A stretch of DNA of 53,629 nucleotides from an uncultured Bacilli bacterium (GTDB taxonomy: Bacteria; Bacillota_I; Bacilli_A; RF39; UBA660). Under the pieces are notes generated by a model that saw only the letters and a program-made list of their open reading frames with translations, did no database searches and had not been told where the DNA came from. How positions within the stretch are numbered: the stretch's first letter is position 1; each line of letters opens with the position of its first letter. Position numbers and translations under genes: made by a program. The stretch is taken from the NCBI GenBank assembly GCA_949439935.1, contig CASRZA010000002.1, positions 1-53,629 of the forward strand, in the 5' to 3' direction. Below, piece after piece: positions 1 to 53,629 of this stretch.

Positions 1-76
1 GTTTTCCACATTCTCTGATTTTTTCTGTCAAGTTATTTTTTTACCTAAACTCAAATTTTCACAAAGTTTTTCTGTT

Positions 77-1333
77 TCAATTTTCTTCGACGATCTTTAT
101 ATCTGCCCCGACACTTGAAAGTTTTTCGACCAAGTCTTCATATCCCCTGAGGATATGCTCGATGTTAGATATTTTTGTAGTTCCTTCTGCAAGTAAGCCC
201 GCGATTATCAACGCTGCACCGGCTCTCAAATCACTTGCAGAAACATCGCAACCTTTTAATTTGCTCGGTCCTTTGAATTTTGCTTTAGTATTAGTAAATT
301 CTATATCCGCACCCATCTTCACTAGCTCAGGAAAATGTCCGCCTCTTCTTTCATAAATCGTCTCGACAAATTTCGACGATCCGTTCGCTTGAGTCAATAA
401 AACTGCCATCGGTTGACCTAAATCAGTAGGAAAGCCTGGATATACCAGCGTTTTAATATCGACTGGTTCAAACTGATCTACTCGATTCAATACGATAGAA
501 TCGTGATCTAATTTAAAGTCCACCCCCATATCTCTCATCTTCGATATCAAAGTGTCCAAATGTTCAGGAATTAGATTGTCAACTTTAAAATCATGTCCCA
601 CCAGTGCACCTATCATCATATAAGTACCAGCTTCTATTCTATCAGGGATCGTCTCGATCGTTGCACCATGTAATTTATCCACGCCTATAATCACGATCTT
701 ATCCGTTCCAGCACCAGATATTCTTGCGCCCATATTATTCAATAAAGATACGATGTTGATAATCTCAGGCTCCTTAGCAGCATTCTCTATTATCGTCTCC
801 CCACTTGCCAAACTCGCAGCCAAAAGGATGTTTACTGTCGCACCTACACTCGCAACATCTAAATATATCTTTGCTCCGTGGAGTCTTTCTGCAACTAAAG
901 TATATTTATCCCCGTCGCGAACTATTGTAGCGCCCATTTTCTTGAATGCCTTTAAATGCAAATCGATCGGTCTAGCACCAATTTTACATCCTCCAGGAAA
1001 ATATATATCAACTCGGCGAAATCTACCCAATAAAGCTCCCATGAAATAATAAGACGCCCTTAACTGATTCGATAGATCCGCCGGAATGACACAATTTTTG
1101 ACATTTTTTCCATCGATCTTCAATTCGCCACGACCAAACTCTATCTGTCCGCCTAGAAGCTCGATAATCCTTCTAAGGTTCTCTGTATCAGTCAAATGTG
1201 GTGTATTATAAATTTTAACAACCCCATCTGTTAATATTGCCGCCGGAATCAACGCCACGACACTATTTTTTGCACCGCTTATATTTATGGTTCCACTTAA
1301 AGTCTTACCGCCGTTTATCATTATCTTCTTCAT
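77..1333 (-). CDS. murA: UDP-N-acetylglucosamine 1-carboxyvinyltransferase
   Basis: Full-length ORF with the catalytic Cys loop FPGGCKIGARPIDLH and MurA/EPSP-synthase-like architecture. ATG at 1333 (MKKIMINGG) preferred over the GTG at 1342 used by the ORF track. Confidence 0.9.
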   Translation of the reverse strand: MKKIMINGGKTLSGTINISGAKNSVVALIPAAILTDGVVKIYNTPHLTDTENLRRIIELLGGQIEFGRGELKIDGKNVKNCVIPADLSNQLRASYYFMGALLGRFRRVDIYFPGGCKIGARPIDLHLKAFKKMGATIVRDGDKYTLVAERLHGAKIYLDVASVGATVNILLAASLASGETIIENAAKEPEIINIVSLLNNMGARISGAGTDKIVIIGVDKLHGATIETIPDRIEAGTYMMIGALVGHDFKVDNLIPEHLDTLISKMRDMGVDFKLDHDSIVLNRVDQFEPVDIKTLVYPGFPTDLGQPMAVLLTQANGSSKFVETIYERRGGHFPELVKMGADIEFTNTKAKFKGPSKLKGCDVSASDLRAGAALIIAGLLAEGTTKISNIEHILRGYEDLVEKLSSVGADIKIVEEN

Positions 1334-1413
1334 ATAAATCACTAATTAAACTATATGCTACTTAAAAGATAAAGTCAACAGATTATAATAAAATTGACAG
1401 TATTTTAAGTACC

Positions 1414-1968
1414 CTAATGCCCAACAAAATTAATAAAATTCAAAATAGCTAGCATTGTCATGATCGATGCTCCAAATAAAATGGAATAAGTTCCAATTAA
1501 AGAATTCAACTTTTTTCCCAAAGTTAATCCTGCAAAAGTAAACAGAAAACTGACTATAGTAAACACAAATGGCGCTATGAATTTCGACGAGTCAAGAGAA
1601 TTTAAGGCGAACCCTACACCAAAACTATCTAAACTTACGCCGAAAGCAAAGATGACTATGCCGACTAAAGATAACTTAAAAGTATCACTTTCGCCTTCCT
1701 TATAGTCTTTGAACATTAAAATCGCGATATATAGGAAGATTACACTTGAAAGAAAATGCGCATCGATATGAAGGTGCGTAATAAACATAAAACCGCAAAA
1801 AGATCCTATTATAGGCATGAAAAAATGGAATATCCCCACGACAGAAGACAGAAACAAACTAGTTTTCGCTTCTAAAGAGGTTGTTCCGATCGATAATGCA
1901 AGACTAAAAGCATCCATACTTAGAGAAACAGCTATTAAAAGAATGAACATAATATTCATATATCTCAC
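1414..1968 (-). CDS. MntP/YtaF-family (DUF204) polytopic membrane protein
   Basis: About six TM helices with the duplicated motif SLSMDAFSLA / SLDSFGVGFA typical of this family. Adjacent to spoIIR. Confidence 0.7.
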   Translation of the reverse strand: MRYMNIMFILLIAVSLSMDAFSLALSIGTTSLEAKTSLFLSSVVGIFHFFMPIIGSFCGFMFITHLHIDAHFLSSVIFLYIAILMFKDYKEGESDTFKLSLVGIVIFAFGVSLDSFGVGFALNSLDSSKFIAPFVFTIVSFLFTFAGLTLGKKLNSLIGTYSILFGASIMTMLAILNFINFVGH

Positions 1969-1971
1969 CGA

Positions 1972-2487
1972 TTAATTATATTTTTCGAGAGCGTCTTTTA
2001 TTAAATAATGATATTCATAGTCATCGACATTTTCATCTATCATACATAGAGGAGGATAAAGAACACACCACCAGTTTTCTCCCTCTCCCTCTCCTAAAGT
2101 CACTACGTACGACTTATAATTTCCAGCTTTATAAGTCAACCCCTTATACTCTTTCTCTGGAAAATAGTTCATGCCATAAGAAGAAGAAAATTTAATATTC
2201 ATCTTTTTATCATCGATAACTTTCTTTATCGATTCATCTAAAAGGTTTATATTATTCTCGATAGCCTCATCAATCGAATCGTAGCTGCTTGAGGATTTTA
2301 CCAATTCATATAACTTTTCCTCGATTATAGATTTTACTACTTTTTTATCCGATTGATCGCTTTCGTCGTTAGAATTTGCAATCACTCTCATACGTATAGA
2401 TGAAGACGGTATTTCTACGTATTCATTTGAATTCGCAAGTAAATTTACTCCAAAAGCTATAACTATTAAAACGATTAATTTTTTCAT
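1972..2487 (-). CDS. spoIIR: Stage II sporulation protein R
   Basis: Signal peptide plus the IRMRVIANSNDESDQ and GENWWCVLYPPLC motifs characteristic of SpoIIR. Confidence 0.8.
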   Translation of the reverse strand: MKKLIVLIVIAFGVNLLANSNEYVEIPSSSIRMRVIANSNDESDQSDKKVVKSIIEEKLYELVKSSSSYDSIDEAIENNINLLDESIKKVIDDKKMNIKFSSSYGMNYFPEKEYKGLTYKAGNYKSYVVTLGEGEGENWWCVLYPPLCMIDENVDDYEYHYLIKDALEKYN

Positions 2488-2532
2488 TTAAAAAACACCT
2501 TTCATATACTTAATGGTGTTTTAAAAAACATT

Positions 2533-3285
2533 TTATTCACAATTATTAAAAACGAACACAAATCTGTCAAGCCCGGCATAATCTCTTTCTAAAACCACTC
2601 GCGAGCTCGGATAGACATTTTTGGCTAAAGAACATACCTCGTCACCTTGTTGCGATCCTATTTCAAAAGCGATTATACTTTTATTTTGAAGTATTCGCTT
2701 ACTTCTTTCGAGAATGACTCTATAGAATAAAAGATCATCCTCTCCTGGATATAAGGCTATGCTCGGTTCAAATTTAGTATTAGCACTCACTTCTTCATCC
2801 AGTCTTACATAAGGCGGATTACTTACTATTACAGAGTATTTATCAGATCCTGTAAATCCCTTTAAAATGTCGTCGACTATAAAATTGATCGACACTTCGT
2901 TTAACTCGGCGTTCTCCTTTGCCAACTCTATAGCATCTTTACTTATATCCACCGCAGTTACCTTCGCTTGAGGAAAGGCGCTTTGCATCGAAATTGCAAT
3001 ACAGCCACTTCCCGTACATATATCCAATATGTCAGATCTTTCAAGACCATTCTTTTTTACATAATCGATCGTTTTCTTCGCGAGCAATTCAGTTTCAAAT
3101 CGAGGAATCAAAACTCTTTCATCGACCAAAATCTTGCTTTTTAAAAAATCTACATCCCCAATCGCATACTGAACAGGATAATCCTTAGCGATCTTCTCGA
3201 GGACTTTTTCCAAATCGTTTTTGCCATATTTATCTTTAAGAAGTTTATAATCTAATTCTGTAATATTATCTGGTTTATCAAGCAT
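2533..3285 (-). CDS. prmC: Release-factor glutamine N5-methyltransferase
   Basis: SAM-binding DICTGSGCI and catalytic VSNPPYV motifs. Start overlaps the prfA stop, as in prfA-prmC operons. Confidence 0.85.
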   Translation of the reverse strand: MLDKPDNITELDYKLLKDKYGKNDLEKVLEKIAKDYPVQYAIGDVDFLKSKILVDERVLIPRFETELLAKKTIDYVKKNGLERSDILDICTGSGCIAISMQSAFPQAKVTAVDISKDAIELAKENAELNEVSINFIVDDILKGFTGSDKYSVIVSNPPYVRLDEEVSANTKFEPSIALYPGEDDLLFYRVILERSKRILQNKSIIAFEIGSQQGDEVCSLAKNVYPSSRVVLERDYAGLDRFVFVFNNCE

Positions 3286-4345
3286 CTAGCTTCGTACCTT
3301 CTAGTTTTAATCTCTGATCTTCGGTAATTAATGCCTCGACGATCGGATCCAAGTAGCCATCCATAACTTTTTCTAAATCCATGATAGAGTAATTGATACG
3401 ATGGTCGGTCACTCTATTCTGCGGATAATTATACGTCCTTATCTTTTCTGAACGGTCACCAGTTCCGACTTTAGACTTTCTTTCCTGGCCCATTTCCAAT
3501 TCCTGTTTCCTAGTTATTTCATCTTGAAGTTTAATTTTCAAAAGTTTCATTGCCTGTTCCCTATTTTGAACTTGACTTCTCTCAGTTTGACAAGTTACTG
3601 CTAAGCCTGTCGGAACATAAGTTAATCTGACTGCAGAATTACTAGTATTTACTGACTGCCCACCTGCTCCACTTGAATGATAGACGTCCATCTTTATATC
3701 AGATTCCTTGATCTCTATATTGACATCTTCCACTTCCGGCATAACTAGTACTGTTGCCGTCGACGTATGTACTCGTCCCTGCGTCTCTGTAGCAGGTATT
3801 CTCTGTACTCTGTGTGAACCACTTTCATACTTTAATTTCGAGTAGACGCTTTCACCTTTGATCATACACTCGATTTGCGAAAATCCTCCACTTGTCCCGT
3901 CGACCGAATGAACTACTTCTATCTTCCACCCTTGCTTATCTGCATAGTAAGAATACATTCTAAAAAGATCTCCAGCGAATATATTTGCTTCATCTCCACC
4001 AGCTGCGCCTCGAATCTCCATGATGATATTCTTTCCATCATTTTCATCTTTTGGTATCAAGAGAAGTTCTAATTCATGGTAGGATGTCTCTTTCTTAGAC
4101 TCTAGAGAATCTATCTCGTCTTTGATCATTTCAGCCATCTCTGGATCATTTTTCATACCATATAACTCTTCTAGATCAGAGCAATACTTCTTATATTCGT
4201 CATACTTATCTACGATGAGAGAAAGGTCGCTTTTCTGTTTTGATAAATTTCTTAATTTTTGAAAGTCGCTTAAAACATCCGGTTTAGCAAGTTCTGCTTC
4301 CAATTCAACATATTTATCTTTAATTATTTTAAGTCTTTCATCCAT
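3278..4345 (-). CDS. prfA: Peptide chain release factor 1
   Basis: GGQ motif (SGAGGQSVN) and RF1-type PAT tripeptide (RIPATETQG). ATG at 4345 is preceded by GGAG; the track start at 4354 is an upstream GTG. Confidence 0.95.
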   Translation of the reverse strand: MDERLKIIKDKYVELEAELAKPDVLSDFQKLRNLSKQKSDLSLIVDKYDEYKKYCSDLEELYGMKNDPEMAEMIKDEIDSLESKKETSYHELELLLIPKDENDGKNIIMEIRGAAGGDEANIFAGDLFRMYSYYADKQGWKIEVVHSVDGTSGGFSQIECMIKGESVYSKLKYESGSHRVQRIPATETQGRVHTSTATVLVMPEVEDVNIEIKESDIKMDVYHSSGAGGQSVNTSNSAVRLTYVPTGLAVTCQTERSQVQNREQAMKLLKIKLQDEITRKQELEMGQERKSKVGTGDRSEKIRTYNYPQNRVTDHRINYSIMDLEKVMDGYLDPIVEALITEDQRLKLEGTKLDA

Positions 4346-4356
4346 AATAGCCACTC

Positions 4357-4788
4357 CTATAAGTTCGCTTCGTCTTCTAAATCATCTACGATAACCAAGT
4401 CCGAAAGGTCGTCATCATCGACATCGTCATCTCCATCTTTGACGTTTGTATCGAAATCCTCGTCACTTTCTTCGTTAGTTTCTTCTTCTAAGACGAGCTC
4501 ATCGTCGTCATCATCGTCTTCGAAAGTTTCCATACCTTTATTATGTTTGATCTTTAAATCCCAATAACCATCATCCAACATGATGAACCTTTTGTCCGTA
4601 CTGAGTAGTTCAAAGAAGTCGGCAATGTGAGATTGATATTCTTCAGGCTCAAGTCCCATCGTCTTTCCAACTTCATTGAATAAATCGACGAGTTTCATCT
4701 TTTTACCCTGCGATTCTAAAACTATATGAGCAACATCATTATAGTTCATCATTTCCAACTCTTCTGCACTAATTTCAATTTTTTTCAT
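4357..4788 (-). CDS. rpoE: RNA polymerase delta subunit
   Basis: N-terminal HARE-HTH-like domain (YNDVAHIVLE...FIMLDDGYWDLK) followed by a long poly-Asp/Glu acidic tail. ATG at 4788 (MKKIEIS). Confidence 0.8.
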   Translation of the reverse strand: MKKIEISAEELEMMNYNDVAHIVLESQGKKMKLVDLFNEVGKTMGLEPEEYQSHIADFFELLSTDKRFIMLDDGYWDLKIKHNKGMETFEDDDDDDELVLEEETNEESDEDFDTNVKDGDDDVDDDDLSDLVIVDDLEDEANL

Positions 4789-4893
4789 GAAACATTCCTC
4801 CATATATTCAGATTATTATATGCCATATTTTGGCCAGAGAAACAGGCATACTAAATTTCTCGTAAAAAATTATTACACATTATATAATACTTG

Positions 4894-5274
4894 TCAACTG
4901 CTTTTGTTAATGAAATCCAAAATAATGATTTTCGTCTTAGGGACATCTTCTTCTGCATCACTCTCAATATTATATTTTATAATATATTTTTTATCCTCTT
5001 TTTTATATTCTAAATCTAAAATTTTTATATCGAAAGACACTTTTTCGCTTAAAAGTGTAACTACGCACTCTTGAAAATCCGAATTCTTAAATATTTCAAA
5101 AACCTCGTCTTTACTATCTTTAATAAAATGAAACTTTTCTTCACTCAAATAAAATTTAAAAGTCGAACCGTTACATTTAAAAACATAATAATCATTCAAA
5201 ATTACAAACTCTACCATTTCGTCGATCATTAAAACATCAGAATTCCAAAAAGAAAATTTGACACATCTCTTCAT
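4894..5274 (-). CDS. Hypothetical protein (126 aa), last gene downstream of the TCS/ABC cluster
   Basis: Intact ORF in the coding orientation of its neighbours. No motif I can assign confidently; a possible DUF1934-like small beta protein next to rpoE is speculation. Confidence 0.45.
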   Translation of the reverse strand: MKRCVKFSFWNSDVLMIDEMVEFVILNDYYVFKCNGSTFKFYLSEEKFHFIKDSKDEVFEIFKNSDFQECVVTLLSEKVSFDIKILDLEYKKEDKKYIIKYNIESDAEEDVPKTKIIILDFINKSS

Positions 5275-5315
5275 AATATCTCATCCGACCATATTATATA
5301 GAAAAGAAAATCATA

Positions 5316-6542
5316 TTACAAGTTTTTATTGATTCTTTCATACTTTATTTTAAATTTAGTGCCTTTATCTACTTTAGATTCGACGATGATACGACCTCCG
5401 TCGTGCTCCACGATACTTTTAGAAAGTGCTAACCCTATTCCTACACTGTCCTTCGACGAATTTCGTCCCTTGTAAAATCTTTCGAATATATGTGTAAGAT
5501 CATCTTTATCTATCCCCTTACCATGGTCTTCGATAATTATAGAAGAATACATTTTATTTTCTTCAAAAGAGATCCTTATCTCTCCGTTTTCGAAAGAATA
5601 CTCGACACAATTTTTTAAAATATTCGTCAGTGCTTCAACTTGCCATTTCATATCGACAAAAACATCCACATTCGAATTTTCAACAACTTCGATATTGACG
5701 CTTTTCAAATCGCACAAAGATGCAACATTTTTTATAGCCTCCCCCACGATCATTTTCAAAGAAACTTTCTCCTTAATAAATTTTACTGCACTGACATCAA
5801 ACTTTGACAACTTTAAAAGATTTTGAACCAAAAAGTTGATGTTTTGTATCTCCCTTTTAATATCGATAATAAACTTTTCACGAATGCTCGGTTCCATTTC
5901 AGAATCGTCAATTATGGCGTCTAACATAATCATTATCGATGTCAAAGGCGTTTTTAATTGATGCGATATGTCGGCGAGAGAATCTTTCAACTTGAGTTTA
6001 TCTTTTTTAGAGTTTTCTGCTACTTCCTTAAGCATGAGAGTCGTTTTATAAATTTCGCTTCTCAAGACAGATAATTCATCTTCAGTATATGTTTCGAGTT
6101 CCAATTCATAATTTTTGTGGTTAATTTTATCTACGAGATCGATTAAATCTTTTACTGCTCTCCCAACTTTTCTGTTATACAAGAACAAAATTAAAATTAA
6201 AACTCCGGCTGAGCAAAATATTAGACAAAACTCCACGATGCACATCCGAGTATTGTTTATATTCAACCTGAGAATAAAACTATCCTTCTCAAAATCATAT
6301 CCAAACTCGCGTAGAATATTCAATTCGTCTCTTTCACTCTTTAATATTTCGATTATCTCGTGATCCTTTACTGCTGGATATTCGGCCTTTACTTCGGCTA
6401 AGATCGATGCTATTTTTCCATTCATTATTTTCTGAGTTTGGAAAGAGTAATACTTATTGACTAATAAAAAACCGAGTGTTAAAAAAATGATAACTGCAAC
6501 ACTTGCTAAAAAAAACTTCTTAAAAATCTCTTTATTTTCCAT
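5316..6542 (-). CDS. Sensor histidine kinase
   Basis: Two N-terminal TM segments, H-box ISHQLKTPLTSI, and ATPase boxes (NILKNCVEYS, EDHGKGI, GIGLALSK). Confidence 0.85.
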   Translation of the reverse strand: MENKEIFKKFFLASVAVIIFLTLGFLLVNKYYSFQTQKIMNGKIASILAEVKAEYPAVKDHEIIEILKSERDELNILREFGYDFEKDSFILRLNINNTRMCIVEFCLIFCSAGVLILILFLYNRKVGRAVKDLIDLVDKINHKNYELELETYTEDELSVLRSEIYKTTLMLKEVAENSKKDKLKLKDSLADISHQLKTPLTSIMIMLDAIIDDSEMEPSIREKFIIDIKREIQNINFLVQNLLKLSKFDVSAVKFIKEKVSLKMIVGEAIKNVASLCDLKSVNIEVVENSNVDVFVDMKWQVEALTNILKNCVEYSFENGEIRISFEENKMYSSIIIEDHGKGIDKDDLTHIFERFYKGRNSSKDSVGIGLALSKSIVEHDGGRIIVESKVDKGTKFKIKYERINKNL

Positions 6543-7185
6543 CGAGCCTATACCCTATTCCTTTCAAAGTTTTGATGATGTCAGACCCTAATTTCTCTCT
6601 TATTCTTTTTATATAAACCGTTACAGTATGGTCATCGACATCGTTACCCGTCCATTCCCATATTTTACTCAATATCGTTTCTCTAGTGATGACGATCCCG
6701 ACATTCTGAAAAAAAACGTTTAAAAGTTTCAATTCCAAACTAGTAAATTCGATCGCTTTTCCGTTTTTAAAAACTGTCATTTTCTCAGTATCATACTCTA
6801 TATCTTCGATCCTTATAATCTTATCTTTTTTATTTCTCGACAAAATTCTGTTGACTCTTGCTAACAATTCTTTAGTCGAAAAAGGCTTAGTTATATAATC
6901 TTCTGCGCCGATATCCAAACCCTTTACAACTGTTTCTTCATCGTCTACTGCCGTCAAAAATATCGTTGGTATTTCTAATCTTTTTATAGTATTTTCATAT
7001 AAAACTAAACCATTCCCATCAGGTAGAGTTATATCCAATACGATCAAATCAGGCTTTGATATACTCAAATACTCTCTTGCATCGCAAATACTTTGTCTAC
7101 TCTCGATCGCGAAGCCATTTTTTAAAAACGAGTACTCTAAACCTCTTATTATACTTGCATTATCTTCTATTAAAAATATTTTCAT
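6532..7185 (-). CDS. OmpR/PhoB-family response regulator
   Basis: Receiver domain (MKIFLIEDN, LIVLDITLPDGNG) plus a winged-helix C-terminus (VTVYIKRIREKL, GIGYRL). ATG at 7185 is preceded by GAGG; the track start at 7251 is an unlikely extension. Confidence 0.85.
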   Translation of the reverse strand: MKIFLIEDNASIIRGLEYSFLKNGFAIESRQSICDAREYLSISKPDLIVLDITLPDGNGLVLYENTIKRLEIPTIFLTAVDDEETVVKGLDIGAEDYITKPFSTKELLARVNRILSRNKKDKIIRIEDIEYDTEKMTVFKNGKAIEFTSLELKLLNVFFQNVGIVITRETILSKIWEWTGNDVDDHTVTVYIKRIREKLGSDIIKTLKGIGYRLDGK

Positions 7186-7253
7186 TTTTCTTCGCCTCAA
7201 CTCCCATTTTATCAAATTATTAAAACTTTCGTCAAAGAGAAAAAAGAACACAT

Positions 7254-9761
7254 TTATATGTTCTCGTTTCTTATCGTCTCGATCGTATTCAGTTTATTTA
7301 TTTTTCTAATTGAATATTTCATGATTAAACTTACGATTATAAATACAAACAATACTGAAATACCTATCGCTTCGAACGGTATCACAAAATTAGTCAAAGT
7401 CTTTACAGAGAACCCATTATGGATAAAGATTGCTCCTAATAACCCTAATGCTGTTCCGTAGAACAACGATTTTGTAGAATAAAATATCGTCTCTAAGTTA
7501 ACCATTCTATTAAATTCTTTCTTTGTCATACCGATACTTTTAAGCATAGCAAATTCTTTACTCCGAAGTTCCATATTCGACGTGATCGTATTAAAAATAT
7601 TTGTAACTCCTATGAGACTTATGACAGCGATAAATCCATATAGAAAGATGCTTATTACTAATATCATAGATTTTGCCTCTCGAGCGTATTCCTTGAGATC
7701 AGTGAAACTCATATCAGGATTGATCGCTTTCAATTCTTTTGCTGTTTTTTCTGTATTTTCGACATCGATCAAAATTTTATCTAAATACAGTTCCAAATTT
7801 TCATGTTCATCTTTGTTCAATATGAGATATCCGCCATCATAGATAGTTCTTTCATACCCATAAGGCCCGACCGTCGTCACAGCACCGACTTCAAAAGTCA
7901 CATTATTTTCAATGGAGTCGATTTTCGTCGTTCCCCGTATTATATCACCCTCATTATATTTATACCTACGTGCTCTCACCATGACATCTTTAGTAGCTGA
8001 ATAATACGCGTACTCATCACACAGTATTCCTTTGTCCTTGACGCTTTCATATGATAGATGTAACTTCTCAGCATAAGCTTTGAATGAAGCCTCATCTAAA
8101 GCTAAAATTCCTAATAGATATGGCCCTACGCTTTCATTTTCATCATCCTCATAAAACTCAATATAATTCTTATCGATTAGATCGAGATATTCGGTCGCTT
8201 CATAAGTAAAATAAATGTTTTTATAATCTGACAGTTCTTTAATCTGCTGTACCTCTTCGCTTGTAAGATTCGATAAATTATAAATTTCCATCGTATAATC
8301 ATAATTCGTATAATAGTATCCACTTTCCCTAAATGCTTCACTAATAAAAGAGTTCAAAGATATAAACACGAATATACTTACTGACAAAGAAATTACAGTA
8401 GTTCTATACTTCTTCTTGCTTCTTTTCAAATTCTTATAAGCCAAAGTTCCACCAGTCTTAAAAAGACTAGATATAATTCCTGGCGTTTTAAACTTCTTCG
8501 ACTTAATTTTTATATCGTTGCTGTTTCTCAAATTTTCTATAGGGCTAACCTTACTAGCCTTAATAGCAGAGAAAATCGAAGAAAGATATATAGTGACTAT
8601 TCCTAATACTACAGAAATTCCGATTGCGACGAAGGAAACCTTAAATACGAAACCTTCTATGTATTGAAATAAAACTCCGTTTAAAATCATATTAACTACT
8701 TTAATAATGACAAAGTCTGCAAAGATTCCCGACAATATTCCGATAGGGATACCTATTAAGCCTAATATAAAACCTTCGTAGATGACGCTTTTTTTAATCT
8801 GCCTCTTAGTTGCTCCGACACTCGCGAGCATCCCATACATCTTCATCTTTTCTAATGTCGAAATAGCAAACGAATTTCGAATACAAAAGACACTAGTTAT
8901 TATTATGATCGTTATGACGACTACGCCTATTGCATAAAATGAGCTTAAAGTTGAATCAGAAAAACTCAAAGCTTCCCATCTCAATAACTCGTTGTTCATC
9001 GTGCAATAAAAATCTCCTCTGTCTTCGCTTTCATAGACATTCGCCATCGTCGTAACCCCGAGGATTTCAGGAATATCTACTTTATAATTAGTAGGTTTTT
9101 TTAGAGAGATATAAGCTTTTAAAACGTCGCTTGTCTCGTTTGTAGTTACTCCATAGTAAACGCGTTTCCAATTATCGCGAGAAATGACCCCTACGATTTT
9201 ATATGTTTTCTTTATAGGATTTTCCAAATCCTCGTTTTCTGGATCAAAAGGAATACGATCATATAATTTAGATCCATCGTAGTTTTTTCGTGTACCTACA
9301 GATAACTCTATCGTATCGCCAATTTTATAATTGTTGTTTTCTATAAAAAGTTTACTCAATACGATTTCTGTCTCATCTTTTGGATAAGCCCCATCCAACA
9401 ACTGAAATTTTAGCTCATCTAAATCGTTTTCAGACGCAGAGTAGACCTGCAAAAGTCCAACTGATTCATCCTCTTTCAAAGAAAATTCAGAATGACCTAA
9501 ACTATATAATTTATAAATGTCTCGAATGTCTTTGTTGAGTTTCAGCGACTCATATTTCTTAGTGTTTATGCCTTCTAAAACTAAATGATAATATCCATTT
9601 TCATTCTTCGCATTCTCTATTAAAGTTGCATGAAAACTTACGAACATTCCCGCGACGGCACATATCAACGCGACTGATAGAATTATACCTATGACTGTTC
9701 CGACAGCTCTTTTTTTATTGAGAGAAAGATTTTTGGCAGTCAATTTCTTTAATATGTTCAT
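7254..9761 (-). CDS. ABC transporter permease, duplicated FtsX/MacB-type
   Basis: 835 aa. Two modules, each a TM helix plus a large extracytoplasmic domain plus a three-TM FtsX-like bundle. Immediately follows the ATPase gene. Confidence 0.8.
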   Translation of the reverse strand: MNILKKLTAKNLSLNKKRAVGTVIGIILSVALICAVAGMFVSFHATLIENAKNENGYYHLVLEGINTKKYESLKLNKDIRDIYKLYSLGHSEFSLKEDESVGLLQVYSASENDLDELKFQLLDGAYPKDETEIVLSKLFIENNNYKIGDTIELSVGTRKNYDGSKLYDRIPFDPENEDLENPIKKTYKIVGVISRDNWKRVYYGVTTNETSDVLKAYISLKKPTNYKVDIPEILGVTTMANVYESEDRGDFYCTMNNELLRWEALSFSDSTLSSFYAIGVVVITIIIITSVFCIRNSFAISTLEKMKMYGMLASVGATKRQIKKSVIYEGFILGLIGIPIGILSGIFADFVIIKVVNMILNGVLFQYIEGFVFKVSFVAIGISVVLGIVTIYLSSIFSAIKASKVSPIENLRNSNDIKIKSKKFKTPGIISSLFKTGGTLAYKNLKRSKKKYRTTVISLSVSIFVFISLNSFISEAFRESGYYYTNYDYTMEIYNLSNLTSEEVQQIKELSDYKNIYFTYEATEYLDLIDKNYIEFYEDDENESVGPYLLGILALDEASFKAYAEKLHLSYESVKDKGILCDEYAYYSATKDVMVRARRYKYNEGDIIRGTTKIDSIENNVTFEVGAVTTVGPYGYERTIYDGGYLILNKDEHENLELYLDKILIDVENTEKTAKELKAINPDMSFTDLKEYAREAKSMILVISIFLYGFIAVISLIGVTNIFNTITSNMELRSKEFAMLKSIGMTKKEFNRMVNLETIFYSTKSLFYGTALGLLGAIFIHNGFSVKTLTNFVIPFEAIGISVLFVFIIVSLIMKYSIRKINKLNTIETIRNENI

Positions 9762-9766
9762 TATGA

Positions 9767-10435
9767 TTACTCCCTCACGATCTTACCATCTTCTAACTCG
9801 ATTATCCTATCTGCACATTTTGCAATCTCCATATTGTGCGTGATCATTACGATAGTTTGTTTATAATCTTTGTTAGACTTTCTCAAAAGTTCAACTATCT
9901 CGTCGCTAGATTTAGAATCCAGATTTCCCGTCGGCTCATCAGCTAAAATGATCGCAGGATTAGTAATTAAAGCTCTACCGATCGATGTTCTCTGTTGCTG
10001 ACCACCGGAAAGTTCATTAGGCAAATGAGTTCTACGTTCACCTAATCCTAATAACTCGACAAGAGTATCCATTTGCTTTTTATCTACCTTACGATTATCT
10101 AAATTCATCGGCAAGGCGATGTTCTCCTCAACCGTCAAAATAGGAATCAAATTATAAAATTGATAGATGAGTCCGACCTGTCTTCTCCTAAAAATTGCTA
10201 ACTTATCGTCGTCGAACGAATATATATCTTTTCCATCTATATAGACTTTTCCACTCGTAGGTCTATCCACGCCTCCTATCAGATGTAGTAAAGTCGATTT
10301 ACCAGATCCACTCGCTCCGACTATCGCGACGAATTCTCCTTTTTCTACCGAAAAAGAAACGTTGTCGAGTGCAATTACCTTAGCGTCTCCTTTTCCATAT
10401 ACCTTAGACAAGTTTTCCACTTTTAAAATTTCCAT
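9767..10435 (-). CDS. ABC transporter ATP-binding protein (MacB/BceA-like)
   Basis: Walker A GASGSGKST, signature LSGGQQQR, Walker B ILADEPT. Confidence 0.9.
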   Translation of the reverse strand: MEILKVENLSKVYGKGDAKVIALDNVSFSVEKGEFVAIVGASGSGKSTLLHLIGGVDRPTSGKVYIDGKDIYSFDDDKLAIFRRRQVGLIYQFYNLIPILTVEENIALPMNLDNRKVDKKQMDTLVELLGLGERRTHLPNELSGGQQQRTSIGRALITNPAIILADEPTGNLDSKSSDEIVELLRKSNKDYKQTIVMITHNMEIAKCADRIIELEDGKIVRE

Positions 10436-10477
10436 AAAGTAGCTCCTTTCGTTTTACAAGATAAATATATGATACCA

Positions 10478-10495
10478 AAGTTACACCTGAGTTAC
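10478..10495 (-). promoter_or_regulatory. Direct repeat TGTAACT-N4-TGTAACT (minus strand), candidate response-regulator binding site at the ABC operon promoter
   Basis: AGTTACA occurs at 10478-10484 and 10489-10495, giving an 11-bp start-to-start spacing. It lies 43-60 bp upstream of the ATPase start codon, with an AT-rich -10-like stretch between. Confidence 0.45.
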
Positions 10496-10806
10496 AAAAC
10501 TCGAAAATATAAAAATTATTTTGACATATTTATCAAAACTTATGCAAGAAGACCTTTGATAGACGTCATATCAACATCTAATCCAGCTTATATAGTCAAA
10601 AGATACGCATGATTTTTTTAAATTTATGATACCCTAGAAATCGTTGCATCGTAATTAAATAAAGTTTTTCAATTGAACATCATACTTTCTAATTATTTTC
10701 TCATAATAAGATTGAAAGAATGTGATGAATCATAAAAAAAATTAATACAAAAAAATTACTGATCGACAGTTTTAAGGTATTTCTTATTTTATTTATTGCA
10801 GGTATA

Positions 10807-12669
10807 TTGACTATAGGAGGTTTATACCTATACGCCTTTTTGTCGCCTAAGTTAACCATACGTACGAATGGTAAATTCTTTATATATGACAATAATAATG
10901 ATTTAGTATACCAAGGATCGAGTTCAAGAGAATGGGTAAACCTCGAAGATATAAGCGACAACTTAAAAGACGCTACTGTAAGTGTCGAAGATAAAAATTT
11001 CTATAAACACCAAGGATTCGATTATATAAGAATAGCACATGCCGTTATTAACAATATAAAAAATAAAAGTCTAATCGAAGGTGCCTCGACCATAAGCCAA
11101 CAGTACGTTAAAAACATGTATCTTACTTTTGACAAAAAATGGTCTCGAAAGATCGAAGAAGCCTTTCTTACTTTAGAATTAGAAGTACATTATTCCAAAG
11201 AAGATATTCTCGAAGGCTATCTTAACACGATAGACTATGGACAAGGAAATTATGGCATCCAAAATGCTTCTAGATATTATTTTAATAAGGATGCCAAAGA
11301 TTTAACGCTCGAAGAAGCTTGCATGTTAGCAGGTATCCCGAGAAGCCCTGGGAACTATAATCCGGTCTCTAGTTATGAGCGAGCCGAAAAAAGAGCTAAA
11401 ATAGTAGCCGAAACGATGGTTAACAACGGATACATAACTTGGGATGATTATAATAATATGTATAAAGAGAAACTAGATATTTATGCAAAGAGAGACAAGA
11501 ATAATTTAGACACTCTTATGTATTATCAAGATGCTGTCATTTCAGAACTTCAAAATATCTCGAGCATACCAAATTCATTGATCGAAGCCGGAGGATTAAA
11601 AATATATACTGCCTTAGACTTAGAAAAACAGAAAGCATTAGAATCATCAGTAAAAAATAATATGCCAGACGACAATACTCAGGTAGCGGCTATCTATGTC
11701 GATCCAAAATCAGGAGCAGTAAACGCCTTAATCGGAGGAAAAAATTATAGTCAAAGTCAATTTAACCGCGTTACCCAATCAAAAAGACAAGTAGGTTCTA
11801 CTATAAAGCCGTTCCTGTACTATGCCGCCTTAAACAATGGACTAACTATGTCATCAACTTTTAGAAGTGAAGCTACCACCTTCAACCTTTCGAATAATAA
11901 CACATATACTCCTAGCAATTACAACAATATATACGGAGGAAAAATGATCACTATGGCCGCGGCACTTGCCTATTCTGACAATGTATATGCCGTCAAGACT
12001 CACTTATTCCTTGGCGAAGAGACGCTCGTCGATACTCTCAAAACCTTCGGATTAAAAGAAAAAACACAGCCAGTACCATCTCTTGCTCTAGGTGCAATAG
12101 AATTAAATATGTTAGATTATGCGACAGCATATGTAGCTCTGGCAAGTGGTGGATACTCAAAAGATATCCACTTGATCCGCCGAGTCGAAGACATGAACGG
12201 AAACTTATTATATGAATTTAAGGATAGAGATGAACTCGTTCTGAATTATAATAACGTATACATAATAAACGAAATGCTCACAAATGCCTATAATTCAAAT
12301 TTCATAGATTATAACAGTCCTACTGCAGTAAGCTTAAAAGGCAGACTAACTAAAAAGTATTCTTTAAAAACAGGTACGACAGACAACGACCATTGGGTTG
12401 TTGGATATAACCCAGACGCCCTCATGATGATATGGACTGGTGACGATCAAAATGCTCCTACTACGGGCTTTGCAAAAATCACCAAAAATATCTGGGCAGA
12501 TGCCATGGAAGAATGTTTAAAAGACGTAGAAGAAACCTGGTATGAAAAACCGACTAATATAGTAAGCATTCCGCTTCACCCCATCTCGGGAGACTTTGTA
12601 ACTAATGGGAAAAATTCACTGTTCTATTTTGTAAAAGGTACAGAGCCTTCCGTTTATATTACAGACTAA
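10807..12669 (+). CDS. Bifunctional class A penicillin-binding protein (glycosyltransferase + transpeptidase)
   Basis: GT51 motifs EDKNFYKHQGFD and GASTISQQ. Transpeptidase motifs STIKP (SxxK), YSDN (SxN) and KTGTT. The track start (TTG 10807) falls inside the predicted membrane anchor. The reading frame is open back to 10729, and an ATG at 10725 is one base out of frame across an A8 run (see findings). Confidence 0.9.
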   Translation: MTIGGLYLYAFLSPKLTIRTNGKFFIYDNNNDLVYQGSSSREWVNLEDISDNLKDATVSVEDKNFYKHQGFDYIRIAHAVINNIKNKSLIEGASTISQQYVKNMYLTFDKKWSRKIEEAFLTLELEVHYSKEDILEGYLNTIDYGQGNYGIQNASRYYFNKDAKDLTLEEACMLAGIPRSPGNYNPVSSYERAEKRAKIVAETMVNNGYITWDDYNNMYKEKLDIYAKRDKNNLDTLMYYQDAVISELQNISSIPNSLIEAGGLKIYTALDLEKQKALESSVKNNMPDDNTQVAAIYVDPKSGAVNALIGGKNYSQSQFNRVTQSKRQVGSTIKPFLYYAALNNGLTMSSTFRSEATTFNLSNNNTYTPSNYNNIYGGKMITMAAALAYSDNVYAVKTHLFLGEETLVDTLKTFGLKEKTQPVPSLALGAIELNMLDYATAYVALASGGYSKDIHLIRRVEDMNGNLLYEFKDRDELVLNYNNVYIINEMLTNAYNSNFIDYNSPTAVSLKGRLTKKYSLKTGTTDNDHWVVGYNPDALMMIWTGDDQNAPTTGFAKITKNIWADAMEECLKDVEETWYEKPTNIVSIPLHPISGDFVTNGKNSLFYFVKGTEPSVYITD

Positions 12670-12672
12670 AAA

Positions 12673-12704
12673 ACGTATCAATTTTTTACCGATACGTTTT
12701 TTTT
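12673..12704 (+). terminator. Intrinsic terminator after the PBP gene
   Basis: Stem ACGTATC (12673-12679) / GATACGT (12691-12697) followed by a T7 run. It overlaps the stop codon of the convergent HAD-like gene. Confidence 0.65.
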
Positions 12705-13186
12705 GGCCCTAAAACCATCACAGCCTCTTCGGCGATTTCCTGAGTTAGACCGCCATTATAATAATCTGTCTTTACCACAAAATCCAAAAAATCCTCATAA
12801 CCAGCAAATAATTCGTCGTCTAAAACTACAAATCTATCGACATCATGGTCTAAAATATAAGACTGAATCGCGACCGCTCTACCATATTCATTGCTGATAG
12901 AACCAACTATGGGAAGTCCGCTCCTTACCAAATATTCTTCCACTAAAGGATAATGACGCGACCTAACCTCTGCACTCATACAAACTATTTCTGCGCCTGT
13001 GGAAAAAGCTATACTTTTCAACAACTGAATTCTATCGAAATCATAATGAGTTACAGCCGATCTCATCAACATATCTAAAGACATCGAACTTCTTCTTCCA
13101 TAGAAAATCCTATCATCATTATTATCTCTAAAAGATTGAGTGCAATTTAATACTCCATCAAAATCTAAAAAAATTATCTTTTTCAT
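12686..13186 (-). CDS. HAD-superfamily phosphatase-like protein
   Basis: N-terminal HAD motif I, MKKIIFLDFDGVLN. ATG at 13186. Confidence 0.6.
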   Translation of the reverse strand: MKKIIFLDFDGVLNCTQSFRDNNDDRIFYGRRSSMSLDMLMRSAVTHYDFDRIQLLKSIAFSTGAEIVCMSAEVRSRHYPLVEEYLVRSGLPIVGSISNEYGRAVAIQSYILDHDVDRFVVLDDELFAGYEDFLDFVVKTDYYNGGLTQEIAEEAVMVLGPKKTYR

Positions 13187-13198
13187 ATAATGCCTCAC

Positions 13199-13235
13199 AA
13201 AAAAACTATAAAAATTCTAACACATTTTTATAGTT
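13199..13235 (-). terminator. Intrinsic terminator downstream of the noc-like gene
   Basis: 12-bp AT-rich stem, 13204-13215 pairing with 13224-13235. On the minus strand it is followed by a U-run (A-run 13199-13203 on the plus strand). Confidence 0.5.
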
Positions 13236-13243
13236 TAGTATAA

Positions 13244-14434
13244 TCATTTCTTAATTTTAAGTATTATCTGATACATATCTTCGAAATCGTATTCCTCCAT
13301 CTCGACTTTGTATCCATTAGACTCGACAGACCTTACACTATCTCTAATCGTGTTGACTTGATCGCCGATACTTTTCTTAACGATTTCCCCTCCTGATATC
13401 TCTTGTGTCATGCTTGGACCGCCAAAAGGATTTATAGAAGGCTCCATCGAAGGAGCACTAGGAAGTGGACTTACGACGTCACCAAACATGTCGAAAGTCT
13501 CGATCGCTTCTTCTGTGTTTAACTTATTATCGCTTTCAAATACAGGTGGAACTCCCGGCATTGTTTCACCAAAATTCGTCGTCGTCGGCCCACTAAACGG
13601 ATTAAAGCTAGCAGGCGGAATCGTATCTTCTAAACCGATACTCAAATTTGGAGCGCTCGTCTCTAAATCCGTAGGTGGTTCTAAAGAGATGCCTAAGAAG
13701 TTTTTATTAGGCATTCCGTTCTGTCCCAAAACCGAATCTACGGACATATCTCCAACAGAATTTTCTTGTGTATTAGGTATCATTTCTCTTCCTCCGTGTT
13801 CTCCACTTGAATTGTCCTCTGCACCCGCTGTACTTCCCTGCAACAGTTTTTTAATCTCCATATCTAATTGTTTGACTGTCAATCTTTCCTTTATGATCCT
13901 GTTCAACATGTTCTTTTGATTGTCGGGATTAGAAAGCTGTAACAAACTTCGGGCATGTCTTTCACTAATCTGTTCATTCAAAAGAGCATTTTGAACTTCA
14001 TCACAGAGATTCAAAAGTCTCATTTTATTAGCTATAGTCGACTGAGAAACACCCAATTTTTGAGCCAACTCCTCTTGAGTCAAATATCCTCTATCTAAAA
14101 GATTCCTATAACTTTGAGCCTCTTCGATGCTCGACAGATTCTTCCTTTGTACATTTTCTATCAAGGCTACTTCTGCACTTTCGTTATCAGTCATTTCGCG
14201 TACGATCGCAGGAACCTTCTTTAAACCTGCCATACAGGAGGCTTTATAACGCCTTTCTCCTGCGATTATCTCGTACTTATTACCAACTTTTCTCAAAACT
14301 AGAGGCTGTATTACCCCGTGTACTTTGATAGAATCCGACAATTCTTGTAACGCTTTCTCATCGAAAGTAAGTCGAGGTTGAAATCTATTAGGTATTATAT
14401 CTTCGATAAATATTTCTTGAACTTGCTCATTCAT
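13244..14434 (-). CDS. noc: ParB/Noc-family protein, Noc-type, with a long low-complexity insertion
   Basis: ParB N-domain motifs IIPNRFQPR and IIAGERRYKA, plus ENVQRKNL. HTH region GVSQSTIANKMRLLNL...ISERHARSLL and C-terminus VNTIRDSV...EEYDFEDMYQIILKIKK resemble B. subtilis Noc as I recall it. The gene lies directly downstream of rsmG, which is the noc position. Confidence 0.75.
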   Translation of the reverse strand: MNEQVQEIFIEDIIPNRFQPRLTFDEKALQELSDSIKVHGVIQPLVLRKVGNKYEIIAGERRYKASCMAGLKKVPAIVREMTDNESAEVALIENVQRKNLSSIEEAQSYRNLLDRGYLTQEELAQKLGVSQSTIANKMRLLNLCDEVQNALLNEQISERHARSLLQLSNPDNQKNMLNRIIKERLTVKQLDMEIKKLLQGSTAGAEDNSSGEHGGREMIPNTQENSVGDMSVDSVLGQNGMPNKNFLGISLEPPTDLETSAPNLSIGLEDTIPPASFNPFSGPTTTNFGETMPGVPPVFESDNKLNTEEAIETFDMFGDVVSPLPSAPSMEPSINPFGGPSMTQEISGGEIVKKSIGDQVNTIRDSVRSVESNGYKVEMEEYDFEDMYQIILKIKK

Positions 14435-14489
14435 CGCGCGTAGCCCCTTTACTTATTCTTTTTATCCATAATACAAGTTTACTTGATTA

Positions 14490-15197
14490 TCACTTTTTTT
14501 GCAACGGTTTTTTATTTATTTTATCAAATACCCTAGGAAACTCTTCATCGGTTTTACACTTTTTATTTACAAAAACAAATGTTCTAGTGGAACCCTCATA
14601 AGGAAGTGTGCACTCTTCCACGCGCTCGAGAGTTCCTCCTAGAATTTTTATTGCATACTCTCCTTGTTCTAAATCATCGCTTAATTTTCCTTTATAAGGC
14701 AAGAAGTATCCGCCCACTTTGACAAAAGGAATGGAGAGTTCAGAGAGAACAGGCATAGCCGTCACAGCTCGCGACGTCACTACATCGAACGATTCTCTCT
14801 TAGTTAAAATATATTTTTCTGCCCTATCGTTTATGACAGTAAAATCTAAATCTAAGACGTTTTTAAGATCCTCTAAAAATTTTGTTTTTTTTCCATTAGA
14901 ATCCAACACGGTAAGTTCCAAACTGGGAAAGCAAATTTTTAAAGGGACACCAGGAAACCCTGCTCCACTTCCTATATCTAATAAAGACTTTCCTTCAAAA
15001 TCAAAATACTTCGCACCCAAAAGAGAATCATAAAAATGCTTTAAATAGACCTCTTCTAAAGTTCGAATAGCAGTCAAATTTGTATGCTGATTATATTCCA
15101 AGAGAAAATTTGCATACTCCGAAAATTTAACCAGCTGCTCTTCTGAAACCTCAACTCCGATTTTGGATAATTCGAAAATAAAATCTTGTTCACTCAT
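14490..15197 (-). CDS. rsmG: 16S rRNA (guanine527-N7)-methyltransferase
   Basis: SAM motif LDIGSGAGFPGVPLK. Conserved mnmG-rsmG synteny. Confidence 0.9.
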   Translation of the reverse strand: MSEQDFIFELSKIGVEVSEEQLVKFSEYANFLLEYNQHTNLTAIRTLEEVYLKHFYDSLLGAKYFDFEGKSLLDIGSGAGFPGVPLKICFPSLELTVLDSNGKKTKFLEDLKNVLDLDFTVINDRAEKYILTKRESFDVVTSRAVTAMPVLSELSIPFVKVGGYFLPYKGKLSDDLEQGEYAIKILGGTLERVEECTLPYEGSTRTFVFVNKKCKTDEEFPRVFDKINKKPLQKK

Positions 15198-17062
15198 CTC
15201 TTCCCATACTCCTTCTTCAAATAGACTGCCAAAATTTCTATATCTGCTGGATTAACCCCACTTATTCTACTGGCTTGGGCGATAGTCACTGGTCTTACTG
15301 CTTCTAATTTTTGTCTTGCTTCACTCGCTAGATTTTTAACCTTCGCATAGTCGATATCATACGGAATTTGTTTATTTTCTAACTTCAAAAGTTTCTCCGC
15401 GTCTTTATAAGTTTTTACTATGTATCCCTCATATTTTGTTTCGATTATAACTTCTTCTAAAACGTCCTTATCAAAACTTTCTAATTCTGGATATATTTGT
15501 TTTAATATCGAAGAATCTATCTCTGGTCTTTTTATTAAGTCATATAGAGAACAAGAAGAGGCATTACGTAAATGTTTTTCTAATAAATCTTTCTTAATCT
15601 TTGTTACTCTGATCAATTCATTTAATCTCGACATGCTCGCCCTTTTTTCATCTAATCTTCGTTTTTGATCTTCATCGATAGTACCTGCTTGATAACCGTA
15701 ATCTCTAAGTCTCAAATCGGCATTATCATGTCTCAAAATCAACCTGTACTCCGCTCTTGAAGTAAGCATTCTGTATGGCTCTATTGTACCCTTAGTCACT
15801 AGGTCATCTATTAAAACACCTATATACGACTCATTCCTTTTTAATACTAATGGCTCTATTCCTTTGAGCTTTTTCGATGCGTTTATGCCTGCGATGATTC
15901 CTTGACCTGCGGCTTCTTCATATCCACTTGTCCCATTTATTTGTCCAGCTGTAAAGAGATTTTCGATATGTTTAGATTCGAGAGACGGCTTAATCTGCAA
16001 CGGATCGATTGCATCGTATTCTATAGCGTACGCATATTCCAAAATCTTTGCTTTCTCTAACCCTTCTAAACTGTGTACCATTTCATCTTGAACATCTATA
16101 GGCATAGAAGTAGAAAAACCTTGAAGATATAATGCATCATAATACTGGCTTTCGATATCCATACTTTGCGGTTCTAAGAAGAGTATGTGTTTTTCCTTAT
16201 CGGCAAATTTAACGATTTTATCTTCTATACTAGGGCAATATCTCGGTCCAACACCACTCACATATCCGCCGTACATGCTAGACTTAGATAGATTATCTCT
16301 AATAATCTGATGAGTCTTTTCGTTAGTATATATGAGATAACATTTCTCTTGTTTTGAAACGTCATAATCGCTTTCACTATCGAAACTGAAAGAATAGTGA
16401 ACGTCGTCTCCAAGTTCTTCCTTCATCTTCGAATAGTCCACAGTTTTTGCGTCTATCCTCGGAGGCGTTCCCGTTTTAAGACGTATGATTTTAAAGCCTA
16501 ACTCTCTAAGTCTATCTGATAAATTGTCGGATCTCTTCTCGCCGTGTGGTCCTTCAGGTATCTTCTCACTCCCACGCAATATTTCACTTTTTAAATAAGT
16601 CCCCGTCGTCAGTATCAAAGAATCACATTCTATCATCATCCCAGAAGAAAGTACTACACCTTTTACTTTCTTAGCATTGTCATCTATTACGATGTCCTCG
16701 ACTATTCCTTCTAATATAGAAAGATTTTTCTGATTCAAAAGAGCCTCCTGCATGTTTTTGGGGTACGTCTCTTTATCGGCCTGAGCTCGAAGGCATCTAA
16801 CCGCAGGTCCTTTGCTGCCATTTAACATTTTCATCTGCAATAAAGATTTGTCAGCAATTTTCCCCATCAATCCTCCCAAAGCATCGACTTCTCTTACGAT
16901 TACTCCCTTAGATGTTCCACCGATCGAAGGATTACAAGGCATATCTCCTATATTCTTTATATTACCAGTTATCAGAATAGTGTTATGTCCAATTTTGCTA
17001 GTGGCATAACAAGCTTCAATTCCGGCATGCCCACCACCGACTACTATCACTTCATATTTCAT
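15194..17062 (-). CDS. mnmG: tRNA uridine 5-carboxymethylaminomethyl modification enzyme
   Basis: FAD-binding VIVVGGGHAGIEA and full-length GidA homology. ATG at 17062 (MKYEVIVVGGG). Confidence 0.95.
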   Translation of the reverse strand: MKYEVIVVGGGHAGIEACYATSKIGHNTILITGNIKNIGDMPCNPSIGGTSKGVIVREVDALGGLMGKIADKSLLQMKMLNGSKGPAVRCLRAQADKETYPKNMQEALLNQKNLSILEGIVEDIVIDDNAKKVKGVVLSSGMMIECDSLILTTGTYLKSEILRGSEKIPEGPHGEKRSDNLSDRLRELGFKIIRLKTGTPPRIDAKTVDYSKMKEELGDDVHYSFSFDSESDYDVSKQEKCYLIYTNEKTHQIIRDNLSKSSMYGGYVSGVGPRYCPSIEDKIVKFADKEKHILFLEPQSMDIESQYYDALYLQGFSTSMPIDVQDEMVHSLEGLEKAKILEYAYAIEYDAIDPLQIKPSLESKHIENLFTAGQINGTSGYEEAAGQGIIAGINASKKLKGIEPLVLKRNESYIGVLIDDLVTKGTIEPYRMLTSRAEYRLILRHDNADLRLRDYGYQAGTIDEDQKRRLDEKRASMSRLNELIRVTKIKKDLLEKHLRNASSCSLYDLIKRPEIDSSILKQIYPELESFDKDVLEEVIIETKYEGYIVKTYKDAEKLLKLENKQIPYDIDYAKVKNLASEARQKLEAVRPVTIAQASRISGVNPADIEILAVYLKKEYGKR

Positions 17063-17067
17063 TTTCT

Positions 17068-18417
17068 TCACTTCCCTAAACAAAACCTCGCGAACAATTC
17101 GTCGATTAACTCTTCATCGTAAACTTCGCCTAAAATCTCTCCAAGTTTCACTCTCGCTTCGGTTAAATCTATCTCGATAATATCAACAGGCATTCCACTT
17201 TCTATTGCCTGAATAGCCGAATCTATAGAAGTTTTCACTTGCTCTATTAAAGACAACTGTCTCGCATTTGAGATATAAGTAAGATCTTTTTTAGCGATCT
17301 CTTCTAATTCGAACATAGACACGATCTTATTTTTTAAGGAATCCAATCCTGTCTTACTTACAGTATTACCATATATGGCATCTATCCCACGAGGCAAATC
17401 CATTCTTCCCTCGACATCATCCTTATTGACAAATACTATGTGCTTTCTATTCTCCAGTCTATTCAAGAGTTCAAGTTCCTCTTTGCAAAGCTCTTCTCCG
17501 TGGTTTAACACCAAGATGACGAGATCTGCTGCATCTAAAACCTTGATGCTCTTGTCTACGCCTATTTTCTCGACGACATCCGCAGTTTCTCTTATTCCCG
17601 CTGTATCTATAAAGTTGATGATATTGCCATTCAAAACGATCTTACCTTCGACGACATCTCTCGTTGTTCCAGCTATGTCCGTCACGATTGCCTTATCTTC
17701 TTCCAAAAGAAAATTTAGTATACTACTCTTACCTACATTTGGCCTTCCGACTATCGCAACATTCAAGCCTGCTTTTACTACTTTTCCATTACTACTTTCA
17801 TCTATCAATCTTTGTACATCTAAATTAATGCGTTTTAACTCTTCCCCAACTTTTGAAACTGTCATATCTTCGATATCCTCATACTCTGGATAATCTATAT
17901 TGACTTCTATTTTAGATTCCAATTCCAAAATTCTTCTTTTTAATGCAGAAATTATATCTGAAAGTTTACCTGTCAATTGATTTATAGATAGATTTCTCGC
18001 ATTTTCGCTTTCCGCATTTATCATATCTTCGATCGCCTCTGCTTGAGTTAAATCAATTCTTCCGTTTAAAAATGCTCTTTTAGTAAATTCTCCACGCATC
18101 GCTTGTCGACAACCAGCAGTTAAAAGTATTTCTAGAACCTTATTAGTGACGGCTATACCACCGTGTATATTTACCTCGACGACGTCTTCCATAGTATAAG
18201 TTTTAGGTGCTCGCATAACTGTAACTAAAACTTCGTCGATAATCTTTCCTTTCCAGCTAATATGTCCATAATTGATCGTATGACTATTCACCTCAGTAAG
18301 ATCACAGCCCTTAAAAACTTCGTCGACAATTTCGATTGCCTTCGGACCACTTACTCTAATTATAGCAATTCCCCCTATACCTAAAGCGGTACTTACTGCA
18401 CATATAGTATCTTCCAT
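17068..18417 (-). CDS. mnmE: tRNA modification GTPase
   Basis: G1 motif GRPNVGKSS, DTAGIRE, and the C-terminal CLGK motif. ATG at 18417 (MEDTICAVST). Confidence 0.95.
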   Translation of the reverse strand: MEDTICAVSTALGIGGIAIIRVSGPKAIEIVDEVFKGCDLTEVNSHTINYGHISWKGKIIDEVLVTVMRAPKTYTMEDVVEVNIHGGIAVTNKVLEILLTAGCRQAMRGEFTKRAFLNGRIDLTQAEAIEDMINAESENARNLSINQLTGKLSDIISALKRRILELESKIEVNIDYPEYEDIEDMTVSKVGEELKRINLDVQRLIDESSNGKVVKAGLNVAIVGRPNVGKSSILNFLLEEDKAIVTDIAGTTRDVVEGKIVLNGNIINFIDTAGIRETADVVEKIGVDKSIKVLDAADLVILVLNHGEELCKEELELLNRLENRKHIVFVNKDDVEGRMDLPRGIDAIYGNTVSKTGLDSLKNKIVSMFELEEIAKKDLTYISNARQLSLIEQVKTSIDSAIQAIESGMPVDIIEIDLTEARVKLGEILGEVYDEELIDELFARFCLGK

Positions 18418-18465
18418 AGCAAAAACCTCAATTCGCACGCCTATTATAGCATTTTTTTAGCTACA

Positions 18466-18491
18466 TTAAAAGAGTCTACGACTAGACTCTT
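18466..18491 (-). terminator. Intrinsic terminator after the 144-aa ORF
   Basis: 9-bp stem AAGAGTCTA (18470-18478) / TAGACTCTT (18483-18491) with a 4-nt loop. A short U-run follows on the minus strand. Confidence 0.5.
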
Positions 18492-18573
18492 AAATTGCCA
18501 TACTTCCAATATTATATCGAGAACAAAAAATGAAAAATACTTCAACAACAAATTGTCAGTATTGATCCCTCTT

Positions 18574-19008
18574 CTACAAGTCTTTTTTTCTAGATAGAGT
18601 TATTTTTAAATTTTTAATTTCATCAAATACTTTTTTTATCTCTGCCATTACTTTCTCTTTTTCATCTTCTCCAACACCGCAAAGAATATCATTTACAGAT
18701 TTTTCATAATCTCGTTTATTTATTTTGTTTAATTCATTCCAATTTACATTTTTAAAATATGCTGCTATGTCCTCGTTAAAAGTTAACTTCCCTTGCGACA
18801 TTAAAACAGCTATCACAGGATACCCGACATATCCTTGCCAATAAGTAGAATTGTCGTTTGAATAATAAACGTCATCCTTCCACTTAATCGAGTATTCTTT
18901 CTCCCCATTGCTCGACTTTACCTTTGCATGATCATCAAAAATTTCTACTCTACTATCTATAATTGCCGTATAAGCCTCGGGTATTTTTTCGATAGGTGGC
19001 ATCTTCAT
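18574..19008 (-). CDS. Hypothetical protein (144 aa)
   Basis: Intact ORF with its own terminator. No recognisable motif. Confidence 0.5.
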   Translation of the reverse strand: MKMPPIEKIPEAYTAIIDSRVEIFDDHAKVKSSNGEKEYSIKWKDDVYYSNDNSTYWQGYVGYPVIAVLMSQGKLTFNEDIAAYFKNVNWNELNKINKRDYEKSVNDILCGVGEDEKEKVMAEIKKVFDEIKNLKITLSRKKDL

Positions 19009-19064
19009 AATAAATCATCTCCTACGATCATTATACCAAAAAAAACAAGACTAGTTCAAATATC

Positions 19065-19325
19065 CTATTTTAATTTACTTTTCAAAAACTTTTCAAATTC
19101 TTTTAAACCATAGTCCGCATTATAATAATTTGGAAACTCGTTTAAATGTGCTAGTGCTATCTTCGCCGTTATTATGAGATTGTCATTTGTGACATTAGTC
19201 GCAGGAGCGACTGTTCCATGCTCCAATTCGATATTTATTCCTTCCAAAAACTCATTTAAAGAAAATTTTTCGAAGGTTACACCAAGTATAGAGGCGGCAT
19301 ATACAGCATCTTTTTTATTAAACAT
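19065..19325 (-). CDS. Small hypothetical protein (86 aa), possibly DUF5661-like
   Basis: Motifs ELEHG and AHLNEFPNYY resemble a small family seen in phages and Firmicutes. Assignment is from memory only. Confidence 0.45.
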   Translation of the reverse strand: MFNKKDAVYAASILGVTFEKFSLNEFLEGINIELEHGTVAPATNVTNDNLIITAKIALAHLNEFPNYYNADYGLKEFEKFLKSKLK

Positions 19326-19405
19326 AAAATATCACCAATAAATCATATGTTAAATTAAACCTTTGTAAATATATTTTTACTCCAAAAAATAAAAAAGACT
19401 TTTAA

Positions 19406-20017
19406 TTAGTCCTCTTTTGGTTTAATAACCACGTGCCTATTAGGGTCTTCTCCGACACTTTCTGTATATACATCTTTAAAATCTGCTATTGCATTATGTA
19501 CAACTAGTCTCTCATAAGAATTCATATTATCTAATTCTACTGGAACCTTTGTCTGTGCAACCTCTTTAGCGATTCTCCTAGCCGTCTTCTCCAAGTGCAT
19601 CAGCTGTCTATCCTTATAGTTTTCTACATCTAAAGAGACATAGGGTGCTCTTCCAAATCTATTTTTCACTACTGCTCTCATGAGCGTTTGAAGTGCTGCT
19701 AGGCTTCTACCACCCTGACCGATTAAAATCGGATTATCGTCAGAATACATTTTGATTTTTATCTGTTTTTCTCTAATCATAGCTTCAAAAGATACCTCTA
19801 AGCCCATCGCATTTAAAACTTGACTAAGATATGCTTTCACGAATTCGACAACATCAGTAAGAGGTGTAACAGTAATCTCTACTTGAGTTCCTTTAAACAG
19901 TCCAGCCTTCTTTTCTTCAGAAAAAATTATGACATCATCTTCGGTTAAATTCAATGTTTCGAGTGCATCTTTGACGACGCCATCATAATCCTTTCCTGTA
20001 AACTTATTACCCATCAT
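19406..20017 (-). CDS. jag: Jag/KhpB RNA-binding protein (KH + R3H)
   Basis: KH GxxG loop (IGQGGRSLAAL) and R3H-like ERLVVHNAI. Conserved position downstream of yidC. Confidence 0.85.
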   Translation of the reverse strand: MMGNKFTGKDYDGVVKDALETLNLTEDDVIIFSEEKKAGLFKGTQVEITVTPLTDVVEFVKAYLSQVLNAMGLEVSFEAMIREKQIKIKMYSDDNPILIGQGGRSLAALQTLMRAVVKNRFGRAPYVSLDVENYKDRQLMHLEKTARRIAKEVAQTKVPVELDNMNSYERLVVHNAIADFKDVYTESVGEDPNRHVVIKPKED

Positions 20018-20022
20018 AACTA

Positions 20023-21168
20023 CTAACGACCTTTCCTATTATGCTTCTTCTTTTTTGAATTTTTACTATTTTGATTGTTGATAACTTTGTTTTTTTCCAC
20101 AGTTGGATTTTCTTTCTTTGATAGCTCACTACTCTCGTGAGATTCCTTTTCTTTAAAATCTAACTTTTTATTTTCAGTATACTTTGCATCTTTTACTTTT
20201 TTATCACTTTTATCTTTATTCGATTTCTTACTACTTTTTCCACCCTTTAAAATAAAATTCTGTATTATTACGAAACCATTAGAAACTATCCAATAAAGTG
20301 CTAAAGCTGTCGGCAAACTCAAAGAAGCGATAGAAATAAAGATGATCATAAACTTCATAGTCATTTCCATCTGTTTGTCTTGCTCAGGATTTCCAGTAGA
20401 AGTACTCATAGAAAATTTATAAGAAAAATAAGTTGTCAATATGATAAGCACGATCAATATTATATAGTAGAAATTTCCGTCTTTGATTCCTACAAAAGGA
20501 GATGTCCCTAATTGCAAAGTCAAGAAATAACCTTCAAAGATTGCAGGAACTCTATTGATAGCCTCTAAAAATGCTAACAAGATAGGCAACTGTATGAACG
20601 ATACTAAACAACCACCTGCTGGATTGATATTATATTTTTTATATACCATCATCAATTCTTGACTCATCTGCATCGCAGTCGCTTGGTCGGTAGAGCTTCC
20701 ATATCTTTTTTGTATAGCTTGCAATTCAGGTTGAGCTTTCTTCATATTTTCTGATTGCATTAATGTCTTTTTTGTAAACGGAAATAATATCAACCTAATC
20801 AAAATTCCGAGGATCACCACAGCTAAGCCATAGTTGCTAACTAACTCACCTAACTTTATTATGATATAAGCCAAGGGCTTTATGAAAATACTTTCCCATA
20901 GCCCGTTATACTTTAAATCTCCAGGGGCAAAACTTGAACAAGGCCTCAAAGAATCAAAATCGACATCCATATTAGCCTTATTTTCTTCATAAATCTTTAA
21001 AAGATCTTCATCCTCTGGTAAACATAGAATATTAGAGGTCAACGACTGACCGGTTACTTCATTTACGATCTTCTTTTTATTGTCGTCCGACAAATATTTA
21101 GTACACCCTGTACTCATAGTCAAAAGTACGAGTAACGCTACTAATAATTTTTTATTTTTTTTCATCAC
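20023..21168 (-). CDS. yidC: Membrane protein insertase YidC/SpoIIIJ (lipoprotein type) with a long basic tail
   Basis: Lipobox LTMSTGC, a 60-kDa-IMP-type TM core, and a Lys-rich C-terminal extension. Confidence 0.9.
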   Translation of the reverse strand: MMKKNKKLLVALLVLLTMSTGCTKYLSDDNKKKIVNEVTGQSLTSNILCLPEDEDLLKIYEENKANMDVDFDSLRPCSSFAPGDLKYNGLWESIFIKPLAYIIIKLGELVSNYGLAVVILGILIRLILFPFTKKTLMQSENMKKAQPELQAIQKRYGSSTDQATAMQMSQELMMVYKKYNINPAGGCLVSFIQLPILLAFLEAINRVPAIFEGYFLTLQLGTSPFVGIKDGNFYYIILIVLIILTTYFSYKFSMSTSTGNPEQDKQMEMTMKFMIIFISIASLSLPTALALYWIVSNGFVIIQNFILKGGKSSKKSNKDKSDKKVKDAKYTENKKLDFKEKESHESSELSKKENPTVEKNKVINNQNSKNSKKKKHNRKGR

Positions 21169-21494
21169 ATTTTTCCTTTCATTATTTCAACTAATGAATT
21201 ATCGAGTACATCATAACTCGAATTTAAACACTCGTTCCTTATCATTATAATATAATCTCTATCATTTTTAAATAACTTTTTATTGTTATCGATAATACTT
21301 CTGGTTTGTCTTTTAAGTCTATTTCTAACGACAGCTTTGCCAATTGTCGTCTTTATAGCTATTCCAAAATGCGGATATCTGTTCTCTTTTGAAATCACGT
21401 CGTAAACTACAAAATACCTATCTTTATTATAATGCCCGTGCTTTATGATGTAATTAAACCTATTTTGATCCTTTATCATCTCACTTCTTTTCAC
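21165..21494 (-). CDS. rnpA: Ribonuclease P protein component
   Basis: RNR motif (AVVRNRLKRQ). GTG at 21494 lies 7 nt after a GGAGG (21502-21506), so the track start at 21515 probably includes the RBS. Confidence 0.85.
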   Translation of the reverse strand: MKRSEMIKDQNRFNYIIKHGHYNKDRYFVVYDVISKENRYPHFGIAIKTTIGKAVVRNRLKRQTRSIIDNNKKLFKNDRDYIIMIRNECLNSSYDVLDNSLVEIMKGKM

Positions 21495-21541
21495 ATCCCT
21501 GCCTCCTTTAATCATAGAATAAAAACCACCTAAAAAGTGGT

Positions 21542-21664
21542 TTACTTACAAAGTACTTTACGACCTTTTTTTCTTCTAGATTTTAAAATATTGCTTTCTT
21601 TTCTAGCAAAGAAACCGTGCTTTTTACTTTTTTTACGATTATTTGGTTGATAAGTTCTTTTCAT
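21542..21664 (-). CDS. rpmH: 50S ribosomal protein L34
   Basis: Not in the ORF track. Hand translation gives [40 protein letters not shown] (40 aa), a typical L34, upstream of rnpA. Confidence 0.9.
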
Positions 21665-21755
21665 CTTTTGCACCTCCACATCTAAAAATTCATCTGTATT
21701 ATATTATAATGATATAACAAAAGTCAAGTTTATTACTTAAAAGTTATCAACAATT

Positions 21756-21897
21756 TTTTCCACACGATTTCCACACCGTGTGGATAAATTATCAACAATG
21801 TTGAAAAACCAAAATTGTGGAAACTGTGGATAAGTTTGTCGAACCCTGTCGAAATAGCATTTTAAAAGAATTATTTTTCCACAGTATCTGTAGATAA
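21756..21897. promoter_or_regulatory. oriC part 1: DnaA-box cluster upstream of dnaA
   Basis: TGTGGATAA (perfect) at 21779 and 21825. TTTTCCACA at 21756 and 21875, ATTTCCACA at 21767, TGTGGAAAC at 21816, TGTAGATAA at 21889. Confidence 0.85.
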
Positions 21898-21990
21898 CCA
21901 TGTTGAAAATTTCATTTTTGCAAAAAAGTTCTTTATCTTTTTTTTAATTTACGTTAAAATATTTTTATCAAATGCAGGGTGGTGATGGAT

Positions 21991-23412
21991 ATGGAAGAAA
22001 ACAATCTTATATGGCAAAATTTTATTGGTCTTCTTAAGAATAGGATTTCTACTGTATCGATCAACTCCTGGTTTAAATACTGTAAAATATATAAGATAGA
22101 AGATTCTGTAGAAGATAATAAAGCGATAAAGATCATAACGATCATGACTAGTTCCTTATTCATAAAAGAAGCTCTAATAAAAAGGTATTTAGAAACTATC
22201 GAGGAACTGATGGAATCTATTTTAGGAAAAAGTTGTAATATAGAATTTGTCTTAGAAGAAGAAATAATTAATTCTAAAAACGACGAATCAGAAAAAGCTG
22301 CTACAGCCTCTCGAGATGAACTGGAGACTAAAATAGATTTTCCTGTGGAAAACACTCCTACTTATCAACAGCCTATCGAAAACAATTTAATCGACAAATA
22401 TTCTTTTGAGAATTTCGTCGTTGGAGAATCGAATCGATTAGCGCATACAGCAGCCTTATCAGTCGCCGAGCAACCTGGAAAGTTGTATAATCCGTTTTTT
22501 ATTCATGGTAAAAGTGGTCTAGGAAAGACACATCTCATGCATGCGATCGGAAATTACATAAAATCTACCTCTGGGAAGCGAGTGCTTTATGTAACGAGTG
22601 AAAAATTCATCAACGATTTTAGATTGATGAATATGAACAAAGGTTCAAACTACGTTCAATTTTTCAAAGATAAATATCGTGGTATAGATGTCTTGATGAT
22701 CGACGACATTCAGTGTCTAGAAAAAGCGGAGAAAACTCAACAAGAATTCTTCCATACTTTCAATAGTTTATACGATATGAACAAGCAGATTATAATAAGT
22801 TCAGATAGAAGTCCCGACGATTTAAAACTTTTAGAAGAACGTCTTAGAACTCGCTTTAGTTGGGGACTGACAGTTAACATATATCCGCCAGACATAGATT
22901 TAAAGAAACGGATAGTAAAAAATAAGATGCTCGGGCATGCAGTCGCCAGTCTAGTCGAAGAAAATGTCATCGAATATATAGCCGCGAACAGTGAAAATGA
23001 TGTTAGACACATCGAAGGCGCAGTCACTAGACTTTATGCATATGCTGCGATGATGGGACCACACAGGATAGACTTAGAATTTGCAAATGAAGCACTTAGA
23101 GATTATCTGAAAAACTCAGTATATATGGACAGTAATATAGCTAAAATACAGAAAGCAGTCGCAGATTATTACAAAATAACAGTAGAAGATCTAAAAAGCA
23201 AAAAACGAACTTCGAATATCAACTATCCTAGACAAGTCGCAATATATCTCTGTAGAACTTACACGGACGAATCTTTCCCTAAGATAGGATTAGAGTTCGG
23301 AAACAGAGATCATTCGACAATTATGTACGCTTGTGATAAAATAAAAGAGGATTTGGAAAATAATCTACAATTGAAAGAAGCAGTTAAAGAAATTAAAAAT
23401 AACATCGGATAA
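21991..23412 (+). CDS. dnaA: Chromosomal replication initiator protein DnaA
   Basis: Walker A GKSGLGKTHL, AAA+ core, and C-terminal DNA-binding domain (NRDHSTIMYA). ATG at 21991 (MEENNLIWQNF) follows GGGTGGTGA; starts at 21979 or 21985 are also possible. Confidence 0.97.
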   Translation: MEENNLIWQNFIGLLKNRISTVSINSWFKYCKIYKIEDSVEDNKAIKIITIMTSSLFIKEALIKRYLETIEELMESILGKSCNIEFVLEEEIINSKNDESEKAATASRDELETKIDFPVENTPTYQQPIENNLIDKYSFENFVVGESNRLAHTAALSVAEQPGKLYNPFFIHGKSGLGKTHLMHAIGNYIKSTSGKRVLYVTSEKFINDFRLMNMNKGSNYVQFFKDKYRGIDVLMIDDIQCLEKAEKTQQEFFHTFNSLYDMNKQIIISSDRSPDDLKLLEERLRTRFSWGLTVNIYPPDIDLKKRIVKNKMLGHAVASLVEENVIEYIAANSENDVRHIEGAVTRLYAYAAMMGPHRIDLEFANEALRDYLKNSVYMDSNIAKIQKAVADYYKITVEDLKSKKRTSNINYPRQVAIYLCRTYTDESFPKIGLEFGNRDHSTIMYACDKIKEDLENNLQLKEAVKEIKNNIG

Positions 23413-23422
23413 TCTGTTGAAA

Positions 23423-23504
23423 TGTGGAAACATATCCACAGATTATCCACAAGATAAAAGCCCGTTATATGTGGACAAAAGTACACTTATCCACAGTTTC
23501 CACA
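23423..23504. promoter_or_regulatory. oriC part 2: DnaA-box cluster between dnaA and dnaN
   Basis: TTATCCACA (perfect) at 23443 and 23487. TGTGGAAAC at 23423, ATATCCACA at 23432, TGTGGACAA at 23470. GTTTCCACA at 23496 directly abuts the box at 23487. Confidence 0.85.
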
Positions 23505-23509
23505 AACGA

Positions 23510-23536
23510 TAATAACAATAATAATTATAATAATAA
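23510..23536 (+). promoter_or_regulatory. Candidate DnaA-trio / DNA-unwinding element
   Basis: Nine consecutive trinucleotides, TAA TAA CAA TAA TAA TTA TAA TAA TAA. They begin 5 bp after the tandem DnaA boxes and end just before the dnaN RBS. Confidence 0.5.
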
Positions 23537-23552
23537 GAAAGAAGGAAAAAAA

Positions 23553-24671
23553 ATGAAATTTACGATAGAAAAAAATACACTCTTAGAAAGCCTAAATAAT
23601 GTTACGAAAGCGATATCAATTAAAAACGTTATACCAGTTTTAAATGGAATAAAATTTGAATTGAGTAATGAAGGTCTTTACCTGACCGCAAGCGACACAG
23701 ATCTTACTATAAAATCTTTTATAGAAAAAGATAAGATTAAAAGTGTAGAACGTACAGGTAGTATAGTTATCCAAAGTAAGTATATTAATGAAATAATAAG
23801 AAAACTGCCAGATGACACGGTAGACATCGAAGTAATTGAAGGATTAAAAGTTCTGATAAAAGCTAAGACGAGTCATTTCAGTTTGAACTGTTTAAAAGTA
23901 GAAGATTATCCACAGATAAAATTAGAATACCAAAAAGATCCTATTGTAATAAAAGGAAGTCTATTTAAAACTATTATTAAACAAACCGTCTTTGCCATCA
24001 GTTCTCAAGAGTCTAGGCCTCTTCTTACAGGAATAAACTTTAAACTTCAAGGTAATATAATGGAAATTACTGCGACAGATTCATACAGACTAGCAAAAAA
24101 GACTATTACTTTACAAGAATTTATAAAAGATGAAATAAACATCACGATACCTGGAAACAATATAAGTGAACTAGACAAGATCATAAACGATGACGAACCA
24201 GTTGAAATGCACATCTTCTCTAATAAAATATTATTTATATACAAGAATATCACTTTCCAATCTAATTTATTGAGTGGTACATATCCAAATACTAATAACT
24301 TAATACCAGATAACTTCTCTACTATATTCAATACCAACTATGATGAGTTCTATAGTGCGATAGATAGAGCGTCACTTTTAACTCAAAGCAAAGAAAAAAA
24401 TATAGTTAAAATGGAAACGAAAGATAATGTATTAGTGATTTCATCTTTCGCCTCAGAAATAGGTCGTACGGAAGAAACGATTGCGATTGAAAAAAATGAA
24501 GGAGACAACGTAGGAATTTCGTTCAGTGCTAAATATATGATGGATGCACTTAAAACGATCGACGATACAGAACTAGTCGTATTTCTAAATAGTGAAATAA
24601 AGCCGATAGTGATTAAATCTGCTAAAGATGAGACTTTGGTACAATTAATTTTACCGATAAAAACATATTGA
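23553..24671 (+). CDS. dnaN: DNA polymerase III beta sliding clamp
   Basis: MKFTIEKNTLLESLNNV... is a typical DnaN N-terminus, and the ATG at 23553 follows GAAGGA. The track start at 23424 would translate through the DnaA boxes. Confidence 0.95.
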   Translation: MKFTIEKNTLLESLNNVTKAISIKNVIPVLNGIKFELSNEGLYLTASDTDLTIKSFIEKDKIKSVERTGSIVIQSKYINEIIRKLPDDTVDIEVIEGLKVLIKAKTSHFSLNCLKVEDYPQIKLEYQKDPIVIKGSLFKTIIKQTVFAISSQESRPLLTGINFKLQGNIMEITATDSYRLAKKTITLQEFIKDEINITIPGNNISELDKIINDDEPVEMHIFSNKILFIYKNITFQSNLLSGTYPNTNNLIPDNFSTIFNTNYDEFYSAIDRASLLTQSKEKNIVKMETKDNVLVISSFASEIGRTEETIAIEKNEGDNVGISFSAKYMMDALKTIDDTELVVFLNSEIKPIVIKSAKDETLVQLILPIKTY

Positions 24672-24698
24672 TGAAAAACCATTTTTCATCTTTTTTTT
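24670..24698 (+). terminator. Intrinsic terminator after dnaN
   Basis: Stem GATGAAAA / TTTTCATC followed by a T8 run. Confidence 0.6.
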
Positions 24699-24812
24699 AT
24701 TAGAATCTCCAAAAAATGGAAAAAAATACCAGTTTTTTCCAATCGCCGACAAATTTTGACAAATTTCGACAGAGAATTATGGTATAAGAATGCGCACAGG
24801 GAGGTGAAGAAG

Positions 24813-25310
24813 ATGGATTATATGGATAGTTATAAGATAAACACAGATACTTTGGCAATAGTACCTATAAACAGAAAGAAATCTAAAGTCTATGAAAACC
24901 AAAATATAATAATAGTAAAAAAGAATGCTAACAAGATCATCGAAGAAAATTGTGAATATTTTGGAAGCTCATATGCAGGACGAAAAAAAGGAACCATGGA
25001 TCTTATAGGCGTTACACATAAGGCACCGATTCTAATAGAAGATTCTCAAAATATAATATTTTTTCCTACGAGCAGTCCGAGATTAAACGATTGCAACTGG
25101 ATATCGCTTAATAATGTAGATAGCTTTTTGCCACATGATGACGACAGTATTATCACGTTTCAAAATAACCTATCGATCCAAGTGAACGTATCTAATAAAG
25201 TTATCAACAATCAGATTTTGAGAGCTACTAGATTAGAATCTGTCGCATCGAAGAGAAAAGATAAGTTTTATAAGGAAATAAATCGACAAAAAAACACAAA
25301 AAACATTTAA
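24813..25310 (+). CDS. comK: ComK-family competence transcription factor
   Basis: YFGSSYAGRKKGT, HKAPILI and IIFFPTSSP...CNWIS match ComK hallmark motifs. ATG at 24813 follows GGGAGGTG. Confidence 0.8.
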   Translation: MDYMDSYKINTDTLAIVPINRKKSKVYENQNIIIVKKNANKIIEENCEYFGSSYAGRKKGTMDLIGVTHKAPILIEDSQNIIFFPTSSPRLNDCNWISLNNVDSFLPHDDDSIITFQNNLSIQVNVSNKVINNQILRATRLESVASKRKDKFYKEINRQKNTKNI

Positions 25311-25336
25311 AACCGCCCGTATTTGTGGTATAATTA

Positions 25337-25370
25337 TTACTAGGTATAGAGGGTCATCTATACCTAGTAA
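25337..25370 (+). terminator. Strong hairpin between comK and recF (terminator or attenuator)
   Basis: 14-bp perfect stem TTACTAGGTATAGA / TCTATACCTAGTAA with a 6-nt loop and T-rich trailing sequence. An extended -10-like TGGTATAAT lies just upstream (25325-25333). Confidence 0.5.
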
Positions 25371-25400
25371 ATTTATATTTGAGGTCTTTAGGTGGCAATT

Positions 25401-28419
<3,019 letters not shown>

Positions 28420-28426
28420 GAGGTTT

Positions 28427-30991
28427 ATGATGGAAGAAGAAAATAAAGAACAAGAATTAGAACTTACATCAAATGAAACGACAGAGACCGATAAAGTTCA
28501 ACATAACGATATAGTAGACGAAATTGAAGGTTCCTTTGTAGAATACGCACTAAGTGTAATAACTGCAAGAGCTCTTCCAGATCTAAGAGATGGGTTAAAA
28601 CCTGTTCATAGACGAATTCTTTACTCTATGTATGAATCGGGCTATACTCCAGATAAACCTCACAAGAAATGTGCTCGTATAGTCGGAGACGTCATCGGTA
28701 AATACCACCCACATGGAGATTCTTCGATATACGACGCTATGGTTCGTATGGCACAAGATTTTAGTCTTAGATATATGCTTGTCGACGGCCATGGTAACTT
28801 CGGTAATATAAATGGAGATGGTGCAGCAGCATATCGTTACACAGAGTCTAGAATGGCTAAAATATCACTAGAAATGATACGTGATATAAATAAAAATACT
28901 GTCGATTTCGAACCAAACTTTGACGGTTTAGAAAAAGAACCAGTAGTACTACCATCAAGATTTCCGAATGTTTTAGTAAACGGAACGACGGGAATAGCCG
29001 TTGGTATGGCAACTAATATACCACCGCATAACTTAAGAGAAGTAATCGACGGTTGTATAGCCTACATAGACAATCCTGAAATAGATACATTAGGATTGAT
29101 GCAATATATAAAAGGACCTGATTTCCCTACTGGAGCTATCATACTAGGAAACAGTGGAATCAGAAAAGCTTATGAAACAGGTCGCGGATCTATAACGATC
29201 AGAAGTAATGCAATTATAGAAGAGAAAAATGGAAAAAACTACATAATAATCGATGAAGTTCCATACGGATTAAACACATTATCTCTTAAAGAAAAGGTAG
29301 CAAGCCTAGTTCATAACAAAGTGATCGATGGGATATCAGATTATCATACGGATCTAAAAAATGGTCTTAAAATAACGATTACGCTTAAAAGGGACGCGAA
29401 TCCACAAGTAGTATTAAACAACCTATATAAGCATACAGAATTCCAAACTACTTATGGTATATTGTTTATAATGCTCGATATGGGCGTACCAAAAACGCTT
29501 GGGTTAAAAGATATAATCAGCAAATACATCAATCATCAGAAAGAAGTTATCATAAGAAGAACAAAATTTGAACTCGATAAAGCAGAAAAACGAGTACACA
29601 TCTTAGAAGGTTATAAAATAGCACTCGATAATATCGATGAAGTTATAAAAATAATCAAAGAAGCCGAAAGCGATGTCATTGCTAAGGAAAAACTGATCAA
29701 GAGATTTGGCTTCTCAGAAATACAAGCTGATAGCATACTTGAATTAAAACTAAGACGTTTAACTGGCTTAGAAAGAAGCAAGATTGAAGAGGAACTAGCG
29801 AACTTACTACAGACTATTGAAGAATTAAAGAGCATCTTAGCTAGCGAACAAAAAGTTTTGGACATAATTAAAAAGGAATTAACTGAAATTAAAGAAAAAT
29901 ATGGCGATGAACGTCGTACTAAAATCGATATGACTGCAGTCGACTTTATAGAGGATGAATCACTTATCCCTGAAGAAAATAGTATTATTACCTTAACTGA
30001 CAAGGGATACATTAAACGTGTCGCAGCAAGCACTTATAAAATACAGAATCGCGGTGGTGTTGGCATAAAAGGAATGTCAACTAACGAAGAAGATAATGTT
30101 AAACTAATGGTAAACGTTTCTACACATGATTACATTCTATTCTTTACGAATAAAGGTAAAGTATATCGTATAAAAGGTTACGAAATACCTGAATTTGCTA
30201 GACAACACAAAGGTCTACCGATCATAAACCTTTTACAAATAGAAAAAGATGAACTAGTAAATTCAATAATCAAAGTTTCCAACGAAGATGAAGCAAAATA
30301 CCTACTATTTGCTACAAAAAAAGGAATTGTAAAGCGTACAAGCATTGACGAATTTGCTAATATTCGTCAAAATGGTAAGTTATGTATAACATTAAAGGAA
30401 AATGACGAACTTATAGAAGTTAAAAAGACAACAGGTGAAAATAAAATAATGTTAGGATCTTCAAATGGACGTGCAGTTCTATTTGACGAATCCGAAGTGA
30501 GAATAATGGGAAGAACAGCATCCGGAGTACGTGGTATATCGATGCCAGACGGTGAATGTATATGCGCAGAGGTATGTGATCTAAACACAAACATACTCAT
30601 TGTTACCGAAAAAGGTTACGGAAAGCGAACATTTGTTCGAGAATTTAGAGAAACAAGACGTGGTAGCAAGGGAGTTAAAGCTCTAAATATAACAGAAAAG
30701 AACGGTAATATTGTATCCTTCAAAATAGTTGACGATAACAAAGACATAGTAATTATTACTGATTCTGGAATGGTAATTAGATTAGAAACTGTTAAAATAT
30801 CTCAGTTAAGCCGCAATGCCCAAGGAGTTAGATTGATAAATCTTAAAGATAATCAGTCTGTTTCGTCGATTAGTATTGTAGAAAAAGATCAGACAGAAAA
30901 TAGCGAGATATCTGTTGAAGATTCTGAGCAATCCTCCAACGACCAACCTGCAGAAAATTTAAGTGATCAGACAGAAAAAGATGAAACGTAA
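28427..30991 (+). CDS. gyrA: DNA gyrase subunit A
   Basis: [16 protein letters not shown] region [10 protein letters not shown], catalytic Tyr region AAYRYTESR, and C-terminal beta-pinwheel repeats plus an acidic tail. Confidence 0.97.
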
Positions 30992-31003
30992 TCATCTTTT
31001 TTT
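30977..31003 (+). terminator. Weak intrinsic terminator at the gyrA stop
   Basis: Stem AAAGATGA / TCATCTTT enclosing the TAA stop in its loop, followed by a T-run. Confidence 0.45.
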
Positions 31004-31019
31004 ATTATATAATTTAAAG

Positions 31020-31033
31020 CGAACATTTGTTCA
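31020..31033. promoter_or_regulatory. LexA (Cheo/SOS) box-like palindrome
   Basis: CGAACATTTGTTCA contains the GAAC-N4-GTTC core of the Firmicute LexA operator. It lies 7 bp downstream of a TATAAT (31008-31013). Confidence 0.35.
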
Positions 31034-31056
31034 CTTTGTATCGATAACTTGACTAA

Positions 31057-31072
31057 TGTTCCACGTGAAACA
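31057..31072. promoter_or_regulatory. parS site 0
   Basis: TGTTCCACGTGAAACA, identical to the B. subtilis parS consensus. Confidence 0.85.
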
Positions 31073-31090
31073 TTATACGTTGCCACAAAA

Positions 31091-31106
31091 TATTTCCCGG
31101 GAAATA
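31091..31106. promoter_or_regulatory. Noc-binding site (NBS) 0
   Basis: TATTTCCCGGGAAATA inside a 24-bp perfect palindrome (31087-31110). Its centre is 34 bp from the parS 0 centre. Confidence 0.8.
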
Positions 31107-31230
31107 TTTTTAACGCGAATTCACTATTAGCTTTTTTCAGATCATGAATCTCTCTAAAAATGAGTATCAAATGTGAGTAATACACTATTCATTCTTATAT
31201 AAGGAGTATATAATTGCCAACTTATCCACA

Positions 31231-31246
31231 TGTTCCACGTGGAACA
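31231..31246. promoter_or_regulatory. parS site 1
   Basis: TGTTCCACGTGGAACA (perfect palindrome), immediately preceded by DnaA box TTATCCACA (31222-31230). Confidence 0.85.
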
Positions 31247-31264
31247 TTGTAATATACCACAAAA

Positions 31265-31280
31265 TATTTCCCGGGAAATA
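31265..31280. promoter_or_regulatory. NBS 1
   Basis: TATTTCCCGGGAAATA, centre 34 bp from the parS 1 centre. Confidence 0.8.
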
Positions 31281-31417
31281 ATATTAACGCAATTTGCCAT
31301 CGGTTTATTCATTATTAACCCTTTCAGACTGTGAATCACTCCAAAAATGGGTAGCATATGTAGCTAATCGACTGTTAATTTTTATATAAGACGTGTATAA
31401 TTACTAACCTATCCACA

Positions 31418-31433
31418 TGTTCCACGTGGAACA
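31418..31433. promoter_or_regulatory. parS site 2
   Basis: TGTTCCACGTGGAACA, preceded by CTATCCACA (31409-31417). Confidence 0.85.
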
Positions 31434-31451
31434 TTGCAAGATGTCGCAAAA

Positions 31452-31467
31452 TATTTCCCGGGAAATA
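31452..31467. promoter_or_regulatory. NBS 2
   Basis: TATTTCCCGGGAAATA, centre 34 bp from the parS 2 centre. Confidence 0.8.
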
Positions 31468-31558
31468 ATATTAACGCAATTTGCCATCGGTTTATTTCAT
31501 TATTAACCCTTTCAGACTGTGAATCACTCCAAAATATGTGACATAAGTGGATAATTTA

Positions 31559-31587
31559 TTGTTAATTCTTATAAAAGTGTGTATAAT
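31559..31587 (+). promoter_or_regulatory. Sigma-A-like promoter inside a repeat unit
   Basis: TTGTTA (31559-31564), 17-bp spacer, TATAAT (31582-31587). It is oriented to transcribe into the DnaA box, parS 3 and NBS 3. Confidence 0.5.
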
Positions 31588-31603
31588 TACCAACTTGTCC
31601 ACA

Positions 31604-31619
31604 TGTTCCACGTGGAACA
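31604..31619. promoter_or_regulatory. parS site 3
   Basis: TGTTCCACGTGGAACA, preceded by TTGTCCACA (31595-31603). Confidence 0.85.
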
Positions 31620-31637
31620 TTGTAATCTGTCACAAAA

Positions 31638-31653
31638 TATTTCCCGGGAAATA
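31638..31653. promoter_or_regulatory. NBS 3
   Basis: TATTTCCCGGGAAATA, centre 34 bp from the parS 3 centre. Confidence 0.8.
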
Positions 31654-31744
31654 ATATTAACGCGATTTGCTATCGGTTTATTTTATTATTAACCCTTTCA
31701 GACTGTGAATCACTCCAAAATATGTGACATAGGTGGATAATATA

Positions 31745-31773
31745 TTGTTAATTCTTATAAAAGTGTGTATAAT
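31745..31773 (+). promoter_or_regulatory. Sigma-A-like promoter inside a repeat unit
   Basis: TTGTTA (31745-31750), 17-bp spacer, TATAAT (31768-31773). Degenerate versions occur in the units ending at 31230, 31417 and 31892. Confidence 0.5.
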
Positions 31774-31789
31774 TACCAACTTATCCACA

Positions 31790-31805
31790 TGTTCCACGTG
31801 GAACA
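31790..31805. promoter_or_regulatory. parS site 4 (unit lacking an NBS)
   Basis: TGTTCCACGTGGAACA, preceded by a perfect TTATCCACA (31781-31789). The NBS-containing segment is deleted in this unit. Confidence 0.85.
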
Positions 31806-31892
31806 TTGTAATCTGTCACAAAATATGTAGCATAAGTGGATAATATACTATTAATTCTTATAAAAGTGTGTATAACTACTAACTTATTCACA

Positions 31893-31908
31893 TGTTTCAC
31901 GTGGAACA
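31893..31908. promoter_or_regulatory. parS site 5
   Basis: TGTTTCACGTGGAACA, the reverse complement of the B. subtilis consensus. Preceded by TTATTCACA (31884-31892). Confidence 0.85.
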
Positions 31909-31926
31909 TTGCAAGATGTCGCAAAA

Positions 31927-31942
31927 TATTTCCCGGGAAATA
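31927..31942. promoter_or_regulatory. NBS 5
   Basis: TATTTCCCGGGAAATA, centre 34 bp from the parS 5 centre. Confidence 0.8.
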
Positions 31943-32079
31943 ATTTTAACGCGATTTACCATCGGTTTATTTCATTATTAAGCCTATAAGATTACAAAAA
32001 ACTTAAAAAAATATTAAACTAAGTTTATATTGCTGTGTTTTTTACATATAGAATGTCCTCAATTTATAACTTACTCATA

Positions 32080-32095
32080 TGTTCCACGTGGAACA
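32080..32095. promoter_or_regulatory. parS site 6
   Basis: TGTTCCACGTGGAACA in otherwise diverged flanks. Confidence 0.85.
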
Positions 32096-32113
32096 TTGTA
32101 TGATGCCATAAAA

Positions 32114-32129
32114 TATTTCCCGGGAAATA
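32114..32129. promoter_or_regulatory. NBS 6
   Basis: TATTTCCCGGGAAATA at the centre of a 30-bp perfect palindrome (32107-32136). Its centre is 34 bp from the parS 6 centre. Confidence 0.8.
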
Positions 32130-32178
32130 TTTTATGCATGGCTTAAATTACTGATTAGCATCTTCTTAACCTTTTTGA

Positions 32179-32194
32179 TGTTCCACGTGGAACA
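32179..32194. promoter_or_regulatory. parS site 7
   Basis: TGTTCCACGTGGAACA; the palindrome extends to 20 bp (32177-32196). It lies about 50 bp upstream of the ffs promoter. Confidence 0.85.
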
Positions 32195-32246
32195 TCAATT
32201 CAAAAAATAAAATTTTGCCAAACGAAAAAACTGTGGAAAACTTTAG

Positions 32247-32275
32247 TTGATTATAAACTCGATCTGTGATATCCT
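32247..32275 (+). promoter_or_regulatory. Promoter of the SRP RNA gene
   Basis: TTGATT (32247-32252), 17-bp spacer ending in TGa, then TATCCT (32270-32275). The predicted start near 32282 coincides with the first base of the SRP RNA closing helix. Confidence 0.45.
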
Positions 32276-32281
32276 TATGAT

Positions 32282-32357
32282 GCACAGCGAACGATTGTCG
32301 AACCTGGTCAGAATTGGAAAATAGCAGCCATAAGACATAGTCCGTGTGTGCTTTTTT
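32282..32357 (+). ncRNA. ffs: Small (4.5S-type) signal recognition particle RNA
   Basis: CCUGGUCAGAAUUGGAAAAUAGCAGCCAUAAG aligns with E. coli 4.5S domain IV, CCAGGUCAGGUCCGGAAGGAAGCAGCCAAGG (GGAA tetraloop, conserved AGCAGCC). 5' GCACA pairs with 3' UGUGC, followed by a U8 run. The locus (ffs-tadA-dnaX) fits Firmicute synteny. Confidence 0.6.
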
Positions 32358-32369
32358 TTGGAGGAAGAA

Positions 32370-32798
32370 ATGGATAAAGAAAAAAAACTGTGGAAAAGAC
32401 TCTTTGAGCTGGCAAACAAGTCCTTAAAGAACGATGAATTTCCTGTAAGTGCTATCATCTATGATGAAGAAGGTATAATTAGTTGTGGATATAATAAAAG
32501 AAATGCTAGCAAAAAAACTACTGATCATGCAGAAATTATTGCAATAGAAAAGGCTAACAAGAAACTGCATAGTTGGAATTTAGCGAACAAATGTATGCTT
32601 GTAACATTAGAACCATGCGAAATGTGTAAGGCAGTAATAAAAGAGGCCAGATTAAAAAATATATACTATTTAATACCTCGCTACGAATACAAAAAAACAT
32701 ACAAATGTACGCTTTTTGAACATCTTGACTTAGAAAGCGAAGAGAAAGAAAAATATCTAAATAACATTCAGACGTTTTTTAAAAATAAAAGAAGATAA
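32370..32798 (+). CDS. tadA: tRNA-specific adenosine deaminase
   Basis: Zinc motifs HAEIIAIE and PCEMCKAVI. ATG at 32370 follows GGAGG; the track start at 32346 lies inside ffs. Confidence 0.85.
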   Translation: MDKEKKLWKRLFELANKSLKNDEFPVSAIIYDEEGIISCGYNKRNASKKTTDHAEIIAIEKANKKLHSWNLANKCMLVTLEPCEMCKAVIKEARLKNIYYLIPRYEYKKTYKCTLFEHLDLESEEKEKYLNNIQTFFKNKRR

Positions 32799-32850
32799 AA
32801 ACTAGATTTAATAAATATGATTTGCTATAATTAAATAGGAGATGGTTTCA

Positions 32851-34410
32851 ATGTCATACAAAGTTCTATATCGTAAATACAGACCTGATTCGTTTAACAA
32901 AATCATAGGACAAACTAGCATTGTAGAAACATTAAAGAATAGTGTGACACAAGGAACTTTTTCACATGCATACATTTTCACAGGCCCACGTGGAACTGGA
33001 AAGACGTCGACAGCAAAAGTGTTGTCCAAATCCATAAATTGCACCAATCTTAAGGATGGTGAAGCTTGCGGTGAATGCGAAAATTGTAAGAATTTTAGTA
33101 CCTCACCCGATATTATAGAGATAGATGCAGCATCAAATAATGGAGTAGATGAAATAAGAGAACTCAAAAATAATATCACGCTTGCTCCTGCCGCGTCGAA
33201 ATACAAAATTTATATCATAGATGAGGTTCACATGCTTTCCCAAGGAGCATTTAATGCTTTACTTAAAACGCTTGAAGAACCACCAAGCCATGCGATATTT
33301 ATCTTAGCAACTACAGAGGTTTACAAAGTTCCAATAACAATTCTATCGAGATGTCAAAGATACGACTTTAAAAAAATAAACAGCAGAGACCTGATTGCCC
33401 ATCTAAGAGCCGTTTGTTCACAAGAAAAAATAGAATTCGAGGAAAATTCCCTAGAAGAAATATATGCCCTAAGTGAGGGGTGTGCTCGCGATGCACTGAG
33501 CATATTAGACCAACTATCAAAAGCACACGCAAAAATAACTCTTGGAAGTGTTTTAGAGACTTACAATATCATATCAAATAGAGACATTGATGATCTTTTA
33601 ACAGCTATACAAGAAAAAAATGTAGAAAAAATTGTCGATTTAATAGATAGATTCGAAGATTCAGGAACCAATGCTCAGAAAATTCTCAAGAAGATGATAA
33701 ATTATTATGAAAAGAGAGCAATATCCCTTAAACTGGGAGAAAAATGTGGCATATCTTTTACAATTATCGATCGTCTAATTAAAAATCTAAATTCCTGTTA
33801 TATCGATGCTAGAATTAACGAAAACGTTTTTACGATGATAAAGATGAGTTTTCTTGAACTTATCGACACGTGTTCGTCGACAATAACAGCAAAAGAGAGT
33901 AATTCAAAAAGCACTCAAAGTCCTATAATGAATGTTACACCGAAAGTTGACGATTCAGCACTTAAAAATAGTTCAGAGGGCATGTCGTTAACGGAGATAA
34001 GGATTAACAACTGCTTTGTCGACGTCAATAAAGATTCACTAAAAGCAGTTTTAGACGCTTGGACAAATCTAGGAGACAAAAAAATAAGCACCATTGATCC
34101 ACAGAACTTCACACCAGTAGCGTCTTCTAATCAATATGCCATTTTCACCACTGAAGAAGACTCGCTTGCGAATCTATTTAATATAAAAGCTCAAGATATC
34201 GAAAAAGCACTTAAGAAAAAAGATTTGGCAGTCAAAGTAGTCGCGATTACAGCTGTGGAATGGAACAAAGAAAAAGAAAAATTTAAAGCAAATAGAATAA
34301 AAAAGATTAAATATCAATTGCTAGAAGAGCCTTTACTAAAAGACGATGGAGCCGAGATAAAAGGTCAACTAGACACATTATTCACCGAAAAAATAATAGA
34401 AATATCTTAG
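32851..34410 (+). CDS. dnaX: DNA polymerase III subunit gamma/tau
   Basis: Walker A GPRGTGKTS, zinc module CGECENC, DEVHML, SRC motif ILSRCQRYDF. ATG at 32851 lies 9 nt after AGGAG. Confidence 0.93.
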   Translation: MSYKVLYRKYRPDSFNKIIGQTSIVETLKNSVTQGTFSHAYIFTGPRGTGKTSTAKVLSKSINCTNLKDGEACGECENCKNFSTSPDIIEIDAASNNGVDEIRELKNNITLAPAASKYKIYIIDEVHMLSQGAFNALLKTLEEPPSHAIFILATTEVYKVPITILSRCQRYDFKKINSRDLIAHLRAVCSQEKIEFEENSLEEIYALSEGCARDALSILDQLSKAHAKITLGSVLETYNIISNRDIDDLLTAIQEKNVEKIVDLIDRFEDSGTNAQKILKKMINYYEKRAISLKLGEKCGISFTIIDRLIKNLNSCYIDARINENVFTMIKMSFLELIDTCSSTITAKESNSKSTQSPIMNVTPKVDDSALKNSSEGMSLTEIRINNCFVDVNKDSLKAVLDAWTNLGDKKISTIDPQNFTPVASSNQYAIFTTEEDSLANLFNIKAQDIEKALKKKDLAVKVVAITAVEWNKEKEKFKANRIKKIKYQLLEEPLLKDDGAEIKGQLDTLFTEKIIEIS

Positions 34411-34426
34411 AAGGAGAGAAAATAAA

Positions 34427-34723
34427 ATGAACATGCAAAACATTATGGCACAAGCCCAAAAAATGCAAAGAGAGATAACAAAAAAACAGGAGGAAATATA
34501 TAAATCTACGTTTACTGGCGAATCAGAGTGGGTAAAAGTTACTATGTCTGGAAAGAAAGAAATAATAAAAATAGATATAACTTACTCAGGAGATTTGAAT
34601 GAAGATAAAGAAATGCTAGCAGACATGATCACTATTGCAAATAATAATGCTATAAAAGCCATCGATAAAGAGATCGAAAACAAGCTAGGGCCTTATAGTA
34701 AACAACTTGGCGGACTACTATAA
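34427..34723 (+). CDS. ebfC: Nucleoid-associated protein YbaB/EbfC
   Basis: 98 aa. N-terminus MNMQNIMAQAQKMQ is typical, and the position between dnaX and recR is conserved. Confidence 0.85.
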   Translation: MNMQNIMAQAQKMQREITKKQEEIYKSTFTGESEWVKVTMSGKKEIIKIDITYSGDLNEDKEMLADMITIANNNAIKAIDKEIENKLGPYSKQLGGLL

Positions 34724-35325
34724 TGAATATCTATCCAGAGTTATTAGAAACTCTCATAGAAAACTTCAAAAAATTTCCTGGCATAGGCGAGAGAACAGCG
34801 GAAAGATATGCTCTAGCACTAATCAAAATGGATTCAGAAGATTTAAAAGATTTTTCTGTAGCAATAGATAAAATCAAAAAAGATCTTAAAACATGCGATA
34901 CGTGTGGACACCTTACAGATCAAAATACTTGTAGCATATGCGCAGATGACAATAGAAACCATAATCTCATCTGTGTCGTCGAAGACTACAAAAACATTTT
35001 TATGTTTGAAAAAACCGGAAAATTCGCTGGAGTATATCATGTGCTAGGAGGTCTTATATCTCCGATCGATGGAATAAATCCAGATGACTTGAACATTCAC
35101 AAGCTCATTTCGAGATGTAAAGAACTAAATGATGCCGAAGTGATCATTGCATTGAGGCCGACGATCGAGGGCGACACGACCACATTATACTTAAAAAAAA
35201 TTCTCGACAGAGAGAATATTAAAATAACGAGACTATCATACGGCATTCCTATGGGAGCAGAGTTAGATTATTTAGATATCTTGACACTCGAAAGAGCTCT
35301 TTATGACAGAAAAGAAGTAGAATAA
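34723..35325 (+). CDS. recR: Recombination protein RecR
   Basis: HhH (FPGIGERTAERYA), C4 zinc finger (CDTCGHLTDQNTCSIC), Toprim (ICVVED). Confidence 0.93.
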   Translation: MNIYPELLETLIENFKKFPGIGERTAERYALALIKMDSEDLKDFSVAIDKIKKDLKTCDTCGHLTDQNTCSICADDNRNHNLICVVEDYKNIFMFEKTGKFAGVYHVLGGLISPIDGINPDDLNIHKLISRCKELNDAEVIIALRPTIEGDTTTLYLKKILDRENIKITRLSYGIPMGAELDYLDILTLERALYDRKEVE

Positions 35326-35351
35326 ATATAGATAAGCTATCATAATGTTAA

Positions 35352-35540
35352 TTGATGAACATGAAAATACTCTATATACTATTTAAAAAAATTATATTTG
35401 CATTTACGATATTATATAGTTTTAACATTATTATGGAAAGCTTAAATCTATTTATTCCTCTAAATATTTACACACTTGGAGCAGTATCGCTATTAGACTT
35501 CCCAGGATTATTTATTCTAGTAGGATTGCTCATGATTTAA
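35352..35540 (+). CDS. bofA: BofA-family pro-sigma-K processing inhibitor (short form)
   Basis: Two-TM 62-aa protein. C-terminal IPLNIYTLGAVSLLDFPGLFILVGL resembles B. subtilis BofA, IPINVFTAAVSGILGVPGIFALL (from memory). The position after recR is conserved. Confidence 0.55.
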   Translation: MMNMKILYILFKKIIFAFTILYSFNIIMESLNLFIPLNIYTLGAVSLLDFPGLFILVGLLMI

Positions 35541-35550
35541 TGAGGTAACT

Positions 35551-36366
35551 ATGGATTCAAAAACACAAATTAGTCTATTAAAAAAAGAGTTTGATGAGAA
35601 TAATAATTCCCATGTTTTTTTAATGGAAACGAATGATCAACAGAAATGCCTATCCGATATCAAAGAATTAATAAAAATGCTGATTTCCAACGATACGATA
35701 ACAGACACTCAAATAGAAGATGAAACGTATTTAGAACTCATAATTTTAAGACCAGATGGTAAAGAAATTAAAAAAGACTCAATATTTGCATTACAAGATC
35801 GCATTAAAACAAAACCTATATTATCAAAATACATATTTTATATAATTACGTATGCAGAAAGAATGAACCAAGTTTCAGCAAACAAACTACTCAAAACTAT
35901 AGAAGAGCCGAACGAAAATGTCATAGGATTTCTCATAACCTCTAACAGAGATTTACTGCTACCAACAATTAAAAGTAGATGCGAAATTCTAACCATCATG
36001 TATGAAGACATCGATAAAATAGAATATGATGAGGAAATTCATAAAAAAGTGATCGATCTGATCAAAGCTATAGAAGGAAAAAATCACATAATATATAGCA
36101 AAATAAAGTCTGATGATAAAGTGATAAAAGACAACTTCAAAATCGTTGAAAATTTATTCAAAAACTATTATAATACAGCGTGTAATTTAACGAAAAGCAA
36201 AGACCTAGATGAAGATCTCCTAAAAATGATAATAAAGGGCAACACTTATTCCGAAATAGTTAAAAAATGCAAATATATAAACAAAATTTTCAATAGACTT
36301 ACAGAGAATATGAATAAAGACCTACTATTAGAAAAGATTTTCATCGAACTAAAGGATGTGAAATAA
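35551..36366 (+). CDS. holB: DNA polymerase III delta-prime subunit
   Basis: KLLKTIEEPNENV and PTIKSRCEIL clamp-loader motifs. The P-loop is degenerate, as is usual for delta-prime. Confidence 0.75.
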   Translation: MDSKTQISLLKKEFDENNNSHVFLMETNDQQKCLSDIKELIKMLISNDTITDTQIEDETYLELIILRPDGKEIKKDSIFALQDRIKTKPILSKYIFYIITYAERMNQVSANKLLKTIEEPNENVIGFLITSNRDLLLPTIKSRCEILTIMYEDIDKIEYDEEIHKKVIDLIKAIEGKNHIIYSKIKSDDKVIKDNFKIVENLFKNYYNTACNLTKSKDLDEDLLKMIIKGNTYSEIVKKCKYINKIFNRLTENMNKDLLLEKIFIELKDVK

Positions 36367-36368
36367 GG

Positions 36369-37133
36369 ATGTATTTAATAGGAGTTAAATTTAAAATCGA
36401 TGGAAAAACATACAATTTTTCGTCAGACAAACTATATAATAAAAATACTAAAGTCATTGTAGAAACTGAAAAAGGGATACAATTAGGAATAGTTGATAAG
36501 ACAGAATGTGACAAAGATTGTAATAATCTGAAGGCAATCGTCAGAGAAGCTTCTCCGGAGGACTATGACAAATATCTTAAAAATATTAAGGACGCAAACA
36601 AAGCGTTAAAAGAAACTAAAGAGTTGATAAAGAAACTTAATTTAAACATGAAATTGATCGATGCAAACTTTTCGCTAGACAAAAAAATGTTACTTTTTAA
36701 TTTCATTTCTGACGAACGCGTCGATTTTAGAGAGTTAGTAAAAGAACTAGCAGCCAAATACCATACCAGAATCGAACTTCATCAAATAGGAGTAAGAGAT
36801 AAAGCCAAAGAAATAGGGGGAATCGGTCTATGCGGTCGTATATTGTGCTGCAACAACTGTTTAAAAACCGTAAATTCAATAAATATAAATATGGTCAAAA
36901 ATCAAAACATATCCCTAAATCCTACAAAAATAAATGGTGCATGCGGTCGCCTATTATGTTGTTTCACCTATGAAAATGAACTTTATGAAGAAAACAGAAA
37001 AGCCCTACCTAAAATTGGAGAGAAAGTGAAATATAAAGGCTCGATAGCTGAAGTAAAAGAAATCGATGTATTAAACAAAAAATACACCGTAAAAACAAGT
37101 GAAAATGCTTTTGAAGAGGTATCGTTAGATTGA
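36369..37133 (+). CDS. ricT: PSP1-domain protein RicT/YaaT
   Basis: PSP1 C-terminal domain (TRIELHQIGVRDKAKEIGGIGLCGRILCC, ACGRLLCC). Follows holB. Confidence 0.8.
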   Translation: MYLIGVKFKIDGKTYNFSSDKLYNKNTKVIVETEKGIQLGIVDKTECDKDCNNLKAIVREASPEDYDKYLKNIKDANKALKETKELIKKLNLNMKLIDANFSLDKKMLLFNFISDERVDFRELVKELAAKYHTRIELHQIGVRDKAKEIGGIGLCGRILCCNNCLKTVNSININMVKNQNISLNPTKINGACGRLLCCFTYENELYEENRKALPKIGEKVKYKGSIAEVKEIDVLNKKYTVKTSENAFEEVSLD

Positions 37134-37828
37134 TGGAATTGAACGACTTATATGATTATGGTCTCAAAATATACCAAAATGCCGACTATTTTAAATTTAG
37201 TTTAGATTCCATATTGTTAGGAGAATTCGTAGAACTTAAAGCTAATCAAAAAATTTTAGATTTGTGTACTGGAAATGCTCCTATACCATTGATTCTCTCC
37301 ACAAAAAGAGAGGATATCCAAATAGACGGATTAGAAATTCAAAAAGAGATTTTTACTCTAGCACAAGAGAGCATTAAAATAAACAACTTAGATTCTAGAA
37401 TAAGGCTTCATAACGTAGATGCAAAAACTTTTTCTGCAAGATGGAAATATGATATTGTATTAGCAAATCCACCATATTTCAAAGTCTCTTCATCGTCGCA
37501 AAAGAACGAAAATCTAGTTAAACAGATCGCCAGACATGAAGTAACTTTAAATTTAGCGGATGTCATAATGGCAGCCAAGCGAAATCTCAAAGAAAACGGA
37601 ACCTTCTATATGGTACACCGTGTAGATCGACTATTAGATTCGATCCATGAACTAGAAAAAGCCAAATTTGGTTTAAGAAAAATAGTATTTATACATACTA
37701 AAAATGATGAAGCAGAAATTTTTCTAATCCAAGCATCGAAATACAAAAAAAGTGACATGAAAGTTAGATCGATATTTACTAAAGACAGGCTGACTTATAA
37801 GAATATTTTTAAGGAGGAGTTGAAATGA
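37130..37828 (+). CDS. SAM-dependent methyltransferase, YabB/TrmN6-like tRNA (adenine-N6) type
   Basis: LDLCTGNAPIP SAM loop and NPPYF catalytic motif. Confidence 0.65.
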   Translation: MMELNDLYDYGLKIYQNADYFKFSLDSILLGEFVELKANQKILDLCTGNAPIPLILSTKREDIQIDGLEIQKEIFTLAQESIKINNLDSRIRLHNVDAKTFSARWKYDIVLANPPYFKVSSSSQKNENLVKQIARHEVTLNLADVIMAAKRNLKENGTFYMVHRVDRLLDSIHELEKAKFGLRKIVFIHTKNDEAEIFLIQASKYKKSDMKVRSIFTKDRLTYKNIFKEELK

Positions 37829-38376
37829 AAATAATATGTGGTTTAGGAAATCCAGGTAAAGAATATGAAAAGACTAGACATAATGTCGGGTTTATGGTGA
37901 TAGATAATTATTGTAAAGGTGAAAATTTTAGTAAAAAGTTCAACGGTTTATACGCAGAAAAAGTTATATTTGGCGAAAAGATAATATTTTTAAAGCCTCA
38001 GAGCTATATGAATTTATCTGGAACTGTCGTAAAACCTTTCTGCGATTATTTTAAAATTGATTTAAAAGACCTATTAGTAATAAGAGACGATTTAGACCTA
38101 AAATTAGGTCATACGAGAATTAAATTCGATAGTAGTTCTGGTGGAGATAATGGAATAAAATCTATCATCTCTTCACTAGGAACGCAGAAGTTTTATCAAT
38201 ATAAAATAGGAATATCTAACGACAAAACCTTTGAGACTAAAGATTATGTATTAGGGAACTTTTCCAAAAAGGAATTAGAAATACTAAATAAAATGATAAC
38301 TCAATCAGAAGAGACTATAGATCGATTTATAAGAGGGGAAATTTTGGGAACACAAGATTACAAATACGGAGAATAA
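37825..38376 (+). CDS. pth: Peptidyl-tRNA hydrolase
   Basis: GLGNPGKEYEKTRHNVGF N-terminal signature. Confidence 0.93.
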   Translation: MKIICGLGNPGKEYEKTRHNVGFMVIDNYCKGENFSKKFNGLYAEKVIFGEKIIFLKPQSYMNLSGTVVKPFCDYFKIDLKDLLVIRDDLDLKLGHTRIKFDSSSGGDNGIKSIISSLGTQKFYQYKIGISNDKTFETKDYVLGNFSKKELEILNKMITQSEETIDRFIRGEILGTQDYKYGE

Positions 38377-38380
38377 TAGT

Positions 38381-41300
38381 ATGAAATTCATTACAGACAA
38401 ATTTGAATACAAACAAGACAGCAATGTATATGGGTTAACCCGAGAACTCGACGCCTTATATATTCAAAATTACTTTCAAAATAATGATGAAAACGTTCTC
38501 GTTCTAGCTAGCACATTATACGAAGCGAATAACTTTTATAAAATCTTACAGACATATAGTGACGATGTTCTGTTTTTTCCAATGGACGATTTTTTGACAT
38601 CTGTAGCCATAGCGGTATCTCCAGATCTTAAGATAAAACGCTTAGAAACGCTCGAAAAAATCAAAAACGCCAAGAAAAGCCACATCGTGGTCACTTCCCT
38701 GATGGGATACTTAAAATTCCTACCCAACAAAGACGAAGACCAAAGTATTTTGATCGACCCCTCCCCCCAAATTATTTCCCGGGAAATAATTTTAGAAAAA
38801 TTAGAAGAATTTGGATATAAAAGAGACTCACTTGTCACAGTGACAGGAGAATATGCAGTACGGGGATACATCATAGATATATTTCCCGTAGATGCCAACA
38901 AGCCGGTACGTATAGAATTTTTTGATGACGAAATAGAATCTATCAAAGAATTTGACGAGGAGACACAATTGACAATAAAAACTTTAGAAAGTGTCGAGTT
39001 GAAAAGATTCAACGAAAGCATCGCAGGAGATCCTAGTTCGTTATTAGACTATCTAGACAACCAAACGCTCTTCTTAATAGATGAAAACCAAATAAAAAAT
39101 TCATATACGACTCTTCAAAATGATATTTTTGAGTACAACACTAGCAAAAGCATCGATCCAAACACGAAATATATGTTTGACTACGAACATATGCTACCTA
39201 AAAAAACGTTCAAAATTGATACCATAAACGCTTATACAGACAAAAATTCCATAGTCTATAGTTCGAAAATCATCGAGAACTTCAATTCAAATCTTCAAGA
39301 CTTAAAAGCATTTTGTTTAAAGGAAGTAAAAACTAAAACGATCATATTTGCTCTAGAGAACTCTAATCAGATTCGAACTATCCAAGAACTTCTTCCTGAA
39401 ACTTATATGACAAATATAGATAGTCTGATAGAAAATAAAATTAACATTGTCGAGAAAAAATTATTCAAAGGGTTTATCTTTGAGAATTATATCATTATTA
39501 CACCTAACGATATCGACAAAACGGTGAAAAAAGAAATAAAGTATAGAAATTCTATCAAAATAGGAAGAAAAGTAAAGGCATTCAGCGACTTGACACCAGG
39601 CGATTATATAGTTCATGAGGCCCACGGAATAGGTATCTACAAAGGATTAAAGACACTTACAAACGGAGGGTATACTCGAGACTACATAGAGTTGGAGTAT
39701 CAAGGAACTGACAAAGTATATGTTCCAGTTGACGGCATTGACAAACTTTACAAATACGCTTCGAATCCTGGAACAACTATTAAGCTTAGTAAATTAAATA
39801 GTGCCGCATGGGCAAAAAAGAAGAACGAAACTCGAAGTAAAATTCGCGATATTTCGAGTGAATTGATAGAACTATACTCTAGTCGAAACAAAGTTCAAGG
39901 TGTAGCATACAAAGATTTCGAAGAAGAAATAAAATTCGCTCTCGATTTCCCTTACACTCTGACAGACGATCAAGAAAAAACGATAAAAGAAATAGATTTA
40001 GATTTAAAAAACTCAGCTCCGATGGATCGGCTTCTATGTGGCGACGTCGGTTATGGAAAAACAGAGGTAGCATTCCGTGCCATGTTTAAAACCGTCATGA
40101 ACGCTCATCAAGTCGCATATCTTTGTCCGACAACCATACTTTCGAAACAACAATATGCAAGTGCCCTAGAGAGATTTAAAGACTTTCCAATAAAAATAGC
40201 CCTACTAAATAGATATGTCTCACAAAAAAATGTAACTCGTATTCTAAAAGAATTAAAAGATGGTCAAATAGATATAATAATAGGAACTCACAAATTGCTA
40301 AACGACAAAATAGAGTATAAAAAACTAGGACTTCTTGTAATAGATGAAGAACAAAGATTTGGTGTAACTCATAAAGAAAAGATTAAGAAAATCAAAAATG
40401 ACGTAAACGTCTTGACTCTTTCTGCTACACCGATTCCAAGAACCTTAAAAATGGCGATGAGTGGCCTACGAAGCTTATCCGTATTAGATACGCCTCCAAT
40501 TAACAGATATCCGATACAAACCTATGTTATTGAGGAAAATAAACTCATCATGAGAGACGCGATCTACAAAGAGCTTACGAGAAACGGACAGATATTTATC
40601 TTAATTAACTCCATCAATGAACTAGAAAAGTTCAAAAGCAATCTACAAAAGCTTGTCCCAGAAGCCCGCATAGTCTGTGGACATGGACAAATGTCTTCAG
40701 ATGAACTTAGTAGCATTATGGAAGCCTTCATAAATGGAGATTACGATATATTAGTCTGTACTACGATAATCGAAACAGGTATCGATATACCGAACGTAAA
40801 CACTATAATAATCAAGGACTCGGACAAATTTGGACTAAGCCAACTATACCAAATAAGAGGCCGAGTAGGTCGAAGCGACAAGATCGCCTATGCATATTTA
40901 ATGTACAATCCTGCCAAAATTCTAACAGAAACAGCGATGCGAAGACTAGATTCGATCAAAGAATTCACAGAACTCGGAAGTGGATATAAAATTGCCATGA
41001 GAGATTTGGCAATCCGCGGAGCAGGAGATTTTCTTGGAAGCGAGCAAGCAGGCTTTATCGACGCAGTAGGACTCGATCTCTATACAAAAATGGTCGACGA
41101 AGAAGTAAAAAAATTATCCGGTAAAGCTATCGAAGATTCAGAAAAAACCGTTCCTTCGATAAACGCTAGTACCTACATCCCTGACGAATATGTCGAAGAT
41201 GAAAATATCAAAATTGAAATCCATAAACTTATTAATACCATCAACGACAAATATGACTTTGAAAACGTCAAGAATGAACTAGAAGATCGCTTCGGAAAAG

Positions 41301-41599
41301 TCGATGAGTCTCTAGAGATATACATGTTAAAAAAATGCGTCGAAGGCCTTTTGGAAAAAATAGGAATTAAGACAGTTCAACAACTTGGAAACAAAATTAC
41401 CGTTGTTCTACCACAACAGATATCTGACAAAATAGATGGAGAAAAGCTATTTCTTCAAAGCTACAATATCTGTCCCAAATTTGAAATAAGCTATAAAGAC
41501 AAGGAAATTAGAATATCCCTAATAACGTCACTCTTAAAAAAGAATTACATTTATTATATTTTTGAACTCTTAAATATAATTTACGAACAGATAAAATAA
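38381..41599 (+). CDS. mfd: Transcription-repair coupling factor
   Basis: CarD/RID-like region (GDYIVHEAHGIGIY) and SF2 helicase motifs (GDVGYGKTEVA, VIDEEQRFG, SATPIPRT, QLYQIRGRVGR). Confidence 0.93.
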   Translation: MKFITDKFEYKQDSNVYGLTRELDALYIQNYFQNNDENVLVLASTLYEANNFYKILQTYSDDVLFFPMDDFLTSVAIAVSPDLKIKRLETLEKIKNAKKSHIVVTSLMGYLKFLPNKDEDQSILIDPSPQIISREIILEKLEEFGYKRDSLVTVTGEYAVRGYIIDIFPVDANKPVRIEFFDDEIESIKEFDEETQLTIKTLESVELKRFNESIAGDPSSLLDYLDNQTLFLIDENQIKNSYTTLQNDIFEYNTSKSIDPNTKYMFDYEHMLPKKTFKIDTINAYTDKNSIVYSSKIIENFNSNLQDLKAFCLKEVKTKTIIFALENSNQIRTIQELLPETYMTNIDSLIENKINIVEKKLFKGFIFENYIIITPNDIDKTVKKEIKYRNSIKIGRKVKAFSDLTPGDYIVHEAHGIGIYKGLKTLTNGGYTRDYIELEYQGTDKVYVPVDGIDKLYKYASNPGTTIKLSKLNSAAWAKKKNETRSKIRDISSELIELYSSRNKVQGVAYKDFEEEIKFALDFPYTLTDDQEKTIKEIDLDLKNSAPMDRLLCGDVGYGKTEVAFRAMFKTVMNAHQVAYLCPTTILSKQQYASALERFKDFPIKIALLNRYVSQKNVTRILKELKDGQIDIIIGTHKLLNDKIEYKKLGLLVIDEEQRFGVTHKEKIKKIKNDVNVLTLSATPIPRTLKMAMSGLRSLSVLDTPPINRYPIQTYVIEENKLIMRDAIYKELTRNGQIFILINSINELEKFKSNLQKLVPEARIVCGHGQMSSDELSSIMEAFINGDYDILVCTTIIETGIDIPNVNTIIIKDSDKFGLSQLYQIRGRVGRSDKIAYAYLMYNPAKILTETAMRRLDSIKEFTELGSGYKIAMRDLAIRGAGDFLGSEQAGFIDAVGLDLYTKMVDEEVKKLSGKAIEDSEKTVPSINASTYIPDEYVEDENIKIEIHKLINTINDKYDFENVKNELEDRFGKVDESLEIYMLKKCVEGLLEKIGIKTVQQLGNKITVVLPQQISDKIDGEKLFLQSYNICPKFEISYKDKEIRISLITSLLKKNYIYYIFELLNIIYEQIK
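38773..38788. promoter_or_regulatory. Isolated Noc-binding site inside the mfd coding sequence
   Basis: TATTTCCCGGGAAATA at the centre of a 24-bp perfect palindrome (38769-38792). It encodes IISREII in the mfd frame. Confidence 0.65.
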
Positions 41600-41636
41600 A
41601 GTATAAATATTACAAATATTATTAAAATAATAATGG

Positions 41637-42161
41637 TTGGTGATAATTTTGACACAAAATAGTAACATACGAAGAATAGATGAATTAGGTAGAATAGTCA
41701 TACCGAAAGATATAAGAAAAAAATTACATATCAAAGACAACGAACCTCTCGAGATTTACATCGATAATGGCGACATAAGAATCAGAAAATATTCTTCACT
41801 TCCTGATATAATCGAGTATATAAGAAACCTTATAGATATAGGTAATAGAATAGCTGGTTATTCATATATTATTACAGACAGAGAGAAAATAATCGCTTCG
41901 ACAAACAAAGAATTTGAAACTATACCATTAGAAAAACCGTTAGAAGATTTGGTTCTCTCTTGCCATGAAGACAGAAACATAGCGATAGACTACAGAATAG
42001 CAAACATACCAGTAAAAGGATATGCAAATATTGTTCCAATAATAGTCGATAATGACCGTTCAGGACTCATAATAGAATACAACACATCTGGAGAAATACG
42101 AAATCAAGAAGTTATAAAAATTTTTAAAAACTTGATAGAAACTAGTCTGAACAATTATTGA
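41637..42161 (+). CDS. spoVT: Stage V sporulation protein T (AbrB-type N-domain + GAF-like domain)
   Basis: IRRIDELGRIVIPKDIRKKLHIKDNEPLEIY is the SpoVT/AbrB swapped-hairpin motif. The position after mfd is conserved. Start codon uncertain (TTG 41637, GTG 41640 or TTG 41649). Confidence 0.8.
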   Translation: MVIILTQNSNIRRIDELGRIVIPKDIRKKLHIKDNEPLEIYIDNGDIRIRKYSSLPDIIEYIRNLIDIGNRIAGYSYIITDREKIIASTNKEFETIPLEKPLEDLVLSCHEDRNIAIDYRIANIPVKGYANIVPIIVDNDRSGLIIEYNTSGEIRNQEVIKIFKNLIETSLNNY

Positions 42162-42186
42162 TTTATAAAAAAAATTGTGATATAGT
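42158..42186 (+). promoter_or_regulatory. Promoter of the metG T-box leader
   Basis: TTGATT (42158-42163), 17-bp spacer ending in TGa, then TATAGT (42181-42186). Confidence 0.55.
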
Positions 42187-42192
42187 AATGGC

Positions 42193-42395
42193 ATATTGAG
42201 CAGTGAAGAAAAGAGTATGCAATAGGATTTTATAGAGAGTCGACGGTTGGTGTAAGTCGATAATGAAATTTGCTGAACATGGTTTTGGAGCTCAAACGTC
42301 TAACTCGCGTTAAAAAGTTAAAAGTGCATGATAACATGAATTAAGGTGGTACCGCGGGTTAAAAACTCGTCCTTTAAATTCATGTTTTTTTATTT
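42193..42395 (+). promoter_or_regulatory. T-box riboswitch leader (methionine specifier)
   Basis: AGAGAG box (42234), candidate AUG specifier in GAACAUGG (about 42275), T-box sequence AAGGTGGTACCGCGGG (42343-42358), and terminator arms ACATGAATT / AAATTCATGT followed by T7. Confidence 0.75.
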
Positions 42396-42411
42396 AGAAA
42401 GAAGGATTTTT

Positions 42412-43938
42412 ATGGAAAAACATTTTTATATTACAACCCCGATTTATTATCCATCGGCGAATTTTCATATAGGGCATTGTTACAGCACGATAATCGCAGA
42501 TTCTATTGCAAGATACAAAAGACTAGATGGTTATGATACGTATTTTTTAACTGGCAGTGACGAACATGGTCAAAAAATCGAAAAAAAGTCAGCCGAAGCT
42601 GGAGTAGAACCAAAAGAGTATGTAGACAAGATCGTCGAAAATGCGAAAGATTTATGGAAGCGTCTAGGAATTACATATGATCGTTTCATCAGAACTACAG
42701 ACGAAGACCACGTAGAAACAGTCCAAAAAATATTTACAAAACTCTATGATAAAGGAGATATTTATAAAGGTGAATACAAAGGGCTCTATTGCACGCCATG
42801 TGAAGCGTTTTGGACCGAATCTCAACTCGTAGACGGTAAATGCCCTGACTGTGGTCGAGATGTGCAAGAAGTAAGTGAAGAAGCATACTTTTTAAAACTC
42901 TCGAAATATCAAAAACAGCTTGAGGAATACATCGAAAGTCACCCAGAATTCATTCAACCTGAAACTAGAAAAAATGAGATGATTAACAACTTCATAAAAC
43001 CAGGTTTAGAAGATTTATGTGTTTCACGTACCAGTTTTAAATGGGGAATCCCGGTGACATTCGATACTGACCACGTAGTATATGTTTGGCTCGATGCCTT
43101 GAGTAACTACATAACAGCACTTGGCTATGGTCAAGAAAACGACGAATTATTCAAAAAATTTTGGCCTGCTGATGTACACATAATCGGAAAAGAGATAGTC
43201 AGATTTCACACCATAATTTGGCCTATAATTTTAATGGCGTTAGATCTACCTTTGCCTAAGAAAGTGTTTGGTCATGGTTGGTTAATAATCGATGGAGCTA
43301 AGATATCCAAAAGTGTCGGCAATTACAAAGATCCACGCGAATATATAGATGCTTATGGAGTAGACGCAGTCAGATACTTTTCTTTAAGAGAAATTCCTTT
43401 TGGAAACGATGGAAACTTCTCAGAGGAAGCTCTCATTGCACGTATAAACAGCGATCTTGCAAACGTGTGGGGAAATCTCGTCAATAGAACTATCGGAATG
43501 GCTAACAAGTACTTCGAAGGAACAGTGACAAATCCTAAATCTGCAGAGAATATAGACATACCATTCATAGAACAAATCGACGATTTAAAAATACAAACTG
43601 ACAACAAAATCGACGAATTACAAATTTCTAAAGTTCTAGAAATGATATTCGATGTCCTGCGCAATAGTAACAAATACATCGATGATACCGCTCCTTGGGT
43701 TCTAGCTAAAGACGAAAGTAAAAAGGATAGACTAGAAACTGTTCTATACAATTTATTAGAAGCTATAAGAGTGACGAACATCTTGCTTAAACCGTTCATG
43801 CCAGAAAGTACTACTAAAGTAGAAGAATATCTTAACTGTGATAAGACAGCGTTTGAAGATGCTAAGTATAATGAAAACCTAACTTACAAAGTCACAGATT
43901 CTCCTAAGCCGCTTTTTGAGAGGATCCAAAAAGACTAA
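42412..43938 (+). CDS. metG: Methionine--tRNA ligase (short form)
   Basis: HIGH motif (ANFHIGH), zinc knuckles CTPCEAF...CPDCG, KMSKS motif (KISKS). ATG at 42412; the track start at 42346 lies inside the T-box leader. Confidence 0.95.
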   Translation: MEKHFYITTPIYYPSANFHIGHCYSTIIADSIARYKRLDGYDTYFLTGSDEHGQKIEKKSAEAGVEPKEYVDKIVENAKDLWKRLGITYDRFIRTTDEDHVETVQKIFTKLYDKGDIYKGEYKGLYCTPCEAFWTESQLVDGKCPDCGRDVQEVSEEAYFLKLSKYQKQLEEYIESHPEFIQPETRKNEMINNFIKPGLEDLCVSRTSFKWGIPVTFDTDHVVYVWLDALSNYITALGYGQENDELFKKFWPADVHIIGKEIVRFHTIIWPIILMALDLPLPKKVFGHGWLIIDGAKISKSVGNYKDPREYIDAYGVDAVRYFSLREIPFGNDGNFSEEALIARINSDLANVWGNLVNRTIGMANKYFEGTVTNPKSAENIDIPFIEQIDDLKIQTDNKIDELQISKVLEMIFDVLRNSNKYIDDTAPWVLAKDESKKDRLETVLYNLLEAIRVTNILLKPFMPESTTKVEEYLNCDKTAFEDAKYNENLTYKVTDSPKPLFERIQKD

Positions 43939-43943
43939 ATTAA

Positions 43944-43975
43944 AAATTGCAAGGTTAAATCTATGCAATTTTTTT
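43944..43975 (+). terminator. Intrinsic terminator after metG
   Basis: Stem AAATTGCA / TGCAATTT with a 12-nt loop, followed by a T-run. Confidence 0.5.
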
Positions 43976-44038
43976 AATTTATACTCGTAATAGACAAACT
44001 AAAAAAAATAATTTATAATAATTTTAAAAGAAAGGGAA

Positions 44039-44797
44039 ATGGAAAATAAAATGTTTACAGATACACATTGCCATATATCAAAAGAAGAATACGATGACAT
44101 AGACAATATTATAAAAAGGGCAACCGATAATGGAATTTACAAATTGATAAATAACGGTTGCAATCGGCAGACGAACGAGGAAGTTTTACAGCTCGCACAA
44201 ATATACTCTAATTTATACTGTGCGATAGGCATCCATCCAGATTCGGCAGGAGAATATACAAAGGAAGATCTAATATTTATAGAAGCTCATATAGACGAAG
44301 CTGTCGCAATAGGAGAAATAGGTTTAGACTACCACTACGAAGGATATGACCGAGAAAAACAAATAGAGCTTTTTGAGGCTCAATTAAAACTCGCCGAAAA
44401 ATATTCGAAACCTGTTATAATTCATTCTCGAGATGCAACCTTGGACACGATAACTATTTTAAAAAAATACCCAAACGTCAAAGGATCAATGCACTGTTTT
44501 TCTGGAAGTCTTGAAACTGCTAATATTTATTTAAAACTCGGATATAAATTGGGCTTCGGAGGAGTAACTACGTTCAAAAATTCTAAAATAAAGGATGTAC
44601 TAAAACAGATCCCTAACTCGGCAATACTCCTAGAAACAGATAGCCCTTATTTAACGCCTGAACCCATTCGAGGAACTAAAAACGAACCCCAAAACATACG
44701 CTATATAGCGGAATTCGTAAGCCAAGTAAAAAATATACCACTAGAAGAATTGTCGAAAATAACCGAAGAAAACGTACACAACCTTTTTGACATTTAA
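44039..44797 (+). CDS. tatD: TatD-family metal-dependent deoxyribonuclease
   Basis: DTHCHI, GEIGLDYHY, IHSRDA, ETDSPYL motifs. Confidence 0.9.
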   Translation: MENKMFTDTHCHISKEEYDDIDNIIKRATDNGIYKLINNGCNRQTNEEVLQLAQIYSNLYCAIGIHPDSAGEYTKEDLIFIEAHIDEAVAIGEIGLDYHYEGYDREKQIELFEAQLKLAEKYSKPVIIHSRDATLDTITILKKYPNVKGSMHCFSGSLETANIYLKLGYKLGFGGVTTFKNSKIKDVLKQIPNSAILLETDSPYLTPEPIRGTKNEPQNIRYIAEFVSQVKNIPLEELSKITEENVHNLFDI

Positions 44798-44837
44798 CCA
44801 TCGATATGATAAACTATTATCATGAGGAGTAGTTTAG

Positions 44838-45386
44838 ATGAAAAACATTAAGAAACTTTACAAAATTAGTTGCACATGCATACTATTAGGAACGATCCTC
44901 TGTTTCCAAAATAGTAGCATAACAAATGTCGCAACTACATCGAACACTAACTTAAATAAAAACTTAAATTTAAACGCTATGGCTAAAGTTATAGATAATT
45001 TCCGATACGAAGACTTAAACCAAGTATTAGATAGTTTTCATGGAACGCTGACAGGATATGTCGCGAATTGTCCTTTGTGCAGTGGCCGTTTAGGATGCAC
45101 TGGTCAAAATGTCTTAGACGGTACGACCACATATAATGATTCACAATACGGAAACGTTTCTATAGTCGCATCTTCTAAAAGTCTCCCATGCGGTTCGATC
45201 GTTCGCTTTAAAAACGACACAGTTTCAAATACTGGAGAAATAACGGCAATAGTCCTAGATAGAGGTGTAACCGGAACATCCCTAGATTTACTAGTCGATT
45301 CAAACGAAACTGCTTTGACCAAAATCGGAAGAAGATCTATAAATTACGACGTTTTGAGATTCGGTTGGAAAAGAGAGAGAACTTGA
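44838..45386 (+). CDS. Secreted 3D-domain (RlpA/MltA-like double-psi barrel) protein, YabE-like position
   Basis: Signal peptide. LTGYVANCPLCSG...IVASSKSLPCGSIVRF...IVLDRGVTGTSLDLL resembles a 3D domain. Follows tatD as yabE does in Bacillus. Confidence 0.6.
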   Translation: MKNIKKLYKISCTCILLGTILCFQNSSITNVATTSNTNLNKNLNLNAMAKVIDNFRYEDLNQVLDSFHGTLTGYVANCPLCSGRLGCTGQNVLDGTTTYNDSQYGNVSIVASSKSLPCGSIVRFKNDTVSNTGEITAIVLDRGVTGTSLDLLVDSNETALTKIGRRSINYDVLRFGWKRERT

Positions 45387-45433
45387 TGTTCTTTTTTTTC
45401 TTAATATATGATAATATGTTGTAGGTGAAAAAA

Positions 45434-46237
45434 ATGTCAAACTTCAAATTTAAAAAAAAATATGGACAAAACTTCTTGCAAGACGAAACAGTTACAGAAA
45501 GAATAGTCGCGTCGATTAATCCAGCGAAAGAAGATTTAATAATAGAGATAGGTCCAGGTGCTGGAGCACTCACTAAGAAACTTAAAAGATATGATTGCAA
45601 TGTCATAGCCTTTGAAATCGACAAAGAAGTACAAAAATACCTAGATCCATTATCTAATAAAAAGACGAAGATCATCTATGAAGACTTTTTGACGTCCGAC
45701 GTACAAAACAGATTAAAAGAAGTAGAATTTAAAGATCTATATATAATCGGTAATCTTCCATACTATATTACGACACCTATACTAGAAAAAATAATCGATT
45801 TAAATCTTAAACCTAAAGAAGTCGTCATAATGGTCCAAAAAGATGTTGCAGATCGTTTCCTAGCAAAACCTCAATCCCGCGAATACGGCTATATGACAGT
45901 CCTACTCAGCCTCCACTTTAATATTTCTAAAATAGTTGATGTCGACAAAAGAGCCTTTAAACCGATCCCAAAAGTAGACAGTACAGTAATCAAATTTACT
46001 CATAAAGAAACTCCAGATATCGACTATTCAAAATTCAAAGAATTTCTGAAAGATTGCTTTCGTTTCAAAAGAAAAACTCTAAACAATAATCTATATGACT
46101 ACAACCGAAAAGACTTAGAACCAATTCTGCATAGTCGAGAACATAGTCTAGCATCTAGAGCCGAAGAATTAAACCTAGAAACTTTCATCGAATTGTCACA
46201 AACGGCCTTAAAAATAAACGGAGGTAATCCTGAATGA
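45434..46237 (+). CDS. rsmA: 16S rRNA (adenine1518/1519-N6)-dimethyltransferase
   Basis: KKKYGQNFL, EIGPGAGALT, GNLPYYI motifs. ATG at 45434 follows AGGTGA. Confidence 0.92.
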   Translation: MSNFKFKKKYGQNFLQDETVTERIVASINPAKEDLIIEIGPGAGALTKKLKRYDCNVIAFEIDKEVQKYLDPLSNKKTKIIYEDFLTSDVQNRLKEVEFKDLYIIGNLPYYITTPILEKIIDLNLKPKEVVIMVQKDVADRFLAKPQSREYGYMTVLLSLHFNISKIVDVDKRAFKPIPKVDSTVIKFTHKETPDIDYSKFKEFLKDCFRFKRKTLNNNLYDYNRKDLEPILHSREHSLASRAEELNLETFIELSQTALKINGGNPE

Positions 46238-46866
46238 CAAAAGAACAAAAAACACTCTACGAAATGCTTCAAAAGAGAAATTCTAAATCAGACAGTGAGA
46301 TAGAAAAACTGTTACGATGGAACGATGAAATAGAGCATACAGAAGAAGTAGTTAATGGGCACTCTCTGCGAGTAGCGTACCTAAGCAAAGCCATCGCAGA
46401 TCGATTAAATTTGTCCGAAAGAAAAATAACATCGATCTATTTTGCAGCGCTATTTCACGATATAGGAAAATATTTTATTCCGAAAGAGATAATCGGAAAA
46501 AACGGAAGACTGACGAAGGAAGAATTCGAAATAATAAAAACACATTGCCAACTGGCAGAAGAAGTATTAACAGATGTTCTAGAAGACGACATAATAGAAA
46601 TCGTCAAACAACATCACGAACGTCTTGATGGAAGTGGCTACCCAAAAGGTATCTCAATAGAGAATATTGGAGCAAAGATATTAGGAATTGTAGATTCATA
46701 TGATGCTATGACCTCGCAAAGAGTATATAGTCATACGATGTCAAAAGAAGAAACTCTTAAAGAATTAAAATTGTGTACAAAATCTTTTGAAGAATATGGA
46801 AAAGGTAAATTGTATGATGCATACTTAGTAGATTTATTTAAGGAAATAGTACTTTCTGACCAATAA
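46234..46866 (+). CDS. Stand-alone HD-GYP domain protein (putative cyclic-dinucleotide phosphodiesterase)
   Basis: HD (ALFHDIGK) and HHERLDGSGYPKG motifs. No receiver or sensor domain. Confidence 0.8.
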   Translation: MTKEQKTLYEMLQKRNSKSDSEIEKLLRWNDEIEHTEEVVNGHSLRVAYLSKAIADRLNLSERKITSIYFAALFHDIGKYFIPKEIIGKNGRLTKEEFEIIKTHCQLAEEVLTDVLEDDIIEIVKQHHERLDGSGYPKGISIENIGAKILGIVDSYDAMTSQRVYSHTMSKEETLKELKLCTKSFEEYGKGKLYDAYLVDLFKEIVLSDQ

Positions 46867-46902
46867 ATCTTTTTTTATAAGTCATAAAGTTATGTAAAAT
46901 CG

Positions 46903-46931
46903 TTGACGATAAAAAAAAAATATGCTAGTAT
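46903..46931 (+). promoter_or_regulatory. Sigma-A-like promoter for the paralogous membrane-protein pair
   Basis: TTGACG (46903-46908), 17-bp spacer ending in TGc, then TAGTAT (46926-46931). Confidence 0.5.
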
Positions 46932-46954
46932 ATACGACCGAAAGGAAAGAAAAA

Positions 46955-47782
46955 ATGAATGCAGAATATATAAAAGTAAACGGTAGGACTTTCGTCACAT
47001 GTGATGACGATGCTATTAAAGAAGTTGAAACTACGCCTGATTTACCGTACAAACTAATATTAGAAAATATAAACGAAGCACTAATTGAAAAATTAATAAA
47101 TAAATATGCAATTGCTATTTCTACCAAAGAAGATTTAATAAAAAGCAAAAAAAATGATTTAAAATTTGCTCAAGGAGAAAGCAAAAAAAGTAATATATAT
47201 AAAATAATAGCAAGTGCGTTATTTTTGCTCGCATTCGGTGCAATTATAGGAGTATTTGGTATGTGGACAACGAGCCAAATAGATACCTTTAATTTAAAAG
47301 AAATAATAAGTGCCTATGCAAATGATTCAACAATATTTAATTTTCCTTTGGGATTATCGTCAGTGGCGGCTTTAGGCTCTGCAGTTTTCCTATTAAGAAA
47401 CTTCTGTTACAACAAAAAAAGAGCAGCTATCCTAGAAACAGAAATATCCTCATTAGAAGCAGATGTTACTGCACTCAACCGAGAAATGGAGTTATCAAAA
47501 AAATACGCCGAAACAAAAGAAACAACAAGTGTTGAATTCGAAGAGGAACATTCACTAAGAGAATTTAATGAATCACTGGACACAAGCCTAGCTTCAAGAT
47601 TTAGTAAAATTCAAAACTTACAGGATATCAAAGCATCTCTAGTAGAATTATTCAACGGATCAGAATTAGACTCAATGTTGATAACGGCAGGTATGAAGCC
47701 AGAAGAGATTCAACGAGTTAAAGAAACTATGGGAAAACGGCTTAACTTAATGCCACAACCTCAAACAGATAAGGAGGAATAA
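46955..47782 (+). CDS. Hypothetical two-TM coiled-coil protein, paralogue A
   Basis: ATG at 46955 (MNAEYIKVNG) follows AAAGGAAAG. Architecture is a soluble N-domain, two TM helices, a coiled coil (ILETEISSLEADVTALNRE) and a helical C-domain. Same architecture as the next ORF. Confidence 0.6.
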   Translation: MNAEYIKVNGRTFVTCDDDAIKEVETTPDLPYKLILENINEALIEKLINKYAIAISTKEDLIKSKKNDLKFAQGESKKSNIYKIIASALFLLAFGAIIGVFGMWTTSQIDTFNLKEIISAYANDSTIFNFPLGLSSVAALGSAVFLLRNFCYNKKRAAILETEISSLEADVTALNREMELSKKYAETKETTSVEFEEEHSLREFNESLDTSLASRFSKIQNLQDIKASLVELFNGSELDSMLITAGMKPEEIQRVKETMGKRLNLMPQPQTDKEE

Positions 47783-47783
47783 A

Positions 47784-48533
47784 ATGAATAAAGAATATTT
47801 AGAATCACAAAATTCACTATACGTGACGGACGAATCAGGTCCAAGAAAAATACCGAATAGCAAAAATGCAATAAAGATAGTAAAAGTTGATAATGAAATA
47901 GAACTTTTAACAACAGAATTAAACTGTAAGGAAACTTTACTAGAAAACTTAAGAAAAAATACATCGTCTACTTCGCTTATACTTTTGATAATAATGAACA
48001 TCATATACTTTCTAGTTATAGGTAACATACTAAATCACCTCAGTTCTTTGAACCCTATCGGATTACAAGAACTTATTAAAATAGGAAATCCATTAGAAAT
48101 TGCATTAATTTCTAGTTTATCAATCGGAGCTCCAATAATTACGATCATGAGATTTTTTAAAAACAAAAATCAAATAGGATTATTAGAAATTCAAATAAGC
48201 GACTTAAAAGCACAGATAGAAGCTAAAGAAAAGGAAAAAGAAGAACTTGAAAAAGAAGATGCCATCGAATATGTCATAACAAACAACCGATCAAGAACTC
48301 AAAGCCTCGCAAAATTTAACAGTGAAATAAGAACTAGCATGATAGAAAGATTAAAGTTAATTAGAAAATTATATAAAGACAAAAAAACTATATTAGCTCT
48401 ATACGAAAAAGGTGAATTGATGCCATATTTGACACGTCTATCTTATGATGAAGAAGAAGCTAAGGACATCTTAGACTTAGTCTCTAAAAGTTTCACAATG
48501 CAACCAAAGAATTCTAACGAAACGAATAATTAA
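47784..48533 (+). CDS. Hypothetical two-TM coiled-coil protein, paralogue B
   Basis: MNKEYLESQ... with two TM helices, a coiled coil (LLEIQISDLKAQIEAKEKE), and SLAKFNSEIRTSMIERL matching SLREFNESLDTSLASRF of paralogue A. Confidence 0.6.
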   Translation: MNKEYLESQNSLYVTDESGPRKIPNSKNAIKIVKVDNEIELLTTELNCKETLLENLRKNTSSTSLILLIIMNIIYFLVIGNILNHLSSLNPIGLQELIKIGNPLEIALISSLSIGAPIITIMRFFKNKNQIGLLEIQISDLKAQIEAKEKEKEELEKEDAIEYVITNNRSRTQSLAKFNSEIRTSMIERLKLIRKLYKDKKTILALYEKGELMPYLTRLSYDEEEAKDILDLVSKSFTMQPKNSNETNN

Positions 48534-48682
48534 CAGTCTCATCCGTCTGTTTTTTTATTTTCTTTAAATACGTCTTCATTTTTCGTAAAAAAGTTCAAGC
48601 TATTTATAATTTTATAAAAGTTCCCATATAATTTGACAGACAGCAAAAAATATGTCAAAATATGTATGGAGGTTAAAAAAAT

Positions 48683-51343
48683 ATGAATATCAAAAAAATA
48701 ATTATCACAAGCATAATTGCTATAGGCTTAATAAGTGGAGGCACATATTTTGTCTTGAACAACAATTCACAAAAAGAAAAAGATACAGACAAAATAGTCG
48801 ACACCAACAAGCCAAACAAAGATGAAAATAAAGTTCCCGATAACGAGCCACCAGTTAAAGATGACGACGAGAAACCTGATGATGTAGACGACGAAAAACC
48901 GCCTGTCACAAATGTTGAAAATAAACCATCTACAGGTTCTAACAGTCAAAAACCAAATAAACCATCTATTCCTAACAAACCAACGGAGGAAAAACCGACT
49001 GCTCCTGTACAACCGGACAAACCTGTTGAGCCAGAGAAACCTACTGAACCCGACAAGCCAGTCGAACCATCAGAGCCAGAGGTAATAGATAACTTTAAAA
49101 TAACTAACGATATGGCAAACGGTGGAGTAATAACTCTATCTAACAAGAAATATAATACCTTAACTGTTAGTTCAGACATTGTAAAAAACGTCAAAATTAC
49201 TCTCGATCAAGTAGAAGTAAAGAATACTTTGACACTAGAGAAACCAGGTCAATACCAACTAGATATTAAAAATTCAAAAATAGCTAAAATGAACATTTCC
49301 AGTCAAAGTGTTAATACCATAGCCAAGTTCTTTAAAGCTCGTTCGTTGTTTCAAATGAACAAAACCTTGGAAGGGCCTACCGTAAATTTAGATAGTGTAA
49401 GCGGTCTACAGACGATTAACATCGATTCAAACGTCGAAATAAACGGAAGCACATCGATCGATAGCATCAAAGTCGATGGTGGATATGAAGTGGTCCTAAA
49501 TGTTCCAAGCAATAATGTAAACTTAAGTACAAGTGGTACTGTAAATATCAACAGTGAAGTCAAAACTTTGACGAACGACGGAAATGCTTCGACGATAAAT
49601 ATCAACGCGAACATTGCCAATTTCACAAACAATTCTTACAGCACGATTCGCTTAAGTAAAAATTCTACTATTACAAACTTCGAAAATAGGGGACTTAACA
49701 CAACGGTTGCAGGAAGTGGAACGATCACAGACGCTGCAATCTACGCTAATAACACAGTGATATATACGAACGTCACTAATAAACCAGTCCTTAAGGAAGA
49801 GATAGATAATGTCCTTATACGTAAGGAAAATAACATCTCGATTACAGACGTTCACTCTACATCACAAAGCAGTGTAACTTTCACTTTAAGTGCACCGGCC
49901 GTCTTGACTTTAAAAGACATATCTGTAATATGTACAGGTGGCAAAAGCATTTCATTATTCAATCTTTCTACGAAAGACAATACTACATACACGCTTTCTA
50001 CATCATACTTTAAAAATAACTCATATGGTCTATACATAACACTTCCAAACGGCAACATAATCAGTGAAGACTTCGATACAGATTATGCAAATCCAACGGT
50101 TAACAAAGCAGTCTTAGAAAGAACGGCAGATACAAAAGCTTTATTAGAATTATATGGAGTCGACGAAGGAGGACATCTATACTACATATTAGAAGAGGCC
50201 CTTACTAAAGAAACGATAAGTGCAGAGTATATAAAAGAAAAAGGAAAATCGGCACCAGTTAAAGTTGGATACAACGCGATCGACATAACGGATTTAGAAC
50301 AAGGCAAAGCTTACAACCTTTACTATTGTATAGAGGGATATTTTGATAATCTTTCTAAAGTAAAAGGTCCGTTTGAACTTTCGGGCGATAAGGTAGATGA
50401 ATCTACGGCAGAATATCAAGTAGTCTATGCTAAAGAAGAGTTACCAAATCGATTTGTATTCAAGCTCAACAAAGCGCCTAAGAAAGCCTTAACTTTAAAC
50501 GATTTCCAAATTATATGCCCTCAAGAATCCAGTCTTACTACAAGTGGAGCAAAATTTACGGTAAGTCCAGATCTATTGACTTATATCCTAGTAGTACCCG
50601 ATAATTATGGTCACAAAGATAACAAGTACACTGTTTCAATCCAAATATCAGATTCAGAAAAAATAGAGTCGAGTTTCGTTTCACACTTCGATCCTCCTAG
50701 TATCACAGGCGCGGTCGACAATGTGTCTCGCCCAGACGAAAACACTGCCGTCTTAGATTTCTATTCAGATGAAGCAGGAACAGTATATTATGGAACCTAC
50801 GAATGGAATGGCGCAATATACGATTATAATTCCACTACGCCATTCGCCGCCGATGTCATAACAGGAGCGATTGCAAGTAAACAACAAAAACTCAATGCTG
50901 GCCCTAATAAACTTACAGTCGACTTGACAGGAAAAACCGTGACTAAAAATACTAGAATATGGGCACTATTCGTCGATACAGCTGGAAATTACAGAGTAGG
51001 ATTCGTCGATCACTATAAGATTCCCGAGTTTGTAAAAGAACCAGACCCTATTGAGAACACAGTAAAGATCACAAACTTTAATGTCACAGGTAATAAATCG
51101 TTCTCTATAGATTTCAACGAAACCATAGGATGGGTATCATCAGATGACTTACAACTATCTGTCATCCAAAATGGATCGCTCCCATCAAAACTTCTTTATT
51201 CGATAGACAATGACACTCCAAAACATTTGGGTATAGAAATCTTAAATTATACTCTGCCTTCTGGAGAATATGAGTTGACGATCAATACTACAGACAAAGA
51301 CGGAAAAAATGTCACTATCAAAAAGAAATTTACTATAAACTAA
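48683..51343 (+). CDS. Large cell-surface protein with N-terminal anchor, Pro-rich stalk and repeated beta-rich modules
   Basis: An N-terminal TM/signal anchor is followed by a (K/E)P-rich linker (KPTEEKPTAPVQPDKPVEPEKPTEPDKPVEPSEPE). Next comes an Asn/Thr-rich beta-helix-like segment, then alternating Ig-like modules. Confidence 0.75.
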   Translation: MNIKKIIITSIIAIGLISGGTYFVLNNNSQKEKDTDKIVDTNKPNKDENKVPDNEPPVKDDDEKPDDVDDEKPPVTNVENKPSTGSNSQKPNKPSIPNKPTEEKPTAPVQPDKPVEPEKPTEPDKPVEPSEPEVIDNFKITNDMANGGVITLSNKKYNTLTVSSDIVKNVKITLDQVEVKNTLTLEKPGQYQLDIKNSKIAKMNISSQSVNTIAKFFKARSLFQMNKTLEGPTVNLDSVSGLQTINIDSNVEINGSTSIDSIKVDGGYEVVLNVPSNNVNLSTSGTVNINSEVKTLTNDGNASTININANIANFTNNSYSTIRLSKNSTITNFENRGLNTTVAGSGTITDAAIYANNTVIYTNVTNKPVLKEEIDNVLIRKENNISITDVHSTSQSSVTFTLSAPAVLTLKDISVICTGGKSISLFNLSTKDNTTYTLSTSYFKNNSYGLYITLPNGNIISEDFDTDYANPTVNKAVLERTADTKALLELYGVDEGGHLYYILEEALTKETISAEYIKEKGKSAPVKVGYNAIDITDLEQGKAYNLYYCIEGYFDNLSKVKGPFELSGDKVDESTAEYQVVYAKEELPNRFVFKLNKAPKKALTLNDFQIICPQESSLTTSGAKFTVSPDLLTYILVVPDNYGHKDNKYTVSIQISDSEKIESSFVSHFDPPSITGAVDNVSRPDENTAVLDFYSDEAGTVYYGTYEWNGAIYDYNSTTPFAADVITGAIASKQQKLNAGPNKLTVDLTGKTVTKNTRIWALFVDTAGNYRVGFVDHYKIPEFVKEPDPIENTVKITNFNVTGNKSFSIDFNETIGWVSSDDLQLSVIQNGSLPSKLLYSIDNDTPKHLGIEILNYTLPSGEYELTINTTDKDGKNVTIKKKFTIN

Positions 51344-51344
51344 A

Positions 51345-51366
51345 AAGAACCGCGTAGTTCTTTTTT
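51345..51366 (+). terminator. Intrinsic terminator after the surface-protein gene
   Basis: Stem AAGAAC / GTTCTT with a 6-nt loop, followed by a T-run. Confidence 0.55.
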
Positions 51367-51533
51367 CTTACACTATTCTAACAATTTTAAGCATTCAGAC
51401 ATTTTCAATACAATAGAAACAACACCTCTATATCTGTCGAATGCTAAAAATGCAAGTGCAATAGAACGTTATCTTCGATTTATCACACGAATATAAAACT
51501 TGAGGAATTCATATATTTAAACGGGTGTTATAA

Positions 51534-52313
51534 ATGGAAATAAAAAAAGGCGACCTCGTTACGAGGAAAAGCTACGATCATGATACGGTCTTCAAAGTTT
51601 TAAACATTCAAAATGGAATTTATTATTTAAAAGGTGTCGATGTTCGATTATATGCTGACAGCCCACTTACTGATCTCGAAAAAGTTATAGTAGAAACCGA
51701 TAAAGAAGACTACACAGAAAGAGTTCGCGATTGTCTACTTTTAGATAGAGACGAATTTTTTTATCTCCCAGGTAAAATTTTACACTTCGACGGAGATTCA
51801 GACTATTTAAACCGTTGCCTCGAGTTCTATGACAAGACTGGTGTCAAAGCAGTAGGAAAAAACGTTAAAGAGAGTGACTTGCCAAACTGTATAAATAAAT
51901 ATCTGATAGAATACAAACCAGATATTGTAATTATTACAGGGCACGATGCCTACTACAAAAAAAAAGGCGATGAGCACGATTCAAAGAATTACCAGAACTC
52001 ACTAAACTTCATAAAAAGTGTCATGGCCGCGAGAAACTACGAATCTAGTCATGAAAAACTAATCATAATTGCAGGTGCTTGCCAAAGCAACTATGAAGAA
52101 ATCATTAAGGCAGGGGCAAACTACGCATCCAGTCCCAAGCGAGTGAATATACACGCTTTAGATCCTGCAATAATCGCAGTTGCAGTCGCACTTACCAAAA
52201 GAAATGAGGAAATCAATTTGATCGAATTATTAGAAAGAACTAAATATGGTCGCGAAGGAATGGGGGGAATAATGGGAAACGGCGTCATGTATGTCGGATA
52301 CCCTAGACAATGA
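51534..52313 (+). CDS. yabG: Sporulation-specific protease YabG (peptidase U57)
   Basis: LPGKILHFDGD, IVIITGHDAY, IIAGACQS and SSPKRVNIHALDP match B. subtilis YabG as recalled. Confidence 0.85.
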   Translation: MEIKKGDLVTRKSYDHDTVFKVLNIQNGIYYLKGVDVRLYADSPLTDLEKVIVETDKEDYTERVRDCLLLDRDEFFYLPGKILHFDGDSDYLNRCLEFYDKTGVKAVGKNVKESDLPNCINKYLIEYKPDIVIITGHDAYYKKKGDEHDSKNYQNSLNFIKSVMAARNYESSHEKLIIIAGACQSNYEEIIKAGANYASSPKRVNIHALDPAIIAVAVALTKRNEEINLIELLERTKYGREGMGGIMGNGVMYVGYPRQ

Positions 52314-52522
52314 ATCCACTTGTAATAAGAGAAAGTCTCCTACCACATAAAGGAGAAAGAGTACAAATAAAAATAAATGGAATGCGAAATAAAACAGAAA
52401 AATTTATAGGAATATTAAAAGACATCTATCCTCAAATATTTACAGTAGAAACACAAAGTACGATAAGAAGTTTCAGTTACTCTGAACTTATCAGTAAAGA
52501 TGTAGAAATAACGTTTATTTAA
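52310..52522 (+). CDS. veg: Veg family protein
   Basis: 70 aa. GERVQIKINGMRNKTEKFIGILKDIYPQIFTV resembles Veg. Conserved yabG-veg adjacency. Confidence 0.8.
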   Translation: MNPLVIRESLLPHKGERVQIKINGMRNKTEKFIGILKDIYPQIFTVETQSTIRSFSYSELISKDVEITFI

Positions 52523-52558
52523 AAGTGCCGAATATAACTGTAATTCGACACTTTTTTT
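52522..52558. terminator. Bidirectional terminator between veg and the convergent membrane-protein gene
   Basis: 12-bp stem AAAGTGCCGAAT / ATTCGACACTTT (one mismatch), flanked by an A-run and a T7 run. Confidence 0.6.
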
Positions 52559-52570
52559 CTTAAAGGAATA

Positions 52571-53506
52571 CTACCTTAATAACTCTACATATAGGCTTAA
52601 AAGATTTTTATAATCCACAAGTATCAACATCACCGCTATTAACAACAATGTCGTCATAAAAACGTTTTTATATTTTTCTATATGTGGATAATACGAATTT
52701 AACCTAAACTTACATAACACTTTGTTATAAAAATATAGAAAAAGCAGTCCGCCACAAGTATTAAGCATTAAAGACCCACCAAAATTGTCAATTCCTAAAA
52801 CAAAACGGATTAATTCCAGCATAATGGAAATTAAAAACAAGACTCCTCCCATATGCCAATAGGATTTATAGGTTCCATCTCTAATTACTAAAATTAATAC
52901 TACCGGAGTTAACAATACAAAGTTCAATCCATACCACAATAAACCATTTTGAGTAAACAAATAGTAAGATGGTTCTTTATAGTTAAAATAAAACATTCCA
53001 AACAAAGCGAGAAAATAAATGATAGAATATAGACCCAAACTGTTCATATAAGTTTTATCATTATTTAAAAAGAGACTTCGAAAAAAGACTAAGCACAGCA
53101 AGAACCCTAAAATATAACAACAATAATCGTAACTAATATCAGCATTTAAACACAAGAGGGAAAATAGCAAAACAAAAGTTATAAAAAACAGACCCAAAAC
53201 AAAATAGTTTATATATTTTTCCTTACCATTAAATTTATTGTCTCTTTCTAAAAGTGTCTTTTTTTTAGACTCGATTTTACTGGAAGTTATAGGCAATTTG
53301 TAAACGAACACTCCTGCGATTATAGATGACACTATAATTTTGAAAAAAACGGCTGTTTTTAAACTTGCAATAAACAAATCATACCCTCCAGACAACTCCA
53401 TTAAACGAAAAGATGGAATATAAAAAGTTATAAAAAAATAGCAAATAATAAAAACTACTACAAATTCTAAAAACAAAGATAAAAATTTTTTCACTCTCAA
53501 ACACAT
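52571..53506 (-). CDS. Hypothetical polytopic membrane protein (311 aa)
   Basis: About 8-9 hydrophobic segments. No motif I recognise. Confidence 0.55.
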   Translation of the reverse strand: MCLRVKKFLSLFLEFVVVFIICYFFITFYIPSFRLMELSGGYDLFIASLKTAVFFKIIVSSIIAGVFVYKLPITSSKIESKKKTLLERDNKFNGKEKYINYFVLGLFFITFVLLFSLLCLNADISYDYCCYILGFLLCLVFFRSLFLNNDKTYMNSLGLYSIIYFLALFGMFYFNYKEPSYYLFTQNGLLWYGLNFVLLTPVVLILVIRDGTYKSYWHMGGVLFLISIMLELIRFVLGIDNFGGSLMLNTCGGLLFLYFYNKVLCKFRLNSYYPHIEKYKNVFMTTLLLIAVMLILVDYKNLLSLYVELLR

Positions 53507-53629
53507 CCTGCCGACTAATACCTATTTTTAACCAAATTATAACTCAGGTTTGATTTTATGTAAATAAAAACAGTATTTGAGTTTAGGTATTTTCCAAAAA
53601 AAATAGGATAAAATAAAGAACAAGAAAAA

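Follow-up and report, generated by a model that had tools for sequence, protein, structure and literature searches.

The window, a 53,629-nucleotide (53.6-kb) stretch of a metagenome contig from an uncultured Bacilli bacterium, carries a noc-like gene on the minus strand (13244–14434). The ORF list, and translation with its upstream stops, give a product of 396 aa plus a stop codon with an ATG start, and a ribosome-binding site, AAAGGGG, can be read 9 nt 5′ of this ATG (14444–14450, minus strand). Immediately 5′ of the gene is rsmG (gidB; 14490–15197, minus strand; Pfam GidB, E 1.3e-50), the end of which is 55 nt from the noc-like ATG. rsmG is the ancestral neighbour of noc, and in 58 of the 74 related loci that could be assessed it was the gene directly upstream. 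On the 3′ side are a gene for a HAD_SAK_2 protein (12686–13198, minus strand) and a class A PBP gene (10807–12669). The initial annotation had listed a HAD-like protein and then a PBP as downstream genes; both are present and the HAD gene is on the same strand, but the PBP gene is on the opposite strand and therefore convergent, not co-directional, with the noc-like gene. We considered the HAD protein as a functional partner and rejected it, as its gene was absent 3′ of noc in 65/65 assessable related loci. In Bacillus subtilis the gene order is rsmG-noc-soj-spo0J. The window's ORFs of 60 aa or longer included neither soj nor spo0J, in agreement with the initial reading that the noc-like gene is not followed by this pair. 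Among related loci, soj-spo0J lay directly downstream in 16 of the 65 that were assessable, and a canonical Spo0J gene was at most 10 kb away in 18/80 related genomes, 16 of them with the arrangement noc-soj-spo0J. Because the counterpart of the window protein sits beside canonical Spo0J in these relatives (18/80), the window protein is the Noc paralogue of the pair.

The protein begins MNEQVQEIF and reaches the ParB motif PNRFQPR at residues 15–21. An in-frame TAA lies six codons 5′ of the ATG (14453–14455, plus-strand coordinates), the upstream frame reads ...G*KE*VKGLRA-MNEQ with another stop further up, and translation of the six codons between the TAA and the ATG contains no start codon. 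The earlier statement that about 14 residues precede the ParB motif, with a TAA six codons upstream, is thus borne out by translation. As the source is a metagenome contig, we considered whether the short N-terminus or the insertion described below could result from misannotation, a frameshift or faulty assembly, or from a decaying gene. However, gene calling gave the identical 396-aa protein on 7 contigs, drawn from 3 independent samples, its N-domain and C-terminal domain (CTD) share a single reading frame in translation, and the same architecture is kept throughout 200 relatives and the 150 cluster representatives, with no variation at the catalytic and DNA-binding residues. We give artefact or decay next to no weight; at the level of sequence, the conservation data have already refuted it, and the identical copies and clade-wide conservation dispose of the frameshift or misassembly for which the initial annotation had left room in the insertion.

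The window protein has the three-domain plan of ParB proteins, shared with B. subtilis (Bsu) Spo0J (6SDK) and with the Spo0J/ParB of its own lineage (e.g. 11533–12432 of related locus L078). The N-terminal CTPase domain (residues 3–96; 14147–14428, minus strand; Pfam PF02195, ParB_N, E 2.4e-35) has GVIQP at residues 40–44, GERRYKAS at 59–66 and IENVQRK at 92–98, corresponding to the GxxQP, GERRxR and ENLQR motifs of ParB; GERR, ENxQR and GxxQP occur all together in 171/201 clade members. A ParB helix-turn-helix DNA-binding domain (DBD) follows (residues 98–198; 13841–14143, minus strand; Pfam PF17762, HTH_ParB, E 4.7e-32). It has previously been reported that Q173 and R201 with one Lys at position 179 or 184 are enough for NBS recognition, and that R173 and G201 show absolute conservation across extant ParB (Jalal 2020, PMC7383237). 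Aligned to 7NG0, 7NFU and 7OL9, these four positions (173/179/184/201) correspond to Q131, K137, N142 and R159 of the window protein. This QKNR set contains the NBS-specificity residues of Noc with Asn at 184, and matches the canonical QKKR at three of four positions, position 184 being Asn rather than Lys or Arg. QKKR was found in 118/120 canonical Noc and about 95% of clade proteins are Q-K-x-R (n=201), whereas the clade's Spo0J proteins are R-x-x-G/S, so that alignment to the Noc and Spo0J sets at these positions falls on the Noc side. The recognition helix of the window protein reads QSTIANK...ERHAR. The strings that the earlier reader had given for the two families proved correct against PDB chains 7OL9 and 6SDK, with GQSTIANK...ERHAR in Bsu Noc and SRPHIANH...GHGR in Bsu Spo0J. 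At the other end is a Noc-type C-terminal dimerisation domain (residues 356–396; 13247–13369, minus strand), predicted by AlphaFold2 as one helix and two strands (pLDDT ~90). The last 37 aa share 43% identity with the Bsu Noc C-terminus (16/37, E 5e-4), and the CTD gave no match to the clade's Spo0J. The CTP-binding N-domain motifs, the Noc-type recognition helix (Q-K-N-R) and the Noc-type CTD are thus all retained.

Phylogeny and similarity scores gave the same assignment. In a neighbour-joining (NJ) tree of 199 columns, all Noc proteins, including the clade of the window protein, were monophyletic in 98/100 bootstraps, and the clade's Spo0J grouped with Bsu Spo0J in 82/100. The window protein therefore falls into one clade with canonical Bacillales Noc (B. 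subtilis YyaA/Noc; G. thermoleovorans Noc, PDB 7NFU/7NG0/7OL9/6Y93), to which it is ~49% identical over the N-terminal domain (NTD) and DBD, and it is ~44% identical to Spo0J over the core. Its best PDB matches scored 198/198/189 bits for Noc (7NG0/7NFU/7OL9) against 172 for Spo0J (6SDK), while the neighbouring Spo0J of relatives showed the reverse pattern, with 220 bits for 6SDK and ~162 for Noc. Against the NCBIfam Noc model TIGR04285 the window protein scored 299.7 bits, the match being divided into two by the linker, and missed the curated cut-off of 315 bits; the clade's Noc-like proteins scored 274–300 overall, with 274–291 for the relatives, and their Spo0J 232–244. Tree, structure matches, CTD, specificity residues and rsmG synteny together indicate at sequence level that the window protein is a Noc orthologue and not Spo0J, and the initial call of a Noc-type rather than a Spo0J-type protein stands (98/100 bootstraps, 198 versus 172 bits, the CTD match and QKNR).

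Beside oriC, flanked by gyrA and the gene for SRP RNA, lies a tandem array (31057–32194, unstranded) of eight parS (TGTTCCACGTGGAACA type) and six exact NBS (ATTTCCCGGGAAAT), all probable binding sites. With an isolated exact NBS within mfd (38774–38787, unstranded), the window holds seven exact NBS 14-mers compared with 0 in 100 shuffles, and a further 13 were scattered across 12 related loci. The cognate NBS of canonical Noc is present in the window, as is rsmG upstream of the gene. The initial annotation had proposed the noc-like protein as candidate reader of the NBS half of the array; Q173/R201 with one permissive Lys fit this role, and we retain the protein as the putative reader. That it is instead this genome's chromosome-partition ParB (Spo0J), reading the array's parS sites, would account for two observations, namely that eight parS sites need a reader and that there is no further ParB within the window. 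Yet tree, HMM scores and CTD are all on the Noc side, Q replaces R173 and R replaces G201, relatives have canonical Spo0J in addition (18/80), and the protein lacks the ParA-binding LG[KR]GL N-terminal peptide that the clade's true Spo0J carries as RRALGRGLEELF. A search for the more general form of this motif, (L/F/I)G(K/R)G(L/F/I), found none in the window protein, and in the clade's true Spo0J it reads ALGRGLEELF. This peptide, R-x-x-G/S, a CTD of another kind and a size of ~295 aa distinguish Spo0J from the window protein. We find a Spo0J identity very hard to credit, and the sequence evidence rules it out. For the Spo0J of the window's genome, we searched 5.8 billion proteins with a profile of 10 clade Spo0J, and the matches came from other lineages only. 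None of the 80 Spo0J loci that turned up in a metagenome scan belonged to source samples Ga0081461 or Ga0080702. The eight parS sites are the only basis on which a Spo0J can be predicted in this genome.

The window protein differs most from canonical Noc at its N-terminus and in the linker between DBD and CTD. An N-terminal amphipathic helix was predicted in all Noc homologues examined and is essential in B. subtilis (Adams 2015, PMC4331003). In our comparison all 120 Bacillaceae Noc began MKH[PS]FSRFFG, and the canonical N-terminus, MKH[PS]FSRFFGLGEKE, places 36–51 aa ahead of PNRFQPR, compared with 14 aa in the window protein and 14–29 aa across its clade. With only these 14 residues ahead of PNRFQPR, and a stop six codons 5′ of its ATG, the window protein is without alpha1 and alpha2: neither the amphipathic membrane-targeting helix of Noc (aa 1–10) nor the conserved alpha2 is there. 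From sequence, the whole N-terminal extension, comprising alpha1 and the autoinhibitory helix alpha2, is natively absent. The short N-terminus was seen in 200/200 sequenced relatives and in the best 150 cluster representatives (50% identity), and 0 of these 150 had an MKHxFSRFFG-like N-terminus. The earlier inference that the canonical membrane anchor is missing accordingly holds for the window protein and for every relative (14–29 versus 36–51 aa). A close counterpart is an engineered one, as the window protein starts at about the same point as NocN-delta-26, its residue 3 aligning with residue 2 of that crystal construct. NocN-delta-10 retains CTP binding and clamp closure and remains on the nucleoid (PMC8429893, PMC4331003), but neither NocN-delta-10 nor N-delta-26 (Adams 2015; Jalal 2021) is able to inhibit division in B. 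subtilis. Unlike these engineered truncations, the window protein is kept by purifying selection throughout a large clade and has the extra linker.

This linker occupies residues 203–355 (13370–13828, minus strand), and is by composition and AlphaFold2 a disordered acidic segment of 153 aa with net charge −18, rich in S/P/G/E/N/T. With a 38-sequence alignment, AlphaFold2 gave it pLDDT below ~55 and no secondary structure, and gave confident predictions for residues 1–202 and 356–396. A long disordered insertion had been correctly noticed at first, with limits of roughly 200–345 that fall slightly short of those predicted here. The linker is basic and about 8 aa in Bacillaceae Noc, and about 8–20 aa in canonical Noc as a whole, whereas all assessable clade linkers are long (54–439 aa) and acidic; the charge was acidic in 176/176 clade linkers. 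In the window protein an acidic disordered segment of 153 aa thus takes the place of canonical Noc's short basic DBD–CTD linker, and this segment carries conserved Phe-centred short linear motifs. Motif 1 (residues 242–265, PNKNFLGISLEPPTDLETSAPNLS; 13640–13711, minus strand) has the alignment consensus NKNIFGxxxEPPTDLExSAPNL and, in a wider-clade census, is homologous to PNKFFNFLEDEAANM of more distant members. Motif 2 (residues 272–282, IPPASFNPFSG; 13589–13621, minus strand) has F277, N278, P279 and F280 conserved at 90% or more (alignment A1). Motif 3 (residues 308–320, EEAIETFDMFGDV; 13475–13513, minus strand), which shows at least 90% conservation at E312, F314, F317 and G318, is more amphipathic than any other part of the linker (hydrophobic moment 0.46–0.52), yet is acidic (net charge −2 to −4). 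Motif 4 (residues 333–339, SINPFGG; 13418–13438, minus strand; alignment A1 and regex scan) is a second NPF-type motif and occurs in close relatives only. Outside these short motifs the linker evolves fast in the clade alignment. AlphaFold2 predicted no structure for the motifs, and a regex scan found none of them in the other ORFs of the window. Conserved short motifs in a fast-evolving linker lend support, at the level of sequence, to the earlier suggestion that the linker may serve as a different partner interface. The motifs differ between the window's subclade and distant members, so one common function may not hold. The combination of short N-terminus and long linker is a trait of the clade and not a peculiarity of the window's genome, as no fewer than 150 clusters (50% identity) have the anchor-less long-linker architecture. 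Our literature search found no description of a helix-less or long-linker Noc.

Together, these features lead us to regard the window protein, a Noc orthologue of uncultured gut Bacilli, as probably a CTP-dependent NBS clamp without the N-terminal tether, with coupling through linker motifs. The protein would still load at NBS as a CTP-dependent sliding clamp but would have no N-terminal helix by which to hold DNA at the membrane, and we infer that any contact with the envelope or with a partner would be made through the linker. Each clamp dimer would present the motifs on two flexible arms, which may couple the nucleoprotein complex to the envelope, divisome, replisome or itself. The most likely role of the motifs would be docking of some protein partner, since the acidic motifs and linker are poorly suited to direct binding of anionic lipid. 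When its first 10 residues are removed, Bsu Noc remains on the nucleoid but fails to inhibit division, and a protein partner for Noc was never found (PMC4331003). Because no B. subtilis Noc partner has ever been found, a partner-based mechanism would be without precedent in the Noc family.

The acidic linker also bears on whether the envelope is contacted at all. A Noc orthologue acting purely on DNA might organise or mark the origin, tune replication initiation, as Staphylococcus aureus Noc reportedly does, or form condensates, Noc being known to phase-separate (PMC9606368); in the last case an acidic linker with spaced Phe 'stickers' might set material properties or limit non-specific DNA binding. 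The missing N-terminal anchor, linkers that are uniformly acidic and rich in FG/NPF-type aromatic motifs, the reported phase separation, and the concentration of NBS by oriC rather than scattered within the window are all consistent with such a protein. However, the conservation of FNPF, ETFDMFGD and PNKFFNFLEDEAANM exceeds what a generic sticker-spacer sequence needs, and the NBS distribution is that of 53.6 kb of genome only. We consider a purely DNA-acting Noc unlikely.

We also asked whether the membrane-targeting sequence has been moved rather than lost, such that a linker motif binds the membrane directly. The motif in question is [KR]-F-F-[NGD]-[FY]-x-E-acidic (e.g. GKFFNFGDEDE, PNKFFNFLEDE), as counterpart of SRFFGLGEKE. 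With an ungapped PSSM of canonical residues 6–15, this was the best site in many clade linkers, with scores of up to 24 versus 9 ± 3 in shuffles; p ≤ 0.01 was reached in 14/176 sequences and p ≤ 0.05 in 21/60 genome loci, p-values that overstate the support because related sequences are not independent. The version in locus L003 has a hydrophobic moment of 0.54–0.59, at least that of the Bsu anchor (0.43–0.56). This support comes from distant members only, as NKNFLGISLE in the window protein scored 8.7 (p = 0.65), and no score above shuffles was obtained with an HMM built on the first 16 residues of canonical Noc. Moreover, the motif lies inside acidic sequence whereas canonical anchors have flanking positive charge, and AlphaFold2 predicted no helix at it. 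A relocated anchor therefore seems to us quite improbable, and docking of a protein partner by the linker motifs is the reading that we carry forward.

The idea that nucleoid occlusion works by physically drawing DNA to the membrane has Noc as its model and rests on the N-terminal amphipathic helix. The same design across a large uncultured gut group suggests that this group probably couples chromosome and division differently from textbook Bacillus. A large natural family of helix-less Noc would have either another link to the membrane or a conserved membrane-free function, and either outcome would alter the view of the Noc family. More speculatively, a whole gut Bacilli lineage (150 or more clusters at 50% identity) may have rebuilt nucleoid occlusion, such that motifs in an acidic linker, and not Noc's own helix, dock an envelope, divisome or replisome partner or, in a variant, one motif is a relocated membrane-targeting sequence; here the protein would be loaded beside ParB on the composite parS–NBS array by oriC, coupling origin segregation and division control. 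We offer this larger scenario tentatively and on balance doubt it. The four short motifs and their four near-invariant Phe residues nonetheless provide a concrete handle toward a Noc partner. Scoring under the NCBI Noc cut-off would lead to generic ParB-family naming under that rule, which hides the family.

The noc gene of the window (13244-14434, minus strand) is a 396-aa open reading frame with an ATG start. Its upstream translation reads ...G*KE*VKGLRA-MNEQ, with an in-frame TAA six codons 5' of the ATG, as the initial annotation had reported, and a second stop beyond it. Because none of the six intervening codons (0/6) is usable as a start codon, a longer N-terminus cannot be encoded. A ribosome-binding site, AAAGGGG, lies 9 nt 5' of the ATG, and only 55 nt separate the gene from the end of rsmG. 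Canonical Noc proteins, by contrast, carry an N-terminal anchor, the family's functional hallmark: each of the 120 Bacillaceae Noc retrieved starts with MKH[PS]FSRFFGLGEKE and has 36-51 residues ahead of the N-domain reference motif PNRFQPR, and PDB chains confirmed these N-terminal sequences. Residues 1-15 of Noc are reported to be extremely conserved, with an amphipathic helix predicted in every homologue examined, and NocN-delta-10 is reported to lose its peripheral foci and its function (Adams 2015, PMC4331003). Helix alpha1 is the membrane anchor, which alpha2 keeps autoinhibited until CTP binding frees it (Jalal 2021, PMC8429893). The window protein lacks this helix, as had been proposed; in the alignment with the crystallised N-delta-26 construct, its residue 3 falls opposite residue 2, and it is thus close to a natural N-delta-26. 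Two Pfam domains were recognizable (ParB_N, residues 3-96; HTH_ParB, residues 98-198), and the CTP-binding motifs GVIQP, GERRYKAS and IENVQRK are all intact.

We found that the protein belongs with Noc rather than with Spo0J. Among structure-database matches, the window protein scored 198, 198 and 189 bits against Noc (7NG0, 7NFU and 7OL9) and 172 against Spo0J (6SDK). In 18 of 80 related genome loci, noc is accompanied by a second, roughly 295-aa ParB, which starts with the ParA-binding peptide RRALGRGLEELF and scored 220 bits to Spo0J 6SDK and approximately 162 to Noc. A neighbour-joining tree of 43 sequences, comprising the clade (uncultured gut Bacilli with the same short N-terminus and long linker), Bacillaceae and Geobacillus Noc, the relatives' second ParB and B. 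subtilis Spo0J, grouped the clade with Bacillaceae/Geobacillus Noc as monophyletic in 98/100 bootstraps and joined the second ParB to B. subtilis Spo0J in 82/100; the helix may have been either lost in the clade or gained in Bacillales. The last 37 residues of the window protein share 43% identity with B. subtilis Noc at its extreme C-terminus, nothing matching them is present in the clade's Spo0J, and rsmG lies directly 5' of noc in 58/74 related loci. Together, the structure matches, the second ParB in relatives, the tree, the C-terminus and rsmG synteny indicate that the protein is a Noc paralogue by descent, bearing out its original designation as Noc-type. It is a clear Noc orthologue, yet one without the family's functional hallmark and below NCBI's curated cut-off for Noc (299.7 against 315).

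An artefact was rejected as the source of this architecture, as the identical 396-aa protein was present on 7 contigs from three samples and the layout is conserved across relatives. Of the database proteins, the closest 120 all start 14-19 residues before PNRFQPR; those that are full length measure 325-492 aa and each ends in the same C-terminal domain. A genome scan taking one genome per species yielded the 80 loci, all from uncultured gut MAGs named 'Bacilli', 'Tenericutes', 'Mycoplasma sp.' or 'Erysipelotrichaceae', and all 80 have the conserved start 14-21 residues ahead of the motif and a linker of 83-401 aa. We also analysed the best 150 matches obtained when 1.84 billion cluster representatives were searched with a profile. 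Their lengths span 242-686 aa (median 463), the shortest two (242 and 263 aa) resembling fragments, and they start 14-29 aa (median 16) ahead of the motif, with a net acidic linker in every one and a canonical Noc N-terminus in none. The window's entire subclade accounts for only three of these 150, so the helix-less family is large and old. The literature searched contained no description of a helix-less, long-linker Noc, and the window protein is a new architectural variant of Noc, widespread in uncultured gut Bacilli. The initial observation was thus confirmed and its interpretation supported.

DNA specificity is predicted to be Noc-like. At the four specificity positions of Jalal 2020 the window protein has Q131, K137, N142 and R159 (QKNR), as against R-x-x-G or R-x-x-S in the clade's Spo0J. 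Q-K-x-R is found in about 95% of 201 clade proteins and QKNR in 77%; of canonical Noc, 118/120 carry QKKR. In NBS, the Noc-binding site, Q173 reads A1 and R201 reads C6, which requires Lys at 179, 184 or both (Jalal 2020, PMC7383237). As a single Lys is enough, Asn at 184 should be compatible with NBS specificity. The window contains seven exact copies of the NBS 14-mer ATTTCCCGGGAAAT versus 0 in 100 shuffles, and 13 more were found across 12 related loci, lending independent support to the predicted specificity. Six of the seven are part of a tandem array located between gyrA and the SRP RNA gene (31057-32194; TRF period 186 bp with 3.4 copies and further degenerate units), where 19 bp separate each NBS from a parS-type palindrome upstream of it, TGTTCCACGTGGAACA, and every unit has a TATAAT-like box, GTGTATAATTACCAAC. 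The other, at 38774-38787, is inside the mfd coding sequence. Two Spo0J-length ParBs (297 aa) from metagenome loci have Q-M-R-T (L100, 1499-2389) and Q-T-R-T (L101, 35-925), and many clade Spo0J have Ser at 201; T/S at 201 is associated with dual parS/NBS specificity (Jalal 2020, PMC7383237).

AlphaFold2 (38-sequence alignment) modelled residues 1-202 and 356-396 confidently, and gave residues 203-355 a pLDDT below about 55 and zero secondary structure. The disordered insertion noted at the outset is therefore present, but extends further than stated, reaching about residue 355. S, P, G, E, N and T are abundant in this segment, whose net charge is -18. Within the same boundaries canonical Noc has a linker of about 8 residues and charge +5, whereas in all 176 assessable clade proteins the linker spans 54-389 residues, and its charge averages -0.15 per residue. 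Some Noc-like linkers of 300-400 aa (L029, L059 and L020) contain internal tandem peptide repeats, such as NPNPFGINPQPIQEPAQSINTLPEQPVQS or VNNVQPNFTAQSVNEVQAEPVNM, so linkers appear to grow by repeat expansion. The subclade linker is poorly conserved outside four islands: PNKN(I/F)(F/L)G...EPPTDLExSAPNL (residues 242-265), IPPxSFNPF (272-282), ExIETFDMFGD (308-320) and a second NPFGG (333-339). Residues at least 90% conserved are F277, N278, P279, F280, E312, F314, F317 and G318. In distant members island 1 reads PNKFFNFLEDEAANM, or variants such as GKFFNFGDEDE, PPKFI(D/N)YG and GRFFDFSPGE, and an extra motif, NPGFMDIDxIExxAQDIN, is found. Most likely, the protein would load at NBS and slide as a CTP clamp, like its orthologues, with any coupling to envelope, divisome, replisome or other Noc molecules occurring via the linker motifs, which most plausibly dock a protein partner. 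A less likely alternative is that it acts on DNA only, organising the origin, regulating replication or forming a condensate whose properties an acidic sticker-spacer linker tunes. Less probable still is a relocated anchor, in which island 1 would be the internal counterpart of the canonical core SRFFGLGEKE. Island 1 does resemble this core, and an ungapped PSSM picks it as the top linker site in many members (scores up to 24 versus 9 +/- 3 for shuffles); however, an HMM of the canonical anchor finds nothing, the window's own island 1 is not significant (8.7, p = 0.65), and the motifs sit in acidic sequence where the canonical anchor has a net charge of 0 to +2. For these reasons we keep it as a minority rival to partner docking.

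On one side of the origin the gene order is yidC-jag-two small ORFs-mnmE-mnmG-rsmG-noc-HAD_SAK_2, then a convergent class A PBP, and on the other dnaA-dnaN-comK-recF-gyrB-gyrA. The HAD-like and PBP neighbours thus stand as annotated, with the PBP however on the opposite strand, and neither soj nor spo0J was found within the window. A convergent PBP takes the place of soj-spo0J in the window's branch and, among the related loci assessed, in 28/65. In 17 of the 18 loci with a second ParB it lies approximately 0.86 kb 3' of noc on the same strand, and a ParA/Soj gene intervenes in 16 of 65 loci with sufficient flank; the ancestral order rsmG-noc-soj-spo0J persists in part of the clade. Extending the search beyond the window, as had been proposed, a profile search and metagenome scan recovered no Spo0J attributable to the window's organism. 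Eight well-kept parS palindromes in the array argue that its genome probably encodes a ParB reader, and the window protein is unlikely to be that reader because of Q173/R201. With up to 2 mismatches allowed, none of the 80 related loci has a parS within 10 kb of noc. The HAD_SAK_2-type phosphatase-like gene directly after noc (12686-13198) is species-specific (0/65 related loci); in related loci L001 and L084 the PBP directly follows noc. Directly after the array is a bacterial small SRP RNA (32276-32360; Rfam RF00169, 48 bits), which overlaps the annotated GTG start (32346) of a tadA-like ORF. A ComK-family gene (24756-25310) is inserted between dnaN and recF, as in the 1-Mb contig L084, and two small conserved genes of unassigned function (Pfam UCP014422, DUF5661) lie between jag and mnmE (18574-19008 and a small ORF upstream; L081, 5110-5370). 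A SpoVT/AbrB-type regulator (41637-42161) and a SpoIIR gene in L084 (15891-16415) suggest that the lineage may sporulate, despite public records naming related MAGs 'Tenericutes' or 'Mycoplasma'.

Follow-up and report, generated by a model that had tools for sequence, protein, structure and literature searches.

A tandem parS array with interspersed Noc-binding sites, probably a chromosomal centromere, beside the replication origin of uncultured Bacilli

Introduction

The class of CTP-gated DNA clamps was founded on two proteins, ParB and Noc, textbook paralogues that have diverged to avoid cross-talk. ParB acts at a few origin-proximal parS sites, and Noc acts at scattered Noc-binding sites (NBS), from which it pulls DNA to the membrane. 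In an uncultured member of the Bacilli, a non-coding stretch of 1138 bp between gyrA and the SRP RNA gene holds both kinds of site together, eight parS and six NBS (31057..32194 of the window, which here means the whole analyzed 53.6-kb stretch of DNA around the origin). What is such an array for, and which proteins would be loaded from it? The repeats appear to be a chromosome segregation “handle” beside the replication origin, with Noc sites mixed in. Judged from the sequence, the array probably serves as chromosomal centromere in an uncultured Bacilli lineage of low GC content, formed by dense tandem parS and supplemented by acquired NBS for the loading of Noc.

Sites and repeat units of the array

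parS is a 16-bp inverted repeat of the TGTTNCACGTGAAACA type, and six of the eight sites in the window are perfect palindromes with the sequence TGTTCCACGTGGAACA: parS 2 (31231..31246), parS 3 (31418..31433), parS 4 (31604..31619), parS 5 (31790..31805), parS 7 (32080..32095) and parS 8 (32179..32194). The remaining two, parS 1 (TGTTCCACGTGAAACA, 31057..31072) and parS 6 (TGTTTCACGTGGAACA, 31893..31908), are one-mismatch variants. All eight, including both variants, fit TGTTNCACGTGNAACA, and the array sites match the universal parS consensus at 14 of 14 specified positions. The NBS palindrome ATTTCCCGGGAAAT is present in six perfect copies within the array, each reading TATTTCCCGGGAAATA (NBS 1 to NBS 6, at 31091..31106, 31265..31280, 31452..31467, 31638..31653, 31927..31942 and 32114..32129). 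One more perfect copy, NBS 7, lies isolated within mfd (38773..38788) and exemplifies the scattered class of NBS. Dinucleotide shuffles of the whole window gave a chance expectation of 0.01 parS and 0.03 NBS, and the observed counts were reached in none of 100 shuffles. The initial annotation had identified these sites as canonical parS and canonical NBS; its eight parS coordinates and sequences and its six NBS coordinates were all exact, each NBS starting 34 bp after a parS start, and the parS spacings that it reported (174, 187, 186, 186, 103, 187 and 99 bp) were reproduced.

The cassette of about 186 bp, described there as repeated head to tail, was recovered by Tandem Repeats Finder as a 186-bp unit present 3.4 times at 90% identity (31191-31826), together with a 103-bp deletion variant of it present 2.1 times (31716-31929). 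These young tandem repeats thus occupy 31191..31929 (+ strand). parS 5 sits in the 103-bp short unit, which is without an NBS, and parS 8 is likewise without an NBS partner. parS 1 and parS 7 belong to the outer, diverged repeat units, where the flanks have diverged beyond recognition and the sites are still perfect, save for the single mismatch of parS 1. In the alignment of the repeat units the invariant columns are those of parS and of the NBS edge; besides the two 16-bp palindromes, no element of the repeats is conserved. Because the sites have stayed perfect in old repeat units despite their diverged flanks, the parS and NBS of the array are, on the evidence of this alignment, under selection.

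The same observation bears on a simpler account of the NBS, according to which the parS array is the real element and the amplified unit contained an NBS by chance, the NBS being functionless here. Tandem duplication of one unit indeed explains both the fixed 34-bp offset and the six NBS copies in the window. However, perfect NBS in old units speak against mere passengers, and a 16-mer containing CCCGGG is unlikely to survive drift in a spacer of about 30% GC. We regard this account as improbable, also in view of the comparison with other species given below.

Genomic setting

The array starts at 31057, just downstream of gyrA (28427..30991, + strand), where the initial annotation had placed it. 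gyrA delimits the gap with the array on the left, a border that is conserved. To the right, the SRP (4.5S-type) RNA gene (32276..32360, + strand), which is conserved in the gap, follows the array at a distance of 80 bp, and the conserved right border is tadA (32370..32798, + strand), followed by dnaX-ybaB-recR. The oriC region (21744..23495) is marked by the GC-skew minimum and by two clusters of DnaA boxes (21744-21897 and 23432-23495) that flank dnaA (21979-23412), so that the distance from the origin rightward to the array is about 9-10 kb. Its context is that of a chromosomal origin, dnaA-dnaN-recF-gyrB-gyrA, and parA/parB are not adjacent.

A coding or RNA element was ruled out, as no ORF longer than 72 aa is found within the array and the sole Rfam match is the neighboring SRP RNA. 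A promoter array was also considered and rejected: two sigma-70-like matches (10/12) occur in the repeat units, and the total count of such matches is not above that of shuffled sequences.

Copy number and assembly

Three independent assemblies of the same species, two of them from other samples, contain 8/6, 6/4 and 5/4 parS/NBS, respectively. The assemblies differ by entire repeat units of about 186 bp, the young units being the variable ones; the array thus appears to grow and shrink by whole units. Since this is the kind of difference seen, either the copy number is polymorphic or some units were collapsed in assembly, with a robust minimum of five parS and four NBS. In no assembly did the array collapse to one copy, and an assembly artefact is excluded by the three independent assemblies together with the arrays of more than 150 other species. 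At the right end of the window, all assemblies break at the same point.

DnaA boxes in the array

In the species of the window DnaA boxes abut parS sites, a feature that had been overlooked. A perfect box (TTATCCACA, 31222..31230, + strand) directly abuts parS 2, and equivalent boxes occur at 31781-31789, again perfect, and, with one mismatch each, at 31409, 31595 and 31884. Perfect or one-mismatch boxes therefore abut five of the eight parS, and inverted one-mismatch boxes are found in three units, at 31546, 31732 and 31835.

The array might accordingly be viewed as mainly DnaA-binding, that is, as an auxiliary cluster of boxes that titrates or regulates the initiator, like the DBCs of B. subtilis and datA of E. 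coli, or as a part of the origin. About 0.7 kb of the array contains 11 box matches, against some 0.2 expected, and over 120 loci the gap shows a modest, 5-fold enrichment of perfect boxes. This interpretation is nevertheless very improbable. Few of the 120 related loci have boxes abutting parS, DnaA-box words are absent among the recurrent motifs of 181 gaps, the counts in the window reflect the duplication of one repeat unit, and both the GC-skew minimum and the classical clusters of boxes are found around dnaA, about 9 kb from the array. DnaA boxes are thus unlikely to be a general component of the gap, and those of the window are probably a species-specific add-on.

Conservation among related Bacilli

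The gap between gyrA and tadA was compared in two sets of genomes. Sample A comprised 120 species-representative genomes of uncultured Bacilli, examined at this gap; sample B was chosen by GyrA similarity alone, not on the presence of sites, and forms 30 species-level clusters. Throughout sample A, parS and NBS are placed in the gyrA–SRP-RNA/tadA gap, about 9 kb from oriC, with parS at 4.47/kb in the gap versus 0.061/kb outside and NBS at 2.52/kb versus 0.103/kb. The corresponding densities in sample B are 5.77/kb versus 0.023/kb for parS and 1.18/kb versus 0.08/kb for NBS, the latter an approximately 15-fold difference. At least two parS were found in the gap of 29 of the 30 sample-B species, and at least one NBS in 17 of them, where about 7% of species would be expected. 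Outside the gap, NBS are scattered at 0.08-0.10/kb in the origin-proximal DNA that was scanned. The parS and NBS sites are the only recurrent palindromes of 181 gaps, which contain neither a third recurrent motif nor hybrid half-sites.

Relatives carry 5-11 parS as tandem repeats within one intergenic region of at most 1.5 kb. Practically all species of the clade have a parS cluster at the gyrA-tadA position, and the layout is a clade-wide feature of well over a hundred species of uncultured gut Bacilli. In some species parS and NBS alternate strictly, up to 11 of each, and repeat periods of 62-84 bp are found in other species; several species of sample B have a block of parS with an NBS doublet at one end. 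In the remaining 13 of the 30 sample-B species the parS arrays stand in a gap without NBS, as the passenger account would allow, and NBS are therefore dispensable for the centromere. Against passengers stand the enrichment of NBS in the gap over its flanks and the non-homologous architectures, 62-84-bp alternation and flanking doublets, in which NBS have been paired with parS independently across lineages.

Distances between parS and NBS range from 18 to more than 60 bp across species, in either order. A search of related genomes for the cassette and its invariant spacing, proposed in the initial annotation, thus recovered clusters of sites in the same gap, but the 34-bp offset, which had been regarded as hard-wired, is not kept. 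As spacing, order and architecture all differ between species, a conserved offset was discarded, and the coexistence of alternating arrays with parS blocks bearing an NBS doublet implies that no single geometric mechanism applies. The distances show a weak phasing of about 10.75 bp (p~0.005 after genus-level collapse, and significant at the species level too), which vanishes when related modules are collapsed most aggressively by spacer homology. Helical phasing is thus only suggestive.

The Noc-type protein

The only ParB-family gene of the window (13244..14434, - strand) adjoins rsmG and encodes a Noc-type protein of 396 aa, a predicted NBS binder. Its specificity residues, Q173/K179/N184/R201 (QKNR), agree with the rule used here for Noc: Q173, K or R at position 179 or 184, and R201 (Jalal et al., 2020). 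That study gives the specificity residues as RxxG for ParB and QKKR for Noc. The GERR and ENxQR CTP motifs are intact in the protein and invariant in the family. Its linker of about 150 aa, a region that varies from 100 to 600 aa in the family, carries conserved short motifs, among them the peptides KNIFGF, TDLExSAPNL, IPPxxFNPF and IETFDMFGD, and is followed by a Noc-like C-terminal domain. The best PDB matches of the protein are to Noc (198 bits, versus 172 for Spo0J), and the best NCBIfam model is TIGR04285 nucleoid_noc, at 299.7 bits, under the 315-bit cut-off; because the linker separates the C-terminal domain, this alignment spans only positions 1-202 of the 255 of the profile. No public names or accessions are on record for these proteins. 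QKNR was found in 224 of the 267 relatives examined.

The protein of the window starts at about residue 26 of the crystallized G. thermoleovorans Noc (the NΔ26 position); a good ribosome-binding site precedes this start, and an in-frame stop codon lies 21 nt before it. The short N-terminus is shared by 120 of 120 close homologs and by at least 141 of 147 further representatives; the window protein and more than 260 relatives thus lack the N-terminal amphipathic helix for membrane recruitment. Noc depends on that helix for binding to the membrane and for occlusion (PMC8429893). An origin-membrane tether, put forward in the initial annotation as one function of the array, is therefore disfavored.

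One orthologue, P0094, occupies the rsmG-X-PBP slot with both specificity residues in the ParB state (R173, G201), the full set being RKNG. It was considered as the founder of a paralogue family of parS type and rejected as such, being a lone orthologue in the same slot whose nearest relatives are all QKNR.

Which protein reads parS

No gene for a ParB of parS type (R173/G201) is present in the 53.6-kb window around the origin, and a phmmer search of all window ORFs revealed no second ParB-like ORF even at E<10. No such ParB lies beside noc in any relative examined, the neighborhoods of four relatives included; in every relative examined soj-spo0J is missing from its ancestral place beside noc. 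Among the 50%-identity representatives, the best 150 include no ParB of parS type, all being of Noc type. We assume that a parS-reading ParB is encoded elsewhere in the genome. With a Spo0J-type ParB absent from the window and from the noc neighborhoods, one half of the two-clamp model rests on a gene outside the data.

These absences could also mean that one protein reads both codes, i.e. that the canonical Soj-Spo0J has been lost and the Noc-type protein, alone or with an unrecognized partner, serves parS as well as NBS. In that case a single clamp would use the array as a centromere written in two dialects, and P0094 indicates that the scaffold can be re-tuned to parS. This is unlikely for several reasons. 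At least 243 of the 267 members carry Q173 and R201, which specify NBS in the scan of Jalal et al. (2020), where parS binding invariably needs R173; most dual-specific variants of the same scan carry T or S at position 201, a state not observed here. In B. subtilis, Noc is loaded from NBS exclusively, and no signal is obtained with it on parS DNA (PMC8429893). The parS match to the universal consensus is that expected for a canonical ParB. Finally, an unlinked ParB has a precedent in S. aureus, where noc lies beside rsmG, ParB is encoded elsewhere and ParA is missing (Pang et al., 2017; PMC5540599).

Proposed function

Based on the canonical sites, their selection, their clade-wide concentration and the nearby Noc-type protein with CTP motifs, it is reasonable to infer that two paralogous clamps would be co-loaded near oriC. 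Of the co-loading proposed in the initial annotation, the part concerning Noc is supported by a nearby gene for a Noc-type protein with intact CTP motifs, whereas no Spo0J-type ParB gene was found in the window. Extrapolating from ParB and Noc biochemistry, ParB dimers would nucleate at each parS, bind CTP, close as clamps and slide, and sliding ParB would build a dense complex for partition and SMC loading; many neighboring parS would be expected to raise the rate of ParB loading. Noc-type dimers may load likewise from the interleaved NBS, placing two kinds of clamp on the same origin-proximal DNA of about 1 kb.

The known route to the membrane being closed to this Noc, an origin-centered role is more likely here than classical nucleoid occlusion. 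Candidate roles would include the recruitment of partners through the conserved linker motifs, the confining or insulating of the ParB zone, and a control over the initiation of replication such as has been reported for Noc in S. aureus.

A bolder interpretation, to which we would give only tentative credence, is that the gyrA-ffs gap is a dedicated dual-clamp hub, where ParB and a helix-less Noc, weakly phased, act side by side and Noc has been repurposed as an origin or centromere factor. Noc would then recruit partners via its linker peptides, among which TFDMF resembles a beta-clamp-binding motif, and it could fence in the ParB zone or link the initiation of replication to segregation. In its radical form, the clade is without a canonical ParB and one family of Noc-type clamps serves both palindromes, with the specificity switched in some species, as P0094 suggests.

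Relation to known systems

Lin and Grossman reportedly described in 1998 the parS of B. subtilis as the centromere sites of Spo0J (ParB). The array resembles these sites in the 16-bp consensus and in its origin-proximal position, and presumably also in CTP-clamp loading and SMC recruitment. B. subtilis, however, has some 8-10 parS spread over hundreds of kb, in contrast to the compact tandem sets at a fixed syntenic position seen here, whose copy number varies between strains and whose ParB gene is not beside noc. The sopC centromere of the F plasmid is built of tandem repeats (12 x 43 bp). Centromeres of this type share with the array head-to-tail units containing a palindrome for a ParB-family protein and a variable copy number, whereas the array is chromosomal, does not lie beside its own parAB operon, consists of universal parS and has two types of site for two paralogues. 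Clusters of parS in Caulobacter, Myxococcus, Corynebacterium and Streptomyces extend over about 10-200 kb, within and between genes, and are not tandem; to our knowledge they contain no second type of site. Like the array, they place multiple parS near oriC in one partition complex.

The Noc-NBS system (Wu et al., 2009 and Adams et al., 2015, via PMC8429893; Jalal et al., 2020, 2021), has the same NBS, Q173/K179/R201, the CTP motifs, the C-terminal domain and the rsmG neighbor. Scattered NBS occur here too, at about 0.1/kb outside the array in the origin-proximal DNA. The lineage differs in that NBS are concentrated among the parS of the origin and in that the protein has a linker of 100-600 aa and no membrane helix. 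Noc of S. aureus is likewise origin-linked, with a ParB that is without ParA and unlinked from noc, and with NBS biased to the origin; a co-array of parS and NBS is not described in the available part of that work (Pang et al., 2017; PMC5540599). The array is thus a variation on the known ParB-parS and Noc-NBS systems, of which an earlier description may exist.

Implications

In these metagenome-assembled genomes (MAGs) the fixed order gyrA-[parS array]-ffs-tadA provides a simple marker of the origin region, and the array is a likely hotspot of assembly collapse. P0094 constitutes a natural, testable counterpart of the mutational paths in Jalal et al. (2020). A large uncultured gut lineage packs both types of site beside its origin and has removed the membrane anchor of Noc. 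It thereby offers a natural system in which to ask whether two sliding clamps on the same DNA collide, block each other or cooperate, what the role of Noc is without access to the membrane, and by what route tandem centromeres grow and shrink.

The array downstream of gyrA

The gap that follows gyrA in the window holds eight sites fitting the Firmicute consensus for parS, the 16-bp site of ParB (Spo0J). Six are perfect palindromic copies of TGTTCCACGTGGAACA (31231, 31418, 31604, 31790, 32080 and 32179) and two are one-mismatch variants (31057 and 31893); six Noc-binding sites (NBS), TATTTCCCGGGAAATA, each start 34 bp after the start of a parS. All parS and NBS coordinates of the initial annotation proved correct on re-examination. 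Dinucleotide shuffles gave 0.01 parS and 0.03 NBS matches per window by chance, and a seventh NBS lies within mfd, at 38773. Tandem Repeats Finder reported a 186-bp unit repeated 3.4 times with 90% identity, together with a 103-bp deletion derivative of it. No ORF in the array region exceeds 72 aa, and the one Rfam match is to the SRP RNA gene that lies 3' of the array (32276-32360).

Alignment of the eight units (u1-u8, one per parS) left the parS 16-mer and the A-run leading into the NBS as nearly the only invariant columns, and the sites of the outer units u1, u7 and u8 have stayed perfect while their flanks diverged beyond recognition, which points to sites under purifying selection between spacers that turn over neutrally. 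The window contig belongs to a short-read metagenome assembly (JGI 3300006217). Searching other assemblies for the exact TadA protein yielded two further, independent same-species contigs from different samples, one with 6 parS and 4 NBS and one with 5 parS and 4 NBS, as against 8 and 6 in the window; the array is thus genuine and no artefact of assembly. The counts of the three assemblies differ by whole repeat units; either copy number is polymorphic or some assemblies have partly collapsed it.

The window has the layout of a standard Firmicute origin region, with rpmH-rnpA-yidC-jag-mnmE-mnmG-rsmG and then a single ParB-family gene on the minus strand, and dnaA, dnaN, comK, recF, gyrB, gyrA, the array, SRP RNA, tadA, dnaX, ybaB and recR on the plus strand, so that the array does lie directly downstream of gyrA. 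Since dnaA is flanked by two DnaA-box clusters and a GC-skew minimum (~21.7-23.5 kb), oriC can be placed about 9-10 kb to the left of the array, in keeping with the proximity first proposed.

In the window units the DnaA box TTATCCACA abuts parS, with perfect copies at 31222 and 31781, and the units also contain inverted boxes; two perfect and several one-mismatch boxes directly touch parS sites across 31222-31892. The window array is therefore also a DnaA-box cluster. Boxes abutting parS are rare in other species.

Other features of the origin region

The comK gene (24756-25310) is found between dnaN and recF in the conserved origin gene string, an unusual place for a competence regulator, and is also present in a relative, L211. 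The longest dnaN ORF opens 12 bp past dnaA, includes four DnaA boxes (23432-23495) and matches Pfam only from residue 44; the true start is probably ~130 bp downstream, and the stretch 23424-23550 probably constitutes the dnaA-dnaN half of oriC. All independent assemblies of the species (L215-L217) stop within ~150 bp of one position, at ~53.6 kb, past the gene at 52571-53506 at the right end of the window, and this coincidence points to a repeat just beyond, for instance an IS element or rRNA operon. Homologues of SpoIIR (1972-2487) and YabG (51534-52313) in the window, and of BofA and SpoIID in relatives, indicate that the lineage is spore-forming, even though many related MAGs bear reduced, Mollicutes-like labels.

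Distribution of the array in the clade

A search of related genomes, as suggested with the initial annotation, found parS sites after gyrA throughout the clade, often with NBS among them. Species-representative genomes were scanned for parS-N(8-38)-NBS, and at least 120 loci matched. The loci listed all come from MAGs of uncultured Bacilli, Erysipelotrichaceae, Tenericutes or "Clostridium sp. CAG", a few clearly under wrong labels, with GyrA just 46-74% identical to that of the window. Their sites always occupy the interval from gyrA to tadA-dnaX-ybaB-recR or else the end of a contig beside one of these genes. In these pair-selected loci, parS density was 4.47/kb in gaps and 0.061/kb in flanks, NBS density was 2.52/kb and 0.103/kb, respectively, and the median complete gap measured 739 bp, with 4 parS and 2 NBS.

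Because this sample had been selected for the parS-NBS pair, a second one was drawn from metagenome loci by the C-terminal third of GyrA alone. Thirty species-level clusters had a complete gap, and 29 of them carried at least two parS in it, the parS cluster of the remaining one sitting past tadA (5.77 parS/kb in the gap vs 0.023/kb outside). At least one NBS occurred in 17 and at least two in 9 of the same 30 clusters, with 1.18 NBS/kb in the gap against 0.08/kb outside, a ~15-fold enrichment. No 16-bp palindromes recurred in the 181 gaps other than the NBS (146 loci) and two symmetric variants of parS (131 and 36 loci); the remaining recurrent words were those of the SRP RNA gene. The parS cluster after gyrA is therefore a near-universal element, and NBS a frequent, non-obligatory companion.

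Several MAG contigs (L005, L006, L013, L030, L038 and others) labelled as Muribaculaceae, Bacteroides helcogenes or Clostridium carry Bacilli-type origin synteny along with parS/NBS arrays, and mis-binning or mislabelling is likely. An NBS within the dnaX coding region (~residues 340-399), 1.5-2 kb downstream of the array, was observed in about a third of related species (31 sites in 94 loci within L001-L120); dnaX of the window has none, its extra NBS being that of mfd.

The 34-bp spacing had been read as hard-wired, a reading which other species do not support: parS-NBS centre distances range from 18 to >60 bp, in either order, and in L005, the nearest species whose gap is complete, they differ among units of one array. 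Strictly alternating arrays, with 62-84-bp periods or up to 11 sites of each type, occur in many species (e.g. L054, L076, L012, L109 and L043). An alternative layout joins a parS block to an NBS doublet. The block comprises 3-11 parS (5-11 in several human-gut species of the GyrA-only sample), and the doublet, found at one end, separates it from the SRP RNA gene or gyrA; the doublet follows the block in L136, L142 (84-bp period), L149 and L159 and precedes it in L131, L162 and L206. Adjacent parS-NBS distances followed a suggestive period of ~10.75 bp, peaking near 26, 36, 47 and 57 bp; this signal persisted after genus-like collapse (14 of 3000 jittered nulls) and was lost on aggressive collapse of homologous spacers.

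The Noc-type protein

A sensitive search of all ORFs identified a sole ParB-family protein in the window, of 396 aa (13244-14434, minus strand), whose gene adjoins rsmG, where noc lies in B. subtilis. Among solved structures it matches Noc best (198 bits) and then Spo0J (172 bits); nucleoid_noc is its top NCBIfam model, with 300 bits under a cut-off of 315. The GERR and ENxQR CTP-binding motifs are invariant. Unlike classical Noc, the protein combines a short N-terminus with a long linker. Its start corresponds to residue ~26 of Noc from G. thermoleovorans, and it aligns from residue 2 with the crystallised NΔ26 construct; the start is served by a good ribosome-binding site, and 21 nt upstream lies an in-frame stop. 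As judged from these features, helices α1-α2 are missing, the amphipathic helix among them. The low-complexity linker of ~150 aa, within 13244-13840 (residues ~200-396), connects the DNA-binding domain to a Noc-like C-terminal domain and bears four short motifs, KNIFGF, TDLExSAPNL, IPPxxFNPF and IETFDMFGD, conserved in the subfamily and absent from most of the wider family, where linkers reach about 650 aa. TFDMF resembles a beta-clamp-binding pentapeptide, and KNIFGF is loosely like the N-terminal RFFGLG of Noc.

The amphipathic helix is described as needed for membrane binding and nucleoid occlusion by Noc, so an origin-membrane tether of the known kind, raised initially, is disfavoured. The short N-terminus and the Q...R signature are shared by 120 close homologues and, with few exceptions, by 147 further 50%-identity representatives among the matches listed, so that helix-less Noc-type proteins make up a large family.

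Jalal et al. (2020) defined four specificity positions and report that R173 and G201 are invariant in ParB, Noc has QKKR with a single lysine (179 or 184) being enough, and Q173 and R201 read the NBS-specific A and C, respectively. The window protein has Q173, K179, N184 and R201 and, since these residues fit the Noc rules, is predicted to bind NBS specifically. For B. subtilis Noc, no signal is reported with parS DNA.

ParB and a candidate specificity switch

The same search of all window ORFs detected no parS-type ParB gene, and every relative examined, including one 1.03-Mb contig, has rsmG-noc-PBP without soj-spo0J. A precedent is described for S. aureus, with noc by rsmG, ParB at another place and ParA absent. 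One protein might serve both parS and NBS, but this seems rather unlikely, given that the universal parS sequence is strictly kept; such conservation makes it quite probable that a canonical ParB exists in the clade.

One species' orthologue, P0094 (L124-L126), in the same rsmG-X-PBP slot, has R173 and G201 ('GVSRPTIANK...ISEGHAR'), the ParB state under the Jalal rules, and should bind parS. QKNR is the state of all its nearest relatives, which reach 72% identity, and P0094 looks like a natural reversal from Noc to ParB specificity. The outlying P0114 (K173/G201) and P0115 (E173) also drift at specificity positions.

A possible loading platform

Known already are parS, NBS, the ParB and Noc clamps, and tandem centromeres on plasmids. 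A limited literature search, which a recent report may have escaped, found no description of parS sites repeated in tandem on a chromosome at a constant syntenic position, of NBS systematically associated with such an array, of alternating arrays, or of a large helix-less Noc family accompanying them.

Of the initial interpretation, dual loading remains plausible, divested of hard-wired spacing and membrane tether. From the biochemistry of the family, ParB-CTP clamps would nucleate at the many parS to build a partition and SMC-loading complex, and Noc-type clamps would load onto the same DNA from interspersed or flanking NBS. More speculatively, dimers on neighbouring sites might act as mutual roadblocks and so confine ParB and Noc-type clamps alike, the linker of the Noc-type protein may serve to recruit partners, and DnaA may also bind the array in the window species.

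Follow-up and report, generated by a model that had tools for sequence, protein, structure and literature searches.

DnaA-type boxes are paired one-sidedly with parS in an origin-proximal parS–Noc-site array in several lineages of uncultured Bacilli

A DnaA-type 9-mer pointing into parS is a recurrent, one-sided and orientation-specific feature of the syntenic array between gyrA and the SRP RNA gene in several lineages. In the window, by which we mean the whole 53,629-nucleotide stretch analysed, from an uncultured mouse-gut Bacilli bacterium, the gyrA–SRP RNA spacer (31,020–32,270) displays eight parS, six Noc sites (NBS) and 17 DnaA boxes (TTATNCACA, at most one mismatch) at about 9.3–10.3 kb right of oriC (Table 1). 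The spacer is tentatively regarded, with a confidence that stops just short of even, as a composite origin-proximal hub combining a box cluster of the DBC/datA kind with a parS centromere array and Noc sites. The recurring pairing suggests a hard-wired link between replication start and the organisation of new origins, in which the box-parS composite may act as a DnaA sink, in DnaA-ParB competition, in co-occupancy or as a roadblock to ParB sliding.

Table 1. Positions of the array elements and of the origin features with which they are compared.
Feature	Position	Strand	Remarks
Sole ParB-family gene in window, Noc-type	13244..14434	-	Q173 K179 N184 R201
oriC box cluster upstream of dnaA (comparator)	21744..21897		variants TTATCCACA, TTTTCCACA, TTATCAACA, TTATCTACA
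dnaA	21979..23412	+	canonical AAA+ and C-terminal box-binding domains
oriC box cluster (comparator)	23432..23914		dnaA-dnaN spacer (23432-23495) into dnaN start (23767, 23906)
Whole array, intergenic spacer	31020..32270		between gyrA (28427-30991) and SRP RNA gene (32276-32360)
Tandem cassettes	31191..31929	+	186-bp unit x3.4 (31191-31826, 90% matches) overlapping 103-bp sub-unit x2.1 (31716-31929)
DnaA box TTATCCACA (perfect)	31222..31230	+	adjoins parS at 31231
DnaA box CTATCCACA (1 mismatch)	31409..31417	+	adjoins parS at 31418
DnaA box TTGTCCACA (1 mismatch)	31595..31603	+	adjoins parS at 31604; TTATCCACA in other strains (31597 G>A)
DnaA box TTATCCACA (perfect)	31781..31789	+	adjoins parS at 31790
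DnaA box TTATTCACA (perfect to TTATNCACA)	31884..31892	+	adjoins parS at 31893; TTATCCACA in other strains (31888 T>C)
Inverted box TTACTCACA	31172-31180	-	
Degenerate copy TTATACACG of inverted box TTATACACA	31392-31400	-	
Weak inverted box TGATTCACA (1 mismatch to TTATNCACA)	31518..31526	-	copies 31330-31338, 31704-31712
Inverted box TTATCCACT (1 mismatch)	31546..31554	-	copies 31732-31740 (TTATCCACC), 31835-31843 (TTATCCACT)
Inverted box TTATACACA (perfect to TTATNCACA)	31578..31586	-	copies 31764-31772, 31867-31875; overlaps supposed '-10' TGTGTATAAT
TTTTCCACA box within direct repeat AAAAAACTGTGGAAAA	32232..32240	-	second copy 32389-32397; pair flanks SRP RNA gene
parS TGTTCCACGTGGAACA	31231..31246		further copies 31418-31433, 31604-31619, 31790-31805, 32080-32095, 32179-32194
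Further parS copies	31057-31072 (..GTGAAACA) and 31893-31908 (TGTTTCAC..)		
NBS core ATTTCCCGGGAAAT	31266..31279		copies 31092-31105, 31453-31466, 31639-31652, 31928-31941, 32115-32128

The array is the densest box cluster of the window. The spacer holds 13.3 boxes per kb (17 in 1.28 kb, six of them perfect to TTATNCACA) against 1.6 per kb elsewhere and, counted per 700 bp, reaches 15 boxes, above either oriC flank (10 in the rpmH-dnaA cluster and six in the dnaA-dnaN cluster, with a window mean of 1.3). The preliminary description was therefore correct in claiming a density matching or exceeding that of oriC. Over the whole window, matches to TTATCCACA with at most one mismatch number 51 against 14.8 ± 3.9 in shuffles, and perfect TTATNCACA matches number 13 against 2.3 ± 1.6, 6/13 being located in the array and 5/13 in oriC. 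All eight boxes listed in that description lie at the coordinates and on the strands it gave, and the five on the plus strand immediately precede parS 16-mers as claimed; boxes that it had overlooked, all on the minus strand, start at 31578, 31764, 31867, 31330, 31518, 31704, 31172, 31392, 32232 and 32389. The eight origin-proximal parS fit the 16-bp palindrome TGTTNCACGTGNAACA, 5/8 being perfect TGTTCCACGTGGAACA, and the NBS core follows with its start 35 nt beyond that of the parS 16-mer, leaving a 19-nt linker from the parS end. An abutting box is found at 5/8 parS and is lacking in this strain at the first (31057) and the last two (32080 and 32179); one other strain carries TTATCCAC ahead of the parS at 32080.

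The GC-skew minimum and the gene-strand switch are positioned at 21.5–22 kb, between rpmH and dnaA, and not at 31–32 kb, leading to the rejection of a second or displaced origin at the array. Compared with Noc, the product of the single Noc-type gene is missing ~25 residues at the N-terminus, and it displays a C-terminal low-complexity tail of ~195 aa. No parS-type ParB gene (R173/G201 type) is found within the window, and at the noc-type locus close relatives have one ParB-family gene and the distant lineages L061 and L018 have two. Neither soj nor spo0J adjoins the Noc-type gene in this window, in agreement with the earlier observation that Soj is missing from its usual locus. Similarly, YabA is absent from its usual slot in this window, as had been noted: the PSP1/YaaT gene (36369-37133) is followed by a methyltransferase gene (37130-37828) whose start it overlaps.

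The synteny of the array locus is kept in 43/44 species genomes, and the pairing was evaluated in an unbiased set of 221 parS taken from this locus in 60 further species genomes. At 0–1 nt from parS, perfect boxes directed towards it were observed 16 times against an expectation of about 0.2, with nine at offset 0 and seven at offset 1 compared with 0.1 per offset elsewhere. Under a position-specific null that allows for an extended parS, calculated by hand from flank base frequencies, the expectations are 0.034 and 0.14. Counted by genome, a forward box at offsets 0–1 is present in 17 genomes against 0–2 genomes at control offsets. The box lies on one side only in 50/50 paired parS, box density in the arrays is 2–8 times that of their flanks, and the spacer DNA around the pairs is unconserved. 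Within the GyrA cluster to which the window belongs, 4/4 members show the pairing, which is also found in at least six further clusters. Thus, the juxtaposition pointed out in the preliminary description is not the accident of one repeat, since the closest relatives and at least six further lineages show it in fixed orientation at the syntenic locus. In about half of the lineages that possess the syntenic parS/NBS array, parS has no neighbouring box, and the pairing is therefore dispensable. Relatives that retain parS and NBS without the box positions had been named beforehand as evidence against a DnaA element; the window's family keeps its boxes, whereas roughly half of the distant lineages show exactly this pattern.

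Further searches define the limits of the association. The exact fused 25-mer was found at seven loci in 185,579 species genomes, in a scan limited to GG-type parS; six of these belong to this clade and the seventh, in Psychroserpens downstream of an mnmG-like ORF, is probably a chance match. When metagenomes were scanned for sequences closely related to the cassette, one locus (L120) was returned, which has the same synteny and no boxes. Reverse boxes abutting parS occur in L081, L095, L098 and L116 (three perfect boxes against about 0.2 expected) and are not claimed as a pairing because their per-genome count at one mismatch or fewer falls within the control-offset range. Boxes abutting NBS do not form an independent association either, as this adjacency appears only where a box is sandwiched between parS and NBS (L043, L016, L039, L004 and L065).

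The boxes in the array are not independent events because they are carried in the tandemly repeated 186-bp unit and its 103-bp sub-unit, and the independent observation amounts to 3–4 boxes per repeat unit. The unusually high box count of the window is the result of recent tandem amplification of one unit, and the box-parS pairing is older than that amplification. It is conceivable, if unlikely, that an ancestral unit carried boxes by chance or from an earlier need, that this amplification copied them and that they are now decaying with no present role, so that they would be mostly neutral here. The recent age of the 186-bp repeat fits this reading, as does the divergence among the cassette copies, which at the abutting box (8.3%) equals that of the spacer (10.1%) and contrasts with the clear constraint on parS (1.6%) and NBS (0%); many lineages, in addition, do without boxes. 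Decay without function is difficult to reconcile with the window's family, whose 4/4 members have retained a DnaA-type box ahead of most of their parS although the spacers cannot be aligned and the offsets differ, or with the recurrence in at least six other lineages far above control offsets. Moreover, two of the three abutting boxes that deviate in this strain are consensus in other strains.

Spacing and side bear on a second alternative. ParB clamps slide along DNA and are stopped by tightly bound proteins, and a parS-adjacent DnaA could stop ParB-CTP sliding clamps on one side without regulating initiation. ParB spreading and SMC loading would then be polarised away from, or towards, oriC, and clamps would be kept out of the gyrBA/oriC region. 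The strictly one-sided box in fixed orientation agrees with such a roadblock, and so does its location on the gyrA (oriC-proximal) side of parS in most lineages, including the window's family. The spacing between box and parS, which is 0–1 nt in other lineages and 0, 2, 5 or 6 nt in the window's family, would also be tolerable, since a roadblock could accommodate a variation of 0–6 nt. In contrast, the box is on the dnaX side in L004 and L046, and the extra inverted boxes further upstream would be superfluous; the one-sided roadblock is regarded as distinctly unlikely. Even close relatives do not keep the 0-nt fusion, and this speaks against one rigid geometry of contact between DnaA and ParB; the variable spacing (0, 1, 2, 5 and 6 nt) together with the side switch is a poor fit to any one rigid mechanism.

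The identity of the 9-mer as a DnaA box is supported by its diagnostic positions. Positions 2, 3 and 9 are T, A or T, and A, as in DnaA boxes, and never the G, T, G of the parS half-site; position 5, which is N in the consensus, varies between C, T, G and A, and the remaining positions are kept. The 9-mer adjoining parS matches the oriC variant of its own lineage in the two lineages compared, those of the window and of L010. The variants found in oriC of the window include TTATCCACA, TTTTCCACA and TTATCAACA, and the L010 dnaA-dnaN spacer carries TTATAAACA, TTATCAACA and TTATTAACA in an AAG/GAG-TTAT context, the same variants adjoining parS in that group. It is very unlikely that the 9-mer instead extends the ParB site as a third half-site or is recognised by another, unknown protein. 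In favour of such a site, the parS half-site, TGTTNCACG, agrees with the DnaA box, TTATNCACA, at 6/9 positions, this clade has the extended palindrome CAA-parS-TTG, and a conserved AAG stands ahead of the 9-mer. Counting against the composite hub, the commonest class (TTATTAACA plus 1 nt) is without the conserved C6, has its last bases in common with the extended parS palindrome CAA-TGTT and is enriched about 8-fold rather than about 100-fold. However, the motif is present on both sides in 0/50 cases, the diagnostic bases are of DnaA type, including T instead of the ParB-specific G at position 2, and oriC of the lineage concerned shows these variants in an identical AAG/GAG context. A symmetric extended ParB site was rejected for the first two of these reasons.

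The inverted boxes had also been described as sitting upstream of a cassette promoter, a claim that is not supported, as the promoter match is no better than chance, lacks TGn and is not conserved in relatives. If each cassette were a sigma-A promoter (TTGTTA-17-TATAAT) with its -10 and +1 under DnaA boxes, DnaA would repress transcription through parS/NBS toward SRP RNA-tadA-dnaX. Matches at 10/12 promoter positions at 31559-31587 and 31745-31773, boxes overlapping the -10 and the predicted start, a metatranscriptome contig over 31516-31751 and the known activity of DnaA as a transcription factor at box-bearing promoters (PMC3245932) lend this possibility some appeal. The supposed '-10' TGTGTATAA(T) coincides with a perfect DnaA box in inverted orientation, and the depth of the RNA contig equals that of gyrA and tadA, so that DNA carry-over is possible. 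Promoter-like sites are not enriched (12 against 10 ± 2.9 in shuffles), there is neither TGn nor a terminator, and the paired sites of L004, L026 and L065 show nothing comparable. A Rfam search of the whole window matched only the SRP RNA and a T-box, with no family in the cassettes, which counts against the promoter reading and led to the rejection of a small RNA or known RNA family there. Taken with these observations, a DnaA-controlled promoter is improbable.

The preferred reading, a composite hub, is best judged against known systems. B. subtilis DBCs and E. coli datA are likewise clusters of consensus boxes outside oriC and close to the origin, and two properties of the DBC type, clustered consensus boxes outside oriC and an origin-proximal position, are both found in the array. 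DBCs and datA bind DnaA and restrain initiation, and the array is predicted to do so. It differs from them in that its boxes are interleaved with parS and NBS, some abutting, and belong to a tandemly amplified unit, in a window with no YabA or Soj at the usual loci. The datA mechanism, which involves IHF and DnaA-ATP hydrolysis, is specific to gamma-proteobacteria, and no IHF-dependent DnaA-ATP hydrolysis is implied for the array. The B. subtilis DBCs act to repress initiation, and there is a genetic interaction between them and spo0J, their loss being synthetically severe with loss of Spo0J/ParB (Okumura et al. 2012, PMC3245932). The parS region of Caulobacter crescentus contains boxes to which DnaA binds (Mera et al. 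2014, as reviewed in PMC6399470). The array similarly places DnaA boxes within the parS region near the origin, with 5/8 parS abutted, and DnaA and ParB are predicted to share short DNA. Caulobacter belongs to another phylum and, in the account given by that review, works via ParA-driven centromere translocation, whereas the window is without ParA (Soj) at the usual locus; in this clade, in addition, the box is in fixed 0–1 nt register and orientation to individual parS and Noc sites are part of the module. The rctA/parS2 region of Vibrio cholerae chromosome II is also a centromere site that binds the initiator of its replicon, as predicted for the array, and ParB occupancy there modulates initiator availability in cis (PMC3688505; PMC6399470). 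Its initiator is RctB instead of DnaA, it belongs to a replicon of plasmid origin, and it has no sequence logic in common with the array. Finally, canonical 16-bp parS and NBS palindromes near the origin are shared with the parS clusters of Firmicutes, which are ParB/SMC loading sites, and with their Noc-NBS (PMC7383237). The array crowds eight parS and six NBS into 1.2 kb, as units of fixed parS-19 nt-NBS layout that also carry DnaA boxes, whereas B. subtilis has single sites over hundreds of kb.

Against the composite-hub reading stand the many lineages without boxes, the spacer-like divergence of the abutting box among the cassette copies and the lack of a parS-type ParB gene in the window. 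Under this reading, the array boxes would be bound by DnaA domain IV, for which the covariation of box variants with oriC offers indirect support, and, at spacings of 0–2 nt, the footprints of DnaA and ParB would overlap, so that at the outer parS half-site the two proteins would compete or gate each other. Lying about 10 kb from oriC, the array would constitute a DnaA reservoir that is copied only seconds after initiation. The capacity of the reservoir would be set by ParB occupancy, and ParB clamp loading by free DnaA. On balance, re-initiation is predicted to be damped, and this damping would be tied in cis to the activity of the centromere and to SMC loading. In this lineage it would stand in for the trans-acting Soj/YabA controls missing from their usual loci. 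The strongest form of this scheme is a cis interlock in which DnaA at the parS-fused box gates ParB-CTP clamp loading, ParB gates DnaA release and the module replaces trans-acting initiation regulators, a form to which we give rather little credence.

Coupling between oriC firing and segregation is known mainly through trans-acting proteins: in B. subtilis Soj/ParA acts on DnaA, and in Caulobacter DnaA works at the centromere. A clade with boxes in register against parS, beside Noc sites, and with Soj and YabA missing from their usual loci in the present window, would provide a compact and purely cis-acting version of this coupling, and the box-parS composite is small enough to be rebuilt on a 60-bp oligonucleotide. 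At the conserved gyrA-SRP RNA-tadA-dnaX locus of many uncultured gut Bacilli, parS, NBS and DnaA boxes are able to evolve together as a single module. If the interlock is true, a single 1.2-kb hub would tie together initiation, SMC loading and Noc-mediated division control.

The array fills a spacer of 1.28 kb with gyrA on one side and the SRP RNA gene (identified with Rfam) on the other, beyond which tadA, dnaX, ebfC and recR follow in this order. A gene-strand switch, a cumulative GC-skew minimum at about 22 kb and DnaA-box clusters place the origin of the window in the rpmH-dnaA spacer, and the array therefore lies 9.3-10.3 kb to the right of oriC, of which it is not a member. It is composed of a 186-bp unit repeated 3.4 times at 90% identity, together with an overlapping 103-bp sub-unit. 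All DnaA boxes listed in the preliminary description are present at the positions and on the strands reported, and its five plus-strand boxes each stop on the base preceding a parS; against the accepted consensus TTATNCACA the list is an undercount, having missed five one-mismatch boxes and the two TTTTCCACA boxes beside the SRP RNA gene, and taken a perfect inverted box for a -10 element. Perfect boxes number 13 in the window, compared with 2.3 ± 1.6 in shuffled sequence; the array accounts for six of them and oriC for five. When one mismatch is allowed, the density per 700 bp reaches 15 in the array, compared with 10 and 6 in the oriC flanks and a window mean of 1.3. These counts show a DnaA-box cluster denser than oriC embedded in an origin-proximal centromere/Noc array. 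The array boxes are copies of three to four boxes in one amplified unit and not independent events.

Features of the window, with positions and strand
Feature	Position	Strand	Remarks
Sole ParB-family gene	13244-14434	-	Noc-type
oriC DnaA-box clusters	21744-21897 and 23432-23914		flanking dnaA
ComK-family ORF	24756-25310	+	Pfam PF06338, E 2.7e-41
gyrA	28427-30991		
parS	array		eight: five perfect TGTTCCACGTGGAACA, three one-base variants
NBS (Noc-binding site) cores ATTTCCCGGGAAAT	array		six, each beginning 35 nt after the start of a parS
Perfect inverted box TGTGTATAA(T)	31578, 31764, 31867		previously read as -10
Additional one-mismatch boxes	31172, 31330, 31392, 31518, 31704		
SRP RNA gene	32276-32360		
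TTTTCCACA boxes			two, one on each side of the SRP RNA gene
SpoVT-like gene	41637-42161		
T-box leader	42194-42377		Rfam RF00230, 114 bits
Methionyl-tRNA synthetase gene	42346-43938		
YabG gene	51534-52313		

The window sequence is found in mouse-gut metagenomes, and the related genomes are uncultured "Bacilli/Tenericutes/Erysipelotrichaceae" bins. Among other strains of the species, 15 nt are inserted after 31119, 5 nt are missing at 31219, and a deletion of 99 nt (32078->32178) takes out one parS unit. Assemblies from short reads break within the array; the unit copy number is thus polymorphic or uncertain. The 16-nt sequence AAAAAACTGTGGAAAA, which includes an inverted TTTTCCACA box, occurs as an exact direct repeat on both sides of the SRP RNA gene (32225-32240 and 32382-32397), and the gyrA 3' coding end of L002, L036 and L065, which form one GyrA cluster with the window, carries similar CTGTGGAAAAC motifs.

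The association of boxes with parS was analysed in two sets of genomes, both blind to DnaA boxes: 44 species genomes recovered with the pattern parS-N(12-30)-NBS, 43 of which carry the sites in the same gyrA-[array]-SRP RNA-tadA-dnaX spacer, and a second set picked by TadA similarity only. Among the combined 221 parS from 60 genomes, perfect TTATNCACA boxes reading 5' to 3' into parS occur nine times at spacing 0 and seven times at spacing 1, compared with about 0.1 per offset for the other offsets, as far as 44, and for boxes of reverse orientation. Forward boxes with at most one mismatch are found at spacing 0-1 in 17 genomes, against 0-2 at control offsets. The parS palindrome is extended in this clade: 94% of flanks have A at -1, and the form CAA|parS|TTG is frequent. 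Under a position-specific null for the extended site, recomputed by hand from flank frequencies, perfect boxes are predicted at 0.034 for spacing 0 and 0.14 for spacing 1. A DnaA box (TTATNCACA) and a parS half-site (TGTTNCACG) can be told apart at three positions, where the flanking 9-mers display T, A/T and A, never G, T and G; position 5 of the box, which is N in the DnaA consensus, is freely C, T, G or A, and the remaining positions are kept. No conservation was seen in the DNA surrounding the box-parS motif in these genomes. The exact fused 25-mer is present in 7 of 185,579 species genomes in a scan covering GG-type parS, six of the seven belonging to this clade. At the level of sequence, these comparisons show a DnaA-type box beside parS to be a recurrent, selected feature in several lineages. 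The earlier interpretation of the fusion as DnaA-ParB coupling is supported in part, in that the linkage of box and parS is real and conserved.

The sole 25-mer match outside the clade, in a Psychroserpens (Bacteroidota) genome (L045, 3062-3086), lies directly downstream of a 623-aa ORF whose C-terminus resembles MnmG/GidA by eye, and a second parS of that locus lies upstream of the MnmG/GidA-like gene.

Within the four full cassette copies of the window, parS (1.6% divergence) and NBS (0%) are clearly constrained; the abutting boxes diverge by 8.3% against 10.1% for the spacer, which argues against constraint. That the boxes are neutral passengers of a recent amplification is nevertheless unlikely beside their recurrence at parS in other lineages. 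Of the three abutting boxes that deviate in the window, two have the consensus in other strains of the species (31597 G>A, 31888 T>C), and in one strain TTATCCAC precedes the parS at 32080, which lacks a box in the window.

With lineages grouped by clustering on a GyrA fragment, the pairing is present in all four members of the window's cluster, TTATCCACA lying 0 nt from parS in the window and TTTTCCACA at 0 and 2 nt in L002 and at 5-6 nt in L036 and L065. It is also present in at least six other clusters of at most 75% identity (the L026 group, L043, L066, L046, L039/L016), and in L004, whose locus is without gyrA and which the clustering therefore does not include. In about 15 clusters sharing the parS/NBS array, and in the sole metagenome locus found, parS has no adjacent box. 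In all 50 paired parS the box flanks the palindrome on one side and never on both, an asymmetry that would fit DnaA acting as a one-sided roadblock to ParB sliding clamps; the side is that of gyrA in most lineages and of dnaX in L004 and L046, and the box is sandwiched parS-box-NBS in L043, L016, L039 and L004. This roadblock is improbable.

The array of L004 is preceded (1-270) by an apparent IS200/IS605-type tnpA 3' end, recognised by eye, in place of gyrA, indicating rearrangement at this locus. L106, a complete 1.31-Mb Bacilli MAG, carries 13 tandem NBS of 83-bp period downstream of tadA (5492-6485) and no parS, and L110 displays seven parS/NBS pairs of 82-bp period (5489-6115) with AGTGGAAAA before each parS; tandem amplification of ParB/Noc sites thus recurs in the group. 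In L081 (4763-4788) an inverted perfect DnaA box abuts parS (CTGTGGATAA|TGTTTCACGTGAAACA), apparently in coding-like sequence, possibly the gyrA 3' end, that reaches a stop some 35 nt farther downstream.

We infer that DnaA probably binds the parS-adjacent boxes, to which their one-sidedness, their DnaA-type bases and the consensus form of deviant boxes in other strains also point. The window's DnaA is canonical, with Bac_DnaA and Bac_DnaA_C domains. The oriC boxes of the window are TTATCCACA, TTTTCCACA and TTATCAACA; the parS-adjacent boxes of its own family take the first two of these forms, and TTATCAACA adjoins parS only in the L026 group. Similarly, the dnaA-dnaN spacer of L010, the sole member of that group with a locus reaching oriC, contains TTATAAACA, TTATCAACA and TTATTAACA in AAG/GAG-TTAT context, and these A6 variants with their context are exactly those lying one base from parS in the group. 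The commonest class outside the window, TTATTAACA plus 1 nt, has no C6 and shares bases with the extended parS, and its enrichment, calculated by hand from flank frequencies, is about 8-fold, not about 100-fold, which again speaks against constraint. Given the oriC correspondence, the 9-mer is very unlikely to be the site of some other protein. Little probability likewise attaches to a DnaA-repressed promoter in the cassettes: the proposed promoter (TTGTTA-17-TATAAT) is not supported, as it counts among 12 promoter-like sites, compared with 10 ± 2.9 in shuffles, and has no TGn, no terminator downstream and no counterpart at the relatives' paired sites, and a metatranscriptome contig spans one cassette at a low depth equal to that of gyrA and tadA.

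An oriC DnaA box is twice followed by ATGTTGAAAA (21789-21808, 21897-21910), and the box-parS composite of the L026 group starts with the same 14-mer, TTATCAACAATGTT, as is found at 21789. Two side-by-side TGTCGAA motifs, the Spo0A-box consensus, lie in the box cluster upstream of dnaA (21836-21860), and the SpoVT-like and YabG genes suggest a sporulating lineage. A ComK-family ORF separates dnaN from recF, an interval that in Bacilli usually holds a small S4-like yaaA/rlbA gene, and a T-box leader lies upstream of the methionyl-tRNA synthetase gene.

As previously noted, Soj is missing beside the ParB-family gene and the usual slot of YabA is closed, the PSP1/YaaT gene overlapping the next methyltransferase gene; neither soj nor spo0J follows the ParB-family gene in the window. 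Its product is nearer Noc than Spo0J (198 vs 172 bits, PDB comparison) and has the Noc-type residues Q-K-N-R at the four positions that Jalal et al. (PMC7383237) define as determining specificity, and would read NBS, not parS. Its start lies some 25 residues downstream of that of B. subtilis Noc, so that an N-terminal membrane-targeting helix is lacking, and it ends in a low-complexity tail of about 195 aa; 15 relatives match the N-terminal 200 aa at 83-94% identity, and the tail is variable. Use of the perfectly conserved parS sites would require a parS-specific ParB gene somewhere else in the genome.

At spacings of 0-2 nt the centres of the box and of the outer parS half-site lie about 9-11 bp apart, so that the footprints of DnaA domain IV and ParB should overlap and their binding would be competitive or interdependent, while at 5-6 nt co-occupancy is plausible. 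The most economical reading is that the array may serve as a DnaA reservoir, like the B. subtilis DBCs and E. coli datA, coupled in cis to ParB occupancy and doubled almost at once after initiation. As precedents, the DBCs of B. subtilis and spo0J interact genetically (PMC3245932), and DnaA binds within the parS region of Caulobacter (PMC6399470). Because spacing and side vary and the pairing is absent in half of the lineages, an accessory, evolvable coupling is favoured over an obligatory machine. The box-parS composite is unusually easy to test in vitro, and the array, judged by its sequence features, is simultaneously a DnaA-box cluster and a parS centromere.
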